DNA from: Candidatus Yonathbacteria bacterium RIFCSPHIGHO2_02_FULL_44_14
GTDB taxonomy: Bacteria; Patescibacteriota; Minisyncoccia; Phycocordibacterales; UBA1550
Length of the DNA stretch: 64,000 nt
Direction of reading: 5' to 3'
Assembly (NCBI GenBank): GCA_001823535.1
Contig: MHUT01000012.1
Span: 355-64,354, forward strand
Below are positions 1 to 64,000 of the stretch, in pieces. The position numbers were made by a program, and so were the translations under genes. The notes beneath the pieces are model-generated. The model had not been told where the DNA came from. It made no database searches and worked only from the letters and a program-made list of their open reading frames with translations. Positions within the stretch are counted from its first letter, which is position 1. The number at the start of each line of letters is the position of its first letter.

Positions 1-295
1 GTGGCAGATCGAGATCGTCGTATACCACGATTGTACGCTCTGCGTCTTTTGCATTCTTCACTAATGGTGCGACGCTTTTGCCTGACACATTCATAAAGTT
101 GTCCGGCAAAAGCAGAACAACTTTATCCTTTCCCCACGACCCTTTCGATACAAGCGCCTTCAAGCTCTTATCATTTATCCACTCGGGAAAATCATTCTTT
201 TTACGAAACGCCTCCATGACCATACGCCCCGCATTGTGTCGCGTGTTCTCGTATTCTTCTCCAGGGTTTCCAAGTCCGACGATTAGATACTGCAT
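1..295 (-). CDS. pth: peptidyl-tRNA hydrolase, N-terminal part; the gene runs off the window start
   Basis: Reverse-strand translation from the ATG (reverse complement of 293-295) gives MQYLIVGLGNPGEEYENTRHNAG..., the canonical Pth N-terminus. It is missing from the ORF track because the window edge truncates it. The + strand ORF 78-314 is its antisense shadow. Confidence 0.85.
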   Translation of the reverse strand, partial: MQYLIVGLGNPGEEYENTRHNAGRMVMEAFRKKNDFPEWINDKSLKALVSKGSWGKDKVVLLLPDNFMNVSGKSVAPLVKNAKDAERTIVVYDDLDLP

Positions 296-338
296 AAAGG
301 TTATGGTACAATGAAAAACACAGAATCCCAAATTTACT

Positions 339-1202
339 ATGAACTTCAGACCAGACCAATTTTCAGATTTCGAAAGAGACAGGAATTACATCCACCCCGC
401 AATTGAACATGCATACAATACGGCTGAAGAAACACTTGCAAAAAACGCAATTGACCCCCATGATTTCACAGAGCTTTACGGAGCAGAAAACATAGAACGC
501 GACCTCGCAAGGGTTGAGAAAAAAGAAAAAGGATTTACTGTTGATGCACCCAAAATATATGCCGAGGTCCTTGAGGCCATTTTATTTGACCAAATTGGGA
601 ACGGGGACTGGTTTGGGAAAGGAACGCGCGCGATTAAAACATCACAATACGATGACTACATCAATGGTAGTGACATTATTCTTGAACTTGAAGAAGTAAA
701 TCGCACGCTCTCCCATTTGTCACTTTCTGTCGATGTCACATTTGGAACAACAACCGAGGAAAAAAAGTTTGCGATGATTAAAAAACACATTGATGACGAA
801 ACTTTAGGAGAAATAAAATACTTTCACTCTGAGCGTGGCGGGTTTCAAGGAAAACTAAGTAGAGTTCCGCAAGTTGTCATTGGTGTTGAAAAAGAACTTC
901 TCATAAAACTCTCGGGACTGTGGGCTGACAAACACGGACGCAAAGAAGAAAACAGTGAGGAATTGGCATCACACCCGGTGCAGCGTCTTATTTTTGCAGA
1001 AATTCTTCTCCAGCTCCAAACATTCAGGATCTATGCAGAAGAAACAAAAAAAGAATCTATTGTCCCAATTTACGAAAAAAGTATCAATATACTCGAGGAA
1101 ATTCTACGGGGAAAAGGACCAGCTGGCCTAGGTGACCTTCGTAATGACAAAGTATTCACTGCAATCCGTGAATCACTCCAGGTATTTAAAACTCTCTCCT
1201 AG
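339..1202 (+). CDS. hypothetical protein (287 aa, charged/alpha-helical, no recognisable motif)
   Basis: Long clean ORF in a compact gene array; no family recognised by eye. Confidence 0.55.
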   Translation: MNFRPDQFSDFERDRNYIHPAIEHAYNTAEETLAKNAIDPHDFTELYGAENIERDLARVEKKEKGFTVDAPKIYAEVLEAILFDQIGNGDWFGKGTRAIKTSQYDDYINGSDIILELEEVNRTLSHLSLSVDVTFGTTTEEKKFAMIKKHIDDETLGEIKYFHSERGGFQGKLSRVPQVVIGVEKELLIKLSGLWADKHGRKEENSEELASHPVQRLIFAEILLQLQTFRIYAEETKKESIVPIYEKSINILEEILRGKGPAGLGDLRNDKVFTAIRESLQVFKTLS

Positions 1203-1279
1203 CCAACAAAGTATCACTACGACACACATTCCGCCTTTGCATCAAGTACGTTTGTGTTTTATGATGATGTCACCAATCT

Positions 1280-1879
1280 ATGAATGAAGATTTATCAACA
1301 TCTGATCCTGTCTCTCCTGTCGAAAAAAATCATTCGTTTCGCGAAGAAGCGTGGGAAACTTTTCGTTTCCTTCTTATTGCACTCGCGATCGTTATTCCTA
1401 TTCGTGTCTTCATAGCGCAGCCTTTCATTGTATCTGGCGCATCAATGGACCCAACGTTCAAAGACAAGCAATACGTCATCGTTGATGAGCTTTCATACCA
1501 CATTGGCGACCCCGCGCGCGGAGATGTGGTGATATTCAAATATCCCAAAAACCCGAAACAATATTTCATCAAACGTGTCATCGGCCTCCCAGAAGAAACC
1601 ATTCTTGTAGACGGGAAAGGAAGAGTGTTTATAAAAAACAAAGATGGTAAAATAGCACTCACTTTAAATGAACCTTATGTCGCCTACCCAAAAGATGACT
1701 CGATGGAACGCATTCTCAAGGTCGGCGAATATTTTATGATGGGAGACAATCGCGCGGGAAGCTTTGACTCGCGCGCATGGGGACCAGTCAACCGCGACCT
1801 CATCGTAGGCAAAGCATTTTTGCGATTGTTCCCCGTGAGCACCATCGACATCCTGCCGGGCCAATACAGGCAATCTTAA
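1280..1879 (+). CDS. lepB: signal peptidase I (S26 family)
   Basis: N-terminal TM helix, then the SGASM catalytic Ser box, the KRVIGLPEE Lys box and GDNRxxSxDSR near the C-terminus. Confidence 0.85.
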   Translation: MNEDLSTSDPVSPVEKNHSFREEAWETFRFLLIALAIVIPIRVFIAQPFIVSGASMDPTFKDKQYVIVDELSYHIGDPARGDVVIFKYPKNPKQYFIKRVIGLPEETILVDGKGRVFIKNKDGKIALTLNEPYVAYPKDDSMERILKVGEYFMMGDNRAGSFDSRAWGPVNRDLIVGKAFLRLFPVSTIDILPGQYRQS

Positions 1880-1884
1880 ATATC

Positions 1885-3228
1885 ATGACCAACGATAAAA
1901 AAACAGAAAAGCCAAAAAAACTTCGTGAGGAAGATATTGCGAGCCCAAAAGGAATGCGCGACATTCTCGACAAAGAGTATTATGCGTACCAAGGTTTTTT
2001 TGAAAAAGCATCCGACATCGCCACGTATTATGGATTTCGTCCCATTGAAACACCTATACTTGAACGCGAAGCGGTATTTACATCAAGCCTGGGAGTTGGT
2101 ACAGACATCCGTGATAAAGAAATGTACACACTCAAAACCAAAGGTGGCGACCATTTAGTAATGCGCCCCGAGGGTACCGCGGGGATCATGCGCGCGTACA
2201 TCGAAAACGGCATGCAGGCGCTGCCTCAGCCAGTAATGTTTTACAATTACGGTCCCTACTTTCGCCACGAAAATCCACAGCGTGGACGACTTCGCGAACT
2301 CCGTCAATTTGGACTCGAAATTTTAGGTACACCAAAAAGCATCGCTGATGCCCTGATTATCCGCACAATGACCTTGATCCTCGACGAAGCTGGTTTCAAA
2401 AATCTTTCAGTCGAGATCAACAGTATCGGCGACAAGGAATGTCGTTCAGGGTACATGCGTGAGTTCACTAACTATTACAAAAAACATATCGCGACTCTTT
2501 GTCCTGACTGCAAGGAGCGCATTAGGATAAACCCTCTTCGCCTTCTCGATTGCAAGGACTCTCGATGTCAGGATGTAAAAGCAAACGCACCGACCCCTAT
2601 TGATTCACTCTGTAATGATTGCCGTCACCACTTCAAAGAGGTTATCGAATATCTCGAAGAGATGAATATTGCATATCGCATCAACAAAAATCTTGTTCGC
2701 GGACTCGACTATTATACCCGCACTGTATTTGAGATTATTGAGCTTGATCTAGTTCCTGAAGAAGGGGTCATCATTCCAACGCCGCTTTCACTCGGAGGAG
2801 GCGGTCGCTATGACCTTCTTGCAAAATCGCTCGGCAGCAAAAAAGATGTTCCTGCTGTCGGTGGCGCCATCGGTGTTGACCGTGTCATTATGTCGCCATC
2901 ACACAAACCGCTCAATCCGCGCATTTTGAAAAAACCAAAAGTATATTTTATTCAGCTTGGCAACGAAGCAAAGCTCAAGAGCTTCGCAATCATCGAGACC
3001 CTTCGCAAAGCACACGTACCTATCGCACAATCACTTTCGAAAGACGGTCTCGCGCAACAACTCGCCATTGCCGAGCGAAGTGGCGCACCCTACACCATTA
3101 TCTTTGGACAAAAAGAAGCCCTCGACAATACCATCATCGCGCGCAATATGGAAACTCGCTCGCAGGAGACCGTGAAGCTCGCAGACCTCCCCGACTTCGT
3201 GAAGCATTTGAAGGATGAGCTCCGATAG
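1885..3228 (+). CDS. hisS: histidyl-tRNA synthetase
   Basis: ATG at 1885, 5 nt after the lepB stop. Class II aaRS motifs including GGGGRYD; the N-terminal MRDILD...YGF pattern is typical of HisRS. The track ORF's upstream extension from 1777 is discarded. Confidence 0.9.
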   Translation: MTNDKKTEKPKKLREEDIASPKGMRDILDKEYYAYQGFFEKASDIATYYGFRPIETPILEREAVFTSSLGVGTDIRDKEMYTLKTKGGDHLVMRPEGTAGIMRAYIENGMQALPQPVMFYNYGPYFRHENPQRGRLRELRQFGLEILGTPKSIADALIIRTMTLILDEAGFKNLSVEINSIGDKECRSGYMREFTNYYKKHIATLCPDCKERIRINPLRLLDCKDSRCQDVKANAPTPIDSLCNDCRHHFKEVIEYLEEMNIAYRINKNLVRGLDYYTRTVFEIIELDLVPEEGVIIPTPLSLGGGGRYDLLAKSLGSKKDVPAVGGAIGVDRVIMSPSHKPLNPRILKKPKVYFIQLGNEAKLKSFAIIETLRKAHVPIAQSLSKDGLAQQLAIAERSGAPYTIIFGQKEALDNTIIARNMETRSQETVKLADLPDFVKHLKDELR

Positions 3229-3281
3229 CAACTAACCCAACAATAGTGCGATAGCGGGTTATTGTTGGGTTAGTTGCTATA
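3225..3281. terminator. bidirectional intrinsic terminator between convergent hisS and upp
   Basis: Perfect 19-bp inverted repeat ATAGCAACTAACCCAACAAT / ATTGTTGGGTTAGTTGCTAT with a 12-nt loop. Confidence 0.6.
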
Positions 3282-3285
3282 GATT

Positions 3286-3858
3286 TTAATTCCCAAAATA
3301 CCGATCGCCAAAATCACCGAGACCGGGAACGATGTATCCTTTCTTATTTAATTTTTTGTCGTACTCTGCGCAGAGAATGCGCACGAGCGGGAAATTCTTT
3401 TGTAGATTTGCGATGCCTTCTGGCGCAGAGATGATACCGACAAAAACAATGTTCTCTTCACGCGCACCCGCTTTGACGAGCGTGGCTATACCAGCGATTG
3501 CCGAGCCCCCTGTTGCAAGCATAGGGTCAAGCACCACAACTACGTCATTTTTTGAAATTTTTGGAATGTTCTGGTAGTAAGCTTTCGGCTTGAGCGTTTT
3601 TTCATTACGCTTGAGTCCAATAAACCCAACAGACGCCTCTGGAAATTTTTCTATAAACGCCGGCAAGAGCGCAAGCCCCGCGCGTAAAATTGGCACCAGA
3701 ATAATTCTAACTTTCTCTTCTTTCTCAATGTGCCGAGAAACTTCCTTTGCAAGCACAGATGCAACACCCTGCGCTGCTTCACGAAACTCTCCTGTCTTTG
3801 CTTTTCTGTTGCGCAGAATTATAAATGGGTCTTTCATATTTGTATTTGGTATACTCAT
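3286..3858 (-). CDS. upp: uracil phosphoribosyltransferase
   Basis: DPMLATGGS PRPP-binding loop and the C-terminal IVPGLGDFGDRYFG signature. Confidence 0.9.
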   Translation of the reverse strand: MSIPNTNMKDPFIILRNRKAKTGEFREAAQGVASVLAKEVSRHIEKEEKVRIILVPILRAGLALLPAFIEKFPEASVGFIGLKRNEKTLKPKAYYQNIPKISKNDVVVVLDPMLATGGSAIAGIATLVKAGAREENIVFVGIISAPEGIANLQKNFPLVRILCAEYDKKLNKKGYIVPGLGDFGDRYFGN

Positions 3859-3861
3859 TGT

Positions 3862-4503
3862 ATGTCATTCCCTATAATTTTTAAAGACCGATCTGAGGCA
3901 GGCAAAAAACTTGCAGAAGTTTTAACCGAGTTCAAAAATTCTAGCGCGATTGTGCTTGCGCTTCCTCGTGGTGGCGTAATGACAGGGAAAGAGATTGCGG
4001 AGGCACTCAGCCTCCCGCTCGATATCATTGTCACGCGAAAAATCGGCGCACCGGGAAATGACGAGTATGCAATAGGCGCAATCGACCTCGACGGCAATGG
4101 GGTGTGGAATGAAATGGAACACGCTTATGTTGATAAAAAATGGCTCGAAGCCAAAATAGCATCAGAAAAAATAGAGGCAAAGCGAAGATGGGACACCTAT
4201 CGCAAAGGAAGGGGTGAGCTCGATTTAAAAAACAAAGTGGTCATTATTGTGGACGACGGCATCGCAACTGGACTCACGATGCAGGCGGCTGTGGCATACG
4301 CGAAACACAAAGGCGCAGAAAGAATCATTGTAGCAGTGCCTGTGGCGTCCGCCGAGTCTGTGCGAACACTCAAAAACAGCGCAGATGTGCGCACAATTGA
4401 AACACCCACCTTCTTTTCCGCTGTTGGGGAATGGTATGAAGATTTCCCTCAGGTTTCTGACAAGGAGGTCGTTAGCGCCCTTGCACCAAAAAGCCCTTTG
4501 TGA
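3862..4503 (+). CDS. phosphoribosyltransferase-domain protein (COG1926-like putative PRTase)
   Basis: VVIIVDDGIATGLTM PRPP-binding motif. ATG at 3862 sits only 3 bp from the divergent upp start; the track ORF's N-terminal extension is rejected. Confidence 0.7.
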   Translation: MSFPIIFKDRSEAGKKLAEVLTEFKNSSAIVLALPRGGVMTGKEIAEALSLPLDIIVTRKIGAPGNDEYAIGAIDLDGNGVWNEMEHAYVDKKWLEAKIASEKIEAKRRWDTYRKGRGELDLKNKVVIIVDDGIATGLTMQAAVAYAKHKGAERIIVAVPVASAESVRTLKNSADVRTIETPTFFSAVGEWYEDFPQVSDKEVVSALAPKSPL

Positions 4504-4516
4504 TAGTATATCGCCT

Positions 4517-4777
4517 ATGTCTACGGTAAACGCAGAAGTCAAGAAAAATAACAACGAAAACGCAATCAGCCTTATTCGCCGCTTCACCAAGCGCGTTCAG
4601 GGTTCAGGAATTATTCCTCGCGTTCGCTCAATTCGCTATAACCAACGCAAGCCTAATCATGCAAGAATGAAGAAGGACGCGCTTGTTGTCCTCGGAATGC
4701 GCAAGGAGTACCAACTCCTGGAAAAGCTCGGCAAACTCCCTGAGAAAAAACAAAAGGGTCGCCCAAAATCGAGTTAA
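4517..4777 (+). CDS. rpsU: 30S ribosomal protein S21-like
   Basis: ISLIRRFTKRVQGSGIIPRVRSIRYNQRKPNHARMKK aligns with the bS21 core (ALRRFKR..G.L.E.RRR.FYEKP..RKR). Internal ATG at 4517 is chosen. Confidence 0.6.
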   Translation: MSTVNAEVKKNNNENAISLIRRFTKRVQGSGIIPRVRSIRYNQRKPNHARMKKDALVVLGMRKEYQLLEKLGKLPEKKQKGRPKSS

Positions 4778-4794
4778 GACTTACGCCTCGTCTC

Positions 4795-5172
4795 ATGTCG
4801 CTCTCGATTACGAATACTACAAAAGGCAAGCTCCCCCGCTTGCCTTTTGCTAAAATGGCCGAAGCAGTACTCGGAAAGGAGTATGATTGTTCACTTGTAA
4901 TTGTGAGTTCCCGAAAGTCGCGAGAACTCAATCGTACTTATCGCGGAAAAGATTATCCAACAAACATTCTGTCATTTCCGCTCGATGAAAACGAGGGTGA
5001 GATATTTCTTGATCTCAAAAAAACACAAGCCGAAGCGGCACCCTTTGAACGCTCGTACACTAATTTTGTCGGATTTCTTTTTATACACGGGCTCCTTCAT
5101 CTCAAAGGACTTGATCATGGAGTAAAAATGGAAAATGCAGAGAAAAAAATCCGTACAATTTTTAAAATTTAG
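4795..5172 (+). CDS. ybeY: rRNA maturation endoribonuclease YbeY
   Basis: NILSFP and the HGLLHLKGLDH metal-binding motif (H-x-x-x-H-x-x-G-x-D-H). Confidence 0.85.
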   Translation: MSLSITNTTKGKLPRLPFAKMAEAVLGKEYDCSLVIVSSRKSRELNRTYRGKDYPTNILSFPLDENEGEIFLDLKKTQAEAAPFERSYTNFVGFLFIHGLLHLKGLDHGVKMENAEKKIRTIFKI

Positions 5173-5357
5173 TTTTATTAGCAACGTAGACGAATCAATA
5201 GATTTGCGTCTTGGTCGAAGACTTTAATAAAATATCAATTTTCATTTCCGAGCCGGGGAGATATAATATAGACTTCCGCGATCTCTGTTACAGGAGTATA
5301 TATTACTCATTCGTAGCCATAGGTACTGTAGTATTTCTCCAGCATGCGCGTGTATGT

Positions 5358-5385
5358 TTGATAGCCCAGGTTTTTTTGCTACAAT
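5358..5385 (+). promoter_or_regulatory. candidate sigma70-type promoter for ftsA
   Basis: TTGATA, 16-nt spacer, TACAAT, followed by the AGAGGG RBS 8 nt before the ATG. Confidence 0.35.
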
Positions 5386-5397
5386 AGAGGGTATATT

Positions 5398-6561
5398 ATG
5401 AGCACTCGCATCAAACGCATAGCAACCGGCATTGATGTCGGCACACACGCAACACGCGTTGTTATTGTAGAGCACTCGCGCGGGGAATCGCCAGTTATTA
5501 TCGGCACTGGTGTTTCCGAGACACGCGGTTTGCGACACGGATATATAATAAACAAAATAGATGCGATTCGAAGCATTAGCAATGCTCTTGCAAATGCAGA
5601 AAAAATGGCGGGTTTTAAAATCAAAAATGCCATACTCTCCATTGGCGGTATAAGCCTTGAATCAGTGGTCTCTCATGGTGCCTCCATTGTATCCCGTGCG
5701 TCTGGTGAAGTAAGCGAGATAGACATCAGAAAGTCGGCGAAGGATGCAGAGGAAAATCTCACTCACCTTACCAACAAACGTATCATTTATCGTACACCAC
5801 TCCGCTACAAGCTCGACAGCAAGGAAGTTTTAGGTGACCCTCTCGGAATGACTGGAACCAAGCTTGATGTAAAAATGCTCTTTGTTACCTGCTTGGAACA
5901 GCATCTAAATGATATCATCCGCACCATTGAGGAACTCGGCGTCGAGGTAGACGAGGTTGTGCCATCCCCCATCGCTGCAGCTCAAGTTGCGCTCAATAAA
6001 AAACAGAGAGCGGTCGGGTGCGCGTTGGTAAACATCGGGGCAGAAACTGTTTCTATTGCGGTGTTTGAAAATGACACGCCGATTTCGCTTCAAATATTCC
6101 CCATCGGCTCAACCGACATTACTAATGACATCGCGCTTGGACTAAAGATTCCATTACAAGAAGCTGAGAAAATAAAAGTGAGCGGTCCTGAAGGAATTTA
6201 TTCTAAAAAGAAACTTGAGGAGATCATTGAGGCGCGACTCTATGATATTTTTGAACTTATCGATGCCCATTTAAAAAAAATCGGGAGGAGCGGCCTTCTA
6301 CCCGCGGGAGTTGTGCTCACTGGTGGCGGTGCCGGTATCGCAACAATCGAAGACCTTGCGAAAGCCGTTCTGAAGCTCCCGTCATCCATTGCGCACCCCG
6401 CAATCGCAAATGCTGGCAAACACCCAGTCAAAGACTCTTCGTGGCTTGTGGCATACGGACTTGCGGTCTATGCGCTGCAAAAACCATCTGAAACCGCAGA
6501 AACCGGTCTTAGCGATATTTTTGAAACTCTAAAAAGCTGGATAAAACCGTTTTTGCCATAA
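5398..6561 (+). CDS. ftsA: cell division protein FtsA
   Basis: Actin-fold ATPase with the N-terminal IATGIDVGTHATRVV phosphate-1 loop, directly upstream of ftsZ. Confidence 0.9.
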   Translation: MSTRIKRIATGIDVGTHATRVVIVEHSRGESPVIIGTGVSETRGLRHGYIINKIDAIRSISNALANAEKMAGFKIKNAILSIGGISLESVVSHGASIVSRASGEVSEIDIRKSAKDAEENLTHLTNKRIIYRTPLRYKLDSKEVLGDPLGMTGTKLDVKMLFVTCLEQHLNDIIRTIEELGVEVDEVVPSPIAAAQVALNKKQRAVGCALVNIGAETVSIAVFENDTPISLQIFPIGSTDITNDIALGLKIPLQEAEKIKVSGPEGIYSKKKLEEIIEARLYDIFELIDAHLKKIGRSGLLPAGVVLTGGGAGIATIEDLAKAVLKLPSSIAHPAIANAGKHPVKDSSWLVAYGLAVYALQKPSETAETGLSDIFETLKSWIKPFLP

Positions 6562-6580
6562 GAAAAAACTGCTCAACTTT

Positions 6581-6643
6581 GTGAACTTTCGAATCAGCTG
6601 ATTCTGAACTAGCAAGTTCACGTCTTGGACGCAAGCTTGGACC
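6581..6643 (+). repeat. copy A of a ~60-nt conserved palindromic upstream element, 82 nt before ftsZ
   Basis: GTGAACTTTCGAATCAGCTGATTCTGAACTAGCAAGTTCACGTCTTGGACGCAAGCTTGGACC. Contains the perfect 12-bp palindrome AATCAGCTGATT inside a 20-bp near-palindrome, and is about 80% identical to the reverse complement of copies B and C. Confidence 0.6.
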
Positions 6644-6724
6644 TAGGCACTTTTGACTTTATGGACTCTTTCTTGGTATTCTACTAATACTAATAATTAG
6701 CAGTTTTAAATCAGCCCATCAGTT

Positions 6725-7960
6725 ATGCCAAAAGTACAACCGGAAGTAGAAGCATTTGCCCGCATCAAAGTCATCGGAATCGGTGGCTCAGGAAAAAACG
6801 CGGTGAACCATATGATTAATTCGAAAGTCAAAGGCGTCGAATTCATTGTAATGAACACCGATGCACAAGATCTACATCATTCACTCGCGCAGAAAAAAAT
6901 TCACATCGGCAAAAATCTCACACGAGGACTAGGCACCGGCATGAACCCAGAAATAGGTCGTAAAGCCGCAGAAGAAACGAAGGAGGAAGTGCAAGGAGTA
7001 TTGAAGGGTGCAGACATGGTCTTTATTGCAGGAGGAATGGGTGGTGGTACTGGCACGGGCGCGGCGCCCGTTGTTGCAAGTATTGCAAAAGAACAGGGTG
7101 CTCTCACTATCGGCGTTGTCACGCGACCATTTACATTTGAAGGTTCACATCGTGGCAGGCTTGCCGAACAAGGTCTCGACGAACTTCGCAAACAAGTTGA
7201 CGCGCTCATCATTGTTCCAAACGACCGCATTTTAAGTGTTGCTGACAAAGACACTACTTTTAAATCGGCTTTCACTATGAGTGACGAGGTGCTTCGCCAG
7301 GCAGTTGAAGGCATCTCTGACCTCATCACTACTCCAGGCATCATCAATGTCGACTTTGCGGACATTCGCTCAGTACTTTCCAATGCTGGATCGGCACTCC
7401 TCGGTATCGGCTCATCGAGCGGGGAAAACCGCGCTCAAGAAGCGGCGCTTGCAGCGATAAACTCCCCCCTGCTTGACCTTTCAATTTCTGGCGCGAAGGG
7501 GGTTTTATTTGCTATCGCAGGCGGTGCAGACCTTCGCATGCACGAGATCAACGAAGCGGCAAAAATTATTACGGAATCAATCGACCCCGATGCGCGCGTT
7601 ATCTTTGGAGCCATCCTCGATGACAAACTAAAAAAGAATGAGCTCAAAATCACTGTCATCGCAGCAGGTTTTCCAGAGGGTGTAGAAAAACGAGCTCTCA
7701 ATTCTTTTGCCACTAAAACACAGAGTGTTCAGCGCGAAGAAAATCGAGACAGGACCGTAGAGAAGCGCGAAATCAATAATAGCTTCGTTGAGCAAGAGCC
7801 AAAAAAAGTTGAGGTATCGCGTGAAAGCACAAAAACAGCGCTCGATAAAGAGCCTGTTGCGGTTATAGATCTCGAAGCAGAAGGAGCCGAAGACTGGAGT
7901 GCTGTTCCCGCATTTCTCCGTCGCCCAAAAAAAAATATAAACCGAGATGAACAACAGTAA
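6725..7960 (+). CDS. ftsZ: cell division protein FtsZ
   Basis: GGGTGTG tubulin signature (GMGGGTGTGAAPVVA) and an N-terminal GIGGSGKNAV motif. Confidence 0.95.
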   Translation: MPKVQPEVEAFARIKVIGIGGSGKNAVNHMINSKVKGVEFIVMNTDAQDLHHSLAQKKIHIGKNLTRGLGTGMNPEIGRKAAEETKEEVQGVLKGADMVFIAGGMGGGTGTGAAPVVASIAKEQGALTIGVVTRPFTFEGSHRGRLAEQGLDELRKQVDALIIVPNDRILSVADKDTTFKSAFTMSDEVLRQAVEGISDLITTPGIINVDFADIRSVLSNAGSALLGIGSSSGENRAQEAALAAINSPLLDLSISGAKGVLFAIAGGADLRMHEINEAAKIITESIDPDARVIFGAILDDKLKKNELKITVIAAGFPEGVEKRALNSFATKTQSVQREENRDRTVEKREINNSFVEQEPKKVEVSRESTKTALDKEPVAVIDLEAEGAEDWSAVPAFLRRPKKNINRDEQQ

Positions 7961-8882
7961 TATTTACGACCTCATCATCATTGGAGGAGGCCCTGCAGGA
8001 GCCGCTGCGGGTGTGTATGCCGCACGCAAGCGACTAAAAACATTGATGCTTGCCGAAGTATTTGGCGGGCAATCGACAGACTCTGCTGAGGTACAAAACT
8101 GGATAGGTACTATTTCTATATCTGGCGAAGCTCTTGCATTATCGCTTAAAAAACACGTTGAAGCATACGCGGGCGAAGTACTCACTATACGTGATGAGCG
8201 CGTGCAAAAGCTCGAAGCTCGAGAGGGCACTTTTATTGCGACAACAGACAAAAATTCGTACGCGGCACGCACCGTACTTGTAGCGACAGGGAGTCACAGG
8301 CGCAAGCTCGATGCCGAGGGAGCGGACAAATTTGAACACAAAGGTGTTACCTACTGCGCTTCCTGCGATGGTCCAATGTTTGAAGGTCAAGACCTCGCTG
8401 TCATTGGCGGAGGAAATTCCGCATTTGAAACAGCAGCTCAGCTCCTTGCGTATGCAAAAAGCGTGACGATCATTCATCGGAGTCCAGAGTTCAACCGTGC
8501 TGATCAAATAACTGTAGAAAAAGTGCTATCGCATCCAAACATGCGAGCTGTTAAAAATGTTGAAATTCTTGAAATTAAGGGGGAGAAATTTGTTACAAGT
8601 ATTACCTACCGCAATAAAACAACAAACCAGGTAATCGAGCTTCCTGTTGGTGGCATCTTTGTAGAAATCGGGCAACTTCCAAACACTGAATTTTTAAAAG
8701 GTGTTGTCAGTTTAAATGACCACGATCATGTTGTCATTGATCCGCGTACTCAAAAAACGAGTATGCCTGGCATTTGGTCCGCAGGCGATTGTACCGACAC
8801 ACTCTATCACCAAAACAACATTGCCGCAGGCGACGCAGTCCGCGCCCTTGAAGACATCTATCAATATTTGCGTTCAAAGTAG
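7947..8882 (+). CDS. trxB: thioredoxin reductase
   Basis: IIGGGPAGAAAG FAD motif, the CASCDG redox-active disulfide and an IGGGNSA NADPH motif. Overlaps the ftsZ end by 14 nt. Confidence 0.9.
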   Translation: MNNSNIYDLIIIGGGPAGAAAGVYAARKRLKTLMLAEVFGGQSTDSAEVQNWIGTISISGEALALSLKKHVEAYAGEVLTIRDERVQKLEAREGTFIATTDKNSYAARTVLVATGSHRRKLDAEGADKFEHKGVTYCASCDGPMFEGQDLAVIGGGNSAFETAAQLLAYAKSVTIIHRSPEFNRADQITVEKVLSHPNMRAVKNVEILEIKGEKFVTSITYRNKTTNQVIELPVGGIFVEIGQLPNTEFLKGVVSLNDHDHVVIDPRTQKTSMPGIWSAGDCTDTLYHQNNIAAGDAVRALEDIYQYLRSK

Positions 8883-8894
8883 CCAAAATAAAAA

Positions 8895-8935
8895 AAGCAA
8901 ATTCTCACGATGCGAGAATTTGCTTTCTTTGTTTT
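8895..8935. terminator. intrinsic terminator after trxB (bidirectional with prmC)
   Basis: GCAAATTCTC-loop-GAGAATTTGC hairpin with a T-rich tail; an outer GCCAAAAT/ATTTTGGC complement extends the stem. Confidence 0.6.
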
Positions 8936-8940
8936 GGCTA

Positions 8941-9705
8941 CTATATTTTCTTTCTAAGAACTGGAAACCTCACCTGTCCGTATTGGTCCTCCCAAAATTC
9001 ATACGTCCAGGGAGTATCTTTGAGGAGCGCCTCGATAACGGGGCGCTGGTACTCATCGGCTTCAATGTATACCGCACCACATGGCTTCAAAAAATCCCAC
9101 GCTTGATCGATTAGAACTTTATGAAAATAATTTCCTCCGTCGTCTGCAAAAAATGCGAGGTGTGGTTCATGTGCGACCATATCGGGGTCAAGGTTGTCGA
9201 TATCGCTCGGCGGGATATATGGTGGGTTGGCAAAAATTGCATCATAGAGACCCGTCGCCGTCTCAAGAGAGTCTCCTGGAAGCACCAGTATCTGCTCGTC
9301 TGGGATACCACTCGCACGCGCACTCGCAATGATTCCCGGCGACAGGAGCGCATCAAGTTCGCTTATCTCCACGAGTGCATTTGGGATATGTTTTGCTACA
9401 GCAAGACCAACATTACCAGAGCCAGCGTATGCATCAAAAGTACGCAGCGGTCGCCCGAGTTCCTTGGTCTTCGCCTTGAGCTCTTGTATTGCGCGCAGTG
9501 CCCAATGTGCGGTTTCTGCGCGAGGAATAATTGGCTTGCAGGATAAATCAATATGCACCCCAAGAAAATCCTTCCATCCTAAAACGTACGGGTATGGCTC
9601 CCCTGCTTTCAGTCGCTCAACATCGTCAAAATACTCAAGGGATTCGATTCCGTGATATTTCTCGGCAAGGAGGAGGGCTCTATTTTTTTCTAAATCGTAG
9701 ACCAT
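8941..9705 (-). CDS. prmC: release factor glutamine N5-methyltransferase (HemK/PrmC)
   Basis: FANPPYIP (NPPY) motif and an AdoMet-binding DAYAGSGNVGL motif. Confidence 0.85.
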   Translation of the reverse strand: MVYDLEKNRALLLAEKYHGIESLEYFDDVERLKAGEPYPYVLGWKDFLGVHIDLSCKPIIPRAETAHWALRAIQELKAKTKELGRPLRTFDAYAGSGNVGLAVAKHIPNALVEISELDALLSPGIIASARASGIPDEQILVLPGDSLETATGLYDAIFANPPYIPPSDIDNLDPDMVAHEPHLAFFADDGGNYFHKVLIDQAWDFLKPCGAVYIEADEYQRPVIEALLKDTPWTYEFWEDQYGQVRFPVLRKKI

Positions 9706-9800
9706 AAGAATTTGTGGCGATGGGGTCTCGGTCCCGAGTTACTAATTCGCTACGCTCATAAGTACTCGCGACCCCACCTCACTGTCGCTTCGCGACATGT
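9706..9800 (-). promoter_or_regulatory. structured 5' leader upstream of prmC (nested hairpins)
   Basis: On the minus-strand RNA, GGUGGGGUC...GACCCCAUC form a 9-bp closing stem around two internal hairpins (CGAGU..ACUCG, CUCGG-CCGAG); a further GTCGC-ttc-GCGAC hairpin follows. Confidence 0.3.
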
Positions 9801-9882
9801 TCCGGCTTTCGATTCCCCACGCAAGCAAAGTAGTTTGCTTGCTCATCGCCCACAATAAAAGCACCTAAAGGTGTTTTTATTG

Positions 9883-9957
9883 TGGGCGATGGGGGAATCG
9901 AACCTCCGACCTTTACAATGTCAATGTAACGCTCTAACCATCTGAGCTAATCGCCCA
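9883..9957 (-). tRNA. tRNA-Val (anticodon GAC)
   Basis: Reverse complement GGGCGATTAGCTCAGATGGTTAGAGCGTTACATTGACATTGTAAAGGTCGGAGGTTCGATTCCCCCATCGCCCA folds as a cloverleaf with anticodon loop TTGACAT. A hairpin at 9849-9886 follows the 3' end. Confidence 0.9.
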
Positions 9958-10003
9958 ATTTTCAATTTAAAAATTGCTTAATGTATATTCTATTTTCAAA
10001 TTG

Positions 10004-10090
10004 CGGAGATGGTGAGATTTGAACTCACGGTACGGTTTCCCGCACGGCGGTTTTCGAAACCGCTGCCTTCAACCACTCAGCCACATCTCC
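10004..10090 (-). tRNA. tRNA-Ser (anticodon CGA), type II with long variable arm
   Basis: Reverse complement GGAGATGTGGCTGAGTGGTTGAAGGCAGCGGTTTCGAAAACCGC...TGAGTTCAAATCTCACCATCTCCG. Anticodon loop TTCGAAA, 19-nt variable arm, discriminator G. Confidence 0.85.
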
Positions 10091-10192
10091 CTAAAACAAA
10101 TTTCTCAAAATTTGTTCGGGCGACCGTATTGTTTACAAGACGGTTTAGCCACTAAATTCCCTTCCAAAAGAACCTTATCAAGGTAGCATTTT

Positions 10193-10220
10193 TTTGCAAT
10201 TTTGGCAAAAATTGATATAC
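10193..10220 (+). promoter_or_regulatory. candidate promoter for tRNA-Glu
   Basis: TTGCAA, 16-nt spacer, TATACT, ending ~17 nt before the tRNA 5' end. Confidence 0.4.
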
Positions 10221-10236
10221 TGCGCAGGTTGGTTTT

Positions 10237-10308
10237 GGCCCCATCGTCTATCGGTTAGGACGAAAGCTTTTCAAGCTTTAAAGCGGGGTTCGACTCCCCG
10301 TGGGGTCA
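10237..10308 (+). tRNA. tRNA-Glu (anticodon TTC)
   Basis: GGCCCCATCGTCTATCGGTTAGGACGAAAGCTTTTCAAGCTTTAAAGCGGGGTTCGACTCCCCGTGGGGTCA; anticodon loop TTTTCAA. The ORF-track entry 10194-10517 overlapping it is spurious. Confidence 0.9.
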
Positions 10309-10323
10309 TGGTATGGTCAGAAC

Positions 10324-10366
10324 AAAAAAAAACACCAAGCCACTCTAGAGTGGCTTGGTGTTTTTT
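10324..10366 (+). terminator. intrinsic terminator after tRNA-Glu
   Basis: CACCAAGCCACTC-TA-GAGTGGCTTGGTG stem followed by TTTTTT. Confidence 0.7.
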
Positions 10367-10546
10367 CGGCTACAAATTGTCCACACCCAAAGATTGCAAT
10401 ATCTCTCCGTATTACTTATACTATATGCAGGAATTTTTTGACTGCCTGCACTGCTCACGATATTTAATTACAAAGTATTGCGAGCTGTGCGGGGAGCGTA
10501 TGTGTGCGTTTTATTAATTTATTAACCATGGGAAGCAATTTACAAA

Positions 10547-12835
10547 ATGGATAGTCAAAATTACGAGAAAGATAATGTTAGCAATGTCCTTAAATGGATT
10601 TTATTGGTTGTTGCGATAGTCTCATTCTGTATTCTCGGATGGGCGGCAAAGGTTACGTACAGCACCGTACCTCCTCAGCCAGACAAGTTTATTGCGGAAT
10701 CCGGAGAGTTGCTCATAACTGGCGAGGATATCGTTGCCGGCAAGGGCGGTTTCCAGAAAGCAGGCTTGATGGACTACGGCAGTCTCTATGGCATGGGCTC
10801 GTACTTTGGTATTGACTATACAGCAGAGTATTTGAAGCAACTTGGTTTGAGGACCGCGGACAACATCGCAATGACTCGTTTTGGTCAGCCATTTTCTGCA
10901 TTGTCGGAAGACAACCAAGAGTCTGCAAAGAGAGAGATGCGAAAAATGCTCAAAGGCATAGATCTCACAAAGAGTGAGGTGGTACTTCCCGCTCCTCTAG
11001 CTGACGCAGTAAAAACCATCAGACAGGATATCGTTACTTTCCTCTTCACGGAAGACCCAGAAAAAGGGTGGTACGGCACGAAGGCACTTAATAATGAGCT
11101 AGCTGTGAAAACTGCCAACTTCCTAATCTACTCATCTATCACAACAGTTGCAATGCGTCCTGATGGCTCCGCATCATGGACCCAAAATTGGCCGTACGAG
11201 CCTTTGGTTGGCAATGCACCGACAACAAGCGCTTTCAATTGGACATGGATCAGCTATGCCTTTACATTCCTCCTCTTTGGCGCAGTGATTTGGGTCTACG
11301 AACAATATCTCAATCATCGCGATACTTCACCTAGGGAGCACAAATTGATTGATTTTCGCCCACTGACACCGAGTCAGCGCAAGGTTGGAAAATACTTCAT
11401 TGTTGTTGGCGCGGTATTCCTGACTCAACTCGCCGTCGGTGTACTCATGGCGCACTATTATTCAGAGCGAACAAGTTTTTACGGATTTGATATAGCAGAA
11501 TATCTTCCATTCAATTTCCTTAGAGCAATGCACATTCAGACTCCTATCGTTTGGATTGGTTTGTCGTGGATTGGCGCGGCTCTATTCCTTGCTCCAGCAA
11601 TCAGCAAGCGTGAGGCAAAAGGACAAGGATTCCTAGTTGATCTTTTGTTCTGGGTAACACTGTTTGTAGTTGCAGGTGGCCTTATTGGAAATTACTTGGG
11701 TAACATTAACGTAATTGACAAAAATTGGTTCTGGTTTGGAAACCAAGGGTTGTCATACATTGAACTTGGTCGCTTCTGGCAGATGGGCTTCTTTGTCGGC
11801 CTATTAACATGGAGCGTTCTTGTATTCCGCGCATTGTGGCCTGAAAAGGGTCAAAGCATGAAAGCAATCCGTGAATTTTTTTCTGGCAATATTTACCTTG
11901 AGCACCTTTTGTGGGCTGCAACACTAAACATCGCATTGCTATACGCAGCAGGAATGGTTCCACTTACAGGAATCGCAAGCTCATTCTCTATTGCAGACTT
12001 CTGGAGATGGTGGGTTGTACACTTGTGGGTAGAACAGTCGTTTGAGTTCTTTACAGTGGCAGTGAGCGCGTACCTCCTTATGGAAACAGGTTTGGTGTCG
12101 CGAACACTTGCTGAGCGCGCTGTATACTTCGAGCTCATACTTATTTTCTTGGGAGGAGTTCTCGGCACAGGTCACCACCTATACTGGGTAGGTGCTGGCA
12201 GTATGTGGATTCCAATTGGAAGCATGTTCTCATTTATTGAGGTTATCCCACTTCTACTCCTTATTATTGAGTCCATCCAGCAATATCGTCTTATTAAAGG
12301 AACAGGTGGCACATTCAAGTACAATCTTGCATACTTATTTATCATAGGTGCTGCATTCTGGAACTTTGTCGGCGCAGGAGTATTTGGTGGCGGTCTTATC
12401 AATGCTCCACTAGTAAACTACTACGAGCACGGCACATTCCTAACACTCAACCACGCGCACTTGGCGCTCTTTGGAGCGTTTGGTTTACTGGCAATAGGAC
12501 TCATCTACTACTGCTTGCGTTACGCGGCAGGCAACCATACTCCTTTTACGGAGAAAACTGGATACTGGGCATTCTGGCTCTACAATATCGGGCTCTTGCT
12601 TTGGATGACTCTTCATTTCCTCCCTATCGGGTTCCCTCAACTTGCGGCAGTGTACGAACACGGCTATGCGTTTGCTCGCAGTATGGAATTCTATGACACC
12701 ACTGTTCTTTGGCAGTGGATGCGAATCCCCGGCGATGTGCTGTTTGGTGCCGCTGCTCTTATTATGGTTTGGGACTTCTTTAAAAAACTTAAGCCAGTCT
12801 TTAAACCACCAGTACAAGAAGGACAAGGAAACTAA
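10547..12835 (+). CDS. norZ: quinol-dependent nitric oxide reductase (qNOR, NorB-type large subunit with N-terminal extension; heme-copper oxidase superfamily)
   Basis: 762 aa with 14+ TM helices. NOR-specific helix VI motif VHLWVEQ (His plus conserved Glu), helix VII GHHLYW (two His) and helix X NHAHLALFG (H-x-H heme ligands). N-terminal single TM plus a ~200-aa periplasmic domain with no CxxCH, as in quinol-type NOR. Confidence 0.8.
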   Translation: MDSQNYEKDNVSNVLKWILLVVAIVSFCILGWAAKVTYSTVPPQPDKFIAESGELLITGEDIVAGKGGFQKAGLMDYGSLYGMGSYFGIDYTAEYLKQLGLRTADNIAMTRFGQPFSALSEDNQESAKREMRKMLKGIDLTKSEVVLPAPLADAVKTIRQDIVTFLFTEDPEKGWYGTKALNNELAVKTANFLIYSSITTVAMRPDGSASWTQNWPYEPLVGNAPTTSAFNWTWISYAFTFLLFGAVIWVYEQYLNHRDTSPREHKLIDFRPLTPSQRKVGKYFIVVGAVFLTQLAVGVLMAHYYSERTSFYGFDIAEYLPFNFLRAMHIQTPIVWIGLSWIGAALFLAPAISKREAKGQGFLVDLLFWVTLFVVAGGLIGNYLGNINVIDKNWFWFGNQGLSYIELGRFWQMGFFVGLLTWSVLVFRALWPEKGQSMKAIREFFSGNIYLEHLLWAATLNIALLYAAGMVPLTGIASSFSIADFWRWWVVHLWVEQSFEFFTVAVSAYLLMETGLVSRTLAERAVYFELILIFLGGVLGTGHHLYWVGAGSMWIPIGSMFSFIEVIPLLLLIIESIQQYRLIKGTGGTFKYNLAYLFIIGAAFWNFVGAGVFGGGLINAPLVNYYEHGTFLTLNHAHLALFGAFGLLAIGLIYYCLRYAAGNHTPFTEKTGYWAFWLYNIGLLLWMTLHFLPIGFPQLAAVYEHGYAFARSMEFYDTTVLWQWMRIPGDVLFGAAALIMVWDFFKKLKPVFKPPVQEGQGN

Positions 12836-12841
12836 ATTTGT

Positions 12842-12894
12842 CTCAGTAAAAAAAAGCCCAGCCCATCCCAAAGGGGCTGGGCTTTTTTACTGAG
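12842..12894 (+). terminator. intrinsic terminator after the qNOR gene
   Basis: CTCAGTAAAAAAAAGCCCAGCCC / GGGCTGGGCTTTTTTACTGAG inverted repeat. Confidence 0.7.
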
Positions 12895-12915
12895 TTCGTT
12901 GTATACTATACACGT

Positions 12916-13341
12916 ATGAATACAGACAAGGGACCAGAACCAACCCCCATTAAAATCAAAGATTACCACCCTCACTACTACGGCGATCTTGTTAGGAAGC
13001 ATCTCTTTTTCGCGGCATTTGTCATAATGGTTGCGGCGCTCATTGACAGCGAGCTTCGGAACTTTTATCTCTTTATCGGCCTTTTTGGAGTGGTGGGTTT
13101 CACTATCCTTGCCGGACTTACCAGTCCCAAAAAACGCTCGATAGTATTTACCGATGTCGTCGTGTCTGCAATAATGTTTCTCATTTTTGAATACTTTGCG
13201 ATTTTCGCATTTATACAATACGAAAGTTTTTCAAACTCTGTGTTTTTCTTCCGCCAGTTAATCGCAGTGATTTATCTAATTGCATTGTATTACAGTACTA
13301 AAACACTGAGGTTTTACGATGACCTCGAACGTAGCGAATAA
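12916..13341 (+). CDS. hypothetical membrane protein (3-4 TM)
   Basis: Hydrophobic ORF directly downstream of the norZ terminator; no motif recognised. Confidence 0.5.
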   Translation: MNTDKGPEPTPIKIKDYHPHYYGDLVRKHLFFAAFVIMVAALIDSELRNFYLFIGLFGVVGFTILAGLTSPKKRSIVFTDVVVSAIMFLIFEYFAIFAFIQYESFSNSVFFFRQLIAVIYLIALYYSTKTLRFYDDLERSE

Positions 13342-13523
13342 AATAAATCATAAACATATGTCATCAATAGCATCATTCATACTTCTTCTTCTCGGACTCT
13401 GGGTTCTCAGTTTTTTCGTATTTCATATTGCCGGGTTTCTTATTCACATTCTTCTTATTATAGCGATAATCATGATCCTTGTACGTGTTATTCGTGGAGA
13501 AAATCCATTTAGGTAAAGCAAAC

Positions 13524-13952
13524 ATGAAAAGAGGCGAAGACTACACTGGTGTTACCGTTACCTATCTCTGTCACGACGGCAACGGAAATTTTTTGTTTAA
13601 TAAACGCTCCACCAATTGTCGCGATGAACATGGTTGTTGGGATCACGGGAGTGGTGCAATGGAGTTCGGCGATACAATCGAAGGCACGTTGAAAAAAGAA
13701 ATTAAGGAAGAGTATTGCGCGGATATTTTAGAATACCATCCATTGGGCTATCGAGATGTACACCGAGAACACGACGGCAAGAAAACTCACTGGATTGCGC
13801 TAGATTTTTTAGTTCTCATCGACAGAGATAAAATTAAGAACGGTGAACCGCATAAATTTGATGACATAGGGTGGTTTGTGCTAGACAATCTCCCTAGTCC
13901 GCTACATTCGCAATTTTCCACCTTTTTGAAACTATATAGGGACAGGATCTGA
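13524..13952 (+). CDS. NUDIX hydrolase
   Basis: Nudix box GAMEFGDTIEGTLKKEIKEEY (G-x5-[ED]-x7-[RK]EIxEE). ATG at 13524 is chosen; the upstream 65-aa hydrophobic ORF 13319-13516 is not called. Confidence 0.8.
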   Translation: MKRGEDYTGVTVTYLCHDGNGNFLFNKRSTNCRDEHGCWDHGSGAMEFGDTIEGTLKKEIKEEYCADILEYHPLGYRDVHREHDGKKTHWIALDFLVLIDRDKIKNGEPHKFDDIGWFVLDNLPSPLHSQFSTFLKLYRDRI

Positions 13953-13989
13953 TACTGGGCTGTATAAGATTTAATGATATACTATTTTT

Positions 13990-14250
13990 ATGAGACAAAG
14001 AATAATACAAGGCGGGTACATAGGAGTCCTCGCAGTCATTATTGGAACATCAGTAATGCTTTTCCTTTTTGTTAAAGTTTATCTTACGCCAAGCACGGCA
14101 GTGTCAGAGCTTCAACCAACAAATGCAGACGGAGTAATACCCGCCACGGAATACGAGCGTAAGCGTGCAACCATCGACAAGGTAAACACCATCGCGGACC
14201 AGCAAAAAGAAAGAGCTGAAGAAACTAACAGCATGATGGACGGCATATAG
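13990..14250 (+). CDS. hypothetical small membrane-anchored protein (86 aa)
   Basis: Single N-terminal TM followed by a charged tail; sits between NUDIX and tsaD. Confidence 0.4.
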   Translation: MRQRIIQGGYIGVLAVIIGTSVMLFLFVKVYLTPSTAVSELQPTNADGVIPATEYERKRATIDKVNTIADQQKERAEETNSMMDGI

Positions 14251-14312
14251 AAGTCCCGAAAGTAGCCACGGAAAAGTTGCGCCAAGTTACCGATCTGCTA
14301 TGATTCCTGCAT

Positions 14313-15527
14313 ATGCGTATTCTCGCTATCGAAACCAGTTGTGACGAAACCGGCATTGCTATTGTTGAATCAAAAGGATCATCGCTGGTACCAAAAACTA
14401 TAAGAGTACTCGCAAATACACTTGTATCGCAGGCGACACTCCACGCTCAGTTTGGAGGAGTCTTCCCTGCTGTTGCACGGCGCGAACATGCAAAAGCCAT
14501 CGTGCCGCTTCTCGTGCACGCACTCACGGAAGCAGGTCTCGCGAAAAAACTTAAACAAGAGCGCATACTCTCAAAAAAAGAAGAAACTACCCTCGCGAGG
14601 ATTTTCCATAAAGAGCCTGAGCTTTTTGTGCTTTTCAAGGAATCCCTTAATGCCCTCAAAGTTCCAATAATTGATGCGATTGCGGTAACCGTGGGTCCAG
14701 GACTTGAGCCTGCGCTGTGGGTCGGCATCAACACTGCCGAAGCGCTTGGCGTACTTTGGGGTGTACCGGTCATCCCCGTAAACCACATGGAGGGGCACAT
14801 CGTTGCTTCACTTATGCAAACAAAGGATGACGGTAAAACTTTTTCACTCGCAATGCCGAGGTTTCCATCGCTCGCACTCCTCATTTCTGGCGGACACACC
14901 GAGCTTGTTTTAATGCCAAGCAGAGGCAAGTACAAAATGCTTGGACAAACACGTGACGATGCAGTCGGCGAAGCGTTTGATAAGGTTGCGCGCATGCTGG
15001 GCCTATCCTACCCCGGAGGCCCCGAGATCTCCAAGCTCGCAGAAAAAGCTCCAGCGCATGAAAAACTTTCTGTCCCGCTCCCCCGCCCTATGCTCAAGTC
15101 GGGCGACTTTGATTTTTCATTTTCAGGGTTAAAAACCTCGGTGCTTTATGCGATCAAAAAATTTGAAACTCTAACCGATCGTGATAAGGAACTAATCGCA
15201 AAAGATTTTGAGGATTCAGTAACCGAAGTCCTTGTTACAAAAACACTCAAAGCTGCGAAAAAGTACAAAGTAAAAGAGATCATTCTCGGCGGTGGTGTAA
15301 CCGCTAATAGAAAAATTCGTAAGATATTTCAAGAAAGTGTTGCAGAGGAACTTCCTGACACTAAACTCTTCATTCCAACCATCCTACTCTCTGGAGACAA
15401 CGGCCTCATGATCGGCGTCGCTGGACTCCTCCGCTCTAAATCCAAAAAACACATCGTCGCAAACGGCACCCTCAAGCTCGCAAAGTCAGTCAGCCCAACA
15501 CTTGACGAACTGAGGAAGAGGAAATAA
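14313..15527 (+). CDS. tsaD: tRNA N6-adenosine threonylcarbamoyltransferase TsaD (Kae1/Gcp family) with a ~60-aa internal insertion
   Basis: MRILAIETSCDETGIAIVE N-terminus, the HMEGH metal motif and a C-terminal GGGVTAN motif. At 404 aa versus ~340 typical, there is an extra segment between residues ~70 and 130. Confidence 0.9.
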   Translation: MRILAIETSCDETGIAIVESKGSSLVPKTIRVLANTLVSQATLHAQFGGVFPAVARREHAKAIVPLLVHALTEAGLAKKLKQERILSKKEETTLARIFHKEPELFVLFKESLNALKVPIIDAIAVTVGPGLEPALWVGINTAEALGVLWGVPVIPVNHMEGHIVASLMQTKDDGKTFSLAMPRFPSLALLISGGHTELVLMPSRGKYKMLGQTRDDAVGEAFDKVARMLGLSYPGGPEISKLAEKAPAHEKLSVPLPRPMLKSGDFDFSFSGLKTSVLYAIKKFETLTDRDKELIAKDFEDSVTEVLVTKTLKAAKKYKVKEIILGGGVTANRKIRKIFQESVAEELPDTKLFIPTILLSGDNGLMIGVAGLLRSKSKKHIVANGTLKLAKSVSPTLDELRKRK

Positions 15528-15557
15528 AAAAACCACGCTTTTAAAAAGCGTGGTAGG
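15528..15557. terminator. hairpin terminator (mainly for the minus-strand gene 15574-15837; also downstream of tsaD)
   Basis: ACCACGCTTTTAAAAGCGTGGT palindrome; on the minus strand a T-rich tract follows. Confidence 0.55.
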
Positions 15558-15573
15558 CTGTGAGCGAGAATAA

Positions 15574-15837
15574 TTACTTTAGCCGTATCAATAAGCAAGA
15601 AACGGTTATTTTATCAACATATTTACTTGTAATAGTTTTTGTTATTTTTGATTTTAGTAATCCCAACCAACGAACTTCAACAATGGTGTGTCGCTCAACC
15701 CAGACAACTGGCCGAAGCAACTTTACGGATACTCTTGTCTCCATGTCAGATATCACTTCTGCTGGAACCCAGCAATCATCGGCCACAGACACTTCCACAA
15801 GTTCTCCTTTTTCAAGTGTTCTGTCTATATGACTCAT
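15574..15837 (-). CDS. hypothetical protein (~88 aa)
   Basis: Protein-like composition (MSHIDRTLEKGELVEVSVADDCWVPAEVI...) and its own terminator hairpin downstream. The overlapping + strand ORF 15560-15832 is S/T low-complexity and is rejected. Confidence 0.45.
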   Translation of the reverse strand: MSHIDRTLEKGELVEVSVADDCWVPAEVISDMETRVSVKLLRPVVWVERHTIVEVRWLGLLKSKITKTITSKYVDKITVSCLLIRLK

Positions 15838-15937
15838 AACCACGCTCCTCTTGTTGTAACTTTATAAGTATAGCATATTTAGTACGAAAAGTCAATCCCT
15901 ACTGACCTGTCAAAAACTGTGATAAAATAAGCCGACA

Positions 15938-18079
15938 ATGACTGCATTTCCCGAAAAACTAAACAAACCCTATGAGCCGGCAAACACTGAGGCTCGCATT
16001 TACAAACTTTGGGAGGAGAGCGGGTTTTTTAATCCAGACAACCTGCCTGCACGCCACCAAGAACCTTTTACAATCGTTATGCCTCCACCAAACGCCAATG
16101 GGCGGCTCCATGCAGGACACGGGCTCACCATCGCGCTCGAGGACATTATGACGCGCTACCAGCGGATGCAGGGCAAAAAAGCGCTCTGGGTGCCGGGTGC
16201 TGACCATGCGGGTTTTGAAACACAAGTGGTGTATGAAAAGAAACTCGAGAAGGAAGGTCACTCGCGTTTCAAAATGGACCGCAAGGAACTCTATGACGAG
16301 ATCATGGCGTTCACTCTCGAGAGTAAGAAGCACATGGAAGCTGATGTGAAAGCGCTCGGCGCATCGTGCGACTGGTCGCGCGAAAAATTCACCCTCGACC
16401 CCAGTGTCGTTTCTGAGGTACAGGAAACATTTCGCAAACTCTATCGCGACAACCTGGTCTATCGCGGATACCGCACAGTGAACTGGTGCACCAAACATCA
16501 GACTTCCCTCTCTGATGTCGAGACCGAAACCGTAGAAAAAAATGACAAACTTTACTACATCAAATACGGGCCATTCACCGTCGCCACCGTACGCCCCGAA
16601 ACTATTTTTGGCGATGTCGCCATTGCGGTTAATCCAAATGATGCACGATACAAGGAATTCATTGGTCAAACCGTTGAGGTACAGCATCCTGAAGGGAAAC
16701 TTTCGCTCGTAGTCATCGGTGACGAAGAAGTTGATCCAGAGTTTGGTACTGGCGCGCTCAAGATCACACCTGCGCACGACCACAACGACTTCCGTATGTC
16801 CGAAACACACAAGCTTTCGCGCGTTGAGGTCATTGATCAATTCGGTAAACTAAATGACAAGACGGGTAAATATGCTGGAATGAAAGTTGCCGAAGCCCGC
16901 ATAAAAGTTGTGGAGGATTTGCAGACACTCGAACTCATTGAAAAGATTGAGGATTATGCACATGCCGTTCCTACTTGCTACAAATGCGATACCACTATTG
17001 AACCGCGCGTGATGCCTCAGTGGTTTGTAAAAATGGCGCCACTGGCAAAATTGGCGAGCGACGCTGTGCGTGATGGAAAAATAAAATTCATTCCTGACAA
17101 TTTTGAAAAAATATTTTTGTACTGGATGGATAACACGATGGACTGGAATATCTCGCGTCAGATCGTATGGGGAATTCAAATCCCCGCCCTCGTATGCAGA
17201 AGCTGTAACGTTGGCGTCCTCTATGAGGAAACTATCGAGGGTTCAGAATGCAACTGCGGAGGAACCTTTGTATGCGACACCGACACCTTCGACACATGGT
17301 TTTCGTCTGGCCAGTGGCCCCTTTTGGCACTAGGATACCCCAAAAGCCAAGATTTGAGCTTCTACCCAACGGATGTTATGGAAACCGGCCGAGACCTCAT
17401 TTTCAAGTGGATCCCGCGTATGGTCATTTTTGGGCTTTATCTCAAAGGCGAAGTGCCTTTCCGTACGGTGTATTTACACGGCATGGTCAACGACAAGCAC
17501 GGCAAAAAAATGTCAAAGAGCAAAGGAAACGTCGTCGCACCCAACGAGCTCACCGGTAAGTACGGAGCCGACGCGCTTCGCATCGGACTCGTCATCGGCA
17601 ATACCCCGGGCAACGACATTGCGCTTGCAGAAGACAAAATAAAAGGGTATAAACATTTCTGCAATAAAATTTGGAATGCGTCGCGCTTCGTCCTCACAAA
17701 CACCACCGGCACGACACTCGATACCCCACGACCTGCGCTCACTCCGCGTGACGAAGAAATCCTCACGGAGCTAAATACTGCCATCATCAGTATTACTGCG
17801 CACTACGAAAACTTTCGTTTCCATCTCGCTGGCGAAGAACTCTATCATTATTTTTGGAACACGTTTGCTGACATTATTATCGAAGAAATGAAACCGCGCC
17901 TTCTCGGCGATGACGAAGTTTCAAAAAAAGCCGGCGAGTGGGTACTCCTCACTATTCTCGTAGTGAACATCAAAATGCTCCACCCATTCATCCCGTTCAT
18001 CACCGAAGAACTCTGGGAAATGTTGCCAAAAGAAAATAAGCAACTTCTCATCATAGAACCATGGCCGAAACCATTTTAA
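15938..18079 (+). CDS. valS: valyl-tRNA synthetase (short form lacking the C-terminal coiled-coil arm)
   Basis: PPPNANGRLHAGHG (HIGH) and KMSKSKGN (KMSKS). ValRS-like editing/CP1 and anticodon-binding regions; ends right after the conserved ...EPWP motif at 713 aa. Confidence 0.9.
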   Translation: MTAFPEKLNKPYEPANTEARIYKLWEESGFFNPDNLPARHQEPFTIVMPPPNANGRLHAGHGLTIALEDIMTRYQRMQGKKALWVPGADHAGFETQVVYEKKLEKEGHSRFKMDRKELYDEIMAFTLESKKHMEADVKALGASCDWSREKFTLDPSVVSEVQETFRKLYRDNLVYRGYRTVNWCTKHQTSLSDVETETVEKNDKLYYIKYGPFTVATVRPETIFGDVAIAVNPNDARYKEFIGQTVEVQHPEGKLSLVVIGDEEVDPEFGTGALKITPAHDHNDFRMSETHKLSRVEVIDQFGKLNDKTGKYAGMKVAEARIKVVEDLQTLELIEKIEDYAHAVPTCYKCDTTIEPRVMPQWFVKMAPLAKLASDAVRDGKIKFIPDNFEKIFLYWMDNTMDWNISRQIVWGIQIPALVCRSCNVGVLYEETIEGSECNCGGTFVCDTDTFDTWFSSGQWPLLALGYPKSQDLSFYPTDVMETGRDLIFKWIPRMVIFGLYLKGEVPFRTVYLHGMVNDKHGKKMSKSKGNVVAPNELTGKYGADALRIGLVIGNTPGNDIALAEDKIKGYKHFCNKIWNASRFVLTNTTGTTLDTPRPALTPRDEEILTELNTAIISITAHYENFRFHLAGEELYHYFWNTFADIIIEEMKPRLLGDDEVSKKAGEWVLLTILVVNIKMLHPFIPFITEELWEMLPKENKQLLIIEPWPKPF

Positions 18080-18828
18080 CTTTTAAACCGGTTGTCATTG
18101 CGATTGTTGGGGGGATACTCCCGGCGCTTGTGTGGCTTTGGTTTTGGTTGAAACAAGATAGGGAGGCTCCCGAGCCTACCGGACTCATCGCATTATCATT
18201 TTTTGCGGGAATGGCGATAGTATACTTTGTGCTTCCTTTGCAAAAACTCGTTCTCGCATCAATATCTCCAATAATGGATACGGCGAATACCCTCGCATTT
18301 AAATTCTCACTGCCTCCACTCAACGAGCAAACTGTTCAAATAACTCTATGGGCTTTTATAGAAGAATTTGCAAAATACGCGACTGTTTTTCTTATCGCCT
18401 TCAAAAGTAATTATTTTGATGAGCCAATGGATGCAATCATTTATCTCATTACTGCCGCCCTCGGTTTCGCAGCAATGGAAAATGTGCTCTATATTCTAAA
18501 AGATCTTGCCCACGGAGGTGCTTTTGAAATATTAGCTAACGGTAATATGCGATTCATCGGTGCAACAATAGTCCACATAGTATCATCGGCGTTTGTGGGT
18601 ATTGCAGTAGCATTCTCATTTTATGCGCCGAGACATATAAAATTTATAACGGTTATTTTGGGAATTTTCATCGCTTCTCTCTTGCACGCATACTTTAATT
18701 TATCTATAATAGAAAGCGATGGAACGATGAGGACACTTTTGGTATTTTCTCAATTTTGGTCAGCGATCATCGGAATCATTGTGTTGCTTGCTTTTGTTAA
18801 ACGCCTACCAAAACCTATTGATAATTAA
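18061..18828 (+). CDS. PrsW-family intramembrane protease (M82-like)
   Basis: Polytopic membrane protein with the EEFAKY (EExxK), FAAMEN and HIVSS motifs typical of PrsW/YpdC. Overlaps the valS end by 19 nt. Confidence 0.75.
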   Translation: MAETILTFKPVVIAIVGGILPALVWLWFWLKQDREAPEPTGLIALSFFAGMAIVYFVLPLQKLVLASISPIMDTANTLAFKFSLPPLNEQTVQITLWAFIEEFAKYATVFLIAFKSNYFDEPMDAIIYLITAALGFAAMENVLYILKDLAHGGAFEILANGNMRFIGATIVHIVSSAFVGIAVAFSFYAPRHIKFITVILGIFIASLLHAYFNLSIIESDGTMRTLLVFSQFWSAIIGIIVLLAFVKRLPKPIDN

Positions 18829-18834
18829 ACCATT

Positions 18835-19299
18835 ATGAAACAATCTTTTTTTGAACGACTCACGGGCGCGATTTCTCTCAAGGACCGATCCTCGGATTTT
18901 GAAGAAAACGTCCCTGTTGAGCAGCCTCCACAAAGCTCTTTTAGTCAATGGGAGACGGAAGAGGCTCAGGAGGGCGAACTTGCTGTAGATGTATATCAGA
19001 CAAATGAATCAATTATCATCCAAGCAATGGTCGCTGGTGTAGCTTCTGAAGATCTTTCTGTGTCTGTCACGCGCGAAATGGTAACGATCAAAGGTAGGCG
19101 CGAAGGTCCAAAAGAAATCTCTGCTGAAAATTATTTTTATCAAGAACTCTACTGGGGCGCCTTTTCCCGCACAATTCTTCTCCCTGCCGAAGTTGAAACC
19201 GAGGAGGTAGAAGCGACCGAGAAACACGGGCTTCTTACCATAAGGCTTCCAAAAATAGACAAGGAGCGCAGGCAGACTATCAAGATTAAGTCGATATAG
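18835..19299 (+). CDS. small heat-shock protein (Hsp20 / alpha-crystallin family)
   Basis: Alpha-crystallin domain: AVDVYQT...LSVSV...VTIKGRRE...GAFSR...LPAEV...GLLTIRLPK. Confidence 0.85.
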   Translation: MKQSFFERLTGAISLKDRSSDFEENVPVEQPPQSSFSQWETEEAQEGELAVDVYQTNESIIIQAMVAGVASEDLSVSVTREMVTIKGRREGPKEISAENYFYQELYWGAFSRTILLPAEVETEEVEATEKHGLLTIRLPKIDKERRQTIKIKSI

Positions 19300-19334
19300 G
19301 GGAAACATTTGACTGCTGACATATGACAAGTAAC

Positions 19335-19365
19335 AAAAATACCGTAACATTGTTACGGTATTTTT
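19335..19365. terminator. intrinsic terminator after hsp20
   Basis: AAAAATACCGTAAC-att-GTTACGGTATTTTT. Confidence 0.65.
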
Positions 19366-19367
19366 AA

Positions 19368-19455
19368 TGGTGCCGAGGACCAGGGTTGGTCACGGATTAC
19401 TAAGTCTTCTCGTTTGCTTCGCAAACTGTGAGGACTAAGTATCCTCTACCCCGGC
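19368..19455 (-). pseudogene. degenerate tRNA-Phe-like fragment (duplicated tRNA 3' end, att-scar candidate)
   Basis: The 21-nt TGGTGCCGAGGACCAGGGTTG at 19368-19388 is identical to the 3' end of tRNA-Phe (19586-19606). The upstream sequence can pair as a GCCGGGG/CCUCGGC acceptor stem, but the T-loop lacks GTTC and no canonical anticodon arm is present. Confidence 0.4.
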
Positions 19456-19542
19456 TCGCAATTTTTGAAAAAGTCATGAAGAAAACTTTTTCAAAAATAT
19501 TGCTGCGCCTTTCAACCCTTTTATAATGCTCCGCACATTTAT

Positions 19543-19596
19543 CCTCGGCACCATAAGAAAAACCACCCGCAGGTGGTTTTTCTTATGGTGCCGAGG
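19543..19596. terminator. 25-bp-arm palindrome overlapping the tRNA-Phe 3' end (terminator-like)
   Basis: CCTCGGCACCATAAGAAAAACCACC-cgca-GGTGGTTTTTCTTATGGTGCCGAGG; the right arm includes the tRNA-Phe acceptor 3' strand plus CCA. Confidence 0.6.
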
Positions 19597-19661
19597 ACCA
19601 GGGTTGAACTGGTGACCCCTCGCTCTTCAGGCGAATGCTCTACCAACTGAGCTACCTCGGC
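19586..19661 (-). tRNA. tRNA-Phe (anticodon GAA), CCA encoded
   Basis: Reverse complement GCCGAGGTAGCTCAGTTGGTAGAGCATTCGCCTGAAGAGCGAGGGGTCACCAGTTCAACCCTGGTCCTCGGCACCA. Confidence 0.9.
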
Positions 19662-19684
19662 ATGCGTTTTCTATTGTACCAAAG

Positions 19685-19750
19685 TTTATGGCCGAGCCTG
19701 CGTCCAAGACGTGAATTTGTTAATTCAGAATCTGCTGATTCGGCTACATC
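19685..19750 (-). repeat. copy B of the ~60-nt conserved palindromic upstream element, 24 nt upstream of tRNA-Phe
   Basis: TTATGGCCGAGCCTGCGTCCAAGACGTGAATTTGTTAATTCAGAATCTGCTGATTCGGCTAC is 63/66 identical to copy C. Confidence 0.6.
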
Positions 19751-19813
19751 GGCGAATTTTATACTTTTGAAAATTTCAAATAATTGTTAATTATTTGACA
19801 GTACTGTCGCCTA

Positions 19814-20101
19814 CTACTTCCCTATCAAATTCTTCACCGACTGTACATCTGTAGGAATAGAGCCGGCAGTTTTTTCAAAATTTTGAATGATGCCCATCGA
19901 AGTCTGAAAAGTCTTCATATACTTTTGAATCGTTGGCTGAAAATAGTAGTAAACTCCAAAAATGGACCCGAGGATTATCGCCCAATACACGAAAGTAAAA
20001 AACGAACTCCAGCGCTGTGCGCGACGCATAGAGCGGAGAATTTTGTTATTCTCGTGGGTTATTTCTAACAGCTCGTCGAGCTTGCGATCATCAAGGTCCA
20101 T
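19814..20101 (-). CDS. hypothetical membrane protein (95 aa, 1-2 TM)
   Basis: Clean ORF with a hydrophobic core (FFTFVYWAIILGSIFGVYYYF). Confidence 0.45.
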   Translation of the reverse strand: MDLDDRKLDELLEITHENNKILRSMRRAQRWSSFFTFVYWAIILGSIFGVYYYFQPTIQKYMKTFQTSMGIIQNFEKTAGSIPTDVQSVKNLIGK

Positions 20102-20195
20102 AAATGAACTATATCAGATTTCACCAAAAATTCAAACGCTTTCAGTAAAAAAGCCCGGTTGTTGCCGGGCTTTTGAAAAAATTGACATACTTTGA

Positions 20196-20549
20196 TTATA
20201 CGTGTGCCAGTCGCTCAAACTCGTTCCTATGTGGAACTGTTTTTATTGATACTGGCTTGATTTCCTTGAGACACTCCGCTGGCGCCAAGAGCGACTCTTC
20301 GAGTAATCCTCGGCAGCGAAACCTACAGATTGCCAGCCCATTATCAAGAACCTTCACAACATTAATCTCGATCTTGATCAATCCGTCAAGACAACCCGTG
20401 TAGCAACGCAAAAGCTTGCTACGGGTTCCAGTATCAAGCACATTTACTGAATGGTCCAGAAACTGCTTAAACCGAGCAACGTCGAGAAAGTTTCTTCCTA
20501 ATGCGATTACCTTGGCTCTCCTTTTTGTACAAGTGACTTTTTTTGCCAT
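20196..20549 (-). CDS. hypothetical Cys-rich protein (118 aa)
   Basis: Internal ATG at 20549 (MAKKVTCTKRRAK...) with CYTGC and CRFRC pairs; no family recognised. Confidence 0.45.
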   Translation of the reverse strand: MAKKVTCTKRRAKVIALGRNFLDVARFKQFLDHSVNVLDTGTRSKLLRCYTGCLDGLIKIEINVVKVLDNGLAICRFRCRGLLEESLLAPAECLKEIKPVSIKTVPHRNEFERLAHV

Positions 20550-20694
20550 GTTACACTTCCTTTCTTTTAGGATAAGACTTGGTTGTAAAAACAAAAAAAT
20601 GGGAATTGCTCCCGCGTGAAATTGTACCACTAGAACCAAAACAATGTCAACTGTTTGTACAAGGCGAATTCAGGTTTTTCTTTGGTGGGCCGTT

Positions 20695-21003
20695 CTAATG
20701 AGGGAAAATGAATTCTCCAAGCACAAACATTAAAAGGGCGAGACCATATAACACTGCCAAGTATTTGCAAACTGACCACTCTTTGTGCTTGACGATAGTA
20801 TAAATTCCGATAACGAAAGATAGCAGACCGGACAGATTAAGTATGAGATTAAGCGCGACATTGAATATTGAGAGTAGAAGATTGCCCTCAATGACAGCAG
20901 AATCTCCCCCTATGGCGAAGGCAAAAATGAGCGAAAACGCCATTGATATAACTAAGACGATACCAAATCCCACCGACCATTTACCTGAACGAGATTGCGG
21001 CAT
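20695..21003 (-). CDS. small 3-TM membrane protein (paralog 1; holin-like size and topology)
   Basis: MPQSRSGKWSVGFGIVLV...; shares the N-terminal MPxxKxGKWSVG motif and topology with the adjacent gene. Confidence 0.5.
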   Translation of the reverse strand: MPQSRSGKWSVGFGIVLVISMAFSLIFAFAIGGDSAVIEGNLLLSIFNVALNLILNLSGLLSFVIGIYTIVKHKEWSVCKYLAVLYGLALLMFVLGEFIFPH

Positions 21004-21030
21004 AAAATTTATTTTTATAATAAAAATTAA

Positions 21031-21321
21031 TTAATCATTGATAAATAAACTATGAAGGAGGATAAAAAGTATAGTACATACGCCTATGATGATGGATAGA
21101 AAAACCAAAACAGAACGCTCTTTATATTTCCTAATCGCCAATATTCCGGTGATTAAAGCAATGATGCTTGCCGGGAATGCAACAGCTACTGTTATATCCC
21201 ACCAGTGGTCGTCAAAATTAAGTATTTTTAGTATGAAAACAAGCACGCAAGAAATGGCAATTGCGATTAAGAAAAAGGCGTTCAAACCTACTGACCATTT
21301 ACCTAATTTAGTTTTTGGCAT
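21031..21321 (-). CDS. small 3-TM membrane protein (paralog 2)
   Basis: MPKTKLGKWSVGLNAFFLIAIA...; tandem paralog of 20695-21003. Confidence 0.5.
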   Translation of the reverse strand: MPKTKLGKWSVGLNAFFLIAIAISCVLVFILKILNFDDHWWDITVAVAFPASIIALITGILAIRKYKERSVLVFLSIIIGVCTILFILLHSLFIND

Positions 21322-21791
21322 AGATTATCTTTTCCTCTTGTTAGTTAATATTTTTCCGACTTTATGATTAAAAAATTTTCTTCCCCCAAAATTAAAACAT
21401 GGTTCGAGCCGATGTTTTTCTACGGGTTCTTTTGCGGTTTCGAGCGGTGCGGCTCTGCCACCATTCCGAATTTTCGCGGAGGGAATTTTCCGAAAAAATG
21501 CGTTCAGACTAATTCAAGGATACTGCGCAAGAAGGAAAAGTCAAAGAGTTTTGGTTCGTGGTGCCCCATGTCGGTCTCGGAATTGCGGGTGTCAGACCCC
21601 ACAAGGGTTCCTTGGGTACTTTTAGCGTATCAAACTGAACCCGCTCAGTCTGGTCTCAATAGACACGATAGACACTATAAAAAGAGCTTGGGTTGTGTCT
21701 CGTGAGACATACACCATTTGCTCGCGTCGGAACCTTAAATTTGTAAATGATACAAATGAGACACTAAGACGGCATTTTAAGGCTGTCTCAT

Positions 21792-22286
21792 TTACAGTAG
21801 TTTACCATTTTTATACCACTCCATCGTAATGATCTGACCTGCTTTTTTAGATACTCCAAAGACTATGTATAATCCAAGCCTATAACCATAGCCATCCAGC
21901 CTTTGAGTCAATCCTTCTATTTTCCATATGTCGTCTCGAGCTGGGCTATTATTGGTTTCAATTTCTATGGCAACCAGATTATTTTGATCAGTATTTCTTT
22001 CGTGAACAGCTATATCCAACTCTATTAATTTACCTTTTAAGTATTTAGAGGCGCCTAGATGTTTATTATAAAAAGGATCACTGTGGATGTCACCAGTGTT
22101 AAATTTTTTGGATATTTGTGCTGCAAAACAAGACATAAAATTTCTTTCGACTCTGCCATTCTTCAAGATACCAATCTCGGCTTCGATTGTAGAATTTGCA
22201 GCACTTTCAATTTTGGACATCAGGTCTGCTTCTTCTTTAGTAATTTGTTGTTGACTGTTTGGCATATTAAAATGTGTGCACGACAA
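21792..22286 (-). CDS. hypothetical protein (164 aa) downstream of mrr
   Basis: Clean ORF with a hairpin terminator at 21745-21785; no family recognised. Confidence 0.5.
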   Translation of the reverse strand: MSCTHFNMPNSQQQITKEEADLMSKIESAANSTIEAEIGILKNGRVERNFMSCFAAQISKKFNTGDIHSDPFYNKHLGASKYLKGKLIELDIAVHERNTDQNNLVAIEIETNNSPARDDIWKIEGLTQRLDGYGYRLGLYIVFGVSKKAGQIITMEWYKNGKLL

Positions 22287-22356
22287 ACTATGATAGCCAC
22301 GACTTGTCCAACACTCTTATCAAATAAGAACACTTGCAATATTGCGTGTGACTTTA

Positions 22357-23259
22357 TTATTCTTCAAAAAAATAATCAGAGTCTACTTTTTTAATCTGGT
22401 ATGTTGCTAGAATTGATACACCAATATCATGCTCAATCATCAATCTAACCAGTTCTGAACCATCAACAAGAATAACCCTGCAATCTAATTTCTTTACGTA
22501 ATCAAGAGCCTCTTGTGTGAAATTAGATGTTGTAATAAAGATACCTTTCTTTGCAAACTTTCCAGTTAATGCACCTACAAATCCTTGTACATCCGGGCGA
22601 CCAACAGTTCCTTTCCATCGCTTTGCTTGAAGATAAATCAAATCAAGACCCAGTTTGTCTTCTTTGATAATTCCATCTATCCCTTCATCCCCAGTTTTTC
22701 CTAGTGCCTGCCCAGCATCCTTTCTAGAACCACCATATCCCATACCTATAAGTAGATCAACGACCACCTGCTCAAAAAAGGCAGGTGAACCATTCATCAG
22801 ATTACTTAATAAATCAGCCTCTAGGTCCTTTAGAATTCTCTGATAGCTTGATTCTAAAGATTCTTCCGGAGTATTTTCTGAAACATCTTCTTTTTCTTGC
22901 GTCACTTGATCCTCGCTACCATATTGAAACTCGCGAAACGAGGAAAACTGATCCAAAAAATGCGTATCAATAACTTCTGGTTTTTGACTTAGAGCTTTCA
23001 ATCCTTGCTTTGTGATTTTTACGTAACTCTTTTTAGGAGCATCTACTAAACCAGCCTTTTTGAGATATGTTTTTGCCCATCCAGTTCTGTTACTAAAAAT
23101 ACTCATTCTTCCGCTAGGGGTGCGCTGGACAAGTTCGTCTTCGGTTAATTTAAATTCAGCAGAAAGTGCCCCTTCAATTTCTTTAAGAGTATGCTCTTTT
23201 TCATCGGACAATTGTCTTAGGAAAGGCAAAATAATATATCTGAATTTTGGTATAGCCAT
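22357..23259 (-). CDS. mrr: Mrr-family type IV (modification-dependent) restriction endonuclease
   Basis: N-terminal winged-helix (Mrr_N-like) and a C-terminal Mrr_cat core: GGSRKDAGQALGKTGDEGIDGIIKEDKLGLDLIYLQAKRW nearly matches E. coli Mrr. Confidence 0.85.
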   Translation of the reverse strand: MAIPKFRYIILPFLRQLSDEKEHTLKEIEGALSAEFKLTEDELVQRTPSGRMSIFSNRTGWAKTYLKKAGLVDAPKKSYVKITKQGLKALSQKPEVIDTHFLDQFSSFREFQYGSEDQVTQEKEDVSENTPEESLESSYQRILKDLEADLLSNLMNGSPAFFEQVVVDLLIGMGYGGSRKDAGQALGKTGDEGIDGIIKEDKLGLDLIYLQAKRWKGTVGRPDVQGFVGALTGKFAKKGIFITTSNFTQEALDYVKKLDCRVILVDGSELVRLMIEHDIGVSILATYQIKKVDSDYFFEE

Positions 23260-23360
23260 AAATATTTTGTACTCAAATTATAGCATTTTAGCTAACCTAT
23301 TCAAAAAAAGAGAGTTTTTAAACCTTTTAATTTGGTGGTGGTATCTACCACTAATTACAA

Positions 23361-25247
23361 CTATTTTAGCTGGTAGTAGAAGTAGGTTCCGTTAGGAAAT
23401 TTAATGTTAGGAACCCATAACGGTCGATCTTCCCACCCCTTATTGGCTTCACCCTTTAGCCTATAGAGTGTGAGCACAAGCCTGTCGTTGAAGCGTGCGC
23501 CCATCTCACGGTCAGTAGGAGAGAGTAAGGTACCTGTTCCTTTGCTGATACTTCTCTCTGTTCTGACAATAAGATGACAGTCGTACTTCGCACCTTTCTT
23601 GAGAGTCTCAACACAGTCTGCGAATGAGTGCTGATTCCAAAGATCACTTTTTTCTACACTAACAAGACGCAGTATCTTTTCAGCTTCGTCTAGTGAAATA
23701 TCCTTTTCCATGTCCTTACTACCAAGCTCCGCGTCCAAAGCAGGGAGGCTGGTGTGCGTTGGATTAAGTGGAAAATAATTAACCCCACCCGCGATGACCA
23801 TCAGGTCTTCTTTGAGAACAACGCTCATGCGTGTTGGGCGGGTTCCTTTTGGAGTAAGGAGGCTGACAGCCTGAGGTCCTTTTTCTAGAAGAGTACTGAA
23901 CAGAGCATTGTTAGCATCATTCAGTTCTCGAAAAAGTTTTATGAGCGGTCGCGGACTGAAAAGGCGACAGAGCCCAGGATCTCGGTCATATCCGAATATT
24001 CTGGCGTGTTGCCACGAAGTATCTGCTTGGGGAGTTTTCGCGCTTCTGCAATAATAGACGATTTGCAGACCGGGAAATGTAACACCTCGCCCGAGTGTAT
24101 TACCACCGATCACAATATTGAGACCTTTATCATACACGGATCCTTCCGGTGTTTTTGAGTTCAGAACAGTAATATTTACGCTCGGCATATCGGCACGAAG
24201 GAATCGCATAATTTCATCAAAGGGTTTAATATCTGTTTTTGTTTTTGAAAGCTCCTCCCATGCATCACGTAGATCAAATTCGAGGGTGGAAGAATTTGCA
24301 ATAAGATCGGTTTTCACTCCTTCCAGGAATTTTTCCACCTTTGTCCTTACAGTTGAATGTTCACTTATTTTTACTCCGGGATGAATCAGCATGCTACACG
24401 CCGACCTCTCTTTGGTCAAAAAGAGATCGGATGCCACTACCAAAAAATGAAGGACTGCTTTACGAAGGCCGATTGGCACATGCTCTGCTTTTAGTAAATC
24501 GTCGCGCTCATTATCCTCTGTTTCAATAAGATTTTTTGAGTCCTCGCCATAAAAGAAATCACCGCCGAGATACCCCTTATTTGGTGGCAGATAAAAAGAA
24601 TACTGGGGCTTCCATCCCGATAACTCTATCTGAAGAACAAGAGACTGTGGGGTTGCTGTAACATGGAGGTAAATTGACGATGGAGACTGCTTGTTTATTT
24701 TCTCAAGCAACATATTAATCGTACTCTGCTCATTTTGATTTACTTTTGTGTTGAGACTTGAGGCGTCTGCTTCATCATCGAGAAGAAAAAGTGGTTCATC
24801 CTTATAGATAGGATTTGTAGCAATATTGTTTGCCCACGTCTTCAAAACGCCGGAGTTTTTCTTAAGTACGAGTATCGTCGGCATAGAAAGACCGCGCGTA
24901 AGGAAGGCTTCCTCGTCTGATTCCCCAAGTACATTGAAGCCCGCCATGAATCCTCCGAGAAAATTCTTTGCACGCTCCAGTGTTTGTTTGTGTAGAATAA
25001 CATTATCAGTGGTTACCAATATAAAAAACTTGAATCCTCTGTCAGCAGCTGTAGCCGCGATCGCAAGCATCTGTCCTGTCTTCCCACTCTGCACGTGTCC
25101 ATAAAGCAGGCCAGAAACGTGACTATTGTGGTCAAAAGTATCTATATGCTTCTTTGCAAATTCCTCTGCACTTTTAGTTAGCGCCTCAACAAGCGCTGGG
25201 TTAGTAGCGCCTACTCGTCTTAAATAATTTTCTAAAAATTTGCTCAT
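23361..25247 (-). CDS. P-loop NTPase, Z1-domain-like restriction-system component (628 aa)
   Basis: Walker A LLYGHVQSGKTGQM near the N-terminus; the size and its position between a C5-MTase/REase and mrr resemble Z1-domain proteins of R-M loci. Family assignment by eye only. Confidence 0.65.
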   Translation of the reverse strand: MSKFLENYLRRVGATNPALVEALTKSAEEFAKKHIDTFDHNSHVSGLLYGHVQSGKTGQMLAIAATAADRGFKFFILVTTDNVILHKQTLERAKNFLGGFMAGFNVLGESDEEAFLTRGLSMPTILVLKKNSGVLKTWANNIATNPIYKDEPLFLLDDEADASSLNTKVNQNEQSTINMLLEKINKQSPSSIYLHVTATPQSLVLQIELSGWKPQYSFYLPPNKGYLGGDFFYGEDSKNLIETEDNERDDLLKAEHVPIGLRKAVLHFLVVASDLFLTKERSACSMLIHPGVKISEHSTVRTKVEKFLEGVKTDLIANSSTLEFDLRDAWEELSKTKTDIKPFDEIMRFLRADMPSVNITVLNSKTPEGSVYDKGLNIVIGGNTLGRGVTFPGLQIVYYCRSAKTPQADTSWQHARIFGYDRDPGLCRLFSPRPLIKLFRELNDANNALFSTLLEKGPQAVSLLTPKGTRPTRMSVVLKEDLMVIAGGVNYFPLNPTHTSLPALDAELGSKDMEKDISLDEAEKILRLVSVEKSDLWNQHSFADCVETLKKGAKYDCHLIVRTERSISKGTGTLLSPTDREMGARFNDRLVLTLYRLKGEANKGWEDRPLWVPNIKFPNGTYFYYQLK

Positions 25248-25250
25248 ATT

Positions 25251-26303
25251 TTATCTTGAAAAATCTAGCAGCCATACTTCTGGATCGGTGGTCTCCTTAA
25301 GTGAAATTGTATTCCGTCCATATTTTTGAAACACTTCTGGTGTCACAGGCTGTCCGACCTTGAGGCACCCAGCTCTTTCGAGTCTTCCTTTAATCCACCG
25401 GCCTAGAGTTTTCAAGTCGCCTTCTGATCTGAAATTCTTTCCATAGTCTCCCTGAATTTTGCAGTTGAACCGCCACCCGTCGTCAGTGTACACACGGATT
25501 ACTGAGTCTCGTTTTGGATAACCGTCTGCCATAGTTATCTCTATTGGAACAATGAGCTCTACTTCATACCAGTGACGAGGGCGTATTGCTCCTGTACTTT
25601 TCGCAAGCCTTCCTTTCCCAAAATAAGTATTAAGATTACTCTTGGCTTCCGCCTTGAGAGGAAGATCGAATACGCGGTCTGTAAGCGTGCTTTCTATTTT
25701 ACGGTATTCTTCTCCTTCTAGTTTGTCTACATCAATTCTGTCTTTCAGCAAGTCAGGCATTTCAATAAACGTCCCTGGTTTTGGCCAATCGAGAATGTCC
25801 GTTGATGCTTTTACGACGAGTTCGTTATGTAGACCATCAAGCTTCATGAGCACACTCTCCTCGGTAAAAAGAGCATCCACCTCCCATTGTCGATTATCGA
25901 GGATATTACCAAGATTCGATGACCCCATCATTGCGGAAACCGGTGCAGGCTTTCCGTTTTTCCAGAACACATAGGTTTTCCCGTGGAATTTAAAAGCCGT
26001 GCATACGCGCACACTGCCTATACCTTTCTCCTTAAGAAATTCTGCAAGGTCTATAGCAGCTTCATACTGCGCGCGTGTGAATCCCTCTCTCCCGTGCATG
26101 CCGATTACAAGACTGCACATTTTGTCTTTGTTCTCTTCATTATAAAATAGGAGAATCGATTTTAGCTCCAACAGAGAGTCTTCTGTAACATAGCCAGTAG
26201 CTATTTTTATGCTGTCAGAATTAACGATGCCTGATTCAAAAGCTTCGCTGAATGAAGAGTTATCGTACTCACAAGGTTTGATTTTTGAATAAAGTAATTC
26301 CAT
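25251..26303 (-). CDS. PLD-superfamily restriction endonuclease (NgoFVII/BfiI-like) with a C-terminal B3-like DNA-binding domain
   Basis: FKFHGKTYVF...GSSNLG (HxK ... GSxN PLD nuclease motif). C-terminal RVYTDDGWRFNCKIQGDYGKNFRSEGDLKTLGRWIKG resembles the B3/EcoRII-N-like domain of R.BfiI; size is 350 aa. Confidence 0.7.
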   Translation of the reverse strand: MELLYSKIKPCEYDNSSFSEAFESGIVNSDSIKIATGYVTEDSLLELKSILLFYNEENKDKMCSLVIGMHGREGFTRAQYEAAIDLAEFLKEKGIGSVRVCTAFKFHGKTYVFWKNGKPAPVSAMMGSSNLGNILDNRQWEVDALFTEESVLMKLDGLHNELVVKASTDILDWPKPGTFIEMPDLLKDRIDVDKLEGEEYRKIESTLTDRVFDLPLKAEAKSNLNTYFGKGRLAKSTGAIRPRHWYEVELIVPIEITMADGYPKRDSVIRVYTDDGWRFNCKIQGDYGKNFRSEGDLKTLGRWIKGRLERAGCLKVGQPVTPEVFQKYGRNTISLKETTDPEVWLLDFSR

Positions 26304-26314
26304 ACGAACTTATT

Positions 26315-27379
26315 TTACATATCAGATACTTCATCTAAAAACTTCCTAATTGCTTTTGCAATCGGCTTTATTCCAGCAGGTGGCACAGAATTACCAATCT
26401 GCCTTCTAACCTCAGTTATCGATCCAACGAACTCAAAATCATCTGGATAGCCAAATAGACGGGCACGTTCTCGATTAGTGAGAGGCCGGTTTTCTTTCCA
26501 ATGGTACCCCCATGTACCCCCACCACCACCAGCAATAATAGTAGTCGAGGGCTTATCTGGATGCAAGCGACGGTATACATGGGAGATCATCCCCTTCACA
26601 TAGTGCGGTGAGGTTTTAGGGATATCGGTGAAGTTTCCACCTGGCGGAATCAGTCTCAATTTTGCGACCGTGCTTGGATTAATGTTTTGGTGCTCGTTAT
26701 TGAAAAATACTTTTTCAGCATCCTTCAGAGCTTCTTTTGCCGTAACATACTTATCTGGTGTATGAGTGGGAAATGGTAGCTTAAATTCTTTATTAAGATC
26801 GTTACGGACACCAATGATTAACACACGCCGGCGAAGCTGGGGAGCGCCGTAGTCTGCAAAGTTTATAGGATAAACATTCACTTTATAGCCTGCCTTTCCA
26901 AAATCGTCCACTATCTGAGTGACTGCGTTGCCTTTGTTTGCGCTTAAAAGTCCTCTAACATTTTCGGCAACAAACATTTTCGGCTGCTTCGCCAAAACAA
27001 CACGAACGAATTGCCTATACAGGTTCCCACGATCAGTTTTAAGACCCATACGCTTCCAGATCATGCTGAAATCCTGACATGGAAACCCGCCGAGAACAAT
27101 GTCACATTCTGGAATATCTTCATTTTTAACAGCGGTTATACTCCCTTCCATTATATGGTCGCCAAAATTTTTCTTGAAAGTTTCGCAGGCCCAGTGGTTC
27201 ACATCATTTGCCCACAAGATATCAAATCCTGCATCTTTGAAACCGAGGTCCATTCCACCGGACCCAGAAAAAAGAGAGGCCACGCGGTGTACTTTTTTCT
27301 CTATAACGGACTTGCCCGAGCGGGCAACCTGTGGCTTCGCTGAACGGTTATTTTGTTTTTGTGGAGTTGTTGTTCTCAT
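26315..27379 (-). CDS. DNA (cytosine-5)-methyltransferase
   Basis: Motif I LFSGSGGMDLGF, motif IV GGFPCQDFS, motif VI ENV and a C-terminal target-recognition/RxR region. Confidence 0.9.
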   Translation of the reverse strand: MRTTTPQKQNNRSAKPQVARSGKSVIEKKVHRVASLFSGSGGMDLGFKDAGFDILWANDVNHWACETFKKNFGDHIMEGSITAVKNEDIPECDIVLGGFPCQDFSMIWKRMGLKTDRGNLYRQFVRVVLAKQPKMFVAENVRGLLSANKGNAVTQIVDDFGKAGYKVNVYPINFADYGAPQLRRRVLIIGVRNDLNKEFKLPFPTHTPDKYVTAKEALKDAEKVFFNNEHQNINPSTVAKLRLIPPGGNFTDIPKTSPHYVKGMISHVYRRLHPDKPSTTIIAGGGGGTWGYHWKENRPLTNRERARLFGYPDDFEFVGSITEVRRQIGNSVPPAGIKPIAKAIRKFLDEVSDM

Positions 27380-27496
27380 GTGGTCATTATACCTTAATGC
27401 GTTAAAAAAAGCCGCTACTTTTTGCTGTAAAAATTATTGAGCCACGATTTGGGAAAAATTGTCCACGGTCACATCCTCCAAACTGGATATTTCACT

Positions 27497-28045
27497 TTAA
27501 AGTTTCCATTCAATGAACGCGAAGTTCTCTGTCGTGAGGCCATAATCAAGAGACTTCTCGAGCCACTGTATTTGGGTCTCCCGAATATTGTCTTTCTTTT
27601 GACGCTTGAGTTCAATGAACAACATCATATCTCCTTTCCACACGAACACATCCCAACAACCACCAGACCGACCAGTCTTGGCACGGATGGAGTCAATTAA
27701 TTCTTTTTGTTTTTGTGGAATCTCTATGGGGTCAACAACATCAGGAAGACCGACTCTGTAATTTCTTCTGTACGAATCAACCCATACGCCATTCCATCCA
27801 TGTGATTGAAGCAAACGCAAAACGGCGAGCTCTGCAAATACAGGCTCGCCGTTCCAATCGACAACTGGTTTGTTGTTATATGTGTTAGGTATCGATGCTC
27901 CTTTCCATGGAGTGAGTGTAAGAAAATATTTCTGCATGGAAATTTGCTCACCCGAAGGAAGCGAGAATATTTCGCCATCAACTTTGTATGGTTGTAAAAA
28001 CTCAAGATTACCTTCTTGAGAAGTATGAGTATGGTCGTCGTCCAT
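27497..28045 (-). CDS. VRR-NUC domain nuclease (PD-(D/E)xK)
   Basis: GGCWDVFVWKGDMMLFIELKRQKKDNIRETQIQWLEK (D...ExK plus the QxxW tail typical of VRR-NUC). Start set at the MDDDHTH ATG (28045) because the track's upstream extension lies in an inverted-repeat region. Confidence 0.65.
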   Translation of the reverse strand: MDDDHTHTSQEGNLEFLQPYKVDGEIFSLPSGEQISMQKYFLTLTPWKGASIPNTYNNKPVVDWNGEPVFAELAVLRLLQSHGWNGVWVDSYRRNYRVGLPDVVDPIEIPQKQKELIDSIRAKTGRSGGCWDVFVWKGDMMLFIELKRQKKDNIRETQIQWLEKSLDYGLTTENFAFIEWKL

Positions 28046-28786
28046 ATTTGTTCGTCGCGATTTTGTTATACCTAATTTGGGGTACAAAAAGCCCGCTACC
28101 AGGAAGGCACCTTGCGGTAACCTCTACCAGAGTTTCCCCTGGTAACGCGACGAACGCCCTGATAACGGGTTCTTTATGTTCGTCGCGATTTGCAGCCATA
28201 CCCTAAAGATTTTTGAAACCCTTTAGGGGTTAGGCCGACTTCTATGAAGTTGTAAGTGCATTGTAGCAGAAAATCTGCTACTCCTCCATTTAAGCTTAGT
28301 TCTGAAGATTTGTGTAGCTCAGTTGTCTACACCTGTGGATAACTCAATTTACACTGTCCCGCGAAAAACCGTGATGGAATTTGAGTATTTTTCAGCTCAT
28401 CTCTATCTATTTACACTACTGACATCCTTGACAGAAAAAATCAAAAAAGTGGCTAAAAATCTATTGCAATTTTTATAAATCAATGAAACAATATGTATGT
28501 TAGCTCATTTCATATTTATAAATACCTGTCGCTTACGCGACAAACGCTCCTATCTTCAGAGGTGAATGCCAAGGCAGACTGAAGCGAGGGTCGTTGATAG
28601 GATTTACATATAACAACTGATCGGTACTGGGGTCACAAGCCAGAAAGGTGTCCGATGAAGAACTGTAAATCGAGTAAATAACAAACGGAAGTTTGTCGTT
28701 TATTTGATTTACAGTTTTTTGTATATCAATAAACGTCAGACATCCATTTGAGATGTGCTGACGTTTATTCGTTATTAACAAAAAAT
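28046..28786. promoter_or_regulatory. 740-bp noncoding region: candidate origin / operator region of the island
   Basis: Three copies of GTTCGTCGCG in alternating orientation (28052, 28146, 28178). AT-rich stretch with two TTTATAAAT motifs (28468-28528). Multiple nested inverted repeats (28660-28716; 28728-28769, ending 18 nt before the ParB-MTase ATG). Confidence 0.45.
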
Positions 28787-30109
28787 ATGGATATTAAAAT
28801 CACGTATGTGCCTATTGGTTCTTTGAATCCAAGCACATACAATCCACGCAAGTGGAACGAGGCGCAAACTAATGCACTCAAAGAATCGATTACAAAGTTT
28901 GGAATAGTTGACCCCGTCATTTGCAACTCTGCATCTGAACGAATGAACACGGTGATTGGCGGACACTTTCGATTGAAGGTTGCTAAAGACCTCGGACATA
29001 CTGAGATGCCAGTGGTCTATGTAAATATTCCTGATATCGAGAAAGAAAAAGAACTAAATGTGCGATTGAATAAGAACCTCGGTGAGTTTGACTTCGAGCT
29101 TCTGAAAGATTTCGGTGAAGCGTTCCTCGGCGAAATGGGTTTTAGCACTGAAGAGCTTGATAATATATTTGCGATTGACCCAACCCCAGAAGTATTCGAC
29201 TTGGAAAAGGAGCTGGAGAAGCTCAACATTCACGAAATTAAAGTAGAGAAGGGTGACATATACGAAATTGATGGATCACGGCTCATGTGTGGTGACAGCA
29301 CTATTGAATCCGACATGCTGAAACTGATGGAAGGAGCACAGGTGGATATGGTATGCACTGATCCCCCCTATATTTTGGACTACCTCAAAGGGAAAACAAA
29401 ACAAAAGGACGGAGTGACTGAAGGGTTCGGACTGAAGAAGAATCGTAAGTATCTTGAGACAGATGTGCTGCCATACAACTTCACAGAACTCTGGATGGCA
29501 AGCGTGGCAAAGGTGCAGAAGCCAGACTTCTCTATCATGATATTTGAGCATCCAAAGAATCTCCGCACTATCTGGAATGAATTGGAGAAACACTGGAAAT
29601 ACCGCAACACCATTACATGGCATGTTCCCAATCGTGTGCAGGGATTTGCGGCTAAGTACAAATTCTTTAACAAGAGTGATATCGCTCTGGTTGGCACTGA
29701 TGGAGAGATAGCTCTTAATCTTGAGACAGAGAGTGACGAGCTTTTTCAGAATGAATACGAGAATGCAATCTTTGCAACTTCTGGGAAACCTCATTTCGAG
29801 TCATATGAGAAAGGCAAGAAGATTTGTCCAACTGATTTCATTGACCATATTGCGGCCGACGAAAAATCTTCGGGGCAAGGAATTATCTTTGGCACAAAGC
29901 CGTTAGAATTATTGATCCCCTACATCAAGGTACTGACCAAACGTGGTGACTTGGTGCTTGAGCCATTCGGTGGATCAGGAAGTACACTCATTGCTTCGCT
30001 GAAGCTTGGGCGTAATTGTCGCATCATGGAAAAGTCCCCCGTGTATACGGAAGTGATAAAGGGTCGTTGGGAGAAGCACACGGGAAAGAAGGCGAAGAAG
30101 ATTAACTAA
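28787..30109 (+). CDS. ParB/Srx-like nuclease domain fused to a beta-class N6-adenine/N4-cytosine DNA methyltransferase
   Basis: N-terminal ParBc-like region (YVPIGSLNPSTYNPRKW...GGHFR). Motif IV DPPY (MVCTDPPYIL) precedes motif I (LEPFGGSGSTLIAS), which is the beta-class order. ATG at 28787 is chosen. Confidence 0.85.
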   Translation: MDIKITYVPIGSLNPSTYNPRKWNEAQTNALKESITKFGIVDPVICNSASERMNTVIGGHFRLKVAKDLGHTEMPVVYVNIPDIEKEKELNVRLNKNLGEFDFELLKDFGEAFLGEMGFSTEELDNIFAIDPTPEVFDLEKELEKLNIHEIKVEKGDIYEIDGSRLMCGDSTIESDMLKLMEGAQVDMVCTDPPYILDYLKGKTKQKDGVTEGFGLKKNRKYLETDVLPYNFTELWMASVAKVQKPDFSIMIFEHPKNLRTIWNELEKHWKYRNTITWHVPNRVQGFAAKYKFFNKSDIALVGTDGEIALNLETESDELFQNEYENAIFATSGKPHFESYEKGKKICPTDFIDHIAADEKSSGQGIIFGTKPLELLIPYIKVLTKRGDLVLEPFGGSGSTLIASLKLGRNCRIMEKSPVYTEVIKGRWEKHTGKKAKKIN

Positions 30110-30117
30110 CCACTTCT

Positions 30118-30804
30118 ATGCCTTCTCCTAAAACAAAGAACAAAACGGAGAAGCGATTGGAAACATTAGCGGTAAAGACAAGGGCGCAGAAGCAGGCGTT
30201 CCTCGAACAGCTCCCAAAGTATCCGATAGTACAGGTCGCCTGTGAGAAATCAGGTGTCGGTCGTTCGACGTACTATGCGTGGCGAAAGGATGATAAAGAA
30301 TTCGCGAAGGAAGCCGACAAAGCCATTAGTAGTGGTGAGCTCTTCATCAACGATATGGCAGAGTCGCGCCTCATTCAGAATATTCAGAACGGTAACAACA
30401 CCGCCATTATCTTTTGGCTGAAGAATCATCACGGTGGATACAATGACCGTATCGTGCATGAGCATGAACACTCACTTGAGCTTGTGGATGAGGATCGCAA
30501 GGCTATCGTAAAAGCCCTGATGAACATCGGTCTTGGAAATGTTCTCGTGAATAACGGCATAGACCCAGAGCAGTGGCACGAAAAACAGCGACTTGAAAAA
30601 GAGGAGCACATGAGGCGGGTAAATGGGGTCATTGGGTCTGCACCAGAAAAGGCGGATACTATTTTTAAAATTCCTTCTCGTCCCAGTCCACCAGCAGTTG
30701 AAATGCCAAACACTCCACCAAAAAAGCGACCAGTGAAAAAAGGGATAAACCTTAAAGAGTACTTCAGTGATGTAGCGGTTAAGAAGTGCCTTGGGAGTAA
30801 ATAG
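30118..30804 (+). CDS. HTH protein resembling a phage terminase small subunit
   Basis: N-terminal QVACEKSGVGRSTYYAWRKDDKEF HTH typical of TerS/transposase-like helix-turn-helix, followed by a basic proline-rich tail. Confidence 0.55.
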   Translation: MPSPKTKNKTEKRLETLAVKTRAQKQAFLEQLPKYPIVQVACEKSGVGRSTYYAWRKDDKEFAKEADKAISSGELFINDMAESRLIQNIQNGNNTAIIFWLKNHHGGYNDRIVHEHEHSLELVDEDRKAIVKALMNIGLGNVLVNNGIDPEQWHEKQRLEKEEHMRRVNGVIGSAPEKADTIFKIPSRPSPPAVEMPNTPPKKRPVKKGINLKEYFSDVAVKKCLGSK

Positions 30805-30823
30805 TTGTCTACTTCTTGTCTAC

Positions 30824-30851
30824 AACCCCGCCTAGGATACCTAGCGGGGTT
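30824..30851 (+). terminator. hairpin after the HTH gene
   Basis: AACCCCGCCTAGG-ata-CCTAGCGGGGTT. Confidence 0.5.
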
Positions 30852-30899
30852 GTGTCATTCCTTGTGTATATGAGCAAAATTGAAATGCCAGTTGGGGCT

Positions 30900-32189
30900 A
30901 TGGCGAGGGAGATTCAAGCCCCCGTAAGGGTTAAATATTGCCTGTACGCGAGAAAAAGTACAGAAAGTGAAGAACAGCAGGTCTTATCGATTGATAGCCA
31001 AATTAAGGAGATGCTCCAAATGGCAGAAAGGGACCATTTGGAGATTGTGGAAATCAAGAAAGAATCGCACTCGGCAAAGGAGGCTGGGCAACGGCCTGTC
31101 TTTAACGAGATTGTCGAGGAGATTAAAAGCGGTAAATTCAACGGCATCCTCACTTGGGCACCAGATCGCATCTCAAGAAACGCGGGAGACCTAGGGAGAA
31201 TTGTTGACTTGATGGATTCAGGCAGACTTCACGAGATACGCACCTATGGGCAGAAATTTAGCAACAACCCGAACGAGAAATTCTTACTGATGATCCTCGG
31301 ATCACAGGCGAAACTCGAGAACGACAACAAGGTGGTCAATGTAAAGCGTGGGTTACGTGCGCGATGTGAGATGGGTCTGTGGCCGTGTACCGCCCCTACT
31401 GGATACCTAAACAGTACTAATACCGAGAGAAGCTGTCATGTAGAAGTTGATATCGAGAGGGCTCCTATAATAAAGAAAATGTTTGAGAAAATAGCATACG
31501 AAGGATATAGTGGTCGCAAAGTACACTCATGGTTAAAAGACGAGATGAAATTCAAAACAAGAAATGGTAAACCTCTCAACGTAGGTAACATTTCTTTAAT
31601 ACTGAGAAATACTTTCTACTATGGAACCTTCGAATACCCGAAGAAGGGCGGGCAATGGTATCAAGGAAAACATACGCCAATAATAACCAAGGAGCTTTTC
31701 GACAAAGTGCAGGAGAGCCTCGTGGGCTACTCCACAAACAACGCAAGCAAAGAATTCGCCTTCACAAAACTGCTAACCTGCGGACTGTGCGGATCAGGGA
31801 TTACTGCCGATGAGAAATTCAAGAAACAACAAAATGGAACAGTACATCGGTACGTCTACTATGGATGTTGCAGATTTAGAGACAAAAACTGCAAATCAGG
31901 GTACATGCGAGAAGAGGATTTAATAGATCAACTTGCAGAACTCATGGATGAAATTCACCTTAATGAGATAGGGATGAAGGAAAAAATAAAAGAAGAAATC
32001 GAACGACACAAGAAATTCGAATCAGGATTACTTGGTATAAAGAGTACAACGGTAAAAATTGCCGACATCGACATACGAAACTACGCAAAATATATTTTGA
32101 GAGATGGAAAGACCTCAGAAAAACGAGAATTACTAACCTGCCTGAGGAGTAAGGTAACGATGGCGGAGAAACGGATTAAAATTAGTTAA
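30900..32189 (+). CDS. large serine recombinase (integrase/resolvase family)
   Basis: Catalytic YCLYARKSTESEEQ with the Ser nucleophile, a recombinase domain and a C-terminal zinc ribbon CGLCGS...YYGCCRFRDKNC plus coiled coil. ATG at 30900 is chosen; the track's TTG start at 30816 overlaps the upstream hairpin. Confidence 0.85.
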   Translation: MAREIQAPVRVKYCLYARKSTESEEQQVLSIDSQIKEMLQMAERDHLEIVEIKKESHSAKEAGQRPVFNEIVEEIKSGKFNGILTWAPDRISRNAGDLGRIVDLMDSGRLHEIRTYGQKFSNNPNEKFLLMILGSQAKLENDNKVVNVKRGLRARCEMGLWPCTAPTGYLNSTNTERSCHVEVDIERAPIIKKMFEKIAYEGYSGRKVHSWLKDEMKFKTRNGKPLNVGNISLILRNTFYYGTFEYPKKGGQWYQGKHTPIITKELFDKVQESLVGYSTNNASKEFAFTKLLTCGLCGSGITADEKFKKQQNGTVHRYVYYGCCRFRDKNCKSGYMREEDLIDQLAELMDEIHLNEIGMKEKIKEEIERHKKFESGLLGIKSTTVKIADIDIRNYAKYILRDGKTSEKRELLTCLRSKVTMAEKRIKIS

Positions 32190-33283
32190 CTATTAGACCT
32201 ACTTCTGTATGACTCCAAAGATCCAGCGACCTCCTGCTTTTTCAGCGACTTAATTTTTAGAATAATCTCGTTTGAATATCTAGTTAAATCGCCCTCATTA
32301 GATCTCCAACAATACCTAGGGTCTTCTTTGAGTTTAAACTTAAAACATATAGCTTGAAAAGTGTAGGGTGTAAATTTCTCACCATTTAAGGATCCAATTT
32401 TTTGAACTATGTTTTTTTGACGCCATGGGTGTGTAATATTTGGATCTTGTATCTTTGTTATAATTAATGGGCCTCCTGTCGCACCACGTACACCATCAAC
32501 CCCTGCAACGAAATCAGCTTTTTCGATTTTTTTAACTGATTGTACGGAAACATTAAATATTGTCATTAGCCTAGCTGTATCATCTCCAGCCTTTTCAACC
32601 TCCTCCAAGCTTGCAACTAATGTATTCATGAACTGCCTGACTGCTGATCCTTTTGCGGTTGTATTTTTCGATCCTTGAGAAATATACTTTACAGGGTCGA
32701 TTGGTGGTTCAATCCCCAAAGGGATGAGTTGCCACGAAATATCGTGGGCTAAATTCTTTCCAAATATTTCTAGAAGTAAATCTTTAAAGTTAATTATATT
32801 TGTTTGTGCAAGTGAGTAAATTAAAATGCCAAAATTTTTTTCATTGTAAAAATGTACTGCGTTATCTCTGTATGTACTCAGAAGGCTGAGATTGGCACGA
32901 AGTGGTAAAGTTGGTATTTTTTTAGGAAAAAATTTTTCTGCTTTGGTAAAGGCATCTGTCATAGACATTGTTCTGTATGGTTCATTTCTTTTTTTTCGAT
33001 AGTATATCGAACCCCTATTTTTTGAAATAATAGCTTTAAGCAACAACTCCCATGAGTTCAGAAGTAGAATAACAAAAGTCTCCTCTCTATAGAGAAAGCT
33101 TGGTTTATTATATATTTCTATTGACGCAAGCAATGCACTTTTTGCATTCCGAAATAAGTGTCGCGAGGAGCCTTGGTAGTTCATTATTACAATAATACAC
33201 TTATTTACACACGAAAAAAGCACCCAATTATTCCTCTCGGTAAAACCAGAGAGGGCATTGAAAATGCATAGTTTAAATACCAT
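32186..33283 (-). CDS. hypothetical protein, possibly abortive-infection / defence-associated (365 aa)
   Basis: Helical N-terminal domain with RHLFRNAKSALLASIEIYNKP; family not firmly recognised. Convergent with the recombinase, overlapping by 4 bp. Confidence 0.55.
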   Translation of the reverse strand: MVFKLCIFNALSGFTERNNWVLFSCVNKCIIVIMNYQGSSRHLFRNAKSALLASIEIYNKPSFLYREETFVILLLNSWELLLKAIISKNRGSIYYRKKRNEPYRTMSMTDAFTKAEKFFPKKIPTLPLRANLSLLSTYRDNAVHFYNEKNFGILIYSLAQTNIINFKDLLLEIFGKNLAHDISWQLIPLGIEPPIDPVKYISQGSKNTTAKGSAVRQFMNTLVASLEEVEKAGDDTARLMTIFNVSVQSVKKIEKADFVAGVDGVRGATGGPLIITKIQDPNITHPWRQKNIVQKIGSLNGEKFTPYTFQAICFKFKLKEDPRYCWRSNEGDLTRYSNEIILKIKSLKKQEVAGSLESYRSRSNS

Positions 33284-33362
33284 AAGTTCGATGTATTAGC
33301 GGGGTCGTGTTTTTAGCTGTCAAAAAACCTTTATTTTGTAGACCTCGGTCGGTCTCACATGC

Positions 33363-33437
33363 TGGTGCCCTCGGCAAGAATCGAACTTACATCTAATCCT
33401 TAGGACGGATCTGTTCTATCCATTGAACTACGAGGGC
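33363..33437 (-). tRNA. tRNA-Arg (anticodon CCT), CCA encoded
   Basis: Reverse complement GCCCTCGTAGTTCAATGGATAGAACAGATCCGTCCTAAGGATTAGATGTAAGTTCGATTCTTGCCGAGGGCACCA. Confidence 0.85.
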
Positions 33438-33490
33438 AATATGACACTTTAAGCTTATTCCGCTAACCTCTACTGTTGTCTAAACATATA

Positions 33491-33552
33491 TTATGGCCGA
33501 GCCTGCGTCCAAGACGTGAATTTGTTAATTCAGGATCTGCTGATTCGACTAC
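33491..33552 (-). repeat. copy C of the ~60-nt conserved palindromic upstream element, 54 nt upstream of tRNA-Arg
   Basis: TTATGGCCGAGCCTGCGTCCAAGACGTGAATTTGTTAATTCAGGATCTGCTGATTCGACTAC. Confidence 0.6.
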
Positions 33553-33558
33553 GAGAGC

Positions 33559-33604
33559 GTACTGTGTGGGAAAGGCGGCTTAAGCCGCCTTTCCCACACA
33601 GTAC
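33559..33604. terminator. long perfect hairpin terminator (21-bp stem) downstream of the glutaredoxin gene
   Basis: GTACTGTGTGGGAAAGGCGGC-ttaa-GCCGCCTTTCCCACACAGTAC. Confidence 0.7.
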
Positions 33605-33621
33605 AAATTCAATTCTATAAA

Positions 33622-33855
33622 CTACAAACCGAGAAGTCCCGAGAGGCGGGGTTTGTCGAAACCAACTATCATCTCATCGCCTACAAAAATTACCGGTACG
33701 CCCATCTGCCCACTGCGCTCAATCATCTCCTTGCGCTTCTCGAGATCGGTGCCAACATTATACTCGATATAATTCACATTGTTAGTCGCAAAAAACTCTT
33801 TGGCCATTTTGCAATATCCGCAGGTTGGGGTTGTGTAAATTGTTACTTCTTTCAT
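33622..33855 (-). CDS. glutaredoxin / NrdH-like redoxin
   Basis: MKEVTIYTTPTCGYCKMAKEFF (CxxC) ... GVPVIFVGDEMIVGFD. Internal ATG at 33855 is chosen. Confidence 0.8.
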   Translation of the reverse strand: MKEVTIYTTPTCGYCKMAKEFFATNNVNYIEYNVGTDLEKRKEMIERSGQMGVPVIFVGDEMIVGFDKPRLSGLLGL

Positions 33856-33944
33856 AGGGGTAAATATTATAAATTCTATCAATTATGGGATATCCCAAGA
33901 ACTTTTTCAGTTTACCATAATAGGCAAAAGCATACCAGAGCCTG

Positions 33945-34015
33945 TGCGGGTACCGGGAATCGAACCCGGGTCTCAACCTTGGGAAGGTCGCATCCTACCA
34001 CTAAACTATACCCGC
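33945..34015 (-). tRNA. tRNA-Gly (anticodon CCC)
   Basis: Reverse complement GCGGGTATAGTTTAGTGGTAGGATGCGACCTTCCCAAGGTTGAGACCCGGGTTCGATTCCCGGTACCCGCA; CCA is not encoded. Confidence 0.85.
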
Positions 34016-34028
34016 AAATTTTTTGAGA

Positions 34029-34415
34029 CTACTTTTCGAGGAAAAAAGAATTAAAACGTTCCAAGATACTTTTCTTTTCCTCAGCCCCACTATTCTTACC
34101 TTTTTTAGCGCTATCGTCAACCACGACAACGATCTCCTCTCCTGGCAACGCAACAGTATATTTTTGCCGTACCTCTTCCTCAATCCCCTGTTCACTTTTA
34201 AGGCGTTTTAGGCTCTGTTGGAGCGTGTCAGTGCGGGATTCAAGCTGGAGTAGAGAGCGCTCGGCGATATCCCGCTCCGAAACCGCAATTTTAGCTTTTT
34301 CGTGAATATTCCAAGCTCCCCTGCCGACAACAAAAAGGACCACAAAAAGGACCACGAGGGTTATCTTGGAATAGAGGATTTTCCTCATTTTTTTACGTTC
34401 TTGAAATGGGATCAT
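34029..34415 (-). CDS. septum formation initiator family protein (FtsB/DivIC-like)
   Basis: Single TM followed by a coiled coil and LKSEQGIEEEVRQKYTVALPGEEIVVV, the FtsB/DivIC C-terminal motif. Start taken at the internal ATG 34415. Confidence 0.55.
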   Translation of the reverse strand: MIPFQERKKMRKILYSKITLVVLFVVLFVVGRGAWNIHEKAKIAVSERDIAERSLLQLESRTDTLQQSLKRLKSEQGIEEEVRQKYTVALPGEEIVVVVDDSAKKGKNSGAEEKKSILERFNSFFLEK

Positions 34416-34812
34416 TTTTAGGGTTCCAGTTGACAAGCCTACATAAATGCGGGTATCTTCCCGTCGCCGATTAGACTTTATACAGGCTATGATGTAGTAT
34501 ACGAGAATATTAGTTAATTTTACACCCCCGTTATATTCAAGCGAGTGCGCGAACATAAAACTTGCTAGTTTTATGTTCCGAGCGAGCGTAGAATATATAG
34601 TAATCTATATGATGTTCGACAAAAAATACAAGAAATACTGGAATACATTTGGAGTCGTAGTTTCCATCCTTGTCATTGTGAGTATGATACTCCTCTACGC
34701 TGCTCCGTCCCTCTCTCGATAGACAGATTTTAAGGTTTTGTTGCTAAGGGTTTCATAAAAAATGAGGTTTCGTACTTTGTACAGAACCGCATTTTTCTAT
34801 ATCTATATTCGA

Positions 34813-36621
34813 TTACTTCCCTTCCCCGCCACGGACCATTTTCAAAAATACCTCATGTGGAATGTCCACTGTGCCCCGAGCCTGCATCTTTTTCTTTCCC
34901 CGCTTCTGCTTTTCCCATAATTTTTTCTTTCGAGAAATATCTCCACCATATAAATACCCCGTCACATCTTTTTTCATCGCTGTAAGCGAACGCGAGGAAA
35001 TAATACGCCCAAGCCCTTGTCCCTGAATCTTCACATTGAAAAGTTGCCGTGGCAGTATGCCATGAAGCTTTTCCACCATATCTTCTGCTTCTCGCTCGAT
35101 GCGACGACGTGACACGACTTTTGAAAAAGCGGGTACGATCTCCTCGGCAACTAAAATATCGAGACGCGCCACATCCGCCTCACGAAGTCCGGCAAGTTCG
35201 TAAGCAAGAGAAGCAAAACCAGACGAAACACTCTTGAGATCATCAAAAAAATTACGCATGAGCTCACGAAGAGGCATCTCGACCTCGATTACCGTACGAT
35301 TATCACCAAAAAGCTCAGTTGCGCCAACAACAGCTTCGTGTTCGTACAAGAGTGTCATGATTGGACTCACAAAATCAGGTGGCGTGATTATTTTTACTTT
35401 AACCCACTGTTCGAAAATTTTGCTTGTTGAGCCATAGTCGGGGAAAAGATGCGCTGAGTAGATAATTTCGTGTTTTCCATTGTTCCTCATTTCAACCTCA
35501 TAAGTAATCGAGGGAGTTGTGACAATGATTTCAAGGGTGAATTCACGGCGTAGACGCTCAGTCACAATCTCCATATGGAGCATTCCGAGAAATCCGCAGC
35601 GGAAACCTCGCCCGAGGACACCAGATACTTCTTCCTCAAACGACAACGACGAGTCCGAGAGGCATAGAATCTCGAGCGCTTGCCTAAGTGCAGTAAAATC
35701 ATCCGCACTTTCTGGATACACCGAGGCCCACACCACTGGTCGCGGCTTCATATATCCCTCAAGTGGAGCGAGGGTACTCCTTTGGGCCATAATCGTATCT
35801 CCAACGGATGCGATGCCCGGTTTTTTAATCCCCGTCAAAATATATCCAATTTCTCCAGCAGAGATGACCTCGGTATCCACCATGTCGGGATGAAAAATAC
35901 CTACACCTAGAGCGCCAAATTTTTCTCCCGCTTGTGCAAATACAAGCGTATCATTTTTTGAGGCCTTCCCATCAAGCACACGCACATACACAATAATCCC
36001 TTTGTGGCTCGAATAACCAAAGTCAAACACTAGAGCGCGAAGCGGCCCATCTGACCCCTTTTCTGATACTGGTGCCTGAATGCGCTCAATTACTGCGCCG
36101 AGAATTTCTAGCACTCCCTGCCCTGTCTTGCCAGACACCTCAAGCACTTCACTTGGGTCAATATCAAGCAACTTTGCTACTTCTTCTTTCACTTCATGCA
36201 CACGTGCAAGAGGTGAGTCAACTTTTGAAACTGCAGGAATAATCACGAGACCTCCCTCCCGCGCCATAGCAAGCACGGAAAGCGTCTGCGCTTGTACTCC
36301 CTGCGTAGAATCCACGAGGAGGATCGTTCCTTCCACAGCCTTCATAGCGCGTGATACTTCGTAAGCAAAGTCGATGTGCCCCGGTGTGTCGATGAGGTTC
36401 AAAACATATTTCTCACCTTTGTACATGTGCTCCATGCGCACCGGCTGCATCTTAATAGTGATGCCACGTTCTCGTTCGAGCTCCATAGAGTCAAGGACTT
36501 GTTCCTTCATTTTGCGCGCCTCCACTGTGCCCGTCACCTCGAGCATGCGGTCCGCAAGCGTCGACTTGCCGTGGTCAATGTGCGCGATGATAGAAAAGTT
36601 TCGGAGGTGTTTGAGGTCCAT
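34813..36621 (-). CDS. lepA: elongation factor 4 (LepA)
   Basis: NFSIIAHIDHGKSTLADR G1 motif and a full LepA-specific C-terminal domain. Confidence 0.95.
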   Translation of the reverse strand: MDLKHLRNFSIIAHIDHGKSTLADRMLEVTGTVEARKMKEQVLDSMELERERGITIKMQPVRMEHMYKGEKYVLNLIDTPGHIDFAYEVSRAMKAVEGTILLVDSTQGVQAQTLSVLAMAREGGLVIIPAVSKVDSPLARVHEVKEEVAKLLDIDPSEVLEVSGKTGQGVLEILGAVIERIQAPVSEKGSDGPLRALVFDFGYSSHKGIIVYVRVLDGKASKNDTLVFAQAGEKFGALGVGIFHPDMVDTEVISAGEIGYILTGIKKPGIASVGDTIMAQRSTLAPLEGYMKPRPVVWASVYPESADDFTALRQALEILCLSDSSLSFEEEVSGVLGRGFRCGFLGMLHMEIVTERLRREFTLEIIVTTPSITYEVEMRNNGKHEIIYSAHLFPDYGSTSKIFEQWVKVKIITPPDFVSPIMTLLYEHEAVVGATELFGDNRTVIEVEMPLRELMRNFFDDLKSVSSGFASLAYELAGLREADVARLDILVAEEIVPAFSKVVSRRRIEREAEDMVEKLHGILPRQLFNVKIQGQGLGRIISSRSLTAMKKDVTGYLYGGDISRKKKLWEKQKRGKKKMQARGTVDIPHEVFLKMVRGGEGK

Positions 36622-36661
36622 GGGAATAGTTAATAGTTAAATATCAAAATAGTTAATCGAC

Positions 36662-36690
36662 GAGGGCGTTTGCCGAAGGCAAACGCCCTC
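36662..36690 (-). terminator. intrinsic terminator after murJ
   Basis: GAGGGCGTTTGCC-gaa-GGCAAACGCCCTC. Confidence 0.6.
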
Positions 36691-36802
36691 TATTGAATAT
36701 TTACTATTTATTGCCCCACCATACCACAAAACCCTTGAAAATTAAAGGTTTTTATAATTGTTTGTTAACATTGCAGCAATAGAGTTTACACTTTCGACTT
36801 AT

Positions 36803-38479
36803 TTAGATCTCCTCCTTGTCTGGAATCACCACGCCTGACTTCCAGAACTTATGCTTAAGCGCAGTGCGAACATCACGAATCTCTTCGTTACCCATAAGCT
36901 CTAAAATGAGCCACCATGTGAGGATCCCCGCAACCCCGGCCACGAGCCCTTGTATAAAAATACCAAAAAAAGTATCGAGCGAGAGGTATAATCCGAGAAT
37001 TTCCAAAAATTCATATGCGACTAAGCCCGCTATCAGCGCTGAAAATGACCCATGCATAAGTGTGTCCTTCACTGGTGAAAGGAACTTGCCAAATCGACGT
37101 CTGAAGAAATAAATAAGGAGGACTGTATTCAAAAGCATACCCACAGAATATGCGAGGGGCAACATCAGAACTGAAGCGCCAGCGAGCCCCTCAACACGCA
37201 GAAGTGACCCGGTAAAATCTTGCATGAAGGTTGAACTAGTATAAATAGTGAGAAAACTATATCCCGTGACCCCTATCACTACTGCTGATAGTACATTTAC
37301 AAAAAGTGGGATTGAGTTGTTCCCTGTCGCATAAAACCCGCGCACAAAGAGAAGCCCTATGGACTGCGCGACAACTGACACAGTAAATATTGCGAGGCAA
37401 GCTGCGGTTAGTTTGGTTGCATTCCAATCAAATGATCCTGACCCCAAAATAGTGCGTACAATTTGTGCGCGGAGCACGATCATGAGCACCAGTACGGGGA
37501 GCGACCAAAATACTATATGCCGCGCAGCCGCCAATATTTTTTCAAGAAATTTTTTTATATCTTCTTCAGCAAAGTGTTTTGAAAGACCAGGGAACGCCGC
37601 GGTGGCGTAACTAACTCCGATTACCGCAAGAGGTACCGACTGAAGATTGAAAGCAAAATTAAACACCGTAATTGATCCTTGCTGAAGCTTTGCTGCAAAT
37701 GCGACCAGTGCAAAAAGCGCAATTTGGTTTGCGGAGAGACCAATGGTACGAGGCAGAGATACACGTACGACCTCCCAAATGTCCAAGAAGGACGGTACGG
37801 GAGATAGACTCAACGTAAAACCGTTGCGTGAGCTCACAAAGAAATGCACGAAAAAATGAAGGAATGCACCAAGAACAACACCCCACGCGAGTCCGATAAG
37901 CCCGAATGCAGGGTAGAAAAAATATGCGCCTACAATAATACCAATATTGTAGAGCACGGGCGCAAGCGCAAAAGCAAAAAACTTGTGTAGCATTTGTGTC
38001 ACGCTACCGAGCAAATTAGAAAGACCGAGAAGAATTGGGGAAAGGAGGAGGAGGCGAGACATTAAAACAAGCTCGCTGTACGCATCGCCAGTAAATCCAG
38101 GAAATAGCGCGTGGACTAACGTGGGAGCCATGATATATACCCCAATAGACACTGCGATAAGCAATGAAAAAAATACTGTAAAAGTATCATTCAAAAACTT
38201 TTGCGCACGCTCATCACTTTCTCCTGCTTTTTTTGTGAGAATTGGAATTAGGACGAGTGCAGACATAAACGAAGCAATCCCGGCAAATACAAAGTCAGGA
38301 ATACGAAATGCCGCATAGTAAATATCAAGAGTTTGCGAAGCCCCGAACAAATGTGCCAACAATCGATCGCGGAAAAGTGCAAGTATCTGCGAAAGTATTG
38401 CAAAAAGCCCTAGGAGAAATGCAGCTTCGTGGAGTCCGTTCCATTCACGCGAAAAAAGTGAGAGAAGTCTTTTTACCAT
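36803..38479 (-). CDS. murJ: lipid II flippase MurJ (MviN)
   Basis: Polytopic membrane protein. N-terminal LSLFSREWNGL...LFRDRLLAHLFGAS...DIYYAAFRIPDF matches the MurJ N-terminal consensus. ATG at 38479 is chosen so as not to overlap rnpB and its terminator. Candidate promoter TTGCAC, 18-nt spacer, TATACT just upstream. Confidence 0.85.
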   Translation of the reverse strand: MVKRLLSLFSREWNGLHEAAFLLGLFAILSQILALFRDRLLAHLFGASQTLDIYYAAFRIPDFVFAGIASFMSALVLIPILTKKAGESDERAQKFLNDTFTVFFSLLIAVSIGVYIMAPTLVHALFPGFTGDAYSELVLMSRLLLLSPILLGLSNLLGSVTQMLHKFFAFALAPVLYNIGIIVGAYFFYPAFGLIGLAWGVVLGAFLHFFVHFFVSSRNGFTLSLSPVPSFLDIWEVVRVSLPRTIGLSANQIALFALVAFAAKLQQGSITVFNFAFNLQSVPLAVIGVSYATAAFPGLSKHFAEEDIKKFLEKILAAARHIVFWSLPVLVLMIVLRAQIVRTILGSGSFDWNATKLTAACLAIFTVSVVAQSIGLLFVRGFYATGNNSIPLFVNVLSAVVIGVTGYSFLTIYTSSTFMQDFTGSLLRVEGLAGASVLMLPLAYSVGMLLNTVLLIYFFRRRFGKFLSPVKDTLMHGSFSALIAGLVAYEFLEILGLYLSLDTFFGIFIQGLVAGVAGILTWWLILELMGNEEIRDVRTALKHKFWKSGVVIPDKEEI

Positions 38480-38531
38480 AATTATCTTGAGTATACAGTA
38501 GAAGCCGTGCTCTGTGCAAAAATTATACAAT

Positions 38532-38561
38532 GAAGAACCTCGGGTTAAACCGAGGTTCTTC
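38532..38561 (-). terminator. intrinsic terminator at the 3' end of rnpB
   Basis: GAAGAACCTCGG-gttaaa-CCGAGGTTCTTC; on the minus strand a U-rich tract follows. Confidence 0.6.
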
Positions 38562-38564
38562 ATA

Positions 38565-39275
38565 AACTCATATCGATAAGCCGAATTCTGTCCCAGCCCA
38601 TACTGGATGAGCTGAGGATAGTCATTTATCTGGGAGTGCGATTACTCGCACCCTCGAGCGGCACTCCCCCCACCACAATACGCACTACTCGTTCAAACTT
38701 TTTTCTATACGTTTTTTAAGCTCCTCGTAAGCTCCCTTAAACTTTTTCATTCGTAGTTCTCGCGTGCAGGCATCACTTTTATTTGCGTAGGCCTCGTAGT
38801 ACACGAGTTTAAACGGAACTCTATGTTTCGTAGATACATTCTTGCCACTATTGTGCTCAAGAAACCGCCTACGCAAATCAGATGTCTGACCTATGTACAA
38901 TTTGCTATCGACTGAACTTTTTAAAACGTACAAATAATGCATATTGTGGTGGGGGGCACGGCCTTGCACTCAGGTAAGGATTTAGCCGTTTCACCTCTTG
39001 CATTACTACAAGAACTCACCCGCATAAATAAATCTGCGGGTGTCTCTTTCTTTCGTCCGAGACGTCTCTGCTCGCACCTCTGAAATTACTTTCGACGGGC
39101 GTTACCCGCTACCCTTCTCCGAGCATCATTGCTGACACTTGGGAGTGTTCGGACTTTCCTCCCCCCACCAATCTCATCTCCAAACATACTGAGAGGTATT
39201 ATTTTATTTTTAAGCAAAATATCTCCTCTGTCATTTAGAAACAAAATTGGTGGGGGGCGACCATCTGATATGGGT
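38565..39275 (-). ncRNA. rnpB: RNase P RNA (bacterial type) carrying a ~290-nt ORF-containing insertion
   Basis: On the minus strand: P3 helix CCCCCCACCAAU...AUUGGUGGGGGG, then J3/4-P4 AGGAAAGUCCGAAC. Also GGGUAGCGGGUAACGCCCG, GAGGUGAAACGG and GCAAGGCC (P15). P18 is GGGAGUGC...GCACUCCC, followed by AGAUAAAUGACUAUCC and the 3' P4 strand ACAGAAUUCGGCUUAUCG. A -35 TTGCTT / -10 TATAAT promoter ends 7 nt before the predicted 5' end. Confidence 0.75.
38685..38942 (-). CDS. GIY-YIG nuclease domain protein (YhbQ/UPF0213-like, 86 aa) encoded inside the rnpB insertion
   Basis: MHYLYVLKSSVDSKLYIGQTSDLRRRFLEHNSG (GIY...YIG...R...E...N). Same strand as rnpB. Flanked by a perfect 15-bp inverted repeat: CCCCCCACCACAATA at 38666-38680 and TATTGTGGTGGGGGG at 38942-38956. 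Confidence 0.7.
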   Translation of the reverse strand: MHYLYVLKSSVDSKLYIGQTSDLRRRFLEHNSGKNVSTKHRVPFKLVYYEAYANKSDACTRELRMKKFKGAYEELKKRIEKSLNE

Positions 39276-39281
39276 GAGCTT

Positions 39282-39309
39282 ATTATACCACTATTTTGCA
39301 GAAAAGCAA
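39282..39309 (-). promoter_or_regulatory. candidate sigma70-type promoter of rnpB
   Basis: On the minus strand: TTGCTT, 16-nt spacer, TATAAT; TSS predicted at ~39275. Confidence 0.45.
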
Positions 39310-39329
39310 ACATAATGCATGTGCCACGT

Positions 39330-39370
39330 AAAAATCCCCAGCCACTCTAAGGTGGCTGGGGATTTTTTTA
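39330..39370 (-). terminator. intrinsic terminator after the DUF192 gene
   Basis: AAAATCCCCAGCCAC-tctaa-GGTGGCTGGGGATTTT. Confidence 0.65.
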
Positions 39371-39479
39371 GGCTTTATTATTTCTTTGCTGCCTTCTTTG
39401 GCTTCTTTTTTTCCTTGTGTGCGTCTTTGCCTTTTGCCATAATATTTTTTATAAAAAATTATCTTATTCGACCGTCTTC

Positions 39480-39965
39480 TCATTCATTGTATCGCGATGA
39501 TGTTCCAATTTCAAGAATATCTCCATGTTTGAGAGCATGATTAGCAAAATACCCTGTACCCACCTCAAGAACATATTGTGCCGGCACGACCGGGGTATGT
39601 ACTTTAGGATAGGACTCTGGTGTTGCATTCTCCCATACATCCACAATCCTGCGATTCGCATCAAACCAAATAATGTCTATCGGAAACCGCATGTTCTTCA
39701 TCCAAAACCCATAAAACCCAGGGTCTGAAAAAACGAAAAGCATTCCCTTGCTTGAATTAATTTCTTTGTATCCACTTAACCCATTCTCTCGAAGTTCTTT
39801 GGTGTCTGCGATTATTACAGTTATTTCTTTTCCCCCGATAAAGACTTTTGTTTCATTTGCTGTCGGTCTAGATACACCAAACATCACTGCGGCCAAAATA
39901 GCTGCTGCGGTGCTTGCATACAACGCCCCTAAAAGGATTCTGCCGATCAGCGTCGTTTGTTTCAT
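39480..39965 (-). CDS. DUF192 (COG1430) family protein with a signal peptide
   Basis: MLFVFSDPGFYGFWMKNMRFPIDIIWFD is the DUF192 core; N-terminal signal/TM. Confidence 0.75.
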   Translation of the reverse strand: MKQTTLIGRILLGALYASTAAAILAAVMFGVSRPTANETKVFIGGKEITVIIADTKELRENGLSGYKEINSSKGMLFVFSDPGFYGFWMKNMRFPIDIIWFDANRRIVDVWENATPESYPKVHTPVVPAQYVLEVGTGYFANHALKHGDILEIGTSSRYNE

Positions 39966-39973
39966 TCAATAGT

Positions 39974-40963
39974 TTACCTGTTGAAACCTTCCATCGCCTT
40001 CTCGCTATTTTTAATTTCCTCTTCAAGGTCATCGATGTGTAAATCTTTAATGTCTCCAACCTCAAAATCCTCAAGGTCTTCTTTCATTTCATTCGCACTT
40101 TCTTCTACAGCATCCTGTGCTTTTTCAAATACTTTCTTTGCTTGTTTTGAAAATTGCTTCGCGGCTTCAAAATCACCTCGAGCATCTGCTTCTCTGGCTT
40201 TGTTCAAAAAGTCTTGTGAAGCAGCGATAACATCTGGTGGAAGCTGTCCTGCTAACCCTTCAAGTCGCGCTTTGAGGCGCAACGCCTCATCTAAATGCTT
40301 CTGTGCTGACATTTCCTTGCCCATTATCTCCTCAAAAAGTTTTTGTTCGTCCTCTAAATCACCATCAACGTCCTCTTCTTCTTTTGCGGCATCACTCTTT
40401 TCTTTAGTGATTGACTCAAGTGCCTGAGTTAAACCTTTGACCTGTGGGTCTGTTGGAGAAAGTGAATCGAGTTTTGCGCGGATTTCCTCTTCTGCGCGAG
40501 AAGCTTTATCTTTATGTTCTTTGAGAATATTTGTTAATTCTTCACGAATAGCATCGAGCTCATCGTCAAGCTCACGTGCAATATTTGCAACGTCTGAACC
40601 CTTGTCTTTTTCTCCTTTTACAATATCTGCCGCCTGTGCAATGCGCTCATCAAAATTTGTTTTGGCACGGGCAATATTTTCAAGTTTTGCTGATGGGTTT
40701 TTGAGAACTTCACTCATTTCCGCAACACGCTCCTTGGCGTATTCAAAATGCTTGCGAGCTTTATTTTCTTTATTAAACGTAATCGCTATATTGAGCACTT
40801 CACTCCATCGGTCAAGGAAGTAGAAGAAGTCTCCCGGCATGAGGCCTGGGTTTGTAATAGTTATTGTTCCTGTCACTGGCGTAAGATCAGTTGTTGATGT
40901 TTGAGCAAAAGAAACAAACGGCGCCGAGACCAACATAATTCCTGCAACAATAAATTTATTCAT
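39974..40963 (-). CDS. secreted alpha-helical protein (DUF5667-like)
   Basis: Signal peptide MNKFIVAGIMLVSAPFVSFA, then a long charged helical/coiled-coil region. Confidence 0.65.
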   Translation of the reverse strand: MNKFIVAGIMLVSAPFVSFAQTSTTDLTPVTGTITITNPGLMPGDFFYFLDRWSEVLNIAITFNKENKARKHFEYAKERVAEMSEVLKNPSAKLENIARAKTNFDERIAQAADIVKGEKDKGSDVANIARELDDELDAIREELTNILKEHKDKASRAEEEIRAKLDSLSPTDPQVKGLTQALESITKEKSDAAKEEEDVDGDLEDEQKLFEEIMGKEMSAQKHLDEALRLKARLEGLAGQLPPDVIAASQDFLNKAREADARGDFEAAKQFSKQAKKVFEKAQDAVEESANEMKEDLEDFEVGDIKDLHIDDLEEEIKNSEKAMEGFNR

Positions 40964-41071
40964 AGATTTCTATATATTATAAATTAATAAAACGTAACCG
41001 TATTATACCACGTCACGCAACTTATTCACAATAAATGACCGTGCAACAATAAATCCTACACCAAATACAAA

Positions 41072-41112
41072 AGAAAACCCGACTGTCAGCTGACAGTCGG
41101 GTTTTCTTTTGT
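41072..41112 (-). terminator. intrinsic terminator after the RRM-protein gene
   Basis: AAAACCCGACTGTCAG/CTGACAGTCGGGTTTT perfect palindrome plus a T tract. Confidence 0.65.
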
Positions 41113-41121
41113 ATTTTGGGA

Positions 41122-41421
41122 TTAACCCATGCGGCGGTTTCCGCCGCCAAACTCGCGGCGAGGAGCGCGTTCCTCAAGAGGACGTGCTTCGTTTACCGTA
41201 AGTGTGCGACCCTGGAAATCCTTGCCATTCATCTCTTCGATTGCTTTGTCAGCATCCGCATCGTTTGCCATTTCGATGAAACCAAAACCCTTTGAACGAC
41301 CAGTCATCTTGTCGATGATGATTGCCGAAGAAGTAACTTCACCAAATTCTGCAAACACTGCTTTGAGATCATCCTCAGTCGTTGAATAAGGAATCCCCCC
41401 TACATACAATTTCTTTGCCAT
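41122..41421 (-). CDS. RRM-type RNA-binding protein (glycine/arginine-rich tail)
   Basis: RNP2 KLYVGGI, RNP1 KGFGFIEM and a C-terminal REFGGGNRR tail. A tandem TTTTTGCTTAAT repeat sits immediately upstream. Confidence 0.85.
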   Translation of the reverse strand: MAKKLYVGGIPYSTTEDDLKAVFAEFGEVTSSAIIIDKMTGRSKGFGFIEMANDADADKAIEEMNGKDFQGRTLTVNEARPLEERAPRREFGGGNRRMG

Positions 41422-41620
41422 AACTCTTTTTTTGCTTAATTTTTGCTTAATTCTGTGTAAGTGACCCGTTTTCCTCGCCCTCTCACCTCGGCTAGAACCA
41501 AGCAGTCAAGCAAGCACTGAGTGAAAACTCTTACTATATTAGGGTACCATGAGGGCAATAAAAGTACAATATTTTAAAAATTGACTGTGGAAAACTTTTT
41601 GTATAAGTGTGAGGCTTAGT

Positions 41621-41652
41621 AAAAAACGCCTATTGAGATAGGCGTTTTTTTT
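41621..41652 (-). terminator. intrinsic terminator after gene 41668-42153
   Basis: AAAAAACGCCTA-ttgaga-TAGGCGTTTTTTTT. Confidence 0.65.
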
Positions 41653-41667
41653 GCGCGTTGTGCGCAA

Positions 41668-42153
41668 TTAAACAGTAGGGGTAAAAACAGGCTCCCCTCT
41701 TTCCATGACCGCCAATACTAAACTTTTGGCGGTAGGAATCAAGAATATTCGCCCGTCGGGGAGCTTTTCTTCTTTAAAGCCATTTGGCGGGTAGAACGTT
41801 GAGCCTATTCCAGCAATGTATTCTTCTCCTGTGTTGAGATCCCTTAAGGATAAGACAAACTGGGTTCCGTGAGTCAAAAATGTCTTACTGAAGACTTGAT
41901 ACCCAGTATCGAGATCAAGGTCGCGTAGGATACGGTTCCTTTTATTCTGCCTGTCATGTCGCGACAAGAGCAATGCTCCGGACCAAACAAAAGCCATCAG
42001 ACCTAACATAAAAACCGCTAAAGATTCTGCCGAGAGGCCGTTTTTTGTTGCAAGTAAATATCCACTCGCGCCAATAAGTCCAACCGTTCCAGTACTCATC
42101 AAGAATAATTTCTTAAGCATTTTTATCTCCCCAAAAATTGTTGAAATGTGCAT
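41668..42153 (-). CDS. hypothetical membrane protein (2 N-terminal TM plus a soluble domain)
   Basis: Clean ORF; no motif recognised. Confidence 0.5.
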   Translation of the reverse strand: MHISTIFGEIKMLKKLFLMSTGTVGLIGASGYLLATKNGLSAESLAVFMLGLMAFVWSGALLLSRHDRQNKRNRILRDLDLDTGYQVFSKTFLTHGTQFVLSLRDLNTGEEYIAGIGSTFYPPNGFKEEKLPDGRIFLIPTAKSLVLAVMERGEPVFTPTV

Positions 42154-42211
42154 CTATAAACCAAGATAAATGATAACAAGGATTTTGATTTTTGTCAATT
42201 TTTGCGAGCAT

Positions 42212-42253
42212 AAACTAAGTCCCTTCATTCATGCGAATGAAGGGACTTAGTTT
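42212..42253 (-). terminator. intrinsic terminator after typA
   Basis: AAACTAAGTCCCTTCATTC-atgc-GAATGAAGGGACTTAGTTT (19-bp stem). Confidence 0.65.
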
Positions 42254-42257
42254 AGTT

Positions 42258-44042
42258 TTAATTCTTCCTAAATGCTTTCACCCGATCTGCATCGGTCAAA
42301 AATTGCTTGCGGAGACGCACTGACTTTGGAGTAATCTCCAAATATTCCTCCTCTGTCATCGTTTCAAGACCACGCTCAATAGTGAGATCAAAAGGAGGAG
42401 TAAGAGTAATCGCCTCATCAGTACCCGATGAACGCATATTCGACAACTGCTTCCCTTTTGTAGGATTCACTGTCATCTCGTCGCCCTTTGATGTGTTGCC
42501 AATAACCTGACCTTCATACACCTCCACAGCGGGGCCGATGTAAAGTGTCCCGCGATCCTGAAGATTGTAAAGCGAGAAACCAAGCGCCTTGCCTGATGCC
42601 ATCGAAGTCATTGACCCTGCCGCGCGTTTCACAATCTCGCCCGCATGTTCACGGAATTCAATAAAACGGCTCGAGAGAATCCCGTCTCCTTTTGTGTCCA
42701 CTACGAACTGTCCGCGGTAGCCGAGAAGTCCGCGCGTAGGAATATCAAAAGTAAGGCGTGTGATGCCGTTTTCCTCTTTCATATTGGTCATCATGCCTTT
42801 GCGCTTGTTAATCTTTTCGATTACACCACCAGAAAGCTCGGATGGCACGTCAATAATGAGCTCCTCGTATGGTTCAAGTTTGACACTGTTCTCCTCTTTA
42901 ATAATAACCTGCGGTTGTGATACCTGAAGCTCAAAACCTTCGCGGCGCATTTGTTCGAGAAGAATGGAAATGTGCATTTCTCCACGCCCATACACCTTGA
43001 ATGAATCCATCGCGGAGAAATCCACACGGAGACCTACATTCACCTCAAGCTCGCGCTCGAGACGGTCACGAATCTGACGAATGGTCACAAACTTTCCTTC
43101 ACGTCCTGCGAATGGTGAGTCGTTTACAAAAAAATTGAGGGAGATTGTTGGCTCATCCACTTTGATAGCGGGGAGTGTTTCTTGATCTACCGTCTTGCAA
43201 AGAGTCTCACCAATGTAAACATCTGGAAGCCCTGCAACCATCACAATATCACCAGCCACAGCCTCTTCGACTTCTTTACGTTCTGTACCTTCAAACGTGC
43301 AGAGCTTTGTAATTCTCCCAGGGCGTGAGCTACCATCGATATTTTTGATAATGATACTCTCTCCGGCATGAAGAGTTCCCTCGTAAATACGGCCGATAGC
43401 AAGACGTCCGAGGAAATTATCGTACCCAAGGTTAAATGGTTGCATACGCACCGGCGCATGAATATCAGTTTTTACTGCGGGCACTTTTTCCAAAATGACA
43501 TCGAGGAGTGGATTAAGGTCTTTCGAATCCTCTTCAAGAGTGCGCTTTGCAATACCCTGACGACCAATAGCATACACGGTTGTAAAGTCGAGCTGCTCGT
43601 CTGTTGCGCCAAGTTCAAAGAAAAGCTCAAATACTTCATCGTGTACCTCCTTTGGACGTGCCGCAGGCTTATCAATCTTGTTCAAGACAACAATTGGCTT
43701 TAAACCGAGCTCAAGAGACTTTTTGAGCACGAAACGTGTCTGAGGCATCGGACCCTCCTGCGCGTCAACAAGGAGGAGCACAGTGTCGATTGAGCGAAGT
43801 ACGCGCTCAACCTCGGATCCGAAATCCGCGTGGCCAGGTGTGTCCACAATATTTATTTTTGTACCTTTGTAAAAAACAGAGGTATTTTTAGCATAAATAG
43901 TGATACCACGTTCGAGCTCAAGAGCATTTGAGTCCATAGTTACACCCTCTTTTGTCATTCCAGTCTGGCGCATCAAAGCGTCAGTCAAGGTTGTCTTGCC
44001 GTGGTCAACGTGGGCGATAATCGCAATATTTCTGATTTCCAT
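42258..44042 (-). CDS. typA: translational GTPase TypA/BipA
   Basis: [20 protein letters not shown]1 motif, an EF-G-like domain order and a BipA C-terminal domain. Confidence 0.95.
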
Positions 44043-44132
44043 GCTATTTCTGGGGTGTTTTTAAACAAAAAATCCGCTCTCGCGGGGCTTATATACCTGT
44101 AATCATACCAAAAAAGCCTTTGTAAGTCAACG

Positions 44133-44627
44133 ATGCGCTGGTACAATGAAGATATGAAACGAGCTTTTATCTTTCTTGTTGTCGTTTACTTTCTATCCGC
44201 ATTCGGTGTGTTGGTATTCTTTTTAAAAAACACGGGCGCAAATGCAACACTCACACAAGAACTTAATGCGACAAAAACTGAACTTGCGTCGGTAAAAACT
44301 ACTCTCGATACAGAAAAAACATCTCGCGAAGCATTGGAGAAAAAAATTGTTGCCGCCCGCGCAAACGCATTATTTCTCTCTCTCGCCTTCTGCCCCACTC
44401 TCGAAGCGACCAACAAAGATGCGCCCTGTATAAAAAATAGCACTGAGTGGCTTTCACAAACAATAATTGCAGGAACGGCGCTCACTGACACTGTGGCAAA
44501 AACAAAAATGGAGGCGCTTCTTATTGCGCTTGGTGGGAAAACAAAACCAACCGCAAAGCAACTTTACGAAATGTTGAAGCCAATTGAAGTTGAGTCACTA
44601 AGAGCGCTTACAGAGACTCTTAAATGA
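44133..44627 (+). CDS. hypothetical membrane-anchored coiled-coil protein
   Basis: N-terminal TM followed by a helical region; no motif recognised. Confidence 0.5.
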   Translation: MRWYNEDMKRAFIFLVVVYFLSAFGVLVFFLKNTGANATLTQELNATKTELASVKTTLDTEKTSREALEKKIVAARANALFLSLAFCPTLEATNKDAPCIKNSTEWLSQTIIAGTALTDTVAKTKMEALLIALGGKTKPTAKQLYEMLKPIEVESLRALTETLK

Positions 44628-44635
44628 TTCAATTT

Positions 44636-44743
44636 GTTTTTGTTCCTATCTTCAATAGGTTATTGAAGATAGGAACAAAAAACTCACTAAATACTCTACC
44701 TACTTATACAGTACGATAGTACTGTATAAGTAGGTAGAGTATT
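44636..44743. terminator. two tandem long hairpins between convergent genes
   Basis: Hairpin 1 (44636-44681): TTTTTGTTCCTATCTTCAA...TTGAAGATAGGAACAAAAA. Hairpin 2 (44690-44743): AATACTCTACCTACTTATACAGTAC-gata-GTACTGTATAAGTAGGTAGAGTATT, a 25-bp perfect stem. Confidence 0.6.
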
Positions 44744-44772
44744 ACGACAAGTAAATCCATCAAACATCAAAA

Positions 44773-46149
44773 TTACGCGTTCTCAATAGGATCAATCATT
44801 GTCGTCTGTATTGTCTCTGCTTTCTTCATCACCTGACTTCCGTATGTCGCTGCCCATGATGAATTGGAACACTTTGATCCTGAGAAGTATTTGCACGCGG
44901 CATTGTACTCCCCGCTATATGAGCCAGACTTTGCGCCATTGTCTTTCAGTAAAAATCCTGCAGCCATAAACGCATCTCGCGCGCGCCACGGATCAGCCAC
45001 ATCAATGCCGAGGGTCCTCGTAATGAGCTCTTCATAAAGCGCCCATGTGGAGGGAATGAATTGCGCAGGCCCCATGGCTCCACCGTACCCTGCCTGCTGA
45101 GGGCATGATACCTGAGTAGTGTAAGGATCACGTCCGAGTATTTCCATTAAACTAAGGAACGGCCCTACATCCCTTACTGGCTTCATAACATTGGCAAAAA
45201 ATGTTCCTGTATTCTTTCCTACCCCTGCCCCTGTTGTCGCGTTCTTCAAATAACAGGATCCTTGATTCTTCCCAAAACCAGACTCCTGCATAAAAATGGC
45301 TAGGAGAAACGCTGGGCGAACGCCAGTCTTTTGAGAAACAACTTTTGCATAATCATACGCCTGACCAAACTGAATCTCCCCTGTGTCGCGAAGCGCAAAG
45401 AGCGCAGCGCGTATTGAGGCGGCTTTCGCTTTTTTTTCCTTCAGCACCTTCTGATATTCTTTTTCGAGACCTCTGGTAACTTTTAGAACGCGAGCCTTCT
45501 CAGTCTCCTTTAAAGCAAGGTCTTTTTTCTCAAGCTCTTTTTGGTAACGTAAGTCTATTTCCTTATTCTTTTTTTCTCCGAGCGTGGCTTTTGCTTCTTC
45601 TGTTGTCTTTTTTGCGACACCTACTTCAACCAATGATTTGCCTATCGCATCCCCGACATATTGAAATGCATCAAGGTCTTCAAAAAATTCAGAGAGTTGC
45701 TTTCCCGAAAGGGCTACTTCTGCTATAGAGTAAGTGTCTAGCTCGTTTGTGCGACGCATAAGCGCTGCAAGGGACTCGCGCTCGCGATCAATTTTTGCGG
45801 AATATTTAGCGATGGTGCGATTTTTTGTACCAATATCTTCCACAAGTCCTGCGATAGCAAGGTTGCGCGCCTTAATTGAGAGCTTTGCTTTTTCTATTTG
45901 TGTGTTTAAAATCGCAACATCGCGTTCGAGTGATACACCTTCACGTTGTTTGATTTGCAGTAAGTTACTTTGGGCATTTATTTCTTTTTCTACAGACGCC
46001 AACTCTGCTTCAAGTTTTGCACGACAGACACTATCGTCAGGGACACAAGATGTAGAAACTTGCGCGCTTGCACTCAAAGAAAATCCCAAAAAGAATAGGG
46101 ATGCAAGCGCGAGGATAACAAGTATTTTTCCGAGAAAACTTTTGAGCAT
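44773..46149 (-). CDS. secreted lytic transglycosylase (SLT domain) with an N-terminal coiled-coil region
   Basis: Signal peptide MLKSFLGKILVILALASLFFLG. C-terminal SLT catalytic region PAFLLAIFMQESGFGKNQGS (catalytic Glu in the ES motif) and GYGGAMGPAQF. ATG at 46149 is chosen. Confidence 0.75.
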   Translation of the reverse strand: MLKSFLGKILVILALASLFFLGFSLSASAQVSTSCVPDDSVCRAKLEAELASVEKEINAQSNLLQIKQREGVSLERDVAILNTQIEKAKLSIKARNLAIAGLVEDIGTKNRTIAKYSAKIDRERESLAALMRRTNELDTYSIAEVALSGKQLSEFFEDLDAFQYVGDAIGKSLVEVGVAKKTTEEAKATLGEKKNKEIDLRYQKELEKKDLALKETEKARVLKVTRGLEKEYQKVLKEKKAKAASIRAALFALRDTGEIQFGQAYDYAKVVSQKTGVRPAFLLAIFMQESGFGKNQGSCYLKNATTGAGVGKNTGTFFANVMKPVRDVGPFLSLMEILGRDPYTTQVSCPQQAGYGGAMGPAQFIPSTWALYEELITRTLGIDVADPWRARDAFMAAGFLLKDNGAKSGSYSGEYNAACKYFSGSKCSNSSWAATYGSQVMKKAETIQTTMIDPIENA

Positions 46150-46152
46150 AGA

Positions 46153-46222
46153 CAAAATCAGTATAGCAAAAAACTCACCGCGAACGTAGTTCGCGGTGAG
46201 TTTTTTGCTATACTGATTTTGG
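46153..46222 (-). terminator. very long perfect hairpin (32-bp arms) after rplY
   Basis: CAAAATCAGTATAGCAAAAAACTCACCGCGAA-cgtag-TTCGCGGTGAGTTTTTTGCTATACTGATTTTG. Confidence 0.65.
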
Positions 46223-46227
46223 GGAAA

Positions 46228-46866
46228 TTACTCTGTGGGCGCCTCCTCCTCTTCCTTCTTGCCCTTCTTTTCAACTTCAATTGAAGCGAGGTCTATAACA
46301 GGAGCTTCTTCAACCTCTTCTTTTGCAACTGCGATAGCAGCAACAACATCAGTTCCGTGGGTTACGAGGGTCACACCTTTTGGAGGCACGATACTTTCTG
46401 CAAGAATTTGACTATCGAGCGCGACAAGCGGTGAAATATCGATAATGAAGCTATGGGGAAGATTTTCTGGTTGACCCTTCACTTCAACTTCATGAAGCAC
46501 TTTCACCAGTGACCCGCCAAGATCTTTCACGGCGCCTGAAATACCAGTAAACTCAAGTGGAATATTCACCGAAACTTCCTGTCCTTTCTCAAGAGCGTAG
46601 AAATCGACATGAATTGGCTGACCTTTGACTGGATCCACCTGAACCTCATGAATAAGTGCCGACACCTTTCCTTTTGGCATTTCAAGAGTTACCACAGCTG
46701 ATTCACCTACAGCTTTCCATACCTTCTTGAATTCGTTTAGAGCAAAGACACATGGAGTTGCCGCCTCTTTGTGTCCATAATAAACACCGGGAACAAAACC
46801 CTGTGCGCGAAGCGCAGCAAGTTTTGACTTTGGGTCCCTTGTTTCTCCTTTTAGAATGATGTTCAT
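46228..46866 (-). CDS. rplY: 50S ribosomal protein L25 (Ctc / general stress protein form)
   Basis: N-terminal L25 beta-barrel (LKAxxRxxxGKGxxRxLRxxGxVPAVxYG pattern: KLAALRAQGFVPGVYYG), a Ctc-type C-terminal domain and an acidic tail. Confidence 0.85.
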   Translation of the reverse strand: MNIILKGETRDPKSKLAALRAQGFVPGVYYGHKEAATPCVFALNEFKKVWKAVGESAVVTLEMPKGKVSALIHEVQVDPVKGQPIHVDFYALEKGQEVSVNIPLEFTGISGAVKDLGGSLVKVLHEVEVKGQPENLPHSFIIDISPLVALDSQILAESIVPPKGVTLVTHGTDVVAAIAVAKEEVEEAPVIDLASIEVEKKGKKEEEEAPTE

Positions 46867-46956
46867 ATCGGGTTAGTATACGGATTTCAGGAGAAAATGC
46901 AAGACTTATACAGGAATTGCCTATAGATTTAGAAAGTGTGGTGTAATATTAGAATT

Positions 46957-47832
46957 TTACATTCCAGAAAAGAGGCGGAGACGCGCCTCAATAACCTTTT
47001 GCATTGCCTCAGTTGGTTCTTTCATTACTTTATATGGAGCGACCTCGTCTGGGTGTAGAGCGAGATATGAGGCGAGGGACTTCACGAATGCAACACGGAT
47101 TTCGGTGTTAATATGAACAAGGCTAATGCCCGCTTTAATGGCTTCTCGGAAATCCTCATCTGAAGTTCCTGACCCTCCGTGGAGCACGAGCGGTACGCCC
47201 GCTGCAGCGCGGACTTTGCGAATGCGCTCAATGTCCAAGCGTGGCTCAGGCGCATTCCTAAGCATGCCGTGCATGTTCCCTACCGCGGGCGCGAACAAAT
47301 CCACACCAGTCTCTTTTACAAAACGCTCTGCTTGCTCGGGTGAAGTAAGTGTTGAGTCGTCAAACTTCACACCCTCGGGGATTGCGTCAAGCACCTTTGA
47401 CGAAGTGCCAATGTAGCCAACCTCTGCCTCCACGAGCACATCTCTCACCGCAGAACGCGCGTAATCCACACATTCTTTTGTCTTCGCAATGTTCTCGTCG
47501 AGAGAAAGTTTTGCACCGTCAAAAATCACCGCGTCGAAACCCGCATCAATCGCTTCTTTTACGCGCTCAACCGAATACGTATGATCGGCATTTATAAAAA
47601 TCGGATATTGATATTCCTCGCGAATACTTTTTACAAGGGCGACTGCTTGTTTAACACCAACGAAGTCACGCTCGCCTTCTGAAAGCCCGACAATTACAGG
47701 CACATTGAGTGACTTTGCTGCGCGGAAGATCGCCCACAAACCCTCAAGGTTTGAAATATTAAAGTGCCCGACAGCGATATGTTTTGACTCTGCGTCGGCA
47801 ATAACTTCACGTAATGTTGGAATAGTGCTCAT
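46957..47832 (-). CDS. fba: class II fructose-bisphosphate aldolase
   Basis: AVGHFN, the INADHTYS zinc-binding motif, and LVLHGGSG near the C-terminus. Confidence 0.9.
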   Translation of the reverse strand: MSTIPTLREVIADAESKHIAVGHFNISNLEGLWAIFRAAKSLNVPVIVGLSEGERDFVGVKQAVALVKSIREEYQYPIFINADHTYSVERVKEAIDAGFDAVIFDGAKLSLDENIAKTKECVDYARSAVRDVLVEAEVGYIGTSSKVLDAIPEGVKFDDSTLTSPEQAERFVKETGVDLFAPAVGNMHGMLRNAPEPRLDIERIRKVRAAAGVPLVLHGGSGTSDEDFREAIKAGISLVHINTEIRVAFVKSLASYLALHPDEVAPYKVMKEPTEAMQKVIEARLRLFSGM

Positions 47833-47885
47833 GGTAATTTATTTTAGTAGTTAATATTATTTACTTTATGCGTGTACGGCGACTT

Positions 47886-49778
47886 CTAAATACTAGCATC
47901 TTTTACAATCAGGAATTCTTTAATTTTTGTAGCGTAGCGAGCATGAAGATACCCCACAATAAGTAGGACAACGCCAAGGAATATCATTGCGCTAATTCGA
48001 TATAGTCCTCCAAGTGACCACATGTCAACGAAGAACGTTTTAAATATAACGACAACGAATAGCACAATTGAGCCCACGCGGAGGCTAGCAGACCGCGCAT
48101 AAATACCGCCAACGAGAACCACTAGTGCATAAACTGCAAGATATACAGTGGTAAGGACCCCAGCAGTCTGAGTGTTTATAGTTGCTCTGCGAGCTAGGTC
48201 AGATATCTCTTGTGGACCCCAAATAGCAACTAGAACACCTCCAATTATTGCAAAAGTAGGTGCCCACGAGGTCGTAGTAAGCCCGAGAGACTGGTAGTAC
48301 ATTCGTATAGAATAAGCGCACACAAAGAATGAGCCTGCTGCGACAAAGTAAAGCACCGTACGATCATTAAACAAGAACTGTGCTTGATTGATCAGGCCTG
48401 ACATTACACCAAGGAAGTTTGCTGATGCCCAAGCTATCAATGGAATAATGAAATAGAATATATTTGAACGCAGATACGCACCCATCCATGCAACCACAGA
48501 TGCTTCCACAAACCATGAGGCAACTATCCATGTTTTACTATCGAATATAATTGGAAACACTAAAGACAACGAAAGAACTGCGAGCCCTGCTGGGATAATA
48601 AAAAGAGCTTTGTTTTCAGAACGAACAGTAGATCCAACCCAAGCGATTATAATATATACAATCGCAAGTATAAGCGGCACAAATCCTACGAGCTTCCCAT
48701 ATAATGGGTGCAACATGAAGTAACTTGCCCCGAGGTAACTGAGTGCATTAAAAACCATAAGCATGGCCTCTCCACCAGTAAATCTTTCTGCGCGAGTAGA
48801 CGAATAGTAGAACAATAATGTTGCAACGAGGAAGATTGCCCAGAAAATAGTGACGTATACTTCCGTGTTCCACAAAATATTTGCGTTGTAGACAAATGCG
48901 AACCACCACTGAAGATAAAGAAATGTACCGACGAAGCTTCCCAACATAATAGCCGACCATTTGCGATAATATGCGAGCCCAATAAGACCGAGGTCAAGAA
49001 CTAATACGTAGTTGAGTAGAAGATATGTGTCGGTATTTTGCATACCAAGTAGAAGTGGTGTAATAAAACCACCGAGCACACTGACTCCTGCAACCCATAT
49101 TTTGTCGTAGCGAACAGCCATGGCGACAGCGATACATGTTGTTATAATAAGAAGCAAAAGTCCTGTCTTTTGAGAAATTACGCCGTATATTCCGTACGCT
49201 CCATAGAAGGAAAGGTATAAAATACCCAATCCACCCCCAGTCAAAAATGATGCGTAGGATGCATACTTTTTATACAGAAAATCTCCAGCAAGAATGAACG
49301 CGAGCCCAAACACAGCTCCGAGGATAACGCGTCCCGCCTCATTGATAAGATTATTATCGAATGAGTATTTAATAAAAAATCCAACACCAAAAATAATAGC
49401 TAGCACACCTACAAGTGTGAGCCATTTGCCTCCTGCAGTAAAATCATGTTCCGCTTGGTCAACAGCAGCTGACCCCACTGACGCAGGCGATGGAGTTGAA
49501 GACAATTGTCCAGGCACACTAGCATACAGAGCATTCGAAATATTTTCGTATGCAGAGGCTGGCTTTACTGGAGCTGGGGCTTTGCTACTTGTTATTGAAC
49601 CCACAACGACAGTAAAGTCATCTTTAGTGATTACTCCTTTCTGGTCAATGATACGTGCAAGCGCTGAAATTTTACTAGACTCACTATTGCCAAAAATAGC
49701 CTTAACTCCTTTCACTAGCACATAAATCAGAGCCCCCCAGAATGCGACACTAAACAAAATACCCAAAAGAATACCCAT
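47886..49778 (-). CDS. large polytopic membrane protein (DUF2339-like)
   Basis: 630 aa, about 18 predicted TM helices with Gly/Tyr-rich repeats; no catalytic motif seen. Confidence 0.65.
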   Translation of the reverse strand: MGILLGILFSVAFWGALIYVLVKGVKAIFGNSESSKISALARIIDQKGVITKDDFTVVVGSITSSKAPAPVKPASAYENISNALYASVPGQLSSTPSPASVGSAAVDQAEHDFTAGGKWLTLVGVLAIIFGVGFFIKYSFDNNLINEAGRVILGAVFGLAFILAGDFLYKKYASYASFLTGGGLGILYLSFYGAYGIYGVISQKTGLLLLIITTCIAVAMAVRYDKIWVAGVSVLGGFITPLLLGMQNTDTYLLLNYVLVLDLGLIGLAYYRKWSAIMLGSFVGTFLYLQWWFAFVYNANILWNTEVYVTIFWAIFLVATLLFYYSSTRAERFTGGEAMLMVFNALSYLGASYFMLHPLYGKLVGFVPLILAIVYIIIAWVGSTVRSENKALFIIPAGLAVLSLSLVFPIIFDSKTWIVASWFVEASVVAWMGAYLRSNIFYFIIPLIAWASANFLGVMSGLINQAQFLFNDRTVLYFVAAGSFFVCAYSIRMYYQSLGLTTTSWAPTFAIIGGVLVAIWGPQEISDLARRATINTQTAGVLTTVYLAVYALVVLVGGIYARSASLRVGSIVLFVVVIFKTFFVDMWSLGGLYRISAMIFLGVVLLIVGYLHARYATKIKEFLIVKDASI

Positions 49779-49879
49779 GAAAATATATTTATTAATTTAC
49801 TGCTTATAATGTACATTCTACCATAAATACCCGCCAATATGGTATACTCTCCTTATTAATCAAAGTAAGTAGACACATT

Positions 49880-50884
49880 ATGGAACAACTAGATTTTGTA
49901 GGAATAGGTGACACAGTCGTCGATGCTTTTATTCGCCTAAGAGAGGACCAGGCACATACCACAAACTGCAAAATTGACTCTGATGCGGCTGAAATCTGTA
50001 TGCCGTTCGGTGCAAAAATCCCATATGATTTTGTAAATGTGATTTATGCGGTTGGCAATAGTGCAAACGCTGCAGTCTCGGCATCACGCCTCGGTCTCAA
50101 GAGTGCTCTTATCACAAATCTCGGAAACGACGAGGATGGCGCAAAATGTCTCGCGGCTCTGAACAAGGAGGGAGTTAGCACTCAGTATATAAAACAGTAC
50201 GACAATCTCAAAACCAACTACCACTATGTGCTTTGGTATAGAGACGAACGAACGATTCTCATCAAGCATGAAGATTTCCCATACACACTCCCGCTCGGCG
50301 AGGTCGGACCACGATGGTTATACCTTTCGTCACTCAACGAAAAATCACTCGACTATCACCATGAAATTGCGCGGTACCTGGCCGCCCACCCTGAAACCAA
50401 GCTAGCTTTCCAGCCGGGAACATTTCAAATTAAGCTTGGGTCCGAGGCCCTGAAAGACTTGTACGCTCACACAGAAGTATTCTTTTGCAACGTTGAGGAA
50501 GCGCGCCTCATTTTAAAAACTGACGAAGCTGAGCCGAAAAACCTCGCGCACATGATGACTACCCTTGGACCAAAGATTTCTGTTATCACTGACGGACCAA
50601 GAGGCGCGTATGTGTTTGATGGTGCCGATGTGTGGTTTATGCCTGTGTATCCGGACCCAGCTCCTCCATACGACCGCACTGGAGCTGGTGACTCGTTTGC
50701 TTCCACGTTTATTGCAGCCCTTGCTCTTGGTAAAGAACCAAGCGAGGCAATAACTTGGGCTCCCATCAACTCGATGTCCGTTGTACAAAAAGTCGGCGCC
50801 CAAGAAGGGCTTCTTTCTCGCGAGGCGCTAGAAAATTTTCTTTCTAATGCGCCAGAAAATTACAAAGCAGTAAAACTTGATTAG
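49880..50884 (+). CDS. PfkB-family carbohydrate kinase (ribokinase-like)
   Basis: N-terminal GIGDTVVD and the C-terminal DRTGAGDSF (DTxGAGD) anion-hole motif. Confidence 0.8.
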   Translation: MEQLDFVGIGDTVVDAFIRLREDQAHTTNCKIDSDAAEICMPFGAKIPYDFVNVIYAVGNSANAAVSASRLGLKSALITNLGNDEDGAKCLAALNKEGVSTQYIKQYDNLKTNYHYVLWYRDERTILIKHEDFPYTLPLGEVGPRWLYLSSLNEKSLDYHHEIARYLAAHPETKLAFQPGTFQIKLGSEALKDLYAHTEVFFCNVEEARLILKTDEAEPKNLAHMMTTLGPKISVITDGPRGAYVFDGADVWFMPVYPDPAPPYDRTGAGDSFASTFIAALALGKEPSEAITWAPINSMSVVQKVGAQEGLLSREALENFLSNAPENYKAVKLD

Positions 50885-50885
50885 T

Positions 50886-50945
50886 ATAAAAAATCGCGCA
50901 AAAAAATACCGGCGTGTGTCGGTATTTTTTTGCGCGATTTTTTAT
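50886..50945. terminator. long bidirectional hairpin terminator
   Basis: ATAAAAAATCGCGCAAAAAAATACCG...CGGTATTTTTTTGCGCGATTTTTTAT (26-bp arms). Confidence 0.7.
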
Positions 50946-50956
50946 TTGTAATTCCC

Positions 50957-53665
50957 CTAAAACTGCTGGTACTTCGCCTTGCAATCCTTTGGGCAAGTAA
51001 GGATTGTCTCCCCTGTGTCGCATGTGTTGTTACCGCAGGAGGTAGATTTTGGAGCGTTACAGGAAACAATGGCTCCCCCATTGAGTCCAGTACAATCCCA
51101 GTTCCAAGGGCCGGGACCGGTGACAGAAGAAGCAGTACCAATAGAGCATAGGTTTGTGGTTGGCTTTGTAGGTGTCGGAGTGCCGTTTGCTGTTCCACAG
51201 GAGCCAGAAATGACGTTTGTAAATGCGCTGCAGGTAGTGTTCGTGCCACCATTTACACCATTACAGCTCCATGACCATGGGCCAGTTGCGGCACCTAGTA
51301 CCGCGGTTGCAGTTCCAGCGGAGCAGAGGTTGGTGGTGGGAGCAGTAGAGAAGGTGTTGAGATTAGAGGAGCCACAGGTTCCGTTTATGGCGGCAGCGCT
51401 CGTCGTGAACATCCCGTCCGCTGAATATCCGGTGCCAGTGGTGTTTGTCGCGTAGCCACGATAGTAGTAGGTGGTGCCTGCAATCATGCCTGTTCTCGCT
51501 TGTGTGAAAATACCTGTTGTTACCCCTCCTTGAGCAACACAGTTTGTTGTCGGAGCTGGTGTTGTGCCAAAACACGTACCGCGGGCGGAGATTGATGCGG
51601 GTATTCCGAGCGAGGTTACGTTCGCTCCAAGCGTTGCCCCTGTTGCAGTAATAGAGGAGATTGTGGGGGTGGAAATGGTGGGAGCGGTGTTGGCGGGAGA
51701 AACAGCGACGGTGGTCCATGATGCACTGCAGTTGTTATTTTCATCTGATTCAGCAATGACACCACCACCAGCCGATGAAGTTTTGTCAGTGCAGGCACGG
51801 ACAGAATATGTTCCTGATGTGGTGAATGTGTATAAAGGCGAGGATGCAGGAAGGCTTGCTGAAATACCAAGTGCGGCCATTCCTACTGGAGCAAGGTCCG
51901 TTATTGTGCCACCGCCGTTTATTGCGGTAGCTACTTGAAAGAAGTTGGAGAAGTCTGCACCAGTAGACCCAGTTCCCGTGTTACTTATGGTTGCAGAGAA
52001 AGTGCCTGGGGTTCCTGCGGTTGGAGTGACGGGAGTGACCGCGCCCGCGATGAGGTCGGAGTCGGAAGGAGGTGTTACGGTAATCACGCGCGATTCACAA
52101 GTGGACCATGCGTTATTCGAATCTTTCACGCGGAAGTAGATAGTACGACCGGCACTGACGGATGGCGTGGCGAGATTGAAGAATGAGGCGGTCGAAAGGA
52201 GCGTCCCGGTACTGCAGTTTCCTTCACGCCATTCGTAGGCGGTGATGGAGTTGCCGCCAGTGCTGACTTTGGTCGTCGTGTTGTCACTAGCATTTGCTGT
52301 CCACATATTAGTTCCATCAAAGGCGATGTGATTTGGATTAGCCCCCGTTCCTGGGTAGGTTGTCATTACTCCTGCCGGAGAGATTCTGGTAACGCTATTA
52401 TTTCCCCAATTTGCTGTCCACATGTTCGTGCCATCAAAGGCAATACCTGTGGGTTTGGAGCCTGTTCCTAGGTACGTGGTCATCACTCCTGCGGGAGAAA
52501 TCTTTGTAACACTGTTGTTATTATAATTTGCTGTCCACATGTTAGTTCCATCAAAGGCAATACCGTATGGACCTGCTCCTGTTCCTGGATACGTGGTCAT
52601 CACTCCTGTGGGAGAGACCTTGGTGACGCTGTTGCCTCCCCAGCTCGTTGTCCACATGTTGGTTCCATCAAAAGCGATGCCCTCCGAAAGAAACCCTAGC
52701 CCATAATACGTGGTCATCACTCCTGTGGGAGAGATTTTTGTGACACTACTAGGACCATAGTCATTTAACCAATAATCATACCCATCATTTACGGTCCACA
52801 TATTAGCACCGTCGAAGGCAATCCCCCACGGGCCAGCCCCTGTTCCTGGATAATCAGTCATCACTCCTGATGGAGAAACTTTTGTAACGTTATCATTAAC
52901 ATAACCTGCTACCCACATATTGGTTCCATCAAAAGCAATACCGACAGGCAAGGCACCATTTGTTGTTGATAAATAGGGGGTTGTTGCTCCAGTTGGAGAA
53001 ATTTTGGCTACTCTGAAAGCATTGATATTCGAGCTTACCCACATATTGGTGCCATCAAAGGCGATCCCTGAGGGGTAAATTACTCCACCCACATTATAAG
53101 TTGTCATAACTCCGGCAGGTATTCCTCCACTAGCCACCCCCGTCCCGGAAAATACAACTGCCGTTCCTTGGGCGACCGATACGTTGTTGGTCGGGGTAAT
53201 AATCGAAGCAGTGGGGGCCGGAGCAGCAACCGTATAAGGCAAGAGTACTCCAGGTCCGCCCGTAATAGACTCAACGATTCCTTTTAAGGTGATATTATAC
53301 GACCCAGGTGTCAAAGGGGCGGTTGGTGACGTTAAGCAAAAACATGTCGTGAAGTCCCATACCAGGTCAGAGTACACAGTGGTGACAATTTGCCCACCCC
53401 AGAGACCAGCCATTGCAATATTAAAAAGTTTTCCTTCAACAATCGCATTTATACTAGGAAAATCATATAAAGAGACTGGGTAAATAGCAGTTATTGATCT
53501 ATTGAAATAGATATTCTCTCCAGGTGCATAAGTATCTTTATTTATACTAACACTATAATTAGCTTCGTTAATCTCAGTCCACGATATTGAACTCGCAAAT
53601 AAAGTACTCGGCACGAGTAGAACCAAAACGATAACTACAAAATTTGCGCGAATTAATTTGGTCAT
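50957..53665 (-). CDS. secreted beta-propeller repeat protein (NHL/Vgb-lyase-like blades) with C-terminal tandem Cys-rich modules
   Basis: Signal peptide. About eight ~40-aa repeats GIAFDGTNMW(T/V)AN..NNSVTKISP.GVMTTY.GTG..P. Two C-terminal repeats of a ~50-aa module with 4-6 Cys (...CS.GTA...GPW.W.C.G.NGG...C...). Confidence 0.8.
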   Translation of the reverse strand: MTKLIRANFVVIVLVLLVPSTLFASSISWTEINEANYSVSINKDTYAPGENIYFNRSITAIYPVSLYDFPSINAIVEGKLFNIAMAGLWGGQIVTTVYSDLVWDFTTCFCLTSPTAPLTPGSYNITLKGIVESITGGPGVLLPYTVAAPAPTASIITPTNNVSVAQGTAVVFSGTGVASGGIPAGVMTTYNVGGVIYPSGIAFDGTNMWVSSNINAFRVAKISPTGATTPYLSTTNGALPVGIAFDGTNMWVAGYVNDNVTKVSPSGVMTDYPGTGAGPWGIAFDGANMWTVNDGYDYWLNDYGPSSVTKISPTGVMTTYYGLGFLSEGIAFDGTNMWTTSWGGNSVTKVSPTGVMTTYPGTGAGPYGIAFDGTNMWTANYNNNSVTKISPAGVMTTYLGTGSKPTGIAFDGTNMWTANWGNNSVTRISPAGVMTTYPGTGANPNHIAFDGTNMWTANASDNTTTKVSTGGNSITAYEWREGNCSTGTLLSTASFFNLATPSVSAGRTIYFRVKDSNNAWSTCESRVITVTPPSDSDLIAGAVTPVTPTAGTPGTFSATISNTGTGSTGADFSNFFQVATAINGGGTITDLAPVGMAALGISASLPASSPLYTFTTSGTYSVRACTDKTSSAGGGVIAESDENNNCSASWTTVAVSPANTAPTISTPTISSITATGATLGANVTSLGIPASISARGTCFGTTPAPTTNCVAQGGVTTGIFTQARTGMIAGTTYYYRGYATNTTGTGYSADGMFTTSAAAINGTCGSSNLNTFSTAPTTNLCSAGTATAVLGAATGPWSWSCNGVNGGTNTTCSAFTNVISGSCGTANGTPTPTKPTTNLCSIGTASSVTGPGPWNWDCTGLNGGAIVSCNAPKSTSCGNNTCDTGETILTCPKDCKAKYQQF

Positions 53666-53949
53666 TTTTTAGTTTGCACTATAAAGAAATTGTGGCAGGC
53701 AAACTGGTATCGTGGGTCCGTAATGGTTGCGCATTCAGACTTCTTGCCTTTAGTAATAGTCTCCTGAAGCTGTTTTTGTAAAGCAAGCTCGTCAACAGCA
53801 GGAAGCGGCGGCATTTTTTCAAAATCTTTCGGTGTTAATTCTACGACTGGTGCTACTTGCTTACCTTTTTGTATATAAGTAGCAAATGTGACAACCCCTG
53901 CGATAATAAGAATGCTGATTAAGGTGATGAAGATTTTTTTGCTATTCAT
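53662..53949 (-). CDS. small membrane-anchored hypothetical protein (95 aa)
   Basis: N-terminal TM; 4-bp overlap (ATGA) with the downstream propeller gene suggests co-translation. Confidence 0.45.
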   Translation of the reverse strand: MNSKKIFITLISILIIAGVVTFATYIQKGKQVAPVVELTPKDFEKMPPLPAVDELALQKQLQETITKGKKSECATITDPRYQFACHNFFIVQTKK

Positions 53950-53992
53950 TATTACATTCTACCATTCTACTCCTAAAAAGGAAATCGGTTAA

Positions 53993-55348
53993 TTACTTCG
54001 TAACAGGAAATGAAATGATAAAGTCTGATCCTTTGCCCTTGATGGATTCCACATGAATCTCGCCACCCATATTTGAAACGACTTGATGAGCAATCCAAAG
54101 ACCGAGTCCAGTTCCGCGAATATCTTCTGTTTCCTTCGATTGCACGCGGAAAAACTTTCCGAAGAGTTTTTGCTGATCCTCTGCGGAGATTCCAATACCC
54201 GTGTCTCGAACGCGAATAAACACCATGCCATGTGACACCTCGGTAAATACTCTTACAGAACCTGTTGGCGTATACTTGATCGAGTTTCCAATAATATTCA
54301 CGAGTACTTGACGCAATTTTTCAGGATCGACAAAAATGTTGGGAACATCATTTTTTTCACAAGAAATGTCTAAGCCTTTTTGACGTGCGACCACAGAGAA
54401 CGACTCGACCACATTCTCAATGATAGGCGAAATATCCGTATTCTTCCGATTGAAAGTCATCTTTCCTTGCCCAAGGCGCACTACATCAAGTATGTCACCA
54501 ATAAGCGCATTCAATTGGTCAATAGAAGCAGTAATGCGGGATACATCTTTTTTTTCTTCATCTTTTAAATTCTTCGATTCGGCAAGCATATCGGCATGCC
54601 CCTTCACTATGGTTAGTGGCGTGCGAAGCTCGTGTGCCGCCATGGCAATAAAATCATCCTTCATTTGATCGACCTCCTTGAGTTTTCGATACAACACTGT
54701 GTAATCGATAATTTTTGCTTGACGCATAAGAAGGAACGAAATGGCAAGTACGATGAAAAAGAGATAGGTGTATGCGCTTTCAATATTTCTCTTGGCAACG
54801 TTATCTATTGTTGCCATAGAAACATCAATAAGCACAACGCCAGAAACCACCCCCGTGTCTACGCTGGGAATTGCACGCACGACTTTCCAGTGGCGTGCGC
54901 CATCAAGCCCTGAAACAGGAAATATTTTTGAACTATCAACACGAGCACCAGCCTCACGATAAAAAAACGCATTATCCTCATCAGCAGTTCCAATTTCATC
55001 CTTAGTAAGGGAGGCTATAATTTTTTGTTTCCCATTCTCAAAAACAACGATCTTAAATTCGCTGATAGATTCTTTGTTCTGGTCTCCCAGCCGTTCAATA
55101 ACACTTTGCAGGAATACCGGGTCATTTATTTTGAGAGCTGCAAGTTCCACAAAAATATCCTGTAGCACCCCTACACGCTCTTTCTCGAGTCTTTCCTGAT
55201 TCTCCTTTGCAACAGACAAGAAATTTTGCCCGCTTACGATAAACGCGGCAGGGATGATCACAATCAAAAAAATCGTGTAGATAATCTGGGGATTATTTTT
55301 TACAAACAGAAATCCATTTGAAAAAGTGTCGACGAGGCGTTTGAACAT
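53993..55348 (-). CDS. sensor histidine kinase
   Basis: Two TMs flank a periplasmic domain; HisKA H-box AMAAHELRTPLT; HATPase_c N/G1/G2 boxes (IIGNSIKYT, DTGIGI, GTGLGL). Confidence 0.85.
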   Translation of the reverse strand: MFKRLVDTFSNGFLFVKNNPQIIYTIFLIVIIPAAFIVSGQNFLSVAKENQERLEKERVGVLQDIFVELAALKINDPVFLQSVIERLGDQNKESISEFKIVVFENGKQKIIASLTKDEIGTADEDNAFFYREAGARVDSSKIFPVSGLDGARHWKVVRAIPSVDTGVVSGVVLIDVSMATIDNVAKRNIESAYTYLFFIVLAISFLLMRQAKIIDYTVLYRKLKEVDQMKDDFIAMAAHELRTPLTIVKGHADMLAESKNLKDEEKKDVSRITASIDQLNALIGDILDVVRLGQGKMTFNRKNTDISPIIENVVESFSVVARQKGLDISCEKNDVPNIFVDPEKLRQVLVNIIGNSIKYTPTGSVRVFTEVSHGMVFIRVRDTGIGISAEDQQKLFGKFFRVQSKETEDIRGTGLGLWIAHQVVSNMGGEIHVESIKGKGSDFIISFPVTK

Positions 55349-55359
55349 TTTTATTACTA

Positions 55360-57360
55360 TTATTGCGGAGTGTTCCTCCTGTTAATACCAAGCAAGATGA
55401 ATATGATGGTCACGATAAAAATAATTGTGACGATACTCCCGTAAAAATAATTGTCTCCAGCGAAACTTGGTGAATCTTGTTGTGCGGGCGCCGTTGCTAT
55501 CCGATCTGTAGTGATAGCGGAAGCCTCCTTGATAAACGGCACAGAATCGCTTTTTACAACAACAGCTCCTTTGATGTCCGTAATTGCTACGAATACTTGG
55601 TGTTCCCCATCCTCAAGCTCTTTGTCGAGTGTATAATTCCAATACCCATCCTTATCTGTCTTTATCGTGACCACAACAGGGATGCTAAAAATGTAGAGCG
55701 TTGCAAAACTATTGGGAAGAGCCCTTCCTTTGAAAGAGATTTTGCTTACTGCAGTTGTGCCGTCGCTCTTTGTGGCGACTTCAGTAGCCTGCACCGCCGT
55801 AACTTCAAAGTTTTTAGTGTCGACTACCCCGCTTTTTTGTTCAGCAACCACCTGCTCCAGCTTTGCAACAGATTCCTCAACTCTTTTTGTTAAAATGTCC
55901 TTGGAAATACCAGATGATATCGTCGCCGTATCCACAAGAACCGTCATAACCTCTTTCTTTTTCTGTTGATTACCCTCATCAAGAGCATTCTTGAGTTCAT
56001 TCAATTTCTCATTTGTTGCCTTTTCAAAAGCAAGGTTTATGCCGCCTTTTTTCACTGCATCTGATGTCATCAAAAAACTAGCAATATCTTTTTTTATTTG
56101 CTCCTCTTCCTTCTGGTTTTCTTTTTTTATTTGTTCAACAAACTTCTCTATATCAATAATTGGAGCGGGGACAATACCTGCTGTTCTATCACCACCTATC
56201 GCAATAGTACCTGTTGCGCGGACATTACTACTCGTAGCAACACTAGATGTTTGCATTCTTTTTTCATTTTTTACAATAACGGTTTTCTCTTCCCCTTGAA
56301 CCCCCTCACCATTACCTGTTGTTATAATCGGGAAAATCACATACTTACCGTCAGGTGTTTGTGTTGAGTCCCACTGAAATACCCATTGAGCATTTACCGA
56401 ATCAAAATGTGCTTGTCCAAGATAAAGTGACACGGGAGTATCTTTGCGCAAAAGACGCATTTCAACGCCGCGTACTGTTTGGTTAACTTTTATATACACT
56501 TCTTCCTCGTTTAGAACATTACCACCGCCTTTCAATGTCACTTTTGATTTCAAGTGTTCCGTTTCTGGCACAATAATGGACACAGAAGGAGCGGGTACCT
56601 TAGGAGGTATTGGAGCCGGTGGTATAATTCGTACAGGAGTAGGCTTAGCAATAGGTACAGCAGGGTAAAGAGCATTTGTGGTTGTTGGTTTTGGAGCTAC
56701 AAATGTCGTGGTCGTCGCTGTTGCTGTTGTTTGACTAGCCGTAGTCGCTTGTGTCCCTGTAGCCACTGATGTGGCGGTGGCGGTTGAAGTAGCGATAGCA
56801 GCCGTTTGTGTATCTGTGGTTGTTGACTCAGCGGTTGCGGTTGTTTGACTTGAGGTGGTCGATTGCGTATCTGTGGTCGTTGATGCAGTCGTTGTCGAAG
56901 TACCAGTAGTGGCTGTGTTCGTAGTCGTAATCGTTGACTCAGCAGTTGAATACACTCCGCTTTTTAAGGCAGTAAAGAAAGATCCGGTGGCGTGAGCGCT
57001 GATGCCAGCAGAATTGCGTGACTCTATTTTATAATAGTAATTGGTATTTGGATAAAGATTCAATAAATTAATGCAGTGTTGCAATACGTTTCCACCACCA
57101 TCACACCTGCTCTGCGCATAAAAAGTATACCCGCCTGAGGTTGCACTATAGGCAACGAATGAATCAGATGGTTCATCTGTTGCCCACTTAATCCGCGTGG
57201 CAGAATCAGTAATATCTTCAGCATTTACATTTGAAATGACAGGAGCGGTGGTATCATAAATACTTGATATTACTCCTGTTTCTGCAAAAATACTCTGAAC
57301 CATAACCCCCAGAAAACCTGCGACAATAATTACGCTAATTATTTTTTTTAATTTATCCAT
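55360..57360 (-). CDS. cell-surface protein: signal peptide, Fn3-like domain, Thr-rich linker, C-terminal TM anchor
   Basis: N-terminal APVISNVNAEDITDSATRIKWATDEPSD (Fn3/PAP-N-like), ~120 aa of T/S/A/Q low complexity, and a C-terminal hydrophobic IVTIIFIVTIIFILLG plus RRN. Confidence 0.7.
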   Translation of the reverse strand: MDKLKKIISVIIVAGFLGVMVQSIFAETGVISSIYDTTAPVISNVNAEDITDSATRIKWATDEPSDSFVAYSATSGGYTFYAQSRCDGGGNVLQHCINLLNLYPNTNYYYKIESRNSAGISAHATGSFFTALKSGVYSTAESTITTTNTATTGTSTTTASTTTDTQSTTSSQTTATAESTTTDTQTAAIATSTATATSVATGTQATTASQTTATATTTTFVAPKPTTTNALYPAVPIAKPTPVRIIPPAPIPPKVPAPSVSIIVPETEHLKSKVTLKGGGNVLNEEEVYIKVNQTVRGVEMRLLRKDTPVSLYLGQAHFDSVNAQWVFQWDSTQTPDGKYVIFPIITTGNGEGVQGEEKTVIVKNEKRMQTSSVATSSNVRATGTIAIGGDRTAGIVPAPIIDIEKFVEQIKKENQKEEEQIKKDIASFLMTSDAVKKGGINLAFEKATNEKLNELKNALDEGNQQKKKEVMTVLVDTATISSGISKDILTKRVEESVAKLEQVVAEQKSGVVDTKNFEVTAVQATEVATKSDGTTAVSKISFKGRALPNSFATLYIFSIPVVVTIKTDKDGYWNYTLDKELEDGEHQVFVAITDIKGAVVVKSDSVPFIKEASAITTDRIATAPAQQDSPSFAGDNYFYGSIVTIIFIVTIIFILLGINRRNTPQ

Positions 57361-57391
57361 ACTTATTGTATCTTGGCTATTTATTAAAAGT

Positions 57392-58357
57392 TTACAGAAG
57401 ACTTTTGACCGCTTGGATGATCGCGTCCTTGTCCATTCCGTAGTGCTTCAAGAGCTCTTCCGGTGTCCCTGATTGCCCGAATTTGTCATGCACACCCACA
57501 AATGCCATTCTTGTTGGATGTTCGGAAGCCAAGACCTCAGCGACCGCCGAACCCATACCACCGGCAATCTGATGCTCCTCAACAGTAACGATTGCTCCGC
57601 ATTCTTTTGCAAGAGCGATAACCGTCGCGCGGTCGAGCGGCTTTATTGTGCCCATATTTAAAACTACTGCACCAACCCCCTCTGTTTCGAGTTCCTTTGC
57701 AGCCATAAGCGTATTGTAAACGAGCGACCCACACGCGATAATGCCGACTTTTGGATTTTCAGCACGAAAAAACTCCTGGGCTTTGCCAATTTCAAATGGC
57801 GTGTCCTCAGTCGTAATAATCGGTGTTTTTTCACGAGCGAGACGAATGTACGTCGGCGAATTTGTCTTCGCCATTGCGAGTGTCGCTTTGCGCGCTTCAA
57901 TACTGTCACACGGTGTAATGACCACCATGCGTGGGATCACCCGAGTAAGAGTGATGTCCTCAACCGCCTGATGTGTGCCGCCATCAGGACCAACTGAGAC
58001 TCCGGAATGTGAACCTGCAATTTTCACGGGGCGATTATTGTAACAAATTGTGGTGCGGATTTGCTCCCAGTTGCGACCAGGACTGAACATAGCGTAAGAT
58101 GAAACAAATGGCACCTTCCCCATCGCTGCCATTCCCGATGCAACCGATGCTGCCGACTGCTCCATAATACCCATTTCAAAAAATCGATTTGGGAATTCCC
58201 TTGCAAATGCATCCATCTTTGTTGACTCGGTAAGGTCGCAACACATCGCAACCACACGTTCATCCGCGCGACCGGCAATTACAAGCCCCTCACCAAAGCC
58301 CTGGCGAATCGGCGCCTGCTCTACATCTGCATCAAAAAGTTTTGGATTAAGATTCAT
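57392..58357 (-). CDS. transketolase, C-terminal (pyrimidine-binding) subunit
   Basis: Split-transketolase subunit B pattern (...GEDGPTHQ-like GPDGGTHQAVEDI, C-terminal domain). Confidence 0.9.
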   Translation of the reverse strand: MNLNPKLFDADVEQAPIRQGFGEGLVIAGRADERVVAMCCDLTESTKMDAFAREFPNRFFEMGIMEQSAASVASGMAAMGKVPFVSSYAMFSPGRNWEQIRTTICYNNRPVKIAGSHSGVSVGPDGGTHQAVEDITLTRVIPRMVVITPCDSIEARKATLAMAKTNSPTYIRLAREKTPIITTEDTPFEIGKAQEFFRAENPKVGIIACGSLVYNTLMAAKELETEGVGAVVLNMGTIKPLDRATVIALAKECGAIVTVEEHQIAGGMGSAVAEVLASEHPTRMAFVGVHDKFGQSGTPEELLKHYGMDKDAIIQAVKSLL

Positions 58358-58361
58358 ATTC

Positions 58362-58634
58362 TTATTTTACCGTTAAACGCAATCCAAGACCAGTGGTAAC
58401 TTTCTGGAGAAATGAAAGTGTTGGGTTTCCACGCCCCGACTCAAAGCGAGCAAGAGCGGATTGCGTGACTCCAATTTCTTCAGCAAGCGCTTTTTGGGTA
58501 ATTTTTTTATGTGCGCGTTTCTTTATAATAGCCTCAATAAGCTGAAACTCAATGTCAGCATCTTGCATAGCTTTCCGCACTCCAGGACGCTTCATAGACT
58601 CTTTTTTAAATTGTGTAAATGTTTTCATTTTCAT
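58362..58634 (-). CDS. XRE-family HTH protein (putative antitoxin, HigA-like)
   Basis: ITQKALAEEIGVTQSALARFESG helix-turn-helix; located immediately downstream of the toxin gene. Confidence 0.7.
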   Translation of the reverse strand: MKMKTFTQFKKESMKRPGVRKAMQDADIEFQLIEAIIKKRAHKKITQKALAEEIGVTQSALARFESGRGNPTLSFLQKVTTGLGLRLTVK

Positions 58635-58661
58635 AATGTTATGTATACCATATATGCTATA

Positions 58662-58970
58662 TTATCGCAACCTATTTTTTAATCGCACTACATAATCAAT
58701 GTCCTTCCGCGCAAGTCTCTGCGTCTTTTTTATGATTGCGTGCAAAATAATCGCTTCTTCTTTTTTAAAAACAAAAAATATTCTTATATTATTTGAGCCA
58801 ATTACTCGAAGCTCAAAAACACCTTCTGATATATACTTTGTATGTGGATAACGAATTGTATTCCCGTATTGTTCCAAAAGTCCTACGGCCTTGTTTATTT
58901 TTCCCACTGAGACGTCGTCAAGATTAAACAAAAAATCGTATGTTTCAGTGAAAAGAAAATTTATTTTCAT
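58662..58970 (-). CDS. RelE/ParE-superfamily toxin (phage Gp49-like / HigB-like)
   Basis: IRIFFVFKKEEAIILHAIIKKTQ is characteristic of Gp49/DUF891 RelE-fold toxins; toxin-first order with an XRE partner. Confidence 0.65.
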   Translation of the reverse strand: MKINFLFTETYDFLFNLDDVSVGKINKAVGLLEQYGNTIRYPHTKYISEGVFELRVIGSNNIRIFFVFKKEEAIILHAIIKKTQRLARKDIDYVVRLKNRLR

Positions 58971-58976
58971 ACCAAC

Positions 58977-59846
58977 TTATTCATGTTCGCTCGCAATCTG
59001 CCCTCCCAAAGTGCGGAGCTCCGCCATCGCGTTCGCACCCTGATCTTTGTTCGGCGGGTTGCCGTGCCACTTGTAGTCAAACTCGAATACATCGACACCC
59101 ATGCCGGGAATCGTGTGCGCGATAATAACCGACGGCTTTTCAAAAATTGCGCGTGCTTCGTCTACTGCATCAACAATCGCCGACATGTTGTGCCCGTCAA
59201 TCTCCAGAACATGCCATCCAAATGCCTTCCATTTATCCGCAAGCGGCTCTAGTGGCATTATGTTTTCCGTAAAGCCGTCAATTTGAATATTGTTGCGGTC
59301 AACTATCGCAACAAGGTTGTGAAGCTTCTCACGACCAGCAAGCATTGCTGCTTCCCATACCTGCCCCTCGTTCAGCTCTCCATCGCCCAGGAAACAATAA
59401 ACAGTTCTGTTGGAATTTTGTCCGCGGTCGAGGCGATCGACGAGAGCCATACCCACTGCTTGCGAAAGCCCTTGTCCGAGAGGTCCCGAGCTCGTCTCGA
59501 GCATCGGCAAATACTCGCGGTGCGGATGTCCCTGAAGGCGCGAACCGAACTTGCGGAGTGTTTTTAGTTCTTCTACAGGGAAGTACCCTGAATGCGCCAT
59601 CACTGCGTAAAGCACGGGACAGATGTGTCCGTTTGAAAGCACTACGCGGTCGCGATCTTCCCATGTGGGATTCTTTGGGTCTTGTTTGAGAATATGAAAA
59701 TAGAACGCGGTAAAAATATCTGCCATTCCAAGAGGTCCTGCGGTGTGACCAGACTTTGCCTCGACAAGCGACTCGATAATCGACTTCCTAATTTCGAGCG
59801 CTTTCTCTTCGAGGAATTTTATTTTATCGTCGTGAAGATGAGTCAT
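58977..59846 (-). CDS. transketolase, N-terminal (TPP-binding) subunit
   Basis: GHTAGPLGMADIF and the GDGELNEG TPP motif. Confidence 0.9.
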   Translation of the reverse strand: MTHLHDDKIKFLEEKALEIRKSIIESLVEAKSGHTAGPLGMADIFTAFYFHILKQDPKNPTWEDRDRVVLSNGHICPVLYAVMAHSGYFPVEELKTLRKFGSRLQGHPHREYLPMLETSSGPLGQGLSQAVGMALVDRLDRGQNSNRTVYCFLGDGELNEGQVWEAAMLAGREKLHNLVAIVDRNNIQIDGFTENIMPLEPLADKWKAFGWHVLEIDGHNMSAIVDAVDEARAIFEKPSVIIAHTIPGMGVDVFEFDYKWHGNPPNKDQGANAMAELRTLGGQIASEHE

Positions 59847-59856
59847 GTGAGTATAC

Positions 59857-60528
59857 CTATGATACTAAATTTTTCATTTTAGCGATAGCTCCGACAAAAT
59901 CATCTGCCTCAAGAATCGCCGATCCTGACACGAGTCGTGTTGCGCCAGCATCAACGAGTGCCCGCGCGGTTTCAAAATTCACCGAACCGTCGATACTAAT
60001 TTGGAGGTTTTGATGCGCGGCGCGAAGAGCCCGCACATAATCGAGTACGCGCTCATCAAATGGTTGTCCTTGAAAGCCAATTTTAGCGATTCCCATACAC
60101 TGTACAAAATCAATACGATTGAGATATTGATCAAGTGCAGAAAGCGGTGTTGACGTATTAATAGCAAGACCAAGCTCAATAAGCCCCTCGGGTACCGCAT
60201 CACGGATCACTCCAAAATCTTTCATACTCTCTACATGCACAATAATACGACTTGCGCCTGCGGTAACCCACTTTTGCACCCAAAATTCCGGGTTCTCTAT
60301 CATTAAATCAACCTCAAAATCAATGTTTTCCCACGATGGCATTCCCTCTTCTTCAGCAACAATGGCATCAAAATGCGTATCCTTTGGATACGGCCACGTA
60401 CGCGCGGGTACAAACTTCCCGTCCATAATGTCGAGTTGCACAAGTGGAACAACATTCACAAAAAGACTCATCATCTCATCAAGATGCTCATAGTCCTTTG
60501 GCATTATCGCGGGAATTATTTCTATCAT
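59857..60528 (-). CDS. rpe: ribulose-phosphate 3-epimerase
   Basis: DIMDGKFVP and IHVE TIM-barrel epimerase motifs. Confidence 0.85.
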   Translation of the reverse strand: MIEIIPAIMPKDYEHLDEMMSLFVNVVPLVQLDIMDGKFVPARTWPYPKDTHFDAIVAEEEGMPSWENIDFEVDLMIENPEFWVQKWVTAGASRIIVHVESMKDFGVIRDAVPEGLIELGLAINTSTPLSALDQYLNRIDFVQCMGIAKIGFQGQPFDERVLDYVRALRAAHQNLQISIDGSVNFETARALVDAGATRLVSGSAILEADDFVGAIAKMKNLVS

Positions 60529-60534
60529 CGAATA

Positions 60535-60975
60535 TTATTTATCGAGTTTCGCAATACGGCGCGTGTGTTTTTCATCTGTAGAAAACGGTGTCGCGAGCCA
60601 TACGCGCACTACTTCTTTCGCCTCATCCTCGTCTACGAAGCGCGCGCCCAGAGAAAGAATATTGGCATTATTATGCTCACGCGAAAGCACTACAATATCA
60701 ACAGCACCGCCATAGTAAACTGCCGCTCGAACACCTTTTACTCGGTTTGCACACATCGCCTCTCCTTGCCCTGACCCACCGAGAATAATTCCGCGTGAAC
60801 CGATTTCATTTGCCACAGCTAGGGCGACAGGATGAATGAAATCCGGGTAATCATCAAGTGCGTCAAATGAGTACGCGCCCATGTCTTGAACAAGATGCCC
60901 AATCCCATGCAAATAGGAAACAAGGGCTTCCTTGAGCTCAAATCCTGCGTGATCCGTTCCGATATAGATTTTCAT
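60535..60975 (-). CDS. rpiB: ribose-5-phosphate isomerase B
   Basis: MKIYIGTDHAGFELK N-terminus and the GILIGGSGQG-type motif (IILGGSGQG). Confidence 0.9.
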   Translation of the reverse strand: MKIYIGTDHAGFELKEALVSYLHGIGHLVQDMGAYSFDALDDYPDFIHPVALAVANEIGSRGIILGGSGQGEAMCANRVKGVRAAVYYGGAVDIVVLSREHNNANILSLGARFVDEDEAKEVVRVWLATPFSTDEKHTRRIAKLDK

Positions 60976-60981
60976 TGTTAA

Positions 60982-62016
60982 TTAGAGAAAACTCGCAACT
61001 TTAACTACATGCTTCACGAGCGTGTTTGTGTATCCCATTTCATTATCGTACCACGCCATCACTTTTACAAGGTTGCCGTCGACAACGCGCGTAAGGTCGA
61101 GATCTGCAATGGAACCATAGAGCTCTCCAACAATATCTGAAGACACTATCGGCTCATCGGTGACAGTAAAAATACCTTCCCAGCGAGGATTCTTTGAAGC
61201 GTCACGAAGAATTTGATTCACCTCTTCGACAGAAGTATTTCTCTTTGCGATAAATGTCACGTCTGCAATAGAGCCCGCAATAACTGGCACGCGAATTGAA
61301 ATGCCGTCAAACTTTCCTTTCAAATCCTTCACTACCTCGGTTACAGAAATCGCTGCACCCGTCGATGCAGGCACCATGTTTGCCGCACCTGCGCGCCCAC
61401 CACGAAGGTCTTTGCCTCCGGGGCCATCAACAATCTTTTGCGTACCTGTGTACGCATGCGTAGTGTTCAAAATCGCTTTCTCAATACCAATCGTTTCGTT
61501 CAAAATGCAGACCACAGGGCTTGCCGCATTAGTAGTGCACGAAGCGTTTGAGGAAATCTGCGCGCCTTGTAGCTCGTTGTCGTTGATCCCCATGAGCGCC
61601 GTAACACAAGTAACCATAGGTATATCCTCACCTTTCATAGGCGCAGTCACCACGACACGTTTTGCTCCTTGTGTGAGGTGAACGCTTGATTTCTCTGGAC
61701 TTGTAAAAAACCCTGTTGATTCAACCACGATATCAATATTATATTTCGCCCATGGAAGATTTGTAGGCTCTTTTTCTTGTACGAGAATTACTTTTTGCCC
61801 ACCCACAATGAACCCTGGCTCATCACCACCGACAACCTCAACATCAAAGTCCGCCTTGCCATATGCGGTGTCATATTTCAAAAGGTATGCCATGTTTGAT
61901 GGATCGCCGAGGTCGTTCACGGCGACAATCTCAATCTCTGGGCGTGTGCGCGCCAATTTATAAAACGCGCGCCCAATGCGTCCAAATCCGTTGATAGCTA
62001 CTCGTACTTTTTTCAT
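60982..62016 (-). CDS. gap: glyceraldehyde-3-phosphate dehydrogenase
   Basis: INGFGRIGR Rossmann motif and the ASCTTN catalytic Cys motif. Confidence 0.95.
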   Translation of the reverse strand: MKKVRVAINGFGRIGRAFYKLARTRPEIEIVAVNDLGDPSNMAYLLKYDTAYGKADFDVEVVGGDEPGFIVGGQKVILVQEKEPTNLPWAKYNIDIVVESTGFFTSPEKSSVHLTQGAKRVVVTAPMKGEDIPMVTCVTALMGINDNELQGAQISSNASCTTNAASPVVCILNETIGIEKAILNTTHAYTGTQKIVDGPGGKDLRGGRAGAANMVPASTGAAISVTEVVKDLKGKFDGISIRVPVIAGSIADVTFIAKRNTSVEEVNQILRDASKNPRWEGIFTVTDEPIVSSDIVGELYGSIADLDLTRVVDGNLVKVMAWYDNEMGYTNTLVKHVVKVASFL

Positions 62017-62095
62017 TTAATATCGTGGTTAATTGATTAAAACTATGAAGTTATTTTACCACACACAACAAAAAAGGCACGCATTTCGTGCCTTT

Positions 62096-62353
62096 TTACG
62101 AATACAACTCACTATGACTTCCGATAGCGACAAATTGTATTACTTCATTATCTCGTTCTTTGTACACTGCTCGTATGTCGCCTGTTATATTGATGCTTCT
62201 ACACGCCGACCATTCGCCCGAAAGTGAATGATTCCCTAGTATTACATGGTGAGGATTTTTTAGAAAGACAGCGAGACATTTATAGAATTTCCCCTGCACT
62301 ACAACCGGAAGTTTCCGAAGCATTTTTTTGAAATTTCGATGATAAGTAACCAT
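62096..62353 (-). CDS. type II toxin, RelE/YafQ family
   Basis: NHSLSGEWSACRSINITGDIRAVYK...VIQFVAIGSHSELY matches the YafQ/RelE C-terminal signature. Confidence 0.7.
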   Translation of the reverse strand: MVTYHRNFKKMLRKLPVVVQGKFYKCLAVFLKNPHHVILGNHSLSGEWSACRSINITGDIRAVYKERDNEVIQFVAIGSHSELYS

Positions 62354-62356
62354 ACT

Positions 62357-62629
62357 CTACTGACGAAGTGACCTGATCATACTTTCAGCGTCATAAAATG
62401 GACCGACGCTATTTTTGCCTTTTGCATAGTCAGCATCTGCGGAACGAATTGCGCGTTTCAAGCGTGCAGACGGCTCAAGAACTGAAAAAGAAACAGTCTT
62501 GCTTCGAGCCAAATTTTTCAGAGACGCGTTTATAATAGCCGACAATGTGAATCCAAGCTCATCAGCCACCTTTTGAGCCTCATTTTTTACCTTTGGGTCT
62601 ATTTTTATATTTAATACTGCTGTTTTCAT
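62357..62629 (-). CDS. type II antitoxin, RelB/DinJ family
   Basis: Ribbon-helix-helix-like N-terminus (LNIKIDPKVKNEAQKVADELGFTLSAIINASLKNL) immediately upstream of the YafQ-like toxin, 3-bp gap. Confidence 0.65.
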   Translation of the reverse strand: MKTAVLNIKIDPKVKNEAQKVADELGFTLSAIINASLKNLARSKTVSFSVLEPSARLKRAIRSADADYAKGKNSVGPFYDAESMIRSLRQ

Positions 62630-62667
62630 ATACGCTAAAGTATATACAAAGTAATTTTTTCTGTCAA

Positions 62668-64000
62668 TTATTTCAACGCCTCTTCAAACAACGTTTTGAA
62701 CATTGCAGGATTTCCTGCACCCTTGCTTGCTTTCATCCCTTGTCCGATGAAAAATTGGAGTAAGGCTGTTTTACCAGACTTGTAATCGGAGACTACCGTC
62801 GGATTTGCAGAAATAATTTCGGTGACAATTTTCTTGAGCACCCCAACGTCATTTTTCTGAATGAGGTCGTGCTTCTGTGCAATCTCGTGCGGATGACCGC
62901 CTTCGGCATAGAGAATTGCAAGTGTGTCTTTTGCGCCACGAGAAGAGAGGTCGCCGGCTTTAATCATCGTTACCAAATCAGCTAGGCTTTTACCCGTAAC
63001 ACCACCAAGCGACCCCGATGTTTTCATCAAACCAACAAGGTCTGAAGTAATATAGTTTTCAATAAGGGCAATTGATGGACGGTCCACACCGATAGCATTT
63101 ACCGCATCCTCAAAAAGTCCACCAAGGATTTTATCCGCAACAAAAACTTCTGCATTCTCTGGCCTCACACCGTACTCGCGTACGAGGCGCATGCGCTTAT
63201 CCCATGGAAGCTCCGGCATTGTTGCCCTCAAAACTTCATTTGAAAATTCAGGAATTTCTGAGATTTTTAGTTTTGGCAAATCAGGGTCAGGGAAATAGCG
63301 ATAGTCGTGTGCTGATTCTTTCTTGCGCTGTGAAAAAGTTTTTTGCCCGCCCTCGTCCCATCCACGCGTTTCTTGCACGATCTCCCCTGGTCCGCCGTCC
63401 AAAATTTTTGTCATGCGCTCCACCTCGTATGCAATAGCGCGCTCCACTGAGCGGAATGAGTTCAAGTTCTTCACTTCAACCTTTGTACCGAGTGTATCTG
63501 TCTTTGATATTGAAATATTCGCCTCCACACGCATCTCCCCTTTTTCCATGTTTGCATCAGATACACCGAGCGTGCGAAGTAGGAGCTGGAGCTCGCGCGC
63601 AAATGCACCCGCTTCTTCTGCGGTGTGAATGACTGGCTTCGTCACGAGCTCCATAAGTGGCACTCCTGCGCGGTTGTAGTCCACAAGACTCCCCTCGCTC
63701 CCCTCATGCGATGAGCTCGCAGTATCTTCCTCGAGATGCACGCGTTCAATAGCAACACCATGGAGCATTCCATTTGAGACAAGTGGGTATTTGTACTGGC
63801 TAATCTGATACCCCTTTGGAATGTCGGGATAAAAATAGTTCTTACGGTCAAACTCAGTAAAATCGGCAAGAGTGCTCCCCAGTGCAGTACCCACGCGAAG
63901 CACGTGATGCACAGCCTGCTTATTGATAACCGGTAAAGTACCCGGATGCGCCATGCACACAGGACAAATATTCACATTCGGCTCCGCATTAAACGGGTCA
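62668..64000 (-). CDS. gatB: Asp/Glu-tRNA amidotransferase subunit B; the N-terminus runs off the window end
   Basis: CPVCMAHPGTLPVIN, the GatB/E catalytic domain and a C-terminal YqeY-like tail (GKTALLQFFIGQGMKASKGAGNP). The reading frame stays open to position 64000. Confidence 0.9.
   Translation of the reverse strand, partial: DPFNAEPNVNICPVCMAHPGTLPVINKQAVHHVLRVGTALGSTLADFTEFDRKNYFYPDIPKGYQISQYKYPLVSNGMLHGVAIERVHLEEDTASSSHEGSEGSLVDYNRAGVPLMELVTKPVIHTAEEAGAFARELQLLLRTLGVSDANMEKGEMRVEANISISKTDTLGTKVEVKNLNSFRSVERAIAYEVERMTKILDGGPGEIVQETRGWDEGGQKTFSQRKKESAHDYRYFPDPDLPKLKISEIPEFSNEVLRATMPELPWDKRMRLVREYGVRPENAEVFVADKILGGLFEDAVNAIGVDRPSIALIENYITSDLVGLMKTSGSLGGVTGKSLADLVTMIKAGDLSSRGAKDTLAILYAEGGHPHEIAQKHDLIQKNDVGVLKKIVTEIISANPTVVSDYKSGKTALLQFFIGQGMKASKGAGNPAMFKTLFEEALK

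Follow-up and report, generated by a model that had tools for sequence, protein, structure and literature searches.

What does the non-coding spacer at positions 28046-28786 do, lying as it does between two divergent genes, an ORF that starts at 28045 on the minus strand and a ParB-methylase gene that starts at 28787 on the plus strand, in the stretch of 64,000 nucleotides analysed here (the window)? A preliminary description had read its short repeats as iterons and, together with a DUE-like AT-rich stretch and the adjacent ParB-like gene, as a replication or partition origin or, failing this, as a complex operator. All of the features that it listed were found where it had placed them. The 64-kb window has exactly three copies of the 10-mer GTTCGTCGCG, every one of them inside this spacer (28050-59, plus strand; 28146-55, minus; 28178-87, plus), against about 0.1 exact copies expected by chance. 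The two plus-strand copies are part of a 15-nt direct repeat, TGTTCGTCGCGATTT, and a copy with one mismatch lies at 28536-45. Also confirmed were the hairpin formed by the inverted repeat CCCTAAAG/CTTTAGGG (28201-28228), a GTCGC-ttac-GCGAC hairpin at 28527-28542 (-8.8 kcal/mol, z = -4.0), a long imperfect inverted repeat at 28658-28719 and a nested inverted repeat of 12+5 bp at 28728-28769, the last base of which is 18 nt ahead of the ATG at 28787. The AT-rich pair of TTTATAAAT is present as well, at 28472-80 and 28514-22, but this AT-rich stretch is neither conserved nor structurally significant: the inverted repeat at 28462-28530 folded no better than shuffled sequences (z = -0.33), and the AT-rich block showed no conservation in the closest relative, locus L001.

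The 10-mers are stem arms of LOOT, an RNA motif named after the lineages OD1, OP11 and TM7, which lies on the opposite strand. The Rfam covariance model of LOOT (RF03000) matched positions 28236..28104 of the minus strand with 70.0 bits and E = 4e-11 over model positions 1-121/121, the gathering score being 46.4 bits, and two of the GTTCGTCGCG copies and the CCCTAAAG hairpin are inside this match. LOOT has been an orphan motif since 2017 (Weinberg et al. 2017, PMC5737381; Rfam papers PMC7779021, PMC11701678); it is typed in Rfam as "Gene; sRNA", from uncultivated CPR lineages, and no function has been reported for it in the searchable literature.

The LOOT core (28104..28236, minus strand) consists of the helices P1, P3, P4 and P5. 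The P1 hairpin (28194..28236), called by the covariance model and by the CCCTAAAG/CTTTAGGG inverted repeat, has an outer stem that is 97% paired across relatives and an internal loop that reads CCUAAC/UAUGG here and CCUAA(C/A)/(U/C)AUGG across relatives, the A/C and C/U positions of which covary; this loop resembles, as a near match, the 11-nt GAAA-tetraloop receptor, the consensus of which is CCUAAG/UAUGG (PMC2615604). The 5' arm of P3 is box a (28178..28187, CGCGACGAAC on the RNA strand) and its 3' arm is box a' (28146..28155, GUUCGUCGCG), the switching strand of the model set out below, each of them being one of the supposed iterons. Segment b (28158..28175, AAAGAACCCGUUAUCAGG), which comprises the AAAG internal loop, the P3 inner strand and the loop, has two partners, one local, in the P3 inner stem, and one further downstream, segment b''. 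Hairpin P4 (28125..28144) is 95.5% paired, with changes on both sides at 8/8 pairs, and carries a conserved GAAA tetraloop in nearly all sequences, and hairpin P5 (28104..28124), 88% paired across relatives, has a GNRA-type loop (GCAA). Conserved unpaired nucleotides are few outside the tetraloop and the receptor, which is atypical of small-molecule aptamers, and the GNRA loops and the receptor-like motif together suggest a defined three-dimensional fold.

The gene downstream of LOOT (27497..28045, minus strand) encodes a 182-aa homologue of VRR-NUC/Hjc-like PD-(D/E)xK nucleases, with a weak match to VRR_NUC. More than 200 homologues, 64-99% identical, were found in CPR bacteria, among which the nuclease residues E72, D132, E145 and K147 are invariant, and an AlphaFold2 model (pLDDT 79) matched the VRR-NUC domain of FAN1 and Hjc. 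No match was found for this protein in PHROGs or PADLOC.

The structured unit continues past the Rfam match as far as the start codon of this gene. A covariance model built in this analysis (R1), which comprises the LOOT core, a further hairpin (P6) and a second copy of box a (a2), matched 28044..28236 of the minus strand with 121.6 bits over model positions 1-186/186. In this extension, segment b'' (28086..28103, CCUGGUAGCGGGCUUUUU), which ends in a U-run, is complementary to b at 17/18 positions and doubles as the 5' strand of P6; the 3' strand of P6, segment c (28071..28082, CCCCAAAUUAGG), is the alternative partner of b''. Support for P6 (b'':c) is weaker, with 61-71% of pairs formed in a poorly aligned stretch. 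Box a2 (28050..28059), the third supposed iteron, is placed 4 nt before the start codon. The same extended model, run with filters off, gave only noise near the one-mismatch 10-mer at 28536-45, where a second or decayed LOOT copy had been considered.

For comparison, 118 loci were retrieved through the downstream nuclease protein and not through LOOT, a route by which LOOT copies elsewhere would be missed. With the Rfam model and R1, the extended unit was found at full length in 65/119 sources, and in these 65 CPR loci it runs on past the end of LOOT for about 60 nt, as far as the nuclease start codon. The LOOT-bearing loci belong to Yonathbacteria, Nomurabacteria, Paceibacterota, Saccharibacteria and Patescibacteria metagenome-assembled genomes, and LOOT is missing beside nuclease homologues outside CPR. 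The element is always present as a single copy on the strand of the gene, except for locus L034, in which it lies on the opposite strand without an a2 box; in locus L022 only a weak a2 was detected. In all same-strand matches with flanks examined, its position 5' of a same-strand ORF was constant, and box a2 ended 1-4 nt ahead of the ATG (14 loci), with an extra copy of the box right after the ATG in some loci. In some loci LOOT is followed by another nuclease gene instead, for an SNase homologue or for a fusion of HNH and VRR-NUC, and the a2-ATG layout is unchanged.

Comparison of these loci revealed that the sequence of the boxes is not conserved, whereas their pairing is. The types of a/a'/a2 box found among loci were CGCGACGAAC, CGCGACAAAC, GCAACGAAC, CGTAGGAC, CCCGCTAGAG, CCGTCCAAGG, CCTTCCCAG and CCGTGCAAGG, and the copies a, a' and a2 change together from locus to locus. 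As a2 always tracks P3, the P3 3' arm is therefore able to pair either with the P3 5' arm or with the start region. The longest perfect a':a2 run had a mean of 11 bp within the same locus vs. 5.2 bp when loci were swapped. In helix a:a' (10 pairs), 96% of the alignment cells were paired and 9 pairs had changed on both sides, the corresponding values being 74% and 11 for a':a2 (12 pairs) and 90% and 12 for b:b'' (18 pairs), compared to only 35-50% of paired cells in slid-register controls; these counts lean towards the R1 structure, because the alignment was fitted to R1 itself. Both competing sets of helices covary, a:a' vs. a':a2 on the one hand and b:b' plus b'':c vs. b:b'' on the other, and the G-U pairs present in a':a2 and b:b'' point to RNA pairing on the minus strand. 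By this covariation, the 10-mers suggest a structured, transcribed RNA or untranslated region, which is what the preliminary description had itself set against its reading as an origin.

Folding predictions were consistent with these data. The b:b'' helix was found in 17/17 loci examined, and it was predicted unprompted both by RNAalifold and in the RNAfold minimum free energy structure of this locus (-81.2 kcal/mol, z = -5.1). Constrained folds gave two nested states that differ on average by about 6 kcal/mol or less, and near-equal energies of this kind are expected of a switch; the a':a2 duplex contributed a mean of -21 kcal/mol, and the energy of the second state is a rough sum, because its pseudoknot is beyond the scoring of the folding tools used.

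The above results make it fairly probable that LOOT and its 3' platform constitute a switchable 5' leader of the nuclease/restriction-modification operon, with two mutually exclusive folds, and, at the same strength and jointly with this, that the 3' extension past LOOT is a previously unannotated expression platform. In state 1, the fold described in Rfam, P3 would be closed by a:a' plus the inner stem b:b', and the segment after P5 would fold on itself as P6 (b'':c); box a2 would then be single-stranded before the AUG, so that ribosomes could initiate. In state 2, b'' would invade the weak apical part of P3 from the conserved AAAG internal loop, and a b:b'' helix of 17-18 bp would replace the P3 inner stem. 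The freed a' would pair with a2 over 10-13 bp, up to a point 1-4 nt ahead of the AUG, in such a way that the ribosome-binding region is covered and the initiation region is buried in a pseudoknot. We infer that state 1 is the ON state and state 2 the OFF state, and that the leader is transcribed from approximately 28258 to 28043 of the minus strand, as an RNA of 190-215 nt.

As the two folds compete, the integrity of P3 would be the decision point of this leader. The GAAA loop of P4 is predicted to dock into the receptor-like loop of P1, a tertiary contact that probably buttresses P3, and an effector, either a protein or a small ligand, would also hold it. The U-run that closes b'' may contribute to transcription termination, but its role as a dedicated terminator is doubtful and was downgraded, because it is discontinuous in some loci and its sequence covaries with b.

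Upstream of the leader, the motif TACAAT, similar to a -10 box (28260-65, minus strand), is found about 25 nt before LOOT, and a hairpin or inverted repeat (28263-81), the sequence of which is variable among relatives, overlaps it. The position of this TAnAAT motif is conserved among related loci, and the region 28260..28281 (minus strand) is the probable promoter or operator of LOOT. A scan for the sigma-70 consensus between 27900 and 28900 gave no match on either strand, so the promoter calls are drawn entirely from conservation across loci; no antisense RNA or promoter was found.

The other 500 nt or so of the spacer would comprise a divergent promoter/operator region and, beyond it, a terminator-bearing leader of the ParB-methylase/TerS operon. 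Two signals that were not among the features listed previously are found in the former. A perfect DnaA box (TTATCCACA) lies at 28334..28342 on the minus strand and is the only one in this spacer; when a single mismatch is tolerated, 40/46 unique loci have such a box somewhere in the 300 nt upstream of LOOT, against about 0.06 per locus expected. It is accompanied by 9-mers of the TGTMAAT type (28346..28426, minus strand; GTAAAT at 28347 and 28409, TGTCAGT at 28418), conserved in position in relatives, which are enriched about 4.7-fold compared to the flanks and are phased at 9 nt in about half of the loci; GTAAAT has 6 occurrences vs. 0.59 expected, and these 9-mers resemble iterons or operators. 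On the ParB-methylase side, a 31-bp hairpin formed by the inverted 9-mers TGTAAATCG/AGTAAATAA and followed by UUUUUU (28655..28725, plus strand) folds to -34.2 kcal/mol on the plus strand vs. -20.2 kcal/mol on the minus strand (z = -9). With its hairpin and U-run it has the form of an intrinsic terminator, and it would serve the leader of the ParB-methylase operon as a terminator-like element. The nested inverted repeat of 12+5 bp forms a second hairpin on the same strand (28728..28769; -20.4 kcal/mol, z = -5.9). The fallback reading as a complex operator stands in a general sense, on the strength of a divergent layout shared by more than 35 loci, of the DnaA box with its conserved position and of the 9-mers. 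A role of the spacer as a control hub is plausible, and one as an origin of replication finds no support.

A more specific reading of positions 28300-28786 is that the DnaA box and the phased 9-mers are an origin-like site or a pac/cos-type DNA site bound by TerS, and not plain promoter operators. The frequency of the DnaA box, the phasing and enrichment of the 9-mers, a TerS-like neighbour and the presence of TerL in some loci would fit such a site. Nevertheless, the DnaA box is single, a replication gene is absent, around half of the loci do not have the 9-mers, AT-rich composition inflates the counts of such motifs, and nothing separates this arrangement from protein operators of divergent promoters; a site of this kind is thus possible but doubtful.

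With regard to the RNA itself, LOOT could be an independent sRNA, ending at the U-run of b'' or at a hairpin early in the coding sequence, the a' box of which represses nuclease mRNAs in trans, those of sister elements included. This would agree with its Rfam type, with the U-run after b'' and with a hairpin at 28001..28020 (minus strand; codons 9-15 of the nuclease gene) that has a U-run behind it, was flagged as terminator-like and has a counterpart at the corresponding position in most related loci; the discrete types of a-box also resemble specificity classes, and some loci have an additional a-box just past the ATG. However, the contiguity of LOOT and the ORF is invariable and leaves no space for a separate promoter, the U-run is broken in some loci and changes together with b, and pairing in cis is kinetically favoured over pairing in trans. 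A trans-acting sRNA, which overlaps in part with the switchable leader and is not wholly exclusive with it, is therefore considered unlikely.

That a and a2 are DNA direct repeats through which the LOOT core is excised in a programmed way, or the target-site duplication left by a small mobile insertion, is highly improbable: two loci (L040 and L003) do show exactly the product expected of a x a2 recombination, in which the 3' half of P1 is followed by a single a box and then the ATG, but variants of a2 that differ from a keep G-U pairing with a' (e.g. in L001), the internal helices (b:b'', P4 and P5) show covariation at the RNA level, and L040 also shows decay in the remainder of P1 and has no recombinase module at all, which resembles loss and not a programmed switch.

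Least credible of all is the original proposal, in which an initiator or ParB would bind the GTTCGTCGCG 10-mers as iterons and these, with the AT-rich tract, would constitute the replication/partition origin of the island, for despite three exact copies in 140 bp, an adjoining ParB-domain gene and a conserved DnaA box about 150 bp away, the copies alternate in orientation and coincide exactly with minus-strand helix arms of the LOOT RNA, their unconserved sequence covaries in three places to preserve pairing, G-U included, no Rep-like initiator gene was found near the spacer, no parS-type palindrome (TGTTNCACGTGAAACA) was found in it with up to 3 mismatches allowed, and the AT-rich block is absent from L001.

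The switchable leader favoured here shares features with several known systems. Its likeness to Rfam LOOT is based on the full-length match above the gathering score, on the helices P1, P3, P4 (with its GAAA loop) and P5 and on the CPR/Patescibacteria hosts; in contrast to the Rfam entry, the unit described here is about 60 nt longer (P6 and a2) and abuts the start codon, it has helices that compete with P3, and it is tied to a specific mobile-element module. As in translational riboswitches with anti-SD and anti-anti-SD strands, a' has two exclusive partners, one internal to the sensor and one in the ribosome-binding region, whereas here the OFF state would be a pseudoknot formed over a long range, together with a second exchange in which b'' changes partner between c and b, and the switching boxes are hypervariable from one element to the next. 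With the folding control of toxin mRNAs of the hok/sok type and the leader attenuation of pT181/pIP501, the model shares competing long-range pairings in the leader that govern a possibly harmful or tightly dosed gene of a mobile element, a metastable co-transcriptional fold opposed to a stabler final fold, and boxes that vary between elements. Here, however, the product is a PD-(D/E)xK nuclease homologue and not a membrane toxin or Rep, no antisense RNA was found, and the RNA has GNRA loops and a receptor-like motif. The likeness to an iteron origin of a plasmid or phage lies in the short repeats, the DnaA box and the AT-rich stretch beside a ParB-domain gene, but the 10-mers are mutually inverted, unconserved RNA stem arms with no Rep gene, and only the TGTMAAT 9-mers resemble protein-binding repeats. 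An analogy with type III toxin-antitoxin systems was rejected, as the RNA has no tandem-repeat array and the protein is no RNase of the ToxN/AbiE type.

The spacer is the centre of an island with a serine recombinase, a TerS-like protein and the ParB-methylase on one side and LOOT, the nuclease and restriction-modification cargo on the other. This divergent architecture recurs in more than 35 loci, and in some loci TerL is also found among the neighbours. Repeats of 62 bp lie at 19686-19747 and 33491-33552 and are candidate excision junctions of the island. Viral contigs yielded a single locus, which indicates that the element is no common IMG/VR phage, and the analysis indicates that the island is a putative phage-derived mobile element of CPR bacteria.

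As a general point, short repeats of alternating orientation beside a gene start are likelier to be RNA helices than iterons. More tentatively, LOOT may be the sensor of an undescribed class of riboregulators, in which a pseudoknot with double strand exchange would gate nuclease/defence cargo in a widespread family of phage-derived integrative elements of CPR bacteria, and the hypervariable a/a'/a2 boxes would serve as element-specific addresses, for control in cis and for an immunity-like control in trans between related elements. Already with its fixed place in a conserved mobile element, its physical continuity with a nuclease start codon and its two pairs of covarying, exclusive helices, the orphan LOOT gains a testable model with defined mutations, within an island architecture recurrent in CPR bacteria and defined here by divergent arms around a central control region and by restriction-modification cargo.

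The spacer (28046-28786) lies between the minus-strand 182-aa ORF (ATG at 28045) and the plus-strand ParB-methylase gene (ATG at 28787). The preliminary description had reported GTTCGTCGCG three times in alternating orientation, which was borne out at 28050 (+), 28146 (-) and 28178 (+); these were the only exact copies in the 64-kb window (about 0.1 expected by chance), all inside 140 bp of the spacer, with both plus-strand copies belonging to one 15-nt direct repeat. The other repeats it had named were also recovered in the spacer, namely a CCCTAAAG/CTTTAGGG hairpin, a TTTATAAAT pair, a GTCGC/GCGAC hairpin, a long imperfect inverted repeat (28658-28719) and a 12+5-bp inverted repeat ending 18 nt 5' of the ATG at 28787.

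When the window was scanned with Rfam, a full-length match to the structured RNA LOOT (RF03000) was detected at 28236..28104 on the minus strand (model positions 1-121 of 121), scoring 70 bits where the gathering threshold is 46.4 (E = 4e-11). The RNA belongs to this known family: the CCCTAAAG hairpin is its helix P1, and the 10-mers at 28178-87 (box a) and 28146-55 (box a') are the two arms of its helix P3. The third copy (a2, 28050-59) falls outside the Rfam model, and its sequence on the RNA strand, AAAUCGCGACGAACAAAUAUG, places it 4 nt upstream of the downstream ORF's start codon. Searched with R1, a 186-position covariance model built for the extended LOOT unit, the window gave only one match. 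No functional work on the family was found in the searchable literature.

The downstream gene encodes a PD-(D/E)xK nuclease homologue with a weak VRR_NUC match and invariant E72, D132, E145 and K147, whose AlphaFold2 model (pLDDT 79) gave weak matches to the FAN1 VRR-NUC domain and to Hjc resolvases; PHROG and PADLOC searches with the protein returned no matches. A hairpin followed by a U-run occupies codons 9-15 of its mRNA (28001-28020, minus strand); most related loci have a hairpin in the same place, even though conservation is poor for the N-terminal residues that its 5' arm encodes. More than 200 homologues (64-99% identity) were detected, all in Patescibacteria, and 38 genome and 80 metagenome loci were fetched through this protein. 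An Rfam scan of these loci revealed LOOT directly upstream, on the same strand, in most loci of the candidate phyla radiation (CPR) and in none of the non-CPR homologue loci, and R1 matched at full length in 65 of 119 sources, once per locus. Because retrieval started from the nuclease gene, the linkage of the two has been shown only from the nuclease side. In some loci, a SNase homologue or an HNH/VRR-NUC fusion is the first gene after LOOT instead. Other RNAs in the fetched loci (L019:391-606, L026:3030-3474 and L038:10515-10582) were a group I intron, tmRNA and fluoride riboswitch.

Box a2 is conserved in principle and not in sequence, as every locus has a copy of its own P3 5' arm right before the ATG; among the box types are CCCGCTAGAG, CCGTCCAAGG, CCTTCCCAG, CCGTGCAAGG and CGTAGGAC, and the single-base variants CGCGACAAAC and GCAACGAAC. 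Equally constant across loci is a second long-range complementarity, between segment b (the AAAG internal loop plus the inner 5' strand and loop of P3) and segment b'', directly after P5; in each of the 17 loci inspected initially, 17/18 positions were paired. An alternative partner of b'' is the downstream segment c, giving a local hairpin, P6. Elements of the CCGTCCAA type (L012, L014, L020, L049 and similar) carry a third a-box copy directly after the nuclease ATG (AUG AAA UCC GUC CAA CCC, encoding MKSVQP), so that a' could pair there either upstream or downstream of the start codon.

These helices were assayed for covariation in 55 distinct aligned sequences. The a:a' helix (10 pairs) was paired in 96% of cells, with 9 pairs changed on both sides; P4 in 95.5%, with all 8 pairs so changed; b:b'' in 90% (12 of 18 pairs); and a':a2 in 74% (11 of 12 pairs), a figure lowered by register errors in minority box types. 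When the 3' partners were shifted by 1-3 columns as a control, pairing fell to 35-50%. Independently of any alignment, the longest perfect a':a2 run averaged 11 bp within a locus compared to 5.2 bp between loci. The presence of G-U pairs in both a':a2 and b:b'' argues for selection on the RNA of this strand and not on DNA repeats. RNAalifold picked b:b'' unprompted, although it was given an alignment fitted to the other structure, and the window's own minimum-free-energy fold (-81.2 kcal/mol, z = -5.1) also contains it. In constrained folds, the two nested alternatives differed by about 6 kcal/mol or less on average, and the a':a2 duplex was roughly estimated to contribute -21 kcal/mol; this comparison of states is rough because the pseudoknot cannot be scored.

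We propose that these pairings form a two-state leader. State 1 would be the Rfam LOOT fold plus P6, with a2 and the AUG single-stranded, whereas in state 2, b'' would invade the weak apical part of P3 and the freed a' would clamp a2, producing a pseudoknot across the initiation region, so that the integrity of P3 would be the decision point. One of the states is probably braced by a tertiary contact between the conserved GAAA loop of P4 and the internal loop of P1, CCUAA(C/A)/(U/C)AUGG, which is close to the 11-nt receptor consensus CCUAAG/UAUGG (PMC2615604). The trigger is most likely a P3-stabilising protein or ligand, or simple kinetic refolding. Termination at the U-run that follows b'' is a further possibility, but one given little weight, since some loci have an interrupted run and the run covaries with b. 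Inferred parts of this model are that the leader is transcribed, that the switch has the polarity given above, and that the tertiary contact forms.

Clustering of neighbouring genes revealed that more than 35 loci share a conserved module, with a serine recombinase, a TerS-like HTH protein and the ParB-methylase on one side of a 230-550-nt spacer and LOOT, the nuclease and variable cargo on the other; in some loci a terminase large subunit (phrog_38, 4e-59) replaces the recombinase. Nuclease homologues without LOOT also lacked the ParB-methylase module. In a close relative (nuclease 87% identical; L040:4940-5000 and L003:5940-6000), the LOOT core is deleted precisely between a and a2, leaving the 3' half of P1, a single a box and the ATG. 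This relative also lacks the recombinase/TerS/ParB-methylase module, and its upstream flank matches 19387-19510 of the window.

The 13.8-kb island is flanked by a 62-bp direct repeat (19686-19747 and 33491-33552, 97% identical), each copy just 5' of a minus-strand tRNA gene (tRNA-Phe, 19586-19661; tRNA-Arg, 33363-33437); they may serve as attachment sites, or may only reflect promoter similarity between tRNA genes. Part of the tRNA-Phe 3' end is duplicated (TGGTGCCGAGGACCAGGGTTGG, 19368-19390) about 200 nt away from the intact gene, perhaps as a scar left by an earlier integration. At the island edges, a DUF3644/PDC-S19 candidate defence gene (32186-33283, minus strand; E = 1e-127) and a weak PD-Lambda-3_A-like ORF (21792-22286, minus strand) were detected.

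Elsewhere in the spacer, 28237-28454 shares 84% identity with the closest relative (L001), to which 28455-28803 could not be aligned. About 25 nt upstream of LOOT, a TAnAAT motif (28260-65) is conserved across loci, with an inverted repeat of variable sequence overlapping it; further conserved blocks are YTAAGCWWGGRWTG and CTTCGCAA. A single perfect DnaA box (TTATCCACA, 28334-28342, minus strand) lies about 100 nt upstream of LOOT, and such a box with at most one mismatch was found, in either orientation, in 40 of 46 unique related loci. TGTMAAT 9-mers, often 9-nt phased, are conserved across loci (5.2 per kb in spacers vs. 1.1 per kb in flanks); those of the TGTAAAT/TGTCAAT type lie at 28347-28424, 28602-28607 and 28664-28712, and GTAAAT occurs six times in the window against 0.59 expected (P ~2e-4). 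The long inverted repeat at 28655-28721 has arms composed of these 9-mers; as RNA it is far more stable on the plus strand (-34.2 vs. -20.2 kcal/mol) and is followed there by U6, so that the leader of the ParB-methylase/TerS operon contains a terminator-like element. Such a hairpin with a U-run upstream of this operon was noted in the spacers of L001, L046 and L049 too, the versions in several relatives being shorter. Speculatively, the 28655-28725 region might be likened to a late-operon leader needing antitermination.

The DnaA box, TAnAAT motif, 9-mers and terminator-like hairpin fit a divergent promoter/operator region. Of the origin or operator hub proposed in the preliminary description, the operator part is supported in a general sense; a packaging or origin-like function is a less likely alternative that nothing positively indicates, as neither a Rep gene nearby nor a parS consensus in the spacer was found. 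For the LOOT family, the 3' expression platform, the competing helices and the fixed genomic context appear to be new, as does its reclassification from an sRNA towards a cis-acting leader.

What the first reader, a model, noticed from the sequence alone, without database searches (positions are those of the whole stretch)
28787..32189. ParB-nuclease::DNA-methyltransferase fusion, TerS-like HTH protein and large serine recombinase module
A ParBc domain is fused N-terminally to a beta-class (DPPY before FGGSG) amino-MTase. It is followed by a terminase-small-subunit-like HTH protein and a zinc-ribbon large serine recombinase.

This triad is typical of phage, phage-plasmid or satellite genomes rather than cellular chromosomes. 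A nested-IR operator lies 18 nt upstream of the first gene. The recombinase is the likely integration enzyme for the island.
Basis: partly seen in the sequence, partly recalled or inferred. Interest (0 to 1): 0.55.

Follow-up and report, generated by a model that had tools for sequence, protein, structure and literature searches.

The report
tRNA-targeting serine-recombinase defence island
The three genes are real and form the backbone of an ~11.8-kb mobile island inserted at the end of a tRNA-Arg gene in a candidate-phyla-radiation bacterium; it belongs to a widespread element family, for which I found no published description, that ferries anti-phage defence genes.

Summary
Observation confirmed. 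28787-30109 encodes an intact ParB_N + beta-class N6/N4 methyltransferase fusion. 30118-30804 encodes a small-terminase-like HTH protein. 30870-32189 (ATG; the TTG at 30816 is probably too early) encodes a large serine recombinase (LSR).

Interpretation partly supported. The LSR is very probably the integrase, but the island is not 19.6-33.4 kb. Comparison with about 90 related loci, almost all Patescibacteria, defines two conserved ends. The right end is an 18-nt motif (33341-33358) 4 nt beyond tRNA-Arg(CCT). The left end is a ~135-nt element (21550-21684). Both ends carry the 8-nt tRNA terminus GGGCACCA as a direct repeat (21559-21566 and 33363-33370), and this core covaries with the tRNA in other loci. 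Related tRNAs without an LSR lack the motif. LSR clades track tRNA identity.

The ParB-MTase/TerS-like pair is an optional block. In some relatives it is followed by a large terminase, which is absent here. No capsid or portal genes were found in any locus examined.

Cargo here is Mrr, a Z1/NgoFVII-like/Dcm R-M set and PDC-S19. The minus-strand cargo array is headed by LOOT RNA (RF03000), which recurs in 30 of 96 sources.

Best reading: an integrative, possibly satellite-like, defence island. Excision and transfer are not shown.

The parts
21550..21684 (+). Left element (LE): conserved non-coding end of the island. It starts with TGGTGCCC (21559-21566), the reverse complement of the tRNA terminus GGGCACCA, followed by GTCTC/GAGAC repeats and a tandem AGACAC x2 plus a TATAAA-like box.
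   Evidence: nhmmer finds it in about 20 loci. In all but the two minus-strand hits (L036, L028) it is upstream of and co-oriented with the recombinase, 0.27-9.9 kb away. No RNA consensus structure, so it is a DNA-level site. Its terminus shares 5-13 nt with the junction tRNA 3' end and covaries with it. The ORF listing ORF 21364..21705 is spurious.
21792..22286 (-). Cargo ORF, 164 aa, unknown function (weak PD-Lambda-3_A hit)
22357..23259 (-). Mrr-type Type IV methyl-directed restriction enzyme (cargo)
   Evidence: Pfam Mrr_N + Mrr_cat; PADLOC mREase_IV 3.6e-83
23361..25247 (-). Z1-domain/ResIII helicase of a Type II R-M set (cargo)
   Evidence: Pfam Z1 1e-31; PADLOC Helicase_II 1e-178
25251..26303 (-). 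NgoFVII-like PLD restriction endonuclease (cargo)
   Evidence: Pfam RE_NgoFVII + RE_NgoFVII_C; PADLOC REase_II 5e-94
26315..27379 (-). C5-cytosine DNA methyltransferase (cargo, partner of the REase)
   Evidence: Pfam DNA_methylase 4e-80; PADLOC MTase_II 5e-118
27497..28087 (-). 196-aa ORF with a weak VRR-NUC-like hit; first gene after LOOT
   Evidence: Pfam VRR_NUC 0.008, below cutoff; 90% identical homologue in L029
28100..28240 (-). LOOT RNA (Rfam RF03000), at the head of the minus-strand cargo array
   Evidence: Rfam 70 bits vs gathering score 46.4. Own model finds 30 copies in 96 sources, all antisense to the recombinase. 92.8% of cells paired, covariation score 0.757 vs 0.224 shuffled. 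Downstream ORFs are heterogeneous.
28658..28770 (.). Two inverted repeats upstream of the ParB-MTase gene (28658-28719 and the nested hairpin 28729-28770)
   Evidence: hairpins at the same position but with unrelated sequences in relatives
28787..30109 (+). ParB_N :: beta-class N6A/N4C DNA methyltransferase fusion (440 aa)
30118..30804 (+). Small-terminase-like HTH protein (228 aa) with a C-terminal extension. Its homologues in relatives directly precede a large terminase gene, which is absent here.
   Evidence: PHROG terS families. Synteny ParB-MTase/TerS-like/TerL in L103, L104, L067, L077. AF2 model pLDDT 79; the best PDB fold hits include small terminases but none is significant.
30805..30869 (+). 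Conserved recombinase leader: TTGTCTAC x2 (30805-30823), palindrome AACCCCGCCTAGG/CCTAGCGGGGTT (30824-30851), box GTGTCAT (30852-30858)
   Evidence: GCGTCAT box (<=1 mismatch) in 71 of 88 loci, CT(A/G)GACTC conserved. No family-wide hairpin by RNAalifold.
30870..32189 (+). Large serine recombinase (439 aa from ATG 30870); presumed integrase of the island
32186..33283 (-). DUF3644 + EC042_2821 REase-like protein = PADLOC candidate defence system PDC-S19. It occupies a second cargo slot between the recombinase stop and the right-end motif.
   Evidence: Pfam; PADLOC PDC-S19 1e-127. The slot holds unrelated DNA in the relatives: window homology is absent from L029 11378-11995 (about 0.6 kb, contents not annotated) and from 1.9 kb of L006.
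33341..33358 (-). Right-end motif GTGAGACCGACCGAGGTC (family consensus GTGAGACCGACCGAGAGG); conserved element arm next to the tRNA
   Evidence: 38 hits in 35 sources vs about 1 expected by my estimate. All are on the strand opposite the recombinase and downstream of it, and 36 of 38 lie 3-6 nt after a tRNA 3' end. Absent after tRNA genes with the identical 31-nt 3' end in L106 and L107.
33363..33437 (-). tRNA-Arg(CCT), the integration target. Its 3' terminus GGGCACCA (33363-33370) is the right copy of the shared core.

Best explanation
The three genes are the plus-strand backbone operon of an ~11.8-kb integrative genomic island (about 21559-33370). The island is inserted at the 3' end of tRNA-Arg(CCT) in a Parcubacteria-type (Nomurabacteria/Yonathbacteria-like) genome.

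Shown by comparison: the large serine recombinase belongs to a Patescibacteria-wide family. Members of this family always sit with their 3' end facing a tRNA gene. Within the subfamily at >=66% identity, a conserved 18-nt arm lies 3-6 nt beyond the tRNA, and a conserved ~135-nt left element lies upstream. The two ends share a short direct repeat equal to the tRNA terminus.

Inferred: the recombinase recombined an attP (right arm + core + left element) with an attB at the tRNA terminus, leaving the tRNA intact.

The ParB-methyltransferase plus small-terminase-like pair is a phage-derived accessory block. The methyltransferase would pre-protect element DNA from restriction in a new host. The TerS-like protein would bind element DNA for packaging by a helper's terminase, in the way satellites do, or act as a regulator or directionality factor. 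Relatives keep their own TerL.

The remaining genes are defence cargo in two slots, and the larger slot is transcribed behind LOOT RNA. Excision, transfer route and all biochemical activities are inferred, not shown.
For: - Domains and catalytic motifs are intact.
- The closest solved structure is the SPbeta serine integrase.
- The right-end motif occurs 38 times in 35 sources against about 1 expected, always with the same orientation and position.
- The left element occurs in about 20 loci.
- The shared core covaries with the tRNA: window GGGCACCA, L013 13 nt, L088 CGAGGGGACA, L041 GGAGCACC.
- Unoccupied tRNA genes with the identical 31-nt 3' end lack the motif and the recombinase in L107 and L106.
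- Tandem sites carry partial tRNA 3' fragments in L013 and L015.
- Recombinase clades track tRNA identity.
- One MAG has three copies at Arg, Gly and Leu tRNAs.
- The recombinase is as conserved as LepA or more so across classes (93/93, 75/60, 63/48%), which fits horizontal spread.
- DNA homology to L006 and L029 covers exactly the three genes and then resumes at the motif/tRNA.
- ParB-MTase/TerS-like/TerL/recombinase synteny is seen in L103, L067 and L077.
- Cargo is defence-related in every locus annotated except L026, where it is a Liv-type ABC transporter.
Against: - No excised or circular attP junction was found.
- No empty site was found in the same species, only in relatives.
- The two arms next to the core are direct rather than inverted copies of GAGACC, which is not the classic dyad-symmetric serine-integrase site, so the crossover point is not fixed.
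- L010 and L029 carry an inverted tRNA 3' fragment left of the left element that the simple model does not explain.
- The window has no TerL, no replication gene, no recognisable repressor and no identified directionality factor, so it may be immobile or dependent on unknown helpers.
- The TerS assignment rests on profile hits and synteny; fold matches are not significant.
Confidence: 0.7

Rival explanations
1. Decayed prophage or satellite remnant: the ParB-MTase/TerS-like/recombinase genes are leftovers of a phage late-operon start plus integrase, now fixed in the chromosome and no longer mobile.
For: TerL is present in relatives but missing here. There are no replication, repressor or virion genes in the window. 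No circular junction was found.
Against: All three ORFs are intact with catalytic motifs. Both element ends and the recombinase leader are conserved. The same three-gene block is 84-85% identical at the DNA level in two other genomes with different flanks. 16 of 23 genome loci with the HTH gene also lack TerL, so the TerL-less form is a recurrent type rather than a one-off decay product.
Confidence: 0.17
2. The island is the 13.8-kb segment between the 62-nt direct repeats at 19686-19747 and 33491-33552 (roughly the first reader's 19.6/33.4 kb), and these repeats are attL/attR.
For: The two copies are 97% identical over 62 nt and flank the region.
Against: A third, inverted copy lies at about 6589-6633, upstream of an unrelated gene. 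All three copies sit upstream of a transcription unit in the same relative orientation, with a compensatory change in one hairpin. The right copy lies beyond the tRNA-Arg 5' end, outside the conserved element end. No relative has such repeats. The left element and motif give a boundary pair that recurs in about 20 loci.
Confidence: 0.05
3. A fixed, integron-like capture platform: a domesticated recombinase resident next to a tRNA inserts and swaps defence cassettes at defined slots rather than moving the whole island.
For: Cargo varies at two fixed positions, after LOOT and between the recombinase stop and the right motif, while the backbone stays constant. The recombinase is unusually conserved.
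Against: No cassette-flanking recombination sites were found. The same family sits at many different tRNAs, several per genome. Both outer ends share a core with the tRNA terminus, as expected for whole-element integration.
Confidence: 0.06
4. The recombinase is a local invertase/resolvase acting on an invertible segment.
For: Inverted tRNA 3' fragments flank the element in L010 and L029. The [recombinase...tRNA-Arg] block is inverted relative to the flanking genes in L045 compared with the window.
Against: It has the full Resolvase + Recombinase + zinc-ribbon architecture and is closest to the SPbeta integrase. It scores 3e-62 against the PHROG integrase family versus 2e-18 for the invertase family. 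The window has no inverted repeats bracketing a segment around it. The L045 difference is explained if the tRNA-Arg gene simply has the opposite orientation in that genome.
Confidence: 0.02

Closest known systems
Tycheposons (tRNA-targeting cargo and PICI-like elements of Prochlorococcus; bioRxiv 10.1101/2020.12.28.424599)
   Same: Both integrate at the 3' side of specific tRNA genes. Integrase clades track the tRNA. Tandem elements are separated by partial tRNAs. Both have cargo-carrying and terS-bearing forms, and both build variable islands in streamlined genomes.
   Different: The tycheposon hallmark is a tyrosine recombinase (474 of 501) plus replication genes. Here the integrase is a large serine recombinase, no primase/helicase module was seen, the host is Patescibacteria, and the backbone carries ParB-MTase/TerS(/TerL) and LOOT RNA.
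Phage satellites that use serine recombinases (Vibrio PLEs; serine-recombinase VEIMEs; PMC9638900, PMC9618062)
   Same: About 5-15 kb integrative elements with a serine recombinase, small-terminase homologues in some, no full virion module, and a role in anti-phage defence.
   Different: PLEs have replication and capsid-remodelling functions and a helper-encoded directionality factor, and they integrate in repeats, not tRNAs. None of these was found or tested here. No helper phage is known, and encapsidation is unproven.
Phage large serine integrases (SPbeta SprA, Bxb1, phiC31, TP901-1)
   Same: Same three-domain architecture and catalytic motifs. The best solved relative is SprA/YokA at E 2e-13. 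The short common core (5-13 nt) is comparable to those I recall for Bxb1 (8 bp) and TP901-1 (5 bp) (own knowledge).
   Different: Only <=28% identical to any integrase in deposited phages. The target is the extreme 3' end of tRNA genes, which to my knowledge is unusual for serine integrases. The arms flanking the core are not obviously dyad-symmetric.
ParB-methyltransferase fusions next to terS in phage genomes (PHROG 498)
   Same: Same fusion and same position immediately upstream of the small terminase gene.
   Different: Here, and in 16 of 23 related genome loci, no TerL follows, and the block sits in a defence island rather than a phage.
LOOT RNA motif (Rfam RF03000)
   Same: Full-length match above the gathering score, with strong covariation.
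   Different: Rfam lists it only as a candidate sRNA. The link to serine-recombinase islands, and its position heading variable cargo genes, appears in nothing I could read.

Membership tests
Large serine recombinase (integrase type) | N-terminal resolvase catalytic domain with the R-x-S nucleophile motif and the D-R-x-x-R pocket | tested here: met
   PF00239 1e-18; YARKS at residue 26 and DRISR at residue 99 of the 439-aa protein
Large serine recombinase (integrase type) | C-terminal Recombinase domain and zinc-ribbon domain | tested here: met
   PF07508 4e-17 and PF13408 1e-07, both above cutoff; Cys at 304, 307, 333/334 and 341
Large serine recombinase (integrase type) | Short attP/attB pair sharing only a small core, giving attL/attR at the element ends | tested here: inconclusive
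   A shared, covarying 5-13 nt core and conserved arms were found. The dyad symmetry and crossover dinucleotide are not resolved, and no attP or same-species attB was observed.
Large serine recombinase (integrase type) | Recombination directionality factor for excision | not testable with these tools
   No candidate was identified beyond the adjacent HTH protein, and RDFs have no common signature.
Beta-class N6A/N4C DNA methyltransferase (PF01555) | Motif IV (DPPY) N-terminal to motif I (FxGxG), with full-length domain | tested here: met
   DPPY at 192, FGGSG at 394; profile positions 1-220/221 covered; relatives CcrM, MboIIA, RsrI
ParB/Srx N-terminal domain | ParB_N fold with the GxxR box | tested here: met
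   PF02195 34.2 bits vs cutoff 26.3; GGHFR at residue 58; matches ParB/Noc/Spo0J structures. Nuclease or CTPase activity cannot be tested here.
Phage small terminase (TerS) | N-terminal HTH DNA-binding domain of the TerS type | tested here: met
   phrog_309 4e-12, phrog_4044 1e-08, phrog_24579 1e-04. Pfam HTH_Tnp_1_2 is just below cutoff here but above it in the L009 homologue.
Phage small terminase (TerS) | Gene immediately upstream of a TerL gene | tested here: not met
   In the window the next gene is the recombinase, and there is no TerL in the island. The feature is met in relatives L103, L104, L067, L077, L026, L031 and L070.
Phage small terminase (TerS) | Oligomeric ring via a central helical or beta-barrel domain | tested here: inconclusive
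   Monomer AF2 model, pLDDT 79.4, all helical. The best PDB hits (2ao9, Sf6 gp1, NV1 TerS) are not significant (E >= 0.37).
Phage satellite (PICI/PLE-like) | Integrase plus packaging-redirection gene, size about 5-15 kb, no virion module | tested here: met
   11.8 kb; LSR plus TerS-like gene; no structural genes in the window or in about 15 annotated relatives
Phage satellite (PICI/PLE-like) | Own replication module (primase/rep plus ori) and master repressor | tested here: not met
   None was detected in the window. An S24 repressor-like gene was seen only in L086.
Phage satellite (PICI/PLE-like) | Helper-phage-dependent induction and encapsidation | not testable with these tools
   Only 4 and 8 relatives occur in IMG/VR viral contigs, and those carry defence genes, not virion genes.
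Tycheposon | tRNA-specific integration, with integrase clades matching tRNAs and partial tRNAs between tandem copies | tested here: met
Tycheposon | Deep-branching tyrosine recombinase hallmark gene | tested here: not met
   The only recombinase in the island is a serine recombinase.
LOOT RNA (RF03000) | Score above the Rfam gathering threshold over the full model, with the structure supported by covariation | tested here: met
   70 bits vs 46.4, model positions 1-121/121; 36 of 40 pairs with changes on both sides across 30 copies

The most novel reading that the evidence does not exclude
Patescibacteria harbour a phylum-wide family of serine-recombinase elements, functional analogues of tycheposons and PICIs. 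These elements insert at the last bases of tRNA genes and carry interchangeable defence cassettes expressed behind a dedicated structured RNA (LOOT). They spread as satellites by bringing their own small (and sometimes large) terminase to hijack capsids of still-unknown CPR phages. This would be the first satellite system, and the first defined integration system, in this uncultivated radiation. The recombinases would be a ready-made set of tRNA-specific integrases for engineering CPR bacteria.
Probability: 0.3. Interest if true: 0.8.

Novelty: new variant of a known kind. Interest (0 to 1): 0.62.

Why it matters
- **Gene flow in CPR bacteria.** Patescibacteria make up a large share of bacterial diversity, have tiny genomes and are almost uncultured, so how they exchange genes and arm themselves against phages is poorly known. 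This locus leads to a coherent, recurrent element family with definable ends, a tRNA-specific serine integrase, interchangeable defence cargo and a linked structured RNA.
- **Testable predictions.** It gives concrete attP/attB sequences for a set of integrases that could serve as genetic tools for CPR bacteria.
- **Context for LOOT.** It gives LOOT RNA, an orphan Rfam motif, a genomic context: it heads the cargo genes of mobile islands.
- **Terminase genes without capsid genes.** It raises the question of whether these terminase genes mark phage satellites in this radiation.
- **Annotation.** For genome annotation, island-boundary calls based on the nearest repeats or tRNAs would be off by about 2 kb here.

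Tried and rejected
- **62-nt direct repeats as att sites.** Rejected after finding a third copy and a consistent promoter-proximal placement.
- **Boundary repeats in six relatives.** None found.
- **Second motif or displaced tRNA-Arg fragment in the window.** None found.
- **Partial tRNA copies in all loci.** Only inverted fragments in L010 and L029, which remain unexplained.
- **Left element as a structured RNA.** No consensus structure.
- **Recombinase leader as a family-wide hairpin.** Not supported by RNAalifold on a MAFFT alignment.
- **attP junction.** Not found in the fetched loci or in IMG/VR.
- **Exact-protein look-up of the recombinase.** Returned only short contigs of the same genome.
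- **Promoter/terminator scan of 28050-28850.** No hits.
- **HTH protein against PDB by sequence.** Only spurious RecA hits.
- **HTH protein by fold.** Nothing significant.
- **Literature.** Searches for CPR serine-recombinase elements and for LOOT gave no description.
- **'orf113' (21364-21705).** Rejected as a gene because the conserved part is the non-coding left element.

Full report
**1. Observation**

Three co-directional ORFs occupy 28748/28787-30109, 30118-30804 and 30816-32189.

- **First ORF.** It has a ParB_N domain (34.2 bits, cutoff 26.3) and a full-length N6_N4_Mtase domain (77.4 bits, profile positions 1-220/221). GGHFR is at residue 58, DPPY at 192 and FGGSG at 394, which is the beta-class motif order. 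Its solved relatives are CcrM, MboIIA and RsrI, plus ParB/Noc.
- **Second ORF.** It hits three PHROG small-terminase families (best 4e-12). Pfam HTH_Tnp_1_2 falls just below its cutoff.
- **Third ORF.** It has Resolvase, Recombinase and Zn_ribbon_recom domains and the catalytic motifs YARKS and DRISR. Its closest solved structure is the SPbeta serine integrase. Because most homologues are 429-442 aa, the true start is probably ATG 30870.
- **Nested hairpin.** The hairpin at 28729-28770 is real (z = -5.8) and ends 16 nt before the ATG.

**2. Host and setting**

The flanks are housekeeping genes: an aminoacyl-tRNA synthetase, PrsW, HSP20, tRNA-Phe, then tRNA-Arg, a glutaredoxin-like gene, tRNA-Gly, DivIC and LepA. 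LepA is 93% identical to that of a Candidatus Nomurabacteria MAG, and the recombinase is 94% identical to one in a Candidatus Yonathbacteria MAG. The window is therefore a Parcubacteria-type CPR chromosome.

**3. The recombinase family**

- More than 8,000 homologues exist. Apart from the query's own cluster, the top 120 are 73-93% identical.
- Eighty genome loci are almost all Patescibacteria.
- The recombinase is as conserved as LepA or more so across classes: 93/93, 75/60 and 63/48%.
- Several MAGs hold two or three copies.

**4. Ends of the element**

*Right end.* DNA homology to the two closest relatives covers exactly the three genes (about 28791/28804 to 32183/32192). It resumes at 33344, which is 19 nt beyond the tRNA-Arg 3' end. 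Aligning these junctions revealed a conserved motif next to the tRNA even where the tRNA differs. Across 94 sources, GTGAGACCGACCGAGAGG (<=3 mismatches) occurs 38 times in 35 sources, against about one expected by my estimate. Every hit is on the strand opposite the recombinase and downstream of it, 75 nt to 7 kb from its stop, and 36 of 38 lie 3-6 nt after a tRNA 3' end. The tRNAs are five Arg isoacceptors plus Lys, Gly, Leu and Glu. More distant recombinases (61-65% identity) lack this motif, but many of them still face a tRNA (Ser, Gln, Trp, Asp) where enough downstream sequence is available.

*Left end.* A second conserved element of about 135 nt (window 21550-21684) occurs in about 20 loci. 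Except in the two minus-strand hits (L036, L028), it is upstream of and co-oriented with the recombinase, 0.27-9.9 kb away. It has no RNA consensus structure. It contains GTCTC/GAGAC repeats and a terminal tandem repeat that changes in concert within each element.

*Shared core.* The left element begins with the reverse complement of the tRNA terminus. The shared direct core is GGGCACCA in the window (21559-21566 and 33363-33370). It is 13 nt in L013, CGAGGGGACA in L088, GGAGCACC in L041 and GGGGCAC in L045, so it covaries with unusual tRNA ends.

*Empty sites and tandem sites.* tRNA genes with the identical 31-nt 3' end in related organisms are followed by unrelated DNA, with no motif or recombinase (L107, L106). 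By my reading of the anticodon loops these are an Arg-CCT in L107 and an Arg-TCT in L106. Extra motif copies in L013 and L015 are preceded only by a tRNA 3' fragment, as expected for successive integrations.

*Target specificity.* Recombinase clades track tRNA identity.

*Conclusion.* The window's element is about 21559-33370 (11.8 kb). L029 and L010 have 11.9- and 12.3-kb versions, and minimal versions of 2-3 kb contain little more than the left element, the recombinase and the motif.

**5. The 62-nt repeats**

The repeats at 19686-19747 and 33491-33552 have a third, inverted copy at about 6589-6633. Each copy lies upstream of a transcription unit in the same relative orientation. They are not the att sites.

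**6. The ParB-MTase and HTH pair**

- Among the 80 genome loci, ParB-MTase was found in 20 and the HTH gene in 23, and every ParB-MTase has an adjacent HTH gene.
- Among the 42 loci with at least 8 kb of upstream sequence, 17-18 have the pair.
- The gap between the HTH gene and the recombinase ranges from 69 nt to 9.5 kb. It is filled with cargo: GIY-YIG, KAP NTPase, Type ISP, Type I and Type III R-M, Dam, GmrSD, an OLD-like ATPase, a reverse transcriptase, and in L026 a Liv-type ABC transporter.
- In L103 and L104 (viral contigs) and in L067, L077, L026, L031, L070 and others, the HTH gene is followed directly by a TerL gene (phrog_38, about 1e-80). L103, L067 and L077 read ParB-MTase, TerS-like, TerL, recombinase.
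- The window and 16 of the 23 HTH-bearing genome loci lack TerL.
- No portal or capsid gene was found in any annotated locus.
- Deposited phages have no HTH homologue and only <=28%-identical integrases.
- The AF2 model of the HTH protein (pLDDT 79) is all-helical. Its best PDB fold hits include small terminases, but none is significant.

**7. Cargo and LOOT**

The minus-strand array from 28087 down to 21792 encodes a weak VRR-NUC-like protein, Dcm, an NgoFVII-like REase, a Z1 helicase, Mrr and an unknown ORF. The slot between the recombinase stop and the right motif holds the PDC-S19 protein.

LOOT RNA (RF03000) lies at 28100-28240, 12 nt upstream of the first cargo ORF. A model built from five copies finds 30 copies in 96 sources, all antisense to the recombinase. 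Many lie 100-300 nt upstream of the recombinase or of the ParB-MTase gene. Covariation is strong. The ORFs that follow LOOT fall into 18 unrelated clusters. LOOT therefore marks the head of the variable cargo region. Whether it is a leader or a separate sRNA is not known.

**8. Recombinase leader**

The stretch 30805-30869 contains TTGTCTAC twice, a near-perfect palindrome and a GTGTCAT box. A GCGTCAT box (<=1 mismatch) is present in 71 of 88 loci, and CT(A/G)GACTC is conserved. Its function is unknown. The tandem TAGACA half-sites resemble those at the end of the left element, which hints at a shared binding protein. This is inference only.

**9. Mechanism**

*Shown.* The architecture, the conserved ends, the shared core that covaries with the tRNA, the empty relatives, and the match between recombinase clades and tRNA targets.

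*Inferred.* The recombinase integrated a circular element at the tRNA terminus. The methyltransferase protects incoming DNA. The TerS-like protein serves packaging by a helper, or regulation or directionality. The cargo provides defence.

*Gaps.* No attP circle was found. The arms are not dyad-symmetric. Inverted tRNA fragments in L010 and L029 are unexplained. No replication gene or repressor was found in the window.

**10. Comparison with known systems**

The closest analogue in logic is the tycheposon, but that family uses tyrosine recombinases. PLEs and some marine VEIMEs are satellites with serine recombinases. I found no description of serine-recombinase, tRNA-end-targeting islands in Patescibacteria, nor of the LOOT association.

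**11. Verdict**

The locus belongs to a widespread integrative element family that appears to be undescribed, which I class as a new variant of a known kind.

Noticed in passing
window 19686-19747, 33491-33552 and about 6589-6633 (inverted): A dispersed 45-62-nt motif with three small hairpins. Each copy lies 25-90 nt upstream of a transcription unit (tRNA-Phe, tRNA-Arg, ORF 6725+), and the third copy has a compensatory change in the middle hairpin. It is probably a promoter-proximal regulatory element of this genome.
   Followed up: partly
window 19335-19661: tRNA-Phe carries its own scar. A perfect 26-nt palindrome (19542-19597) includes the tRNA 3' end. About 200 nt away is a direct partial copy of the tRNA 3' end (19367-19388), followed by a terminator hairpin (19335-19365). 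This looks like the remnant of another integration at this tRNA.
   Followed up: partly
window 28100-28240 (-): LOOT RNA (RF03000), an orphan Rfam motif, is a recurrent component of this element family. It occurs in 30 of 96 sources and always lies antisense to the recombinase, directly upstream of variable cargo genes.
   Followed up: yes
window 30805-30869: Conserved recombinase leader: a tandem 8-mer, a palindrome and a GCGTCAT-type box. The box is present in 71 of 88 related loci. Function unknown.
   Followed up: partly
L010 137-156 and L029 23-46: An inverted copy of the junction tRNA's T-loop-to-acceptor segment (20 nt, perfect in L010) plus a hairpin lies just left of the left element. 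Simple integration does not explain it. It may reflect palindromic tRNA terminators or past inversions.
   Followed up: partly
L008 19084-20967: 147-nt, 97% complementary inverted repeats flank a small recombinase-like ORF. This is a separate invertible segment near another tRNA-Arg.
   Followed up: no
L026 3599-9550: One family member carries a complete Liv-type branched-chain amino-acid ABC transporter plus a TrmB regulator as cargo, so the elements can move metabolic genes as well as defence genes.
   Followed up: no
L039 6578-6653: ARAGORN calls a tRNA with anticodon TTA ('tRNA-Stop') 6 nt after a truncated recombinase match. It may be a suppressor tRNA or an artefact.
   Followed up: no
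L011, L031, L040, L064: A few family members sit in MAGs labelled Bacteroidales, Gammaproteobacteria, Thermoplasmata or Methanoregula. This is probably binning contamination, but transfer outside CPR is not excluded.
   Followed up: no
window 21364-21705: The mechanical ORF here is spurious. Its conserved part is the non-coding left element of the island.
   Followed up: yes

Follow-up and report, generated by a model that had tools for sequence, protein, structure and literature searches.

Few ribozymes are universal, and RNase P RNA is among them. Elements in which a small nuclease-type gene lies between inverted palindromic repeats, accompanied by ORF-less copies with the same ends, are known as REP/RAYT (REPtron) and MITEs, and Rickettsia palindromic elements can reside in functional genes since they leave the fold intact. 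Non-intron insertions of CPR 16S and 23S rRNA genes encode GIY-YIG proteins (Brown et al. 2015, as related by Tsurumaki et al. 2024, PMC11270868). Tsurumaki et al. described these rRNA-borne GIY-YIG ORFs as sparse and 'outside the context of homing' (PMC11270868). Diverged CPR RNase P RNAs score below Rfam thresholds, show 'large extensions of helices' (e.g. an extended P15) and needed manual refolding (Lui, Nielsen and Arkin 2021, PMC8172020). In the window, that is, the whole stretch of 64,000 nucleotides analysed here, we consider it probable from the sequence that, in a functional RNase P RNA gene (rnpB) of Candidatus Yonathbacteria (Parcubacteria/CPR), members of a family of mobile cassettes bounded by hairpins have taken the place of two peripheral hairpins.

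The first-pass annotation had placed the core of an RNase P RNA on the minus strand. Every element that it listed was found in place, with one correction: P18 is not formed by GGGAGUGC...GCACUCCC, and the RF00010 alignment and the relatives identify it as GGGUGCGA-GUAA-UCGCACUC (38653-38632). The gene and its signals are as follows:

39282..39309, minus strand: rnpB promoter, weak -35-like TTGCTT (39309-39304) and extended -10 TGGTATAAT (39290-39282), by direct reading
38566..39275, minus strand: RNase P RNA gene (bacterial type A), about 710 nt including two inserted modules, by RF00010
39274-39258, minus strand: P1 and P2 5' strands, by direct reading
39141..39160, minus strand: J3/4 and P4 5' strand, AGGAAAGUCCGAACACUC, by direct reading and RF00010 alignment
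39160-39147, minus strand: conserved block AGGAAAGUCCGAAC
39114-39096, minus strand: conserved block GGGUAGCGGGUAACGCCCG
38997-38986, minus strand: conserved block GAGGUGAAACGG
38967-38960, minus strand: conserved block GCAAGGCC
38957..38967, minus strand: P15 5' strand GCAAGGCC and J15/16 GUG, the left flank of the swap, same in insert-free relatives
38632..38653, minus strand: P18 hairpin GGGUGCGA-GUAA-UCGCACUCC, by CM alignment, also in L108, L132 and L133
38630-38615, minus strand: conserved block AGAUAAAUGACUAUCC
38591-38574, minus strand: conserved block ACAGAAUUCGGCUUAUCG
38567..38591, minus strand: P4 3' strand ACAGAAUUCGGCUUAUCG and P1 3' strand GAUAUGAG, by direct reading and RF00010 alignment
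38530..38563, minus strand: intrinsic-terminator-like hairpin directly 3' of rnpB, 14 pairs then a T-rich tail, by terminator scan

The J3/4-P4 strands (AGGAAAGUCCG ... ACAGAAnnCGGCUUA), the P8 loop GGUAACGCC, P15 and P18 are all there in canonical order on the minus strand. Long-range pairing was found by direct reading for P1 (CAUAUC/GAUAUG) and P2 (GAUGGUC/GACUAUC), and 12 of 13 loci of relatives with a cassette in P3 have a 5' flank that pairs with the P1 strand at the 3' end. The RF00010 model, on whose match the first-pass annotation had made the assignment depend, was matched end to end in a local permissive Rfam scan (38570-39176, model positions 1-367; 51.1 bits, E=1.2e-14). This score is below the curated gathering score of 100 bits, and an Rfam scan of the whole window at gathering thresholds detected no RNase P. 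Natural insert-free orthologues served as the control for the score expected of a gene without modules. Those with conserved rnpB-MurJ synteny reach 106-128 bits, and the low score of the window is therefore attributed to the inserted modules; L033, which like the window has a cassette at P16/17, scores 117 bits. The core of the window gene is 88-92% identical to orthologues that pass the gathering score, and all universally conserved RNase P positions are intact.

Of the transcription signals that had been proposed, the terminator was recovered immediately 3' of the gene (38563-38530, with a T-rich tail), and the promoter stands in part. Its extended -10 is visible and conserved in relatives, as (G/A)TGGTATAAT is present at an equal distance upstream of rnpB in L007, L101, L105, L107, L117, L125 and L133. 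Its -35 is weak, with only 3 of 6 matches to the consensus, which is why the promoter consensus scan left the rnpB promoter unflagged.

Two segments of the gene depart from the form seen in insert-free relatives:

38666..38956, minus strand: GIY-YIG cassette, 291 nt, in place of the native P16 hairpin, by comparison with insert-free relatives
38930..38956, minus strand: 5' arm of its closing helix with the AUG (38942-38940) inside, inverted repeat I1
38666..38692, minus strand: 3' arm of its closing helix with the stop UAG (38687-38685) inside, inverted repeat I1
38685..38942, minus strand: ORF of 85 aa and stop, a GIY-YIG nuclease of the UPF0213/SLX1-like clade, by PF01541 and an AF2 model
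39161..39257, minus strand: ORF-less hairpin module in place of native P3, 97 nt, arms CCCCCCACCAAUUUUGUUUC... / ...AUUGGUGGGGGG, inverted repeat I2

Where insert-free relatives read GUG-UCGCGCGCAAGCGCGA-AGU, the window reads GUG-(291 nt)-AGU, and the RF00010 alignment has a 272-nt insert where the model has a 20-nt P16/P17 tip. A helix-bounded insert of about 290 nt had been noted at P16/17; its position, size (291 nt) and closing helix were borne out, but it has not been added to the RNA, since the whole native hairpin of 16 nt was swapped and the flanks are unchanged. Likewise, the closing helix is real but is not the perfect 15-bp helix first described: its arms are 27 nt long and form 23 Watson-Crick and 4 G·U pairs. 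In the folding that the first-pass annotation had proposed, the insert reached -111.9 kcal/mol (z=-7.8). No target-site duplication was found at RNase P sites. The AUG lies 14 nt inside the closing helix and has no Shine-Dalgarno sequence; buried in this way within 27 bp, it argues for poor translation from the folded RNA. An identical protein and arrangement were read on 23 contigs from JGI, ENA, NCBI and Logan assemblies, and the search among relatives that had been suggested recovered the same cassette-in-rnpB architecture in several other species, so the arrangement is not due to chance or artefact.

P3 had been taken for an ordinary helix of the core. It is in fact the 97-nt ORF-less module, whose ends CCCCCCACCA/UGGUGGGGGG are common to the P16/17 cassette of the window and for which folding gave one hairpin (-48.6 kcal/mol, z=-10). 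In relatives the native P3, GCUCCUGCGCAAGCAGGGG, is short. That the module might be a decayed ORF was considered and rejected: tblastn found no GIY-YIG similarity elsewhere in the window, and no resemblance was evident by reading.

The arms are about 15-27 nt long, and across contexts their outer ends are conserved as 5'-CCCC-N-C-N-C ... G-N-G-N-GGGG-3' while the inner arms covary. Six arm constructs that MAFFT had shifted out of register were excluded from the pair counts; in the remainder, 99% of arm cells are paired and 13 of 14 pairs show double-sided changes, a result reached by none of 500 shuffles. In RNase P contexts, G·U outnumbers A·C in the arms by 25 to 5 (p=3e-4), counted in a fixed window with the register taken from Watson-Crick pairs only. 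This excess indicates selection on the sense RNA and thus that the helix forms in the transcript. ORF-bearing and ORF-less copies share the conserved terminal inverted repeats, as transposons and MITEs do.

The intact GIY-YIG ORF that had been reported on the strand of the RNA was confirmed. It encodes 85 aa and a stop and matches PF01541 well above the Pfam cut-off (59.5 bits against 22.6 bits; E=4.1e-16), and residues Y5, Y16, R26, H30 and E62 are invariant among 26 family members. A 14-sequence protein alignment was the basis of both the genome scan and the structure prediction. The AF2 model (pLDDT 83) has the GIY-YIG alpha/beta fold, and Foldseek matched it to 1zg2 (UPF0213), to Slx1 (TM 0.64-0.66), to I-TevI (0.46) and to UvrC N-terminal domains; by sequence, the matches among structures were 1zg2 (E=3e-12) and 1ywl. 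No NCBIfam model scored above its cut-off, and with TIGR01453 (group I intron endonuclease) the ORF reached 22 bits against a cut-off of 56. The literature yielded nothing joining YhbQ, to which the protein had been likened, with GIY-YIG, and a phage origin was set aside, as there were just 5 distant matches in IMG/VR. With a dN/dS of 0.034-0.105 the ORF is, as judged from substitution patterns, under strong purifying selection and kept intact; the degenerate element that had been envisaged does not agree with these values. Pfam and the AF2 model show a catalytic domain only, with no DNA-binding module of the homing endonuclease type. A predicted nuclease of this kind leaves target recognition unaccounted for, which counts against a mobile cassette.

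The cassette is not a one-off. At least 551 relatives are present in species-representative genomes, and 80 species-level loci were read. At least 17 of the 80 have homologous cassettes in P3, P16/17 or P19 of RNase P RNA (the ORF is internal to rnpB, at P16/17 or P19, in 5 loci and in P3 in 12), and the window, L013 and L109 lineages supply further RNase P-embedded members. Another 26 loci lie just 5' of tRNAs and 9 in or beside 16S/23S rRNA genes, including ORFs inside 23S (L021, L043, L047, L064) and 16S (L081, L090) genes. In all of these contexts the orientation is sense. At L014, the neighbouring tRNA carries a group I intron. Replacement of a hairpin with preservation of its flanks was also seen at P3, at the P5/P7 hairpin and at P19. 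One arm type, CCCCCACCACUUU, occurs at two sites, P3 (L013, L029) and P16/17 (L033); ORF-less twins with the arms of the resident ORF copy are present in the window, L007, L013, L109 and L010; and the rnpB of L010 holds two different cassette copies. Flanks beyond the arms are generally unpaired, so the idea that cassettes always sit atop a longer host helix was abandoned. So was that of a MITE dispersed in the stretch, as the four occurrences of the arm motif in the 64-kb window are all in rnpB. Direct repeats of 3-11 nt, variable in length, occur at tRNA, DnaA-box and TTGAC contexts; with no target-site duplication in RNase P and these repeats elsewhere, it is not obvious that one insertion mechanism serves all contexts. 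Combined, the conserved termini and the occupation of at least three RNase P helices, rRNA genes and tRNA 5' flanks across Patescibacteria describe a large family that is widespread, resides in stable-RNA genes and is apparently mobile.

The distribution of the modules was compared with the relatedness of their hosts. The interval between P15 and P18 is 30 nt in L132, L108, L102, L133 and others, and 292-305 nt in the window, L007, L010, L109, L033 and L059. The closest hosts by rnpB core identity (L108, 92%; L133, 90%; L102 and L132, 88%) are without both modules, and both are found in L007 (81%) and L010 (80%); presence of the cassette is thus polymorphic and incongruent with rnpB core identity. 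The window and L007 share 96% identity in the P3 module, compared with 74-83% for the rest of the gene, 74% for MurJ and 79% for the ORF. Taken with its 5' flank, the module reaches 96-100% between hosts that otherwise share 74%, which may be an indirect sign of co-conversion of flanks. The ORF cassette of the window is 79-81% identical to those of L007 or L010 and host genes are 74-83% identical. A divergence so like that of host genes is as compatible with long vertical residence as with mobility.

Taken as a whole, the locus is best read as a selfish, helix-insulated nuclease cassette that would be co-transcribed with the ribozyme. P16/17 would be the autonomous copy, with complementary arms around a stand-alone GIY-YIG nuclease of 85 aa whose start and stop codons fall within the arms, and P3 an ORF-less copy with the ends of the P16/17 cassette. 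Since no promoter of its own was found and the cassette is always sense in stable-RNA genes, it is presumably transcribed from the rnpB promoter within the ribozyme precursor. Because the arms can pair in the RNA, the foreign sequence would form one long extra surface hairpin and the catalytic core could still fold. The suggestion that one transcript is both ribozyme precursor and mRNA agrees with the sense orientation of all RNase P-embedded copies. Translation would probably be co-transcriptional, before the 3' arm sequesters the AUG, or would follow cleavage of the helix. At the DNA level, the nuclease may drive spread by cutting insert-free alleles, with recombinational repair through the conserved rnpB flanks in a homing-like manner; new hairpins may occasionally be colonised by a hairpin- or structure-directed step that would also mobilise ORF-less copies. 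The judgement of Tsurumaki et al. that rRNA-borne ORFs lie outside homing counts against a mobile cassette (PMC11270868).

Processing of the kind known for 23S IVSs is a serious possibility, to which we give somewhat less than even weight. The closing helices would be sites for host RNase III or a similar enzyme, the cassette would be excised with its flanks left unjoined, and the RNase P RNA would persist as two pieces held by P1, P2, P4 and P15 while a near-leaderless nuclease mRNA is released. Such processing opposes the stable retention of the expansion and leaves the mobile cassette untouched. The cassette has the form of an IVS, having a closing helix of about 20 bp or more and substituting for a helix tip as 23S IVSs do. 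Its 27-bp helix, irregular only by G·U, is long enough for RNase III, cleavage would free the AUG lying 14 nt inside, members of the family are also found in 16S/23S genes, and the non-intron insertions of CPR rRNA coincide with known sites of RNase III-processed IVSs (PMC11270868). Against this, the helix of the ORF-less P3 module is just as long and, if cut too, would leave a three-piece ribozyme, and the G·U enrichment speaks for formation of the helix only and not for its cleavage. Removal with religation, as a degenerate group I/II intron or a new ribozyme, is very improbable despite the abundance of group I introns in stable-RNA genes of Patescibacteria (PMC13011429, PMC11270868) and the intron in the tRNA next to L014. 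The local Rfam scan gave no match to an intron family in 38450-39350 even at E<=10, the ORF of 258 nt and the arms fill the 291-nt unit and leave no space for a ribozyme core, and all rRNA-borne GIY-YIG ORFs lie in insertions unlike either intron class (PMC11270868). The degenerate intron of the first-pass annotation is dropped on the first two of these grounds.

The low dN/dS, the strictly sense orientation in every stable-RNA context and the host-like divergence of the cassette would also suit a domesticated host gene, that is, a small GIY-YIG protein with a cellular role (e.g. RNA/DNA processing or repair) that rides strong constitutive stable-RNA promoters and is kept in rnpB for expression coupling and not through selfish spread. 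From the fusion of prokaryotic Slx1-like GIY-YIG domains with a TrmH tRNA methyltransferase, Dunin-Horkawicz et al. suggested a function in RNA metabolism (PMC1564403). We nevertheless regard domestication as improbable: the closest relatives are entirely without the gene at rnpB, its site varies by genome (P3, P16/17, P19, rRNA, tRNA flanks), some rnpB genes hold two different copies (L010), ORF-less copies have the same termini, and hosts with 74% identity elsewhere share 96% in the P3 module. These are hallmarks of a mobile element. A chimeric assembly or a decaying rnpB pseudogene is hardly credible. The source is metagenome-assembled sequence and RF00010 falls below its gathering score, but the identical arrangement recurs on 23 contigs from independent projects and in several species, the conserved RNase P positions are intact in a core 88-92% identical to passing orthologues, and the ORF is under purifying selection.

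A bolder extension of the mobile cassette, which we hold to be possible but unlikely, is a new class of mobile element. A minimal SLX1-like GIY-YIG nuclease between CCCC-N-C-N-C arms would move by swapping existing DNA hairpins or cruciforms ('hairpin swapping') and not by classical homing or transposition, and would act in trans to move palindromic derivatives that lack the ORF. Such an element would persist preferentially in the helix tips of stable RNAs (RNase P P3, P9, P12, P16/17 and P19, rRNA, terminators), since at these positions its arms form a tolerated RNA hairpin anew. If hairpin swapping holds, these bacteria would have a modular RNase P ribozyme: a selfish element would exchange the peripheral helices, and the ribozyme precursor would also serve as the mRNA of that element.

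Cassettes in RNase P RNA are recurrent across Patescibacteria and not a curiosity of a single genome. The modules explain why CPR RNase P RNAs are missed (31-51 bits, against 106-128 bits for insert-free genes), and the arm consensus together with the landmark-interval approach could better the annotation of non-coding RNAs in CPR genomes. The modules also offer natural experiments as to which of the peripheral ribozyme helices tolerate inserts of 100-300 nt, and they link the puzzling non-intron GIY-YIG insertions of rRNA with a cassette defined by conserved termini, arms that covary and ORF-less derivatives. The question raised is how a nuclease reduced to its catalytic domain, whose nearest characterised relatives cut branched DNA, would spread a hairpin-bounded gene through essential RNA genes.

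Among known systems, the GIY-YIG homing endonucleases (I-TevI, Seg proteins) share with the cassette the catalytic Y, Y, R, H and E, highly conserved host genes and a patchy presence at fixed sites. They differ in that the window protein is limited to 85 aa and lacks both a linker and a DNA-binding domain, no intron is involved, and there are inverted-repeat arms and ORF-less derivatives; in the Foldseek comparison the AF2 model is nearer to UPF0213/Slx1 (TM 0.64-0.66) than to I-TevI (0.46). REP/RAYT and MITEs resemble the cassette in having a nuclease gene between inverted repeats and ORF-less copies that share the ends; here, however, the nuclease is GIY-YIG and not HUH/Y1, the sampled copies are concentrated in stable-RNA genes and not in intergenic regions, and RNase P sites have no target-site duplication. 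With RNase III-processed 23S IVSs the cassette has in common a foreign hairpin at the tip of a peripheral helix, a long closing helix and a sporadic distribution that suggests lateral transfer, but classical IVSs are about 100-200 nt long, some encode an unrelated small protein (23S_rRNA_IVP), their cleavage is demonstrated and the host RNA is another one. The diverged CPR RNase P RNAs show the same sub-threshold scores and helix extensions; there, no ORFs, cassettes or mobile-module explanation were described, whereas the window has discrete replaceable modules, one of them protein-coding (PMC8172020).

The closest relatives are the GIY-YIG insertions of CPR rRNA genes, with the same protein family, sense orientation, no group I/II signature and a site where stem-loops end in an essential stable RNA of Patescibacteria. 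What differs is the host, which is the RNase P ribozyme and not 16S or 23S rRNA, and RNase P goes unmentioned in that account (PMC11270868). As the first-pass annotation had supposed, the literature searches gave no account of a bacterial RNase P RNA with an ORF in it, the matches being mitochondrial-genome papers or unrelated work, and RNase P RNA appears to be an unreported host that extends a known kind. Beyond what was described for rRNA (PMC11270868), the cassettes have conserved termini, covarying arms and ORF-less twins, they replace hairpin for hairpin, and they repeatedly occupy the RNase P helices P3, P16/17 and P19 (17 of the 80 loci at species level).

The rnpB gene on the minus strand of the window (39275-38566) carries inserted modules at two peripheral hairpins, P3 and P16/17. 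All the RNase P RNA blocks listed in the first-pass annotation were present in bacterial type-A order in a minus-strand reading of 38400-39450. A local permissive Rfam scan gave an RF00010 match at 38570-39176, complete over model positions 1-367 (51.1 bits, local E=1.2e-14) with the P16/17 insert left in. The alignment placed 272 extra nt precisely at the 20-nt P16/P17 tip of the model and corrected the P18 pairing first proposed, the real P18 being GGGUGCGA-GUAA-UCGCACUC. In the same scan every other family at rnpB had an E value no better than 0.1, and no intron family was found there even at E<=10, so that the degenerate intron previously considered is not supported. RNase P was absent from the whole-window scan at curated thresholds, which reported only six tRNAs and a LOOT RNA (RF03000, 28104-28236, minus strand, 70 bits, gathering score 46.4), a large structured RNA in this stretch. 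The predicted terminator was recovered and the proposed promoter was upheld in part: an extended -10 is present and conserved in relatives, although it was not flagged by a consensus scanner. The signals and the inserted ORF are:

39290-39282, minus strand: extended -10, TGGTATAAT, by direct reading; conserved in relatives
38942-38685, minus strand: GIY-YIG ORF, 85 aa (Pfam GIY-YIG, E=4e-16, as anticipated from its motif)
38563-38530, minus strand: terminator-like hairpin directly after rnpB, from a terminator scan

The identical protein, annotated in the database as Candidatus Yonathbacteria, occurs in the same arrangement on 23 contigs read, from independent assemblies, and an assembly artefact is therefore ruled out. 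Immediately 5' of rnpB is a tiny lysine-rich ORF (MAKGKDAHKEKKKPKKAAKK, 39378-39440, minus strand), accompanied by a terminator-like hairpin of its own (39367-39330); the related loci L007 and L010 encode near-identical peptides (MAKGRDAHKEKKKPKKSAKK and MAKGRDAHKEVKKPKKNKK) at the same position.

The P16/17 unit, here called the cassette (38956-38666), consists of the ORF and two complementary arms of 27 nt (38956-38930 and 38692-38666), in which all four non-Watson-Crick positions are G·U. Folding of the 306-nt region (-111.9 kcal/mol, z=-7.8) supported the closing helix, which had been described as 15 perfect base pairs; the helix stands, with longer arms and the four G·U positions. P3, previously taken for an ordinary helix, is a single long hairpin of 97 nt without an ORF (39257-39161; -48.6 kcal/mol, z=-10), and a repeat search found its outer arms, GCCCCCCACCA and UGGUGGGGGGAG, to be identical to those of the cassette. 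The 10-mer CCCCCCACCA occurs 4 times in the 64 kb, compared with 1.6 expected (one mismatch allowed), and all occurrences are these module arms.

Synteny with MurJ, which lies downstream of rnpB, was used to locate 41 related loci, and the measured spacing of conserved rnpB landmarks showed both insertion-bearing and insert-free relatives among them. Most relatives have a P15-to-P18 interval of 30 nt, reading GUG-UCGCGCGCAAGCGCGA-AGU; these include the ones whose rnpB core is most similar to that of the window (L108, 92% identity; L133, 90%; L102 and L132, 88%). In the window, identical GUG and AGU flank the 291-nt unit instead of the native P16 hairpin. As judged from these unchanged flanks, the position initially given for the insertion was right and the native hairpin was swapped out, not interrupted. 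The native P3 is GCUCCUGCGCAAGCAGGGG, and the 97-nt module takes its place in the window and the L007 lineage. Insert-free orthologues, a natural equivalent of the proposed excision of the insert, scored 106-128 bits with RF00010, above the gathering score of 100, compared with 51, 39 and 31 bits for the module-bearing genes of the window, L109 and L007; L033, in which P16/17 holds a cassette but P3 is normal, still scored 117 bits.

Nearly all copies of the cassette are bracketed by a helix (duplex z -4 to -10). The arms share a common pattern at their outer ends, 5'-CCCC-N-C-N-C...G-N-G-N-GGGG-3'; further inward they vary yet remain complementary. In 22 arm constructs without gaps, taken from RNase P, rRNA and unclassified contexts, pairing held in 99% of cells and 13 of 14 pairs had changes on both sides; these values were reached by 0 of 500 shuffles, and slid registers fell to 44-60% paired. 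As inverted repeats might be a property of the DNA alone, G·U was compared with A·C: DNA transitions generate both equally, and a sense RNA tolerates only G·U. With only Watson-Crick pairs used to set the register, and scoring confined to a fixed inner window, G·U exceeded A·C in RNase P-context arms (25 vs 5, p=3e-4) and in arms of all contexts (64 vs 33, p=0.002); tRNA-flank arms had 6 G·U and 11 A·C. The excess of G·U indicates that the helix is under selection in the sense transcript of rnpB.

Homologues of the ORF formed 38 clusters in the protein database, which were traced to contigs; at least 551 relatives were found by scanning species-representative genomes, and 80 of these loci were read and classified using RNase P signature motifs, ARAGORN and Rfam. 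The ORF lies between both P4 strands of rnpB in 5 of the 80 loci (P16/17 in L015, L016, L033 and L059; the P19 position in L091, and also in L016 for its second ORF), in P3 in 12, where it ends 17-35 nt before GGAAAGUCC, immediately 5' of a same-strand tRNA in 26 (mostly tRNA-Ala), and inside or abutting 16S/23S rRNA genes in 9; about 27 loci had unclassified contexts. In 12 of 13 cases in the P3 group, P1 forms between its 3'-terminal strand and the sequence just 5' of the cassette (z -2.5 to -7.2), which places the ORF genuinely within the RNase P RNA. All copies embedded in stable-RNA genes are in sense orientation; L072, the sole orientation exception near rnpB, is situated outside the gene. 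Two different GIY-YIG ORFs, at P16/17 and P19, are found within one rnpB in L010 and L016; the second (L010 2858-3121; L016 1858-2121) is 36% identical to the first and is enclosed by CCAGCUCCAGUUUUAGG/CCUAAAACUGGGGCUGG. On this comparative evidence, the RNase P-borne unit is a member of a cassette family and not a single event. Typical cassettes in L021, L053, L057, L066, L067, L068, L075 and L091 carry the MAG labels Gammaproteobacteria, Bdellovibrionales, Methylobacter, Pseudomonadales, Leptospirales or Scalindua, which would reflect either wrongly binned contigs of Patescibacteria or hosts beyond that group.

At tRNAs (L022, L025, L030, L038, L048, L055; region from ~70 nt before the ORF to the tRNA start), the hairpin-bounded unit lies between direct repeats that match the first 10-11 nt of the tRNA downstream. 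The repeat is tRNA-specific (Ala GGGCCGUUAGC, Val GGGCGGUUAGC), the 5' arm pairs through its CCC with tRNA G1-G3, and RNase P sites show no equivalent of this repeat. In L014 (2740-2800; equivalent in L019, L026 and L028), the ORF reads into a duplicated tRNA 5' fragment, its stop codon lying within GGGCCCUUAG, and an empty 22-nt hairpin, CCCCUCUGCUCGCGAGCAGAGGGG, separates it from the intact tRNA-Ala. Just upstream of this unit is a group I intron (L014 1984-2234, minus strand; RF00028, 58 bits), apparently within a minus-strand tRNA-like sequence, and L041 has a group II intron D1-D4 fragment (786-875; RF01998, 50 bits) between the 16S rRNA 3' end and a GIY-YIG cassette. The unclassified-context cassettes of L083, L086 and L069 adjoin the DnaA-box TTATCCACA or its complement (flanks near 1456-1775, locus coordinates), with 6-nt direct repeats in L083 and L086 (GTTATC, GATAAC); TTGAC repeats are present at the cassettes of L042, L070 and L088, and ATG repeats beside a gene start in L073 and L085. 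These contexts suggest that the family may also target other conserved DNA motifs.

Cassette occupancy is patchy relative to host relatedness by rnpB core identity, and one arm type, CCCCCACCACUUU, brackets the ORF both in P3 (L013, L029) and in P16/17 (L033). ORF-less hairpins bearing the arms of the ORF copy resident in the same gene occur in P3 of the window, in P3 and the P5/P7 hairpin of L007, in P12 of L013 and in P19 of L109; L010 has an ORF-less P5/P7 hairpin (2272-2337) with arms near-identical to those of its second ORF, and L128, whose rnpB lacks an ORF, has two ORF-less palindromes (P3, P19) that are 93% identical. The non-coding P3 modules of the window and L007 are 96% identical (93/97) and the preceding 17 nt 100%, compared with 74% for MurJ, 74% for the P8-P15 core, 83% for the 3' part and 79% for the ORF. 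The best explanation for a peripheral hairpin conserved above the catalytic core is a recent lateral exchange or a gene conversion event. In the lineages of the window, L007 and L010, the ORF cassette itself has diverged about as far as host genes and may be an old resident. In rnpB genes of this clade, another ORF-less family of ~97 nt, UCCAGCACCUAUUUUGUACA...UGUACAAAAUAGGUGCUGGA, occupies P9 in L101 and L105 and P12 in L128, a 132-170-nt ORF-less module, GCGUAGCACGCAGUCCAUAAAG..., is inserted within the native P16 stem (P16 loop) in L100, L104 and L129, and a module of 141-147 nt, CCCCCAUUAAUCC...GGUAUUAAUGGGGG, is nested, beyond the mature RNA, in the terminator hairpin of rnpB (AACCCGA...UCGGGUU):

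L007 2888-3028: terminator-hairpin module
L105 1913-2059: terminator-hairpin module

These placements indicate that the other module families also move; combined, the comparisons between loci show cassettes and their ORF-less relatives as elements that evidently change sites and hosts.

The encoded protein is, from its structural model, a bare GIY-YIG catalytic domain, in which Y5, Y16, R26, H30 and E62 are invariant among 26 family members. A PDB profile search returned UPF0213 BH0048 (E=3e-12) and EF2693 first, then SLX1 and I-TevI; the AlphaFold model (pLDDT 83) has BH0048 as its nearest structure, with Slx1 nuclease domains next (TM 0.64-0.66, rmsd 1.7-3.0 Å) and the I-TevI catalytic domain more distant (TM 0.46). 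No NCBIfam model matched the protein at its cut-off, and the family is rare on viral contigs. The dN/dS values (window-L007 0.034, window-L010 0.105, L007-L010 0.088, with synonymous sites near saturation) point to a nuclease gene kept by selection.

Read together, the alignments place the cassette in the rnpB transcription unit in sense orientation, with arms that pair in the RNA, standing in for an apparently dispensable surface hairpin. The helix would shield the ribozyme fold from foreign sequence, and the predicted nuclease would drive cassette spread. Spread to the same site could proceed by homing-like replacement of the variable hairpin via its conserved flanks, which would account for the missing target duplications; colonisation of a new hairpin would require an extra step, speculatively a structure-directed one, consistent with the kinship to Slx1. 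The AUG of the ORF sits within the 27-bp helix, 14 nt in, and lacks a Shine-Dalgarno sequence. The main opportunity for translation would come while the 3' arm is still to be transcribed, or once the helix has been cleaved. In its mature form the RNase P RNA could keep the cassette or, upon cleavage of the helix, consist of two base-paired pieces. Split RNase P RNAs are active in vitro. A two-piece form would resemble the RNase III-processed IVSs of 23S rRNA, which Tsurumaki et al. suggest exist in CPR too (PMC11270868).

Lui et al. 2021 described CPR RNase P RNAs that are diverged, have large extensions of helices and require sub-threshold searches; they reported no ORFs (PMC8172020). The precedent invoked from CPR rRNA genes is confirmed: Tsurumaki et al. 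2024, citing Brown et al. 2015, describe GIY-YIG ORFs in CPR rRNA insertions, all of them in non-intron insertions, sparse and 'outside the context of homing', and leave RNase P unmentioned (PMC11270868). A 2026 survey of Patescibacteria tRNA introns mentions neither GIY-YIG nor RNase P. In agreement with the first-pass annotation, which knew of no RNase P RNA carrying an ORF, no paper linking bacterial RNase P RNA with a GIY-YIG ORF was found in the literature searched, of which coverage was incomplete. A protein gene inside RNase P RNA, and its recurrence, would surprise a specialist, a surprise tempered by the rRNA precedent. The RNase P-borne cassette is real and extends the known CPR stable-RNA insertions encoding GIY-YIG proteins; what is new is the host, the RNase P ribozyme, and a cassette anatomy absent from the papers compared.
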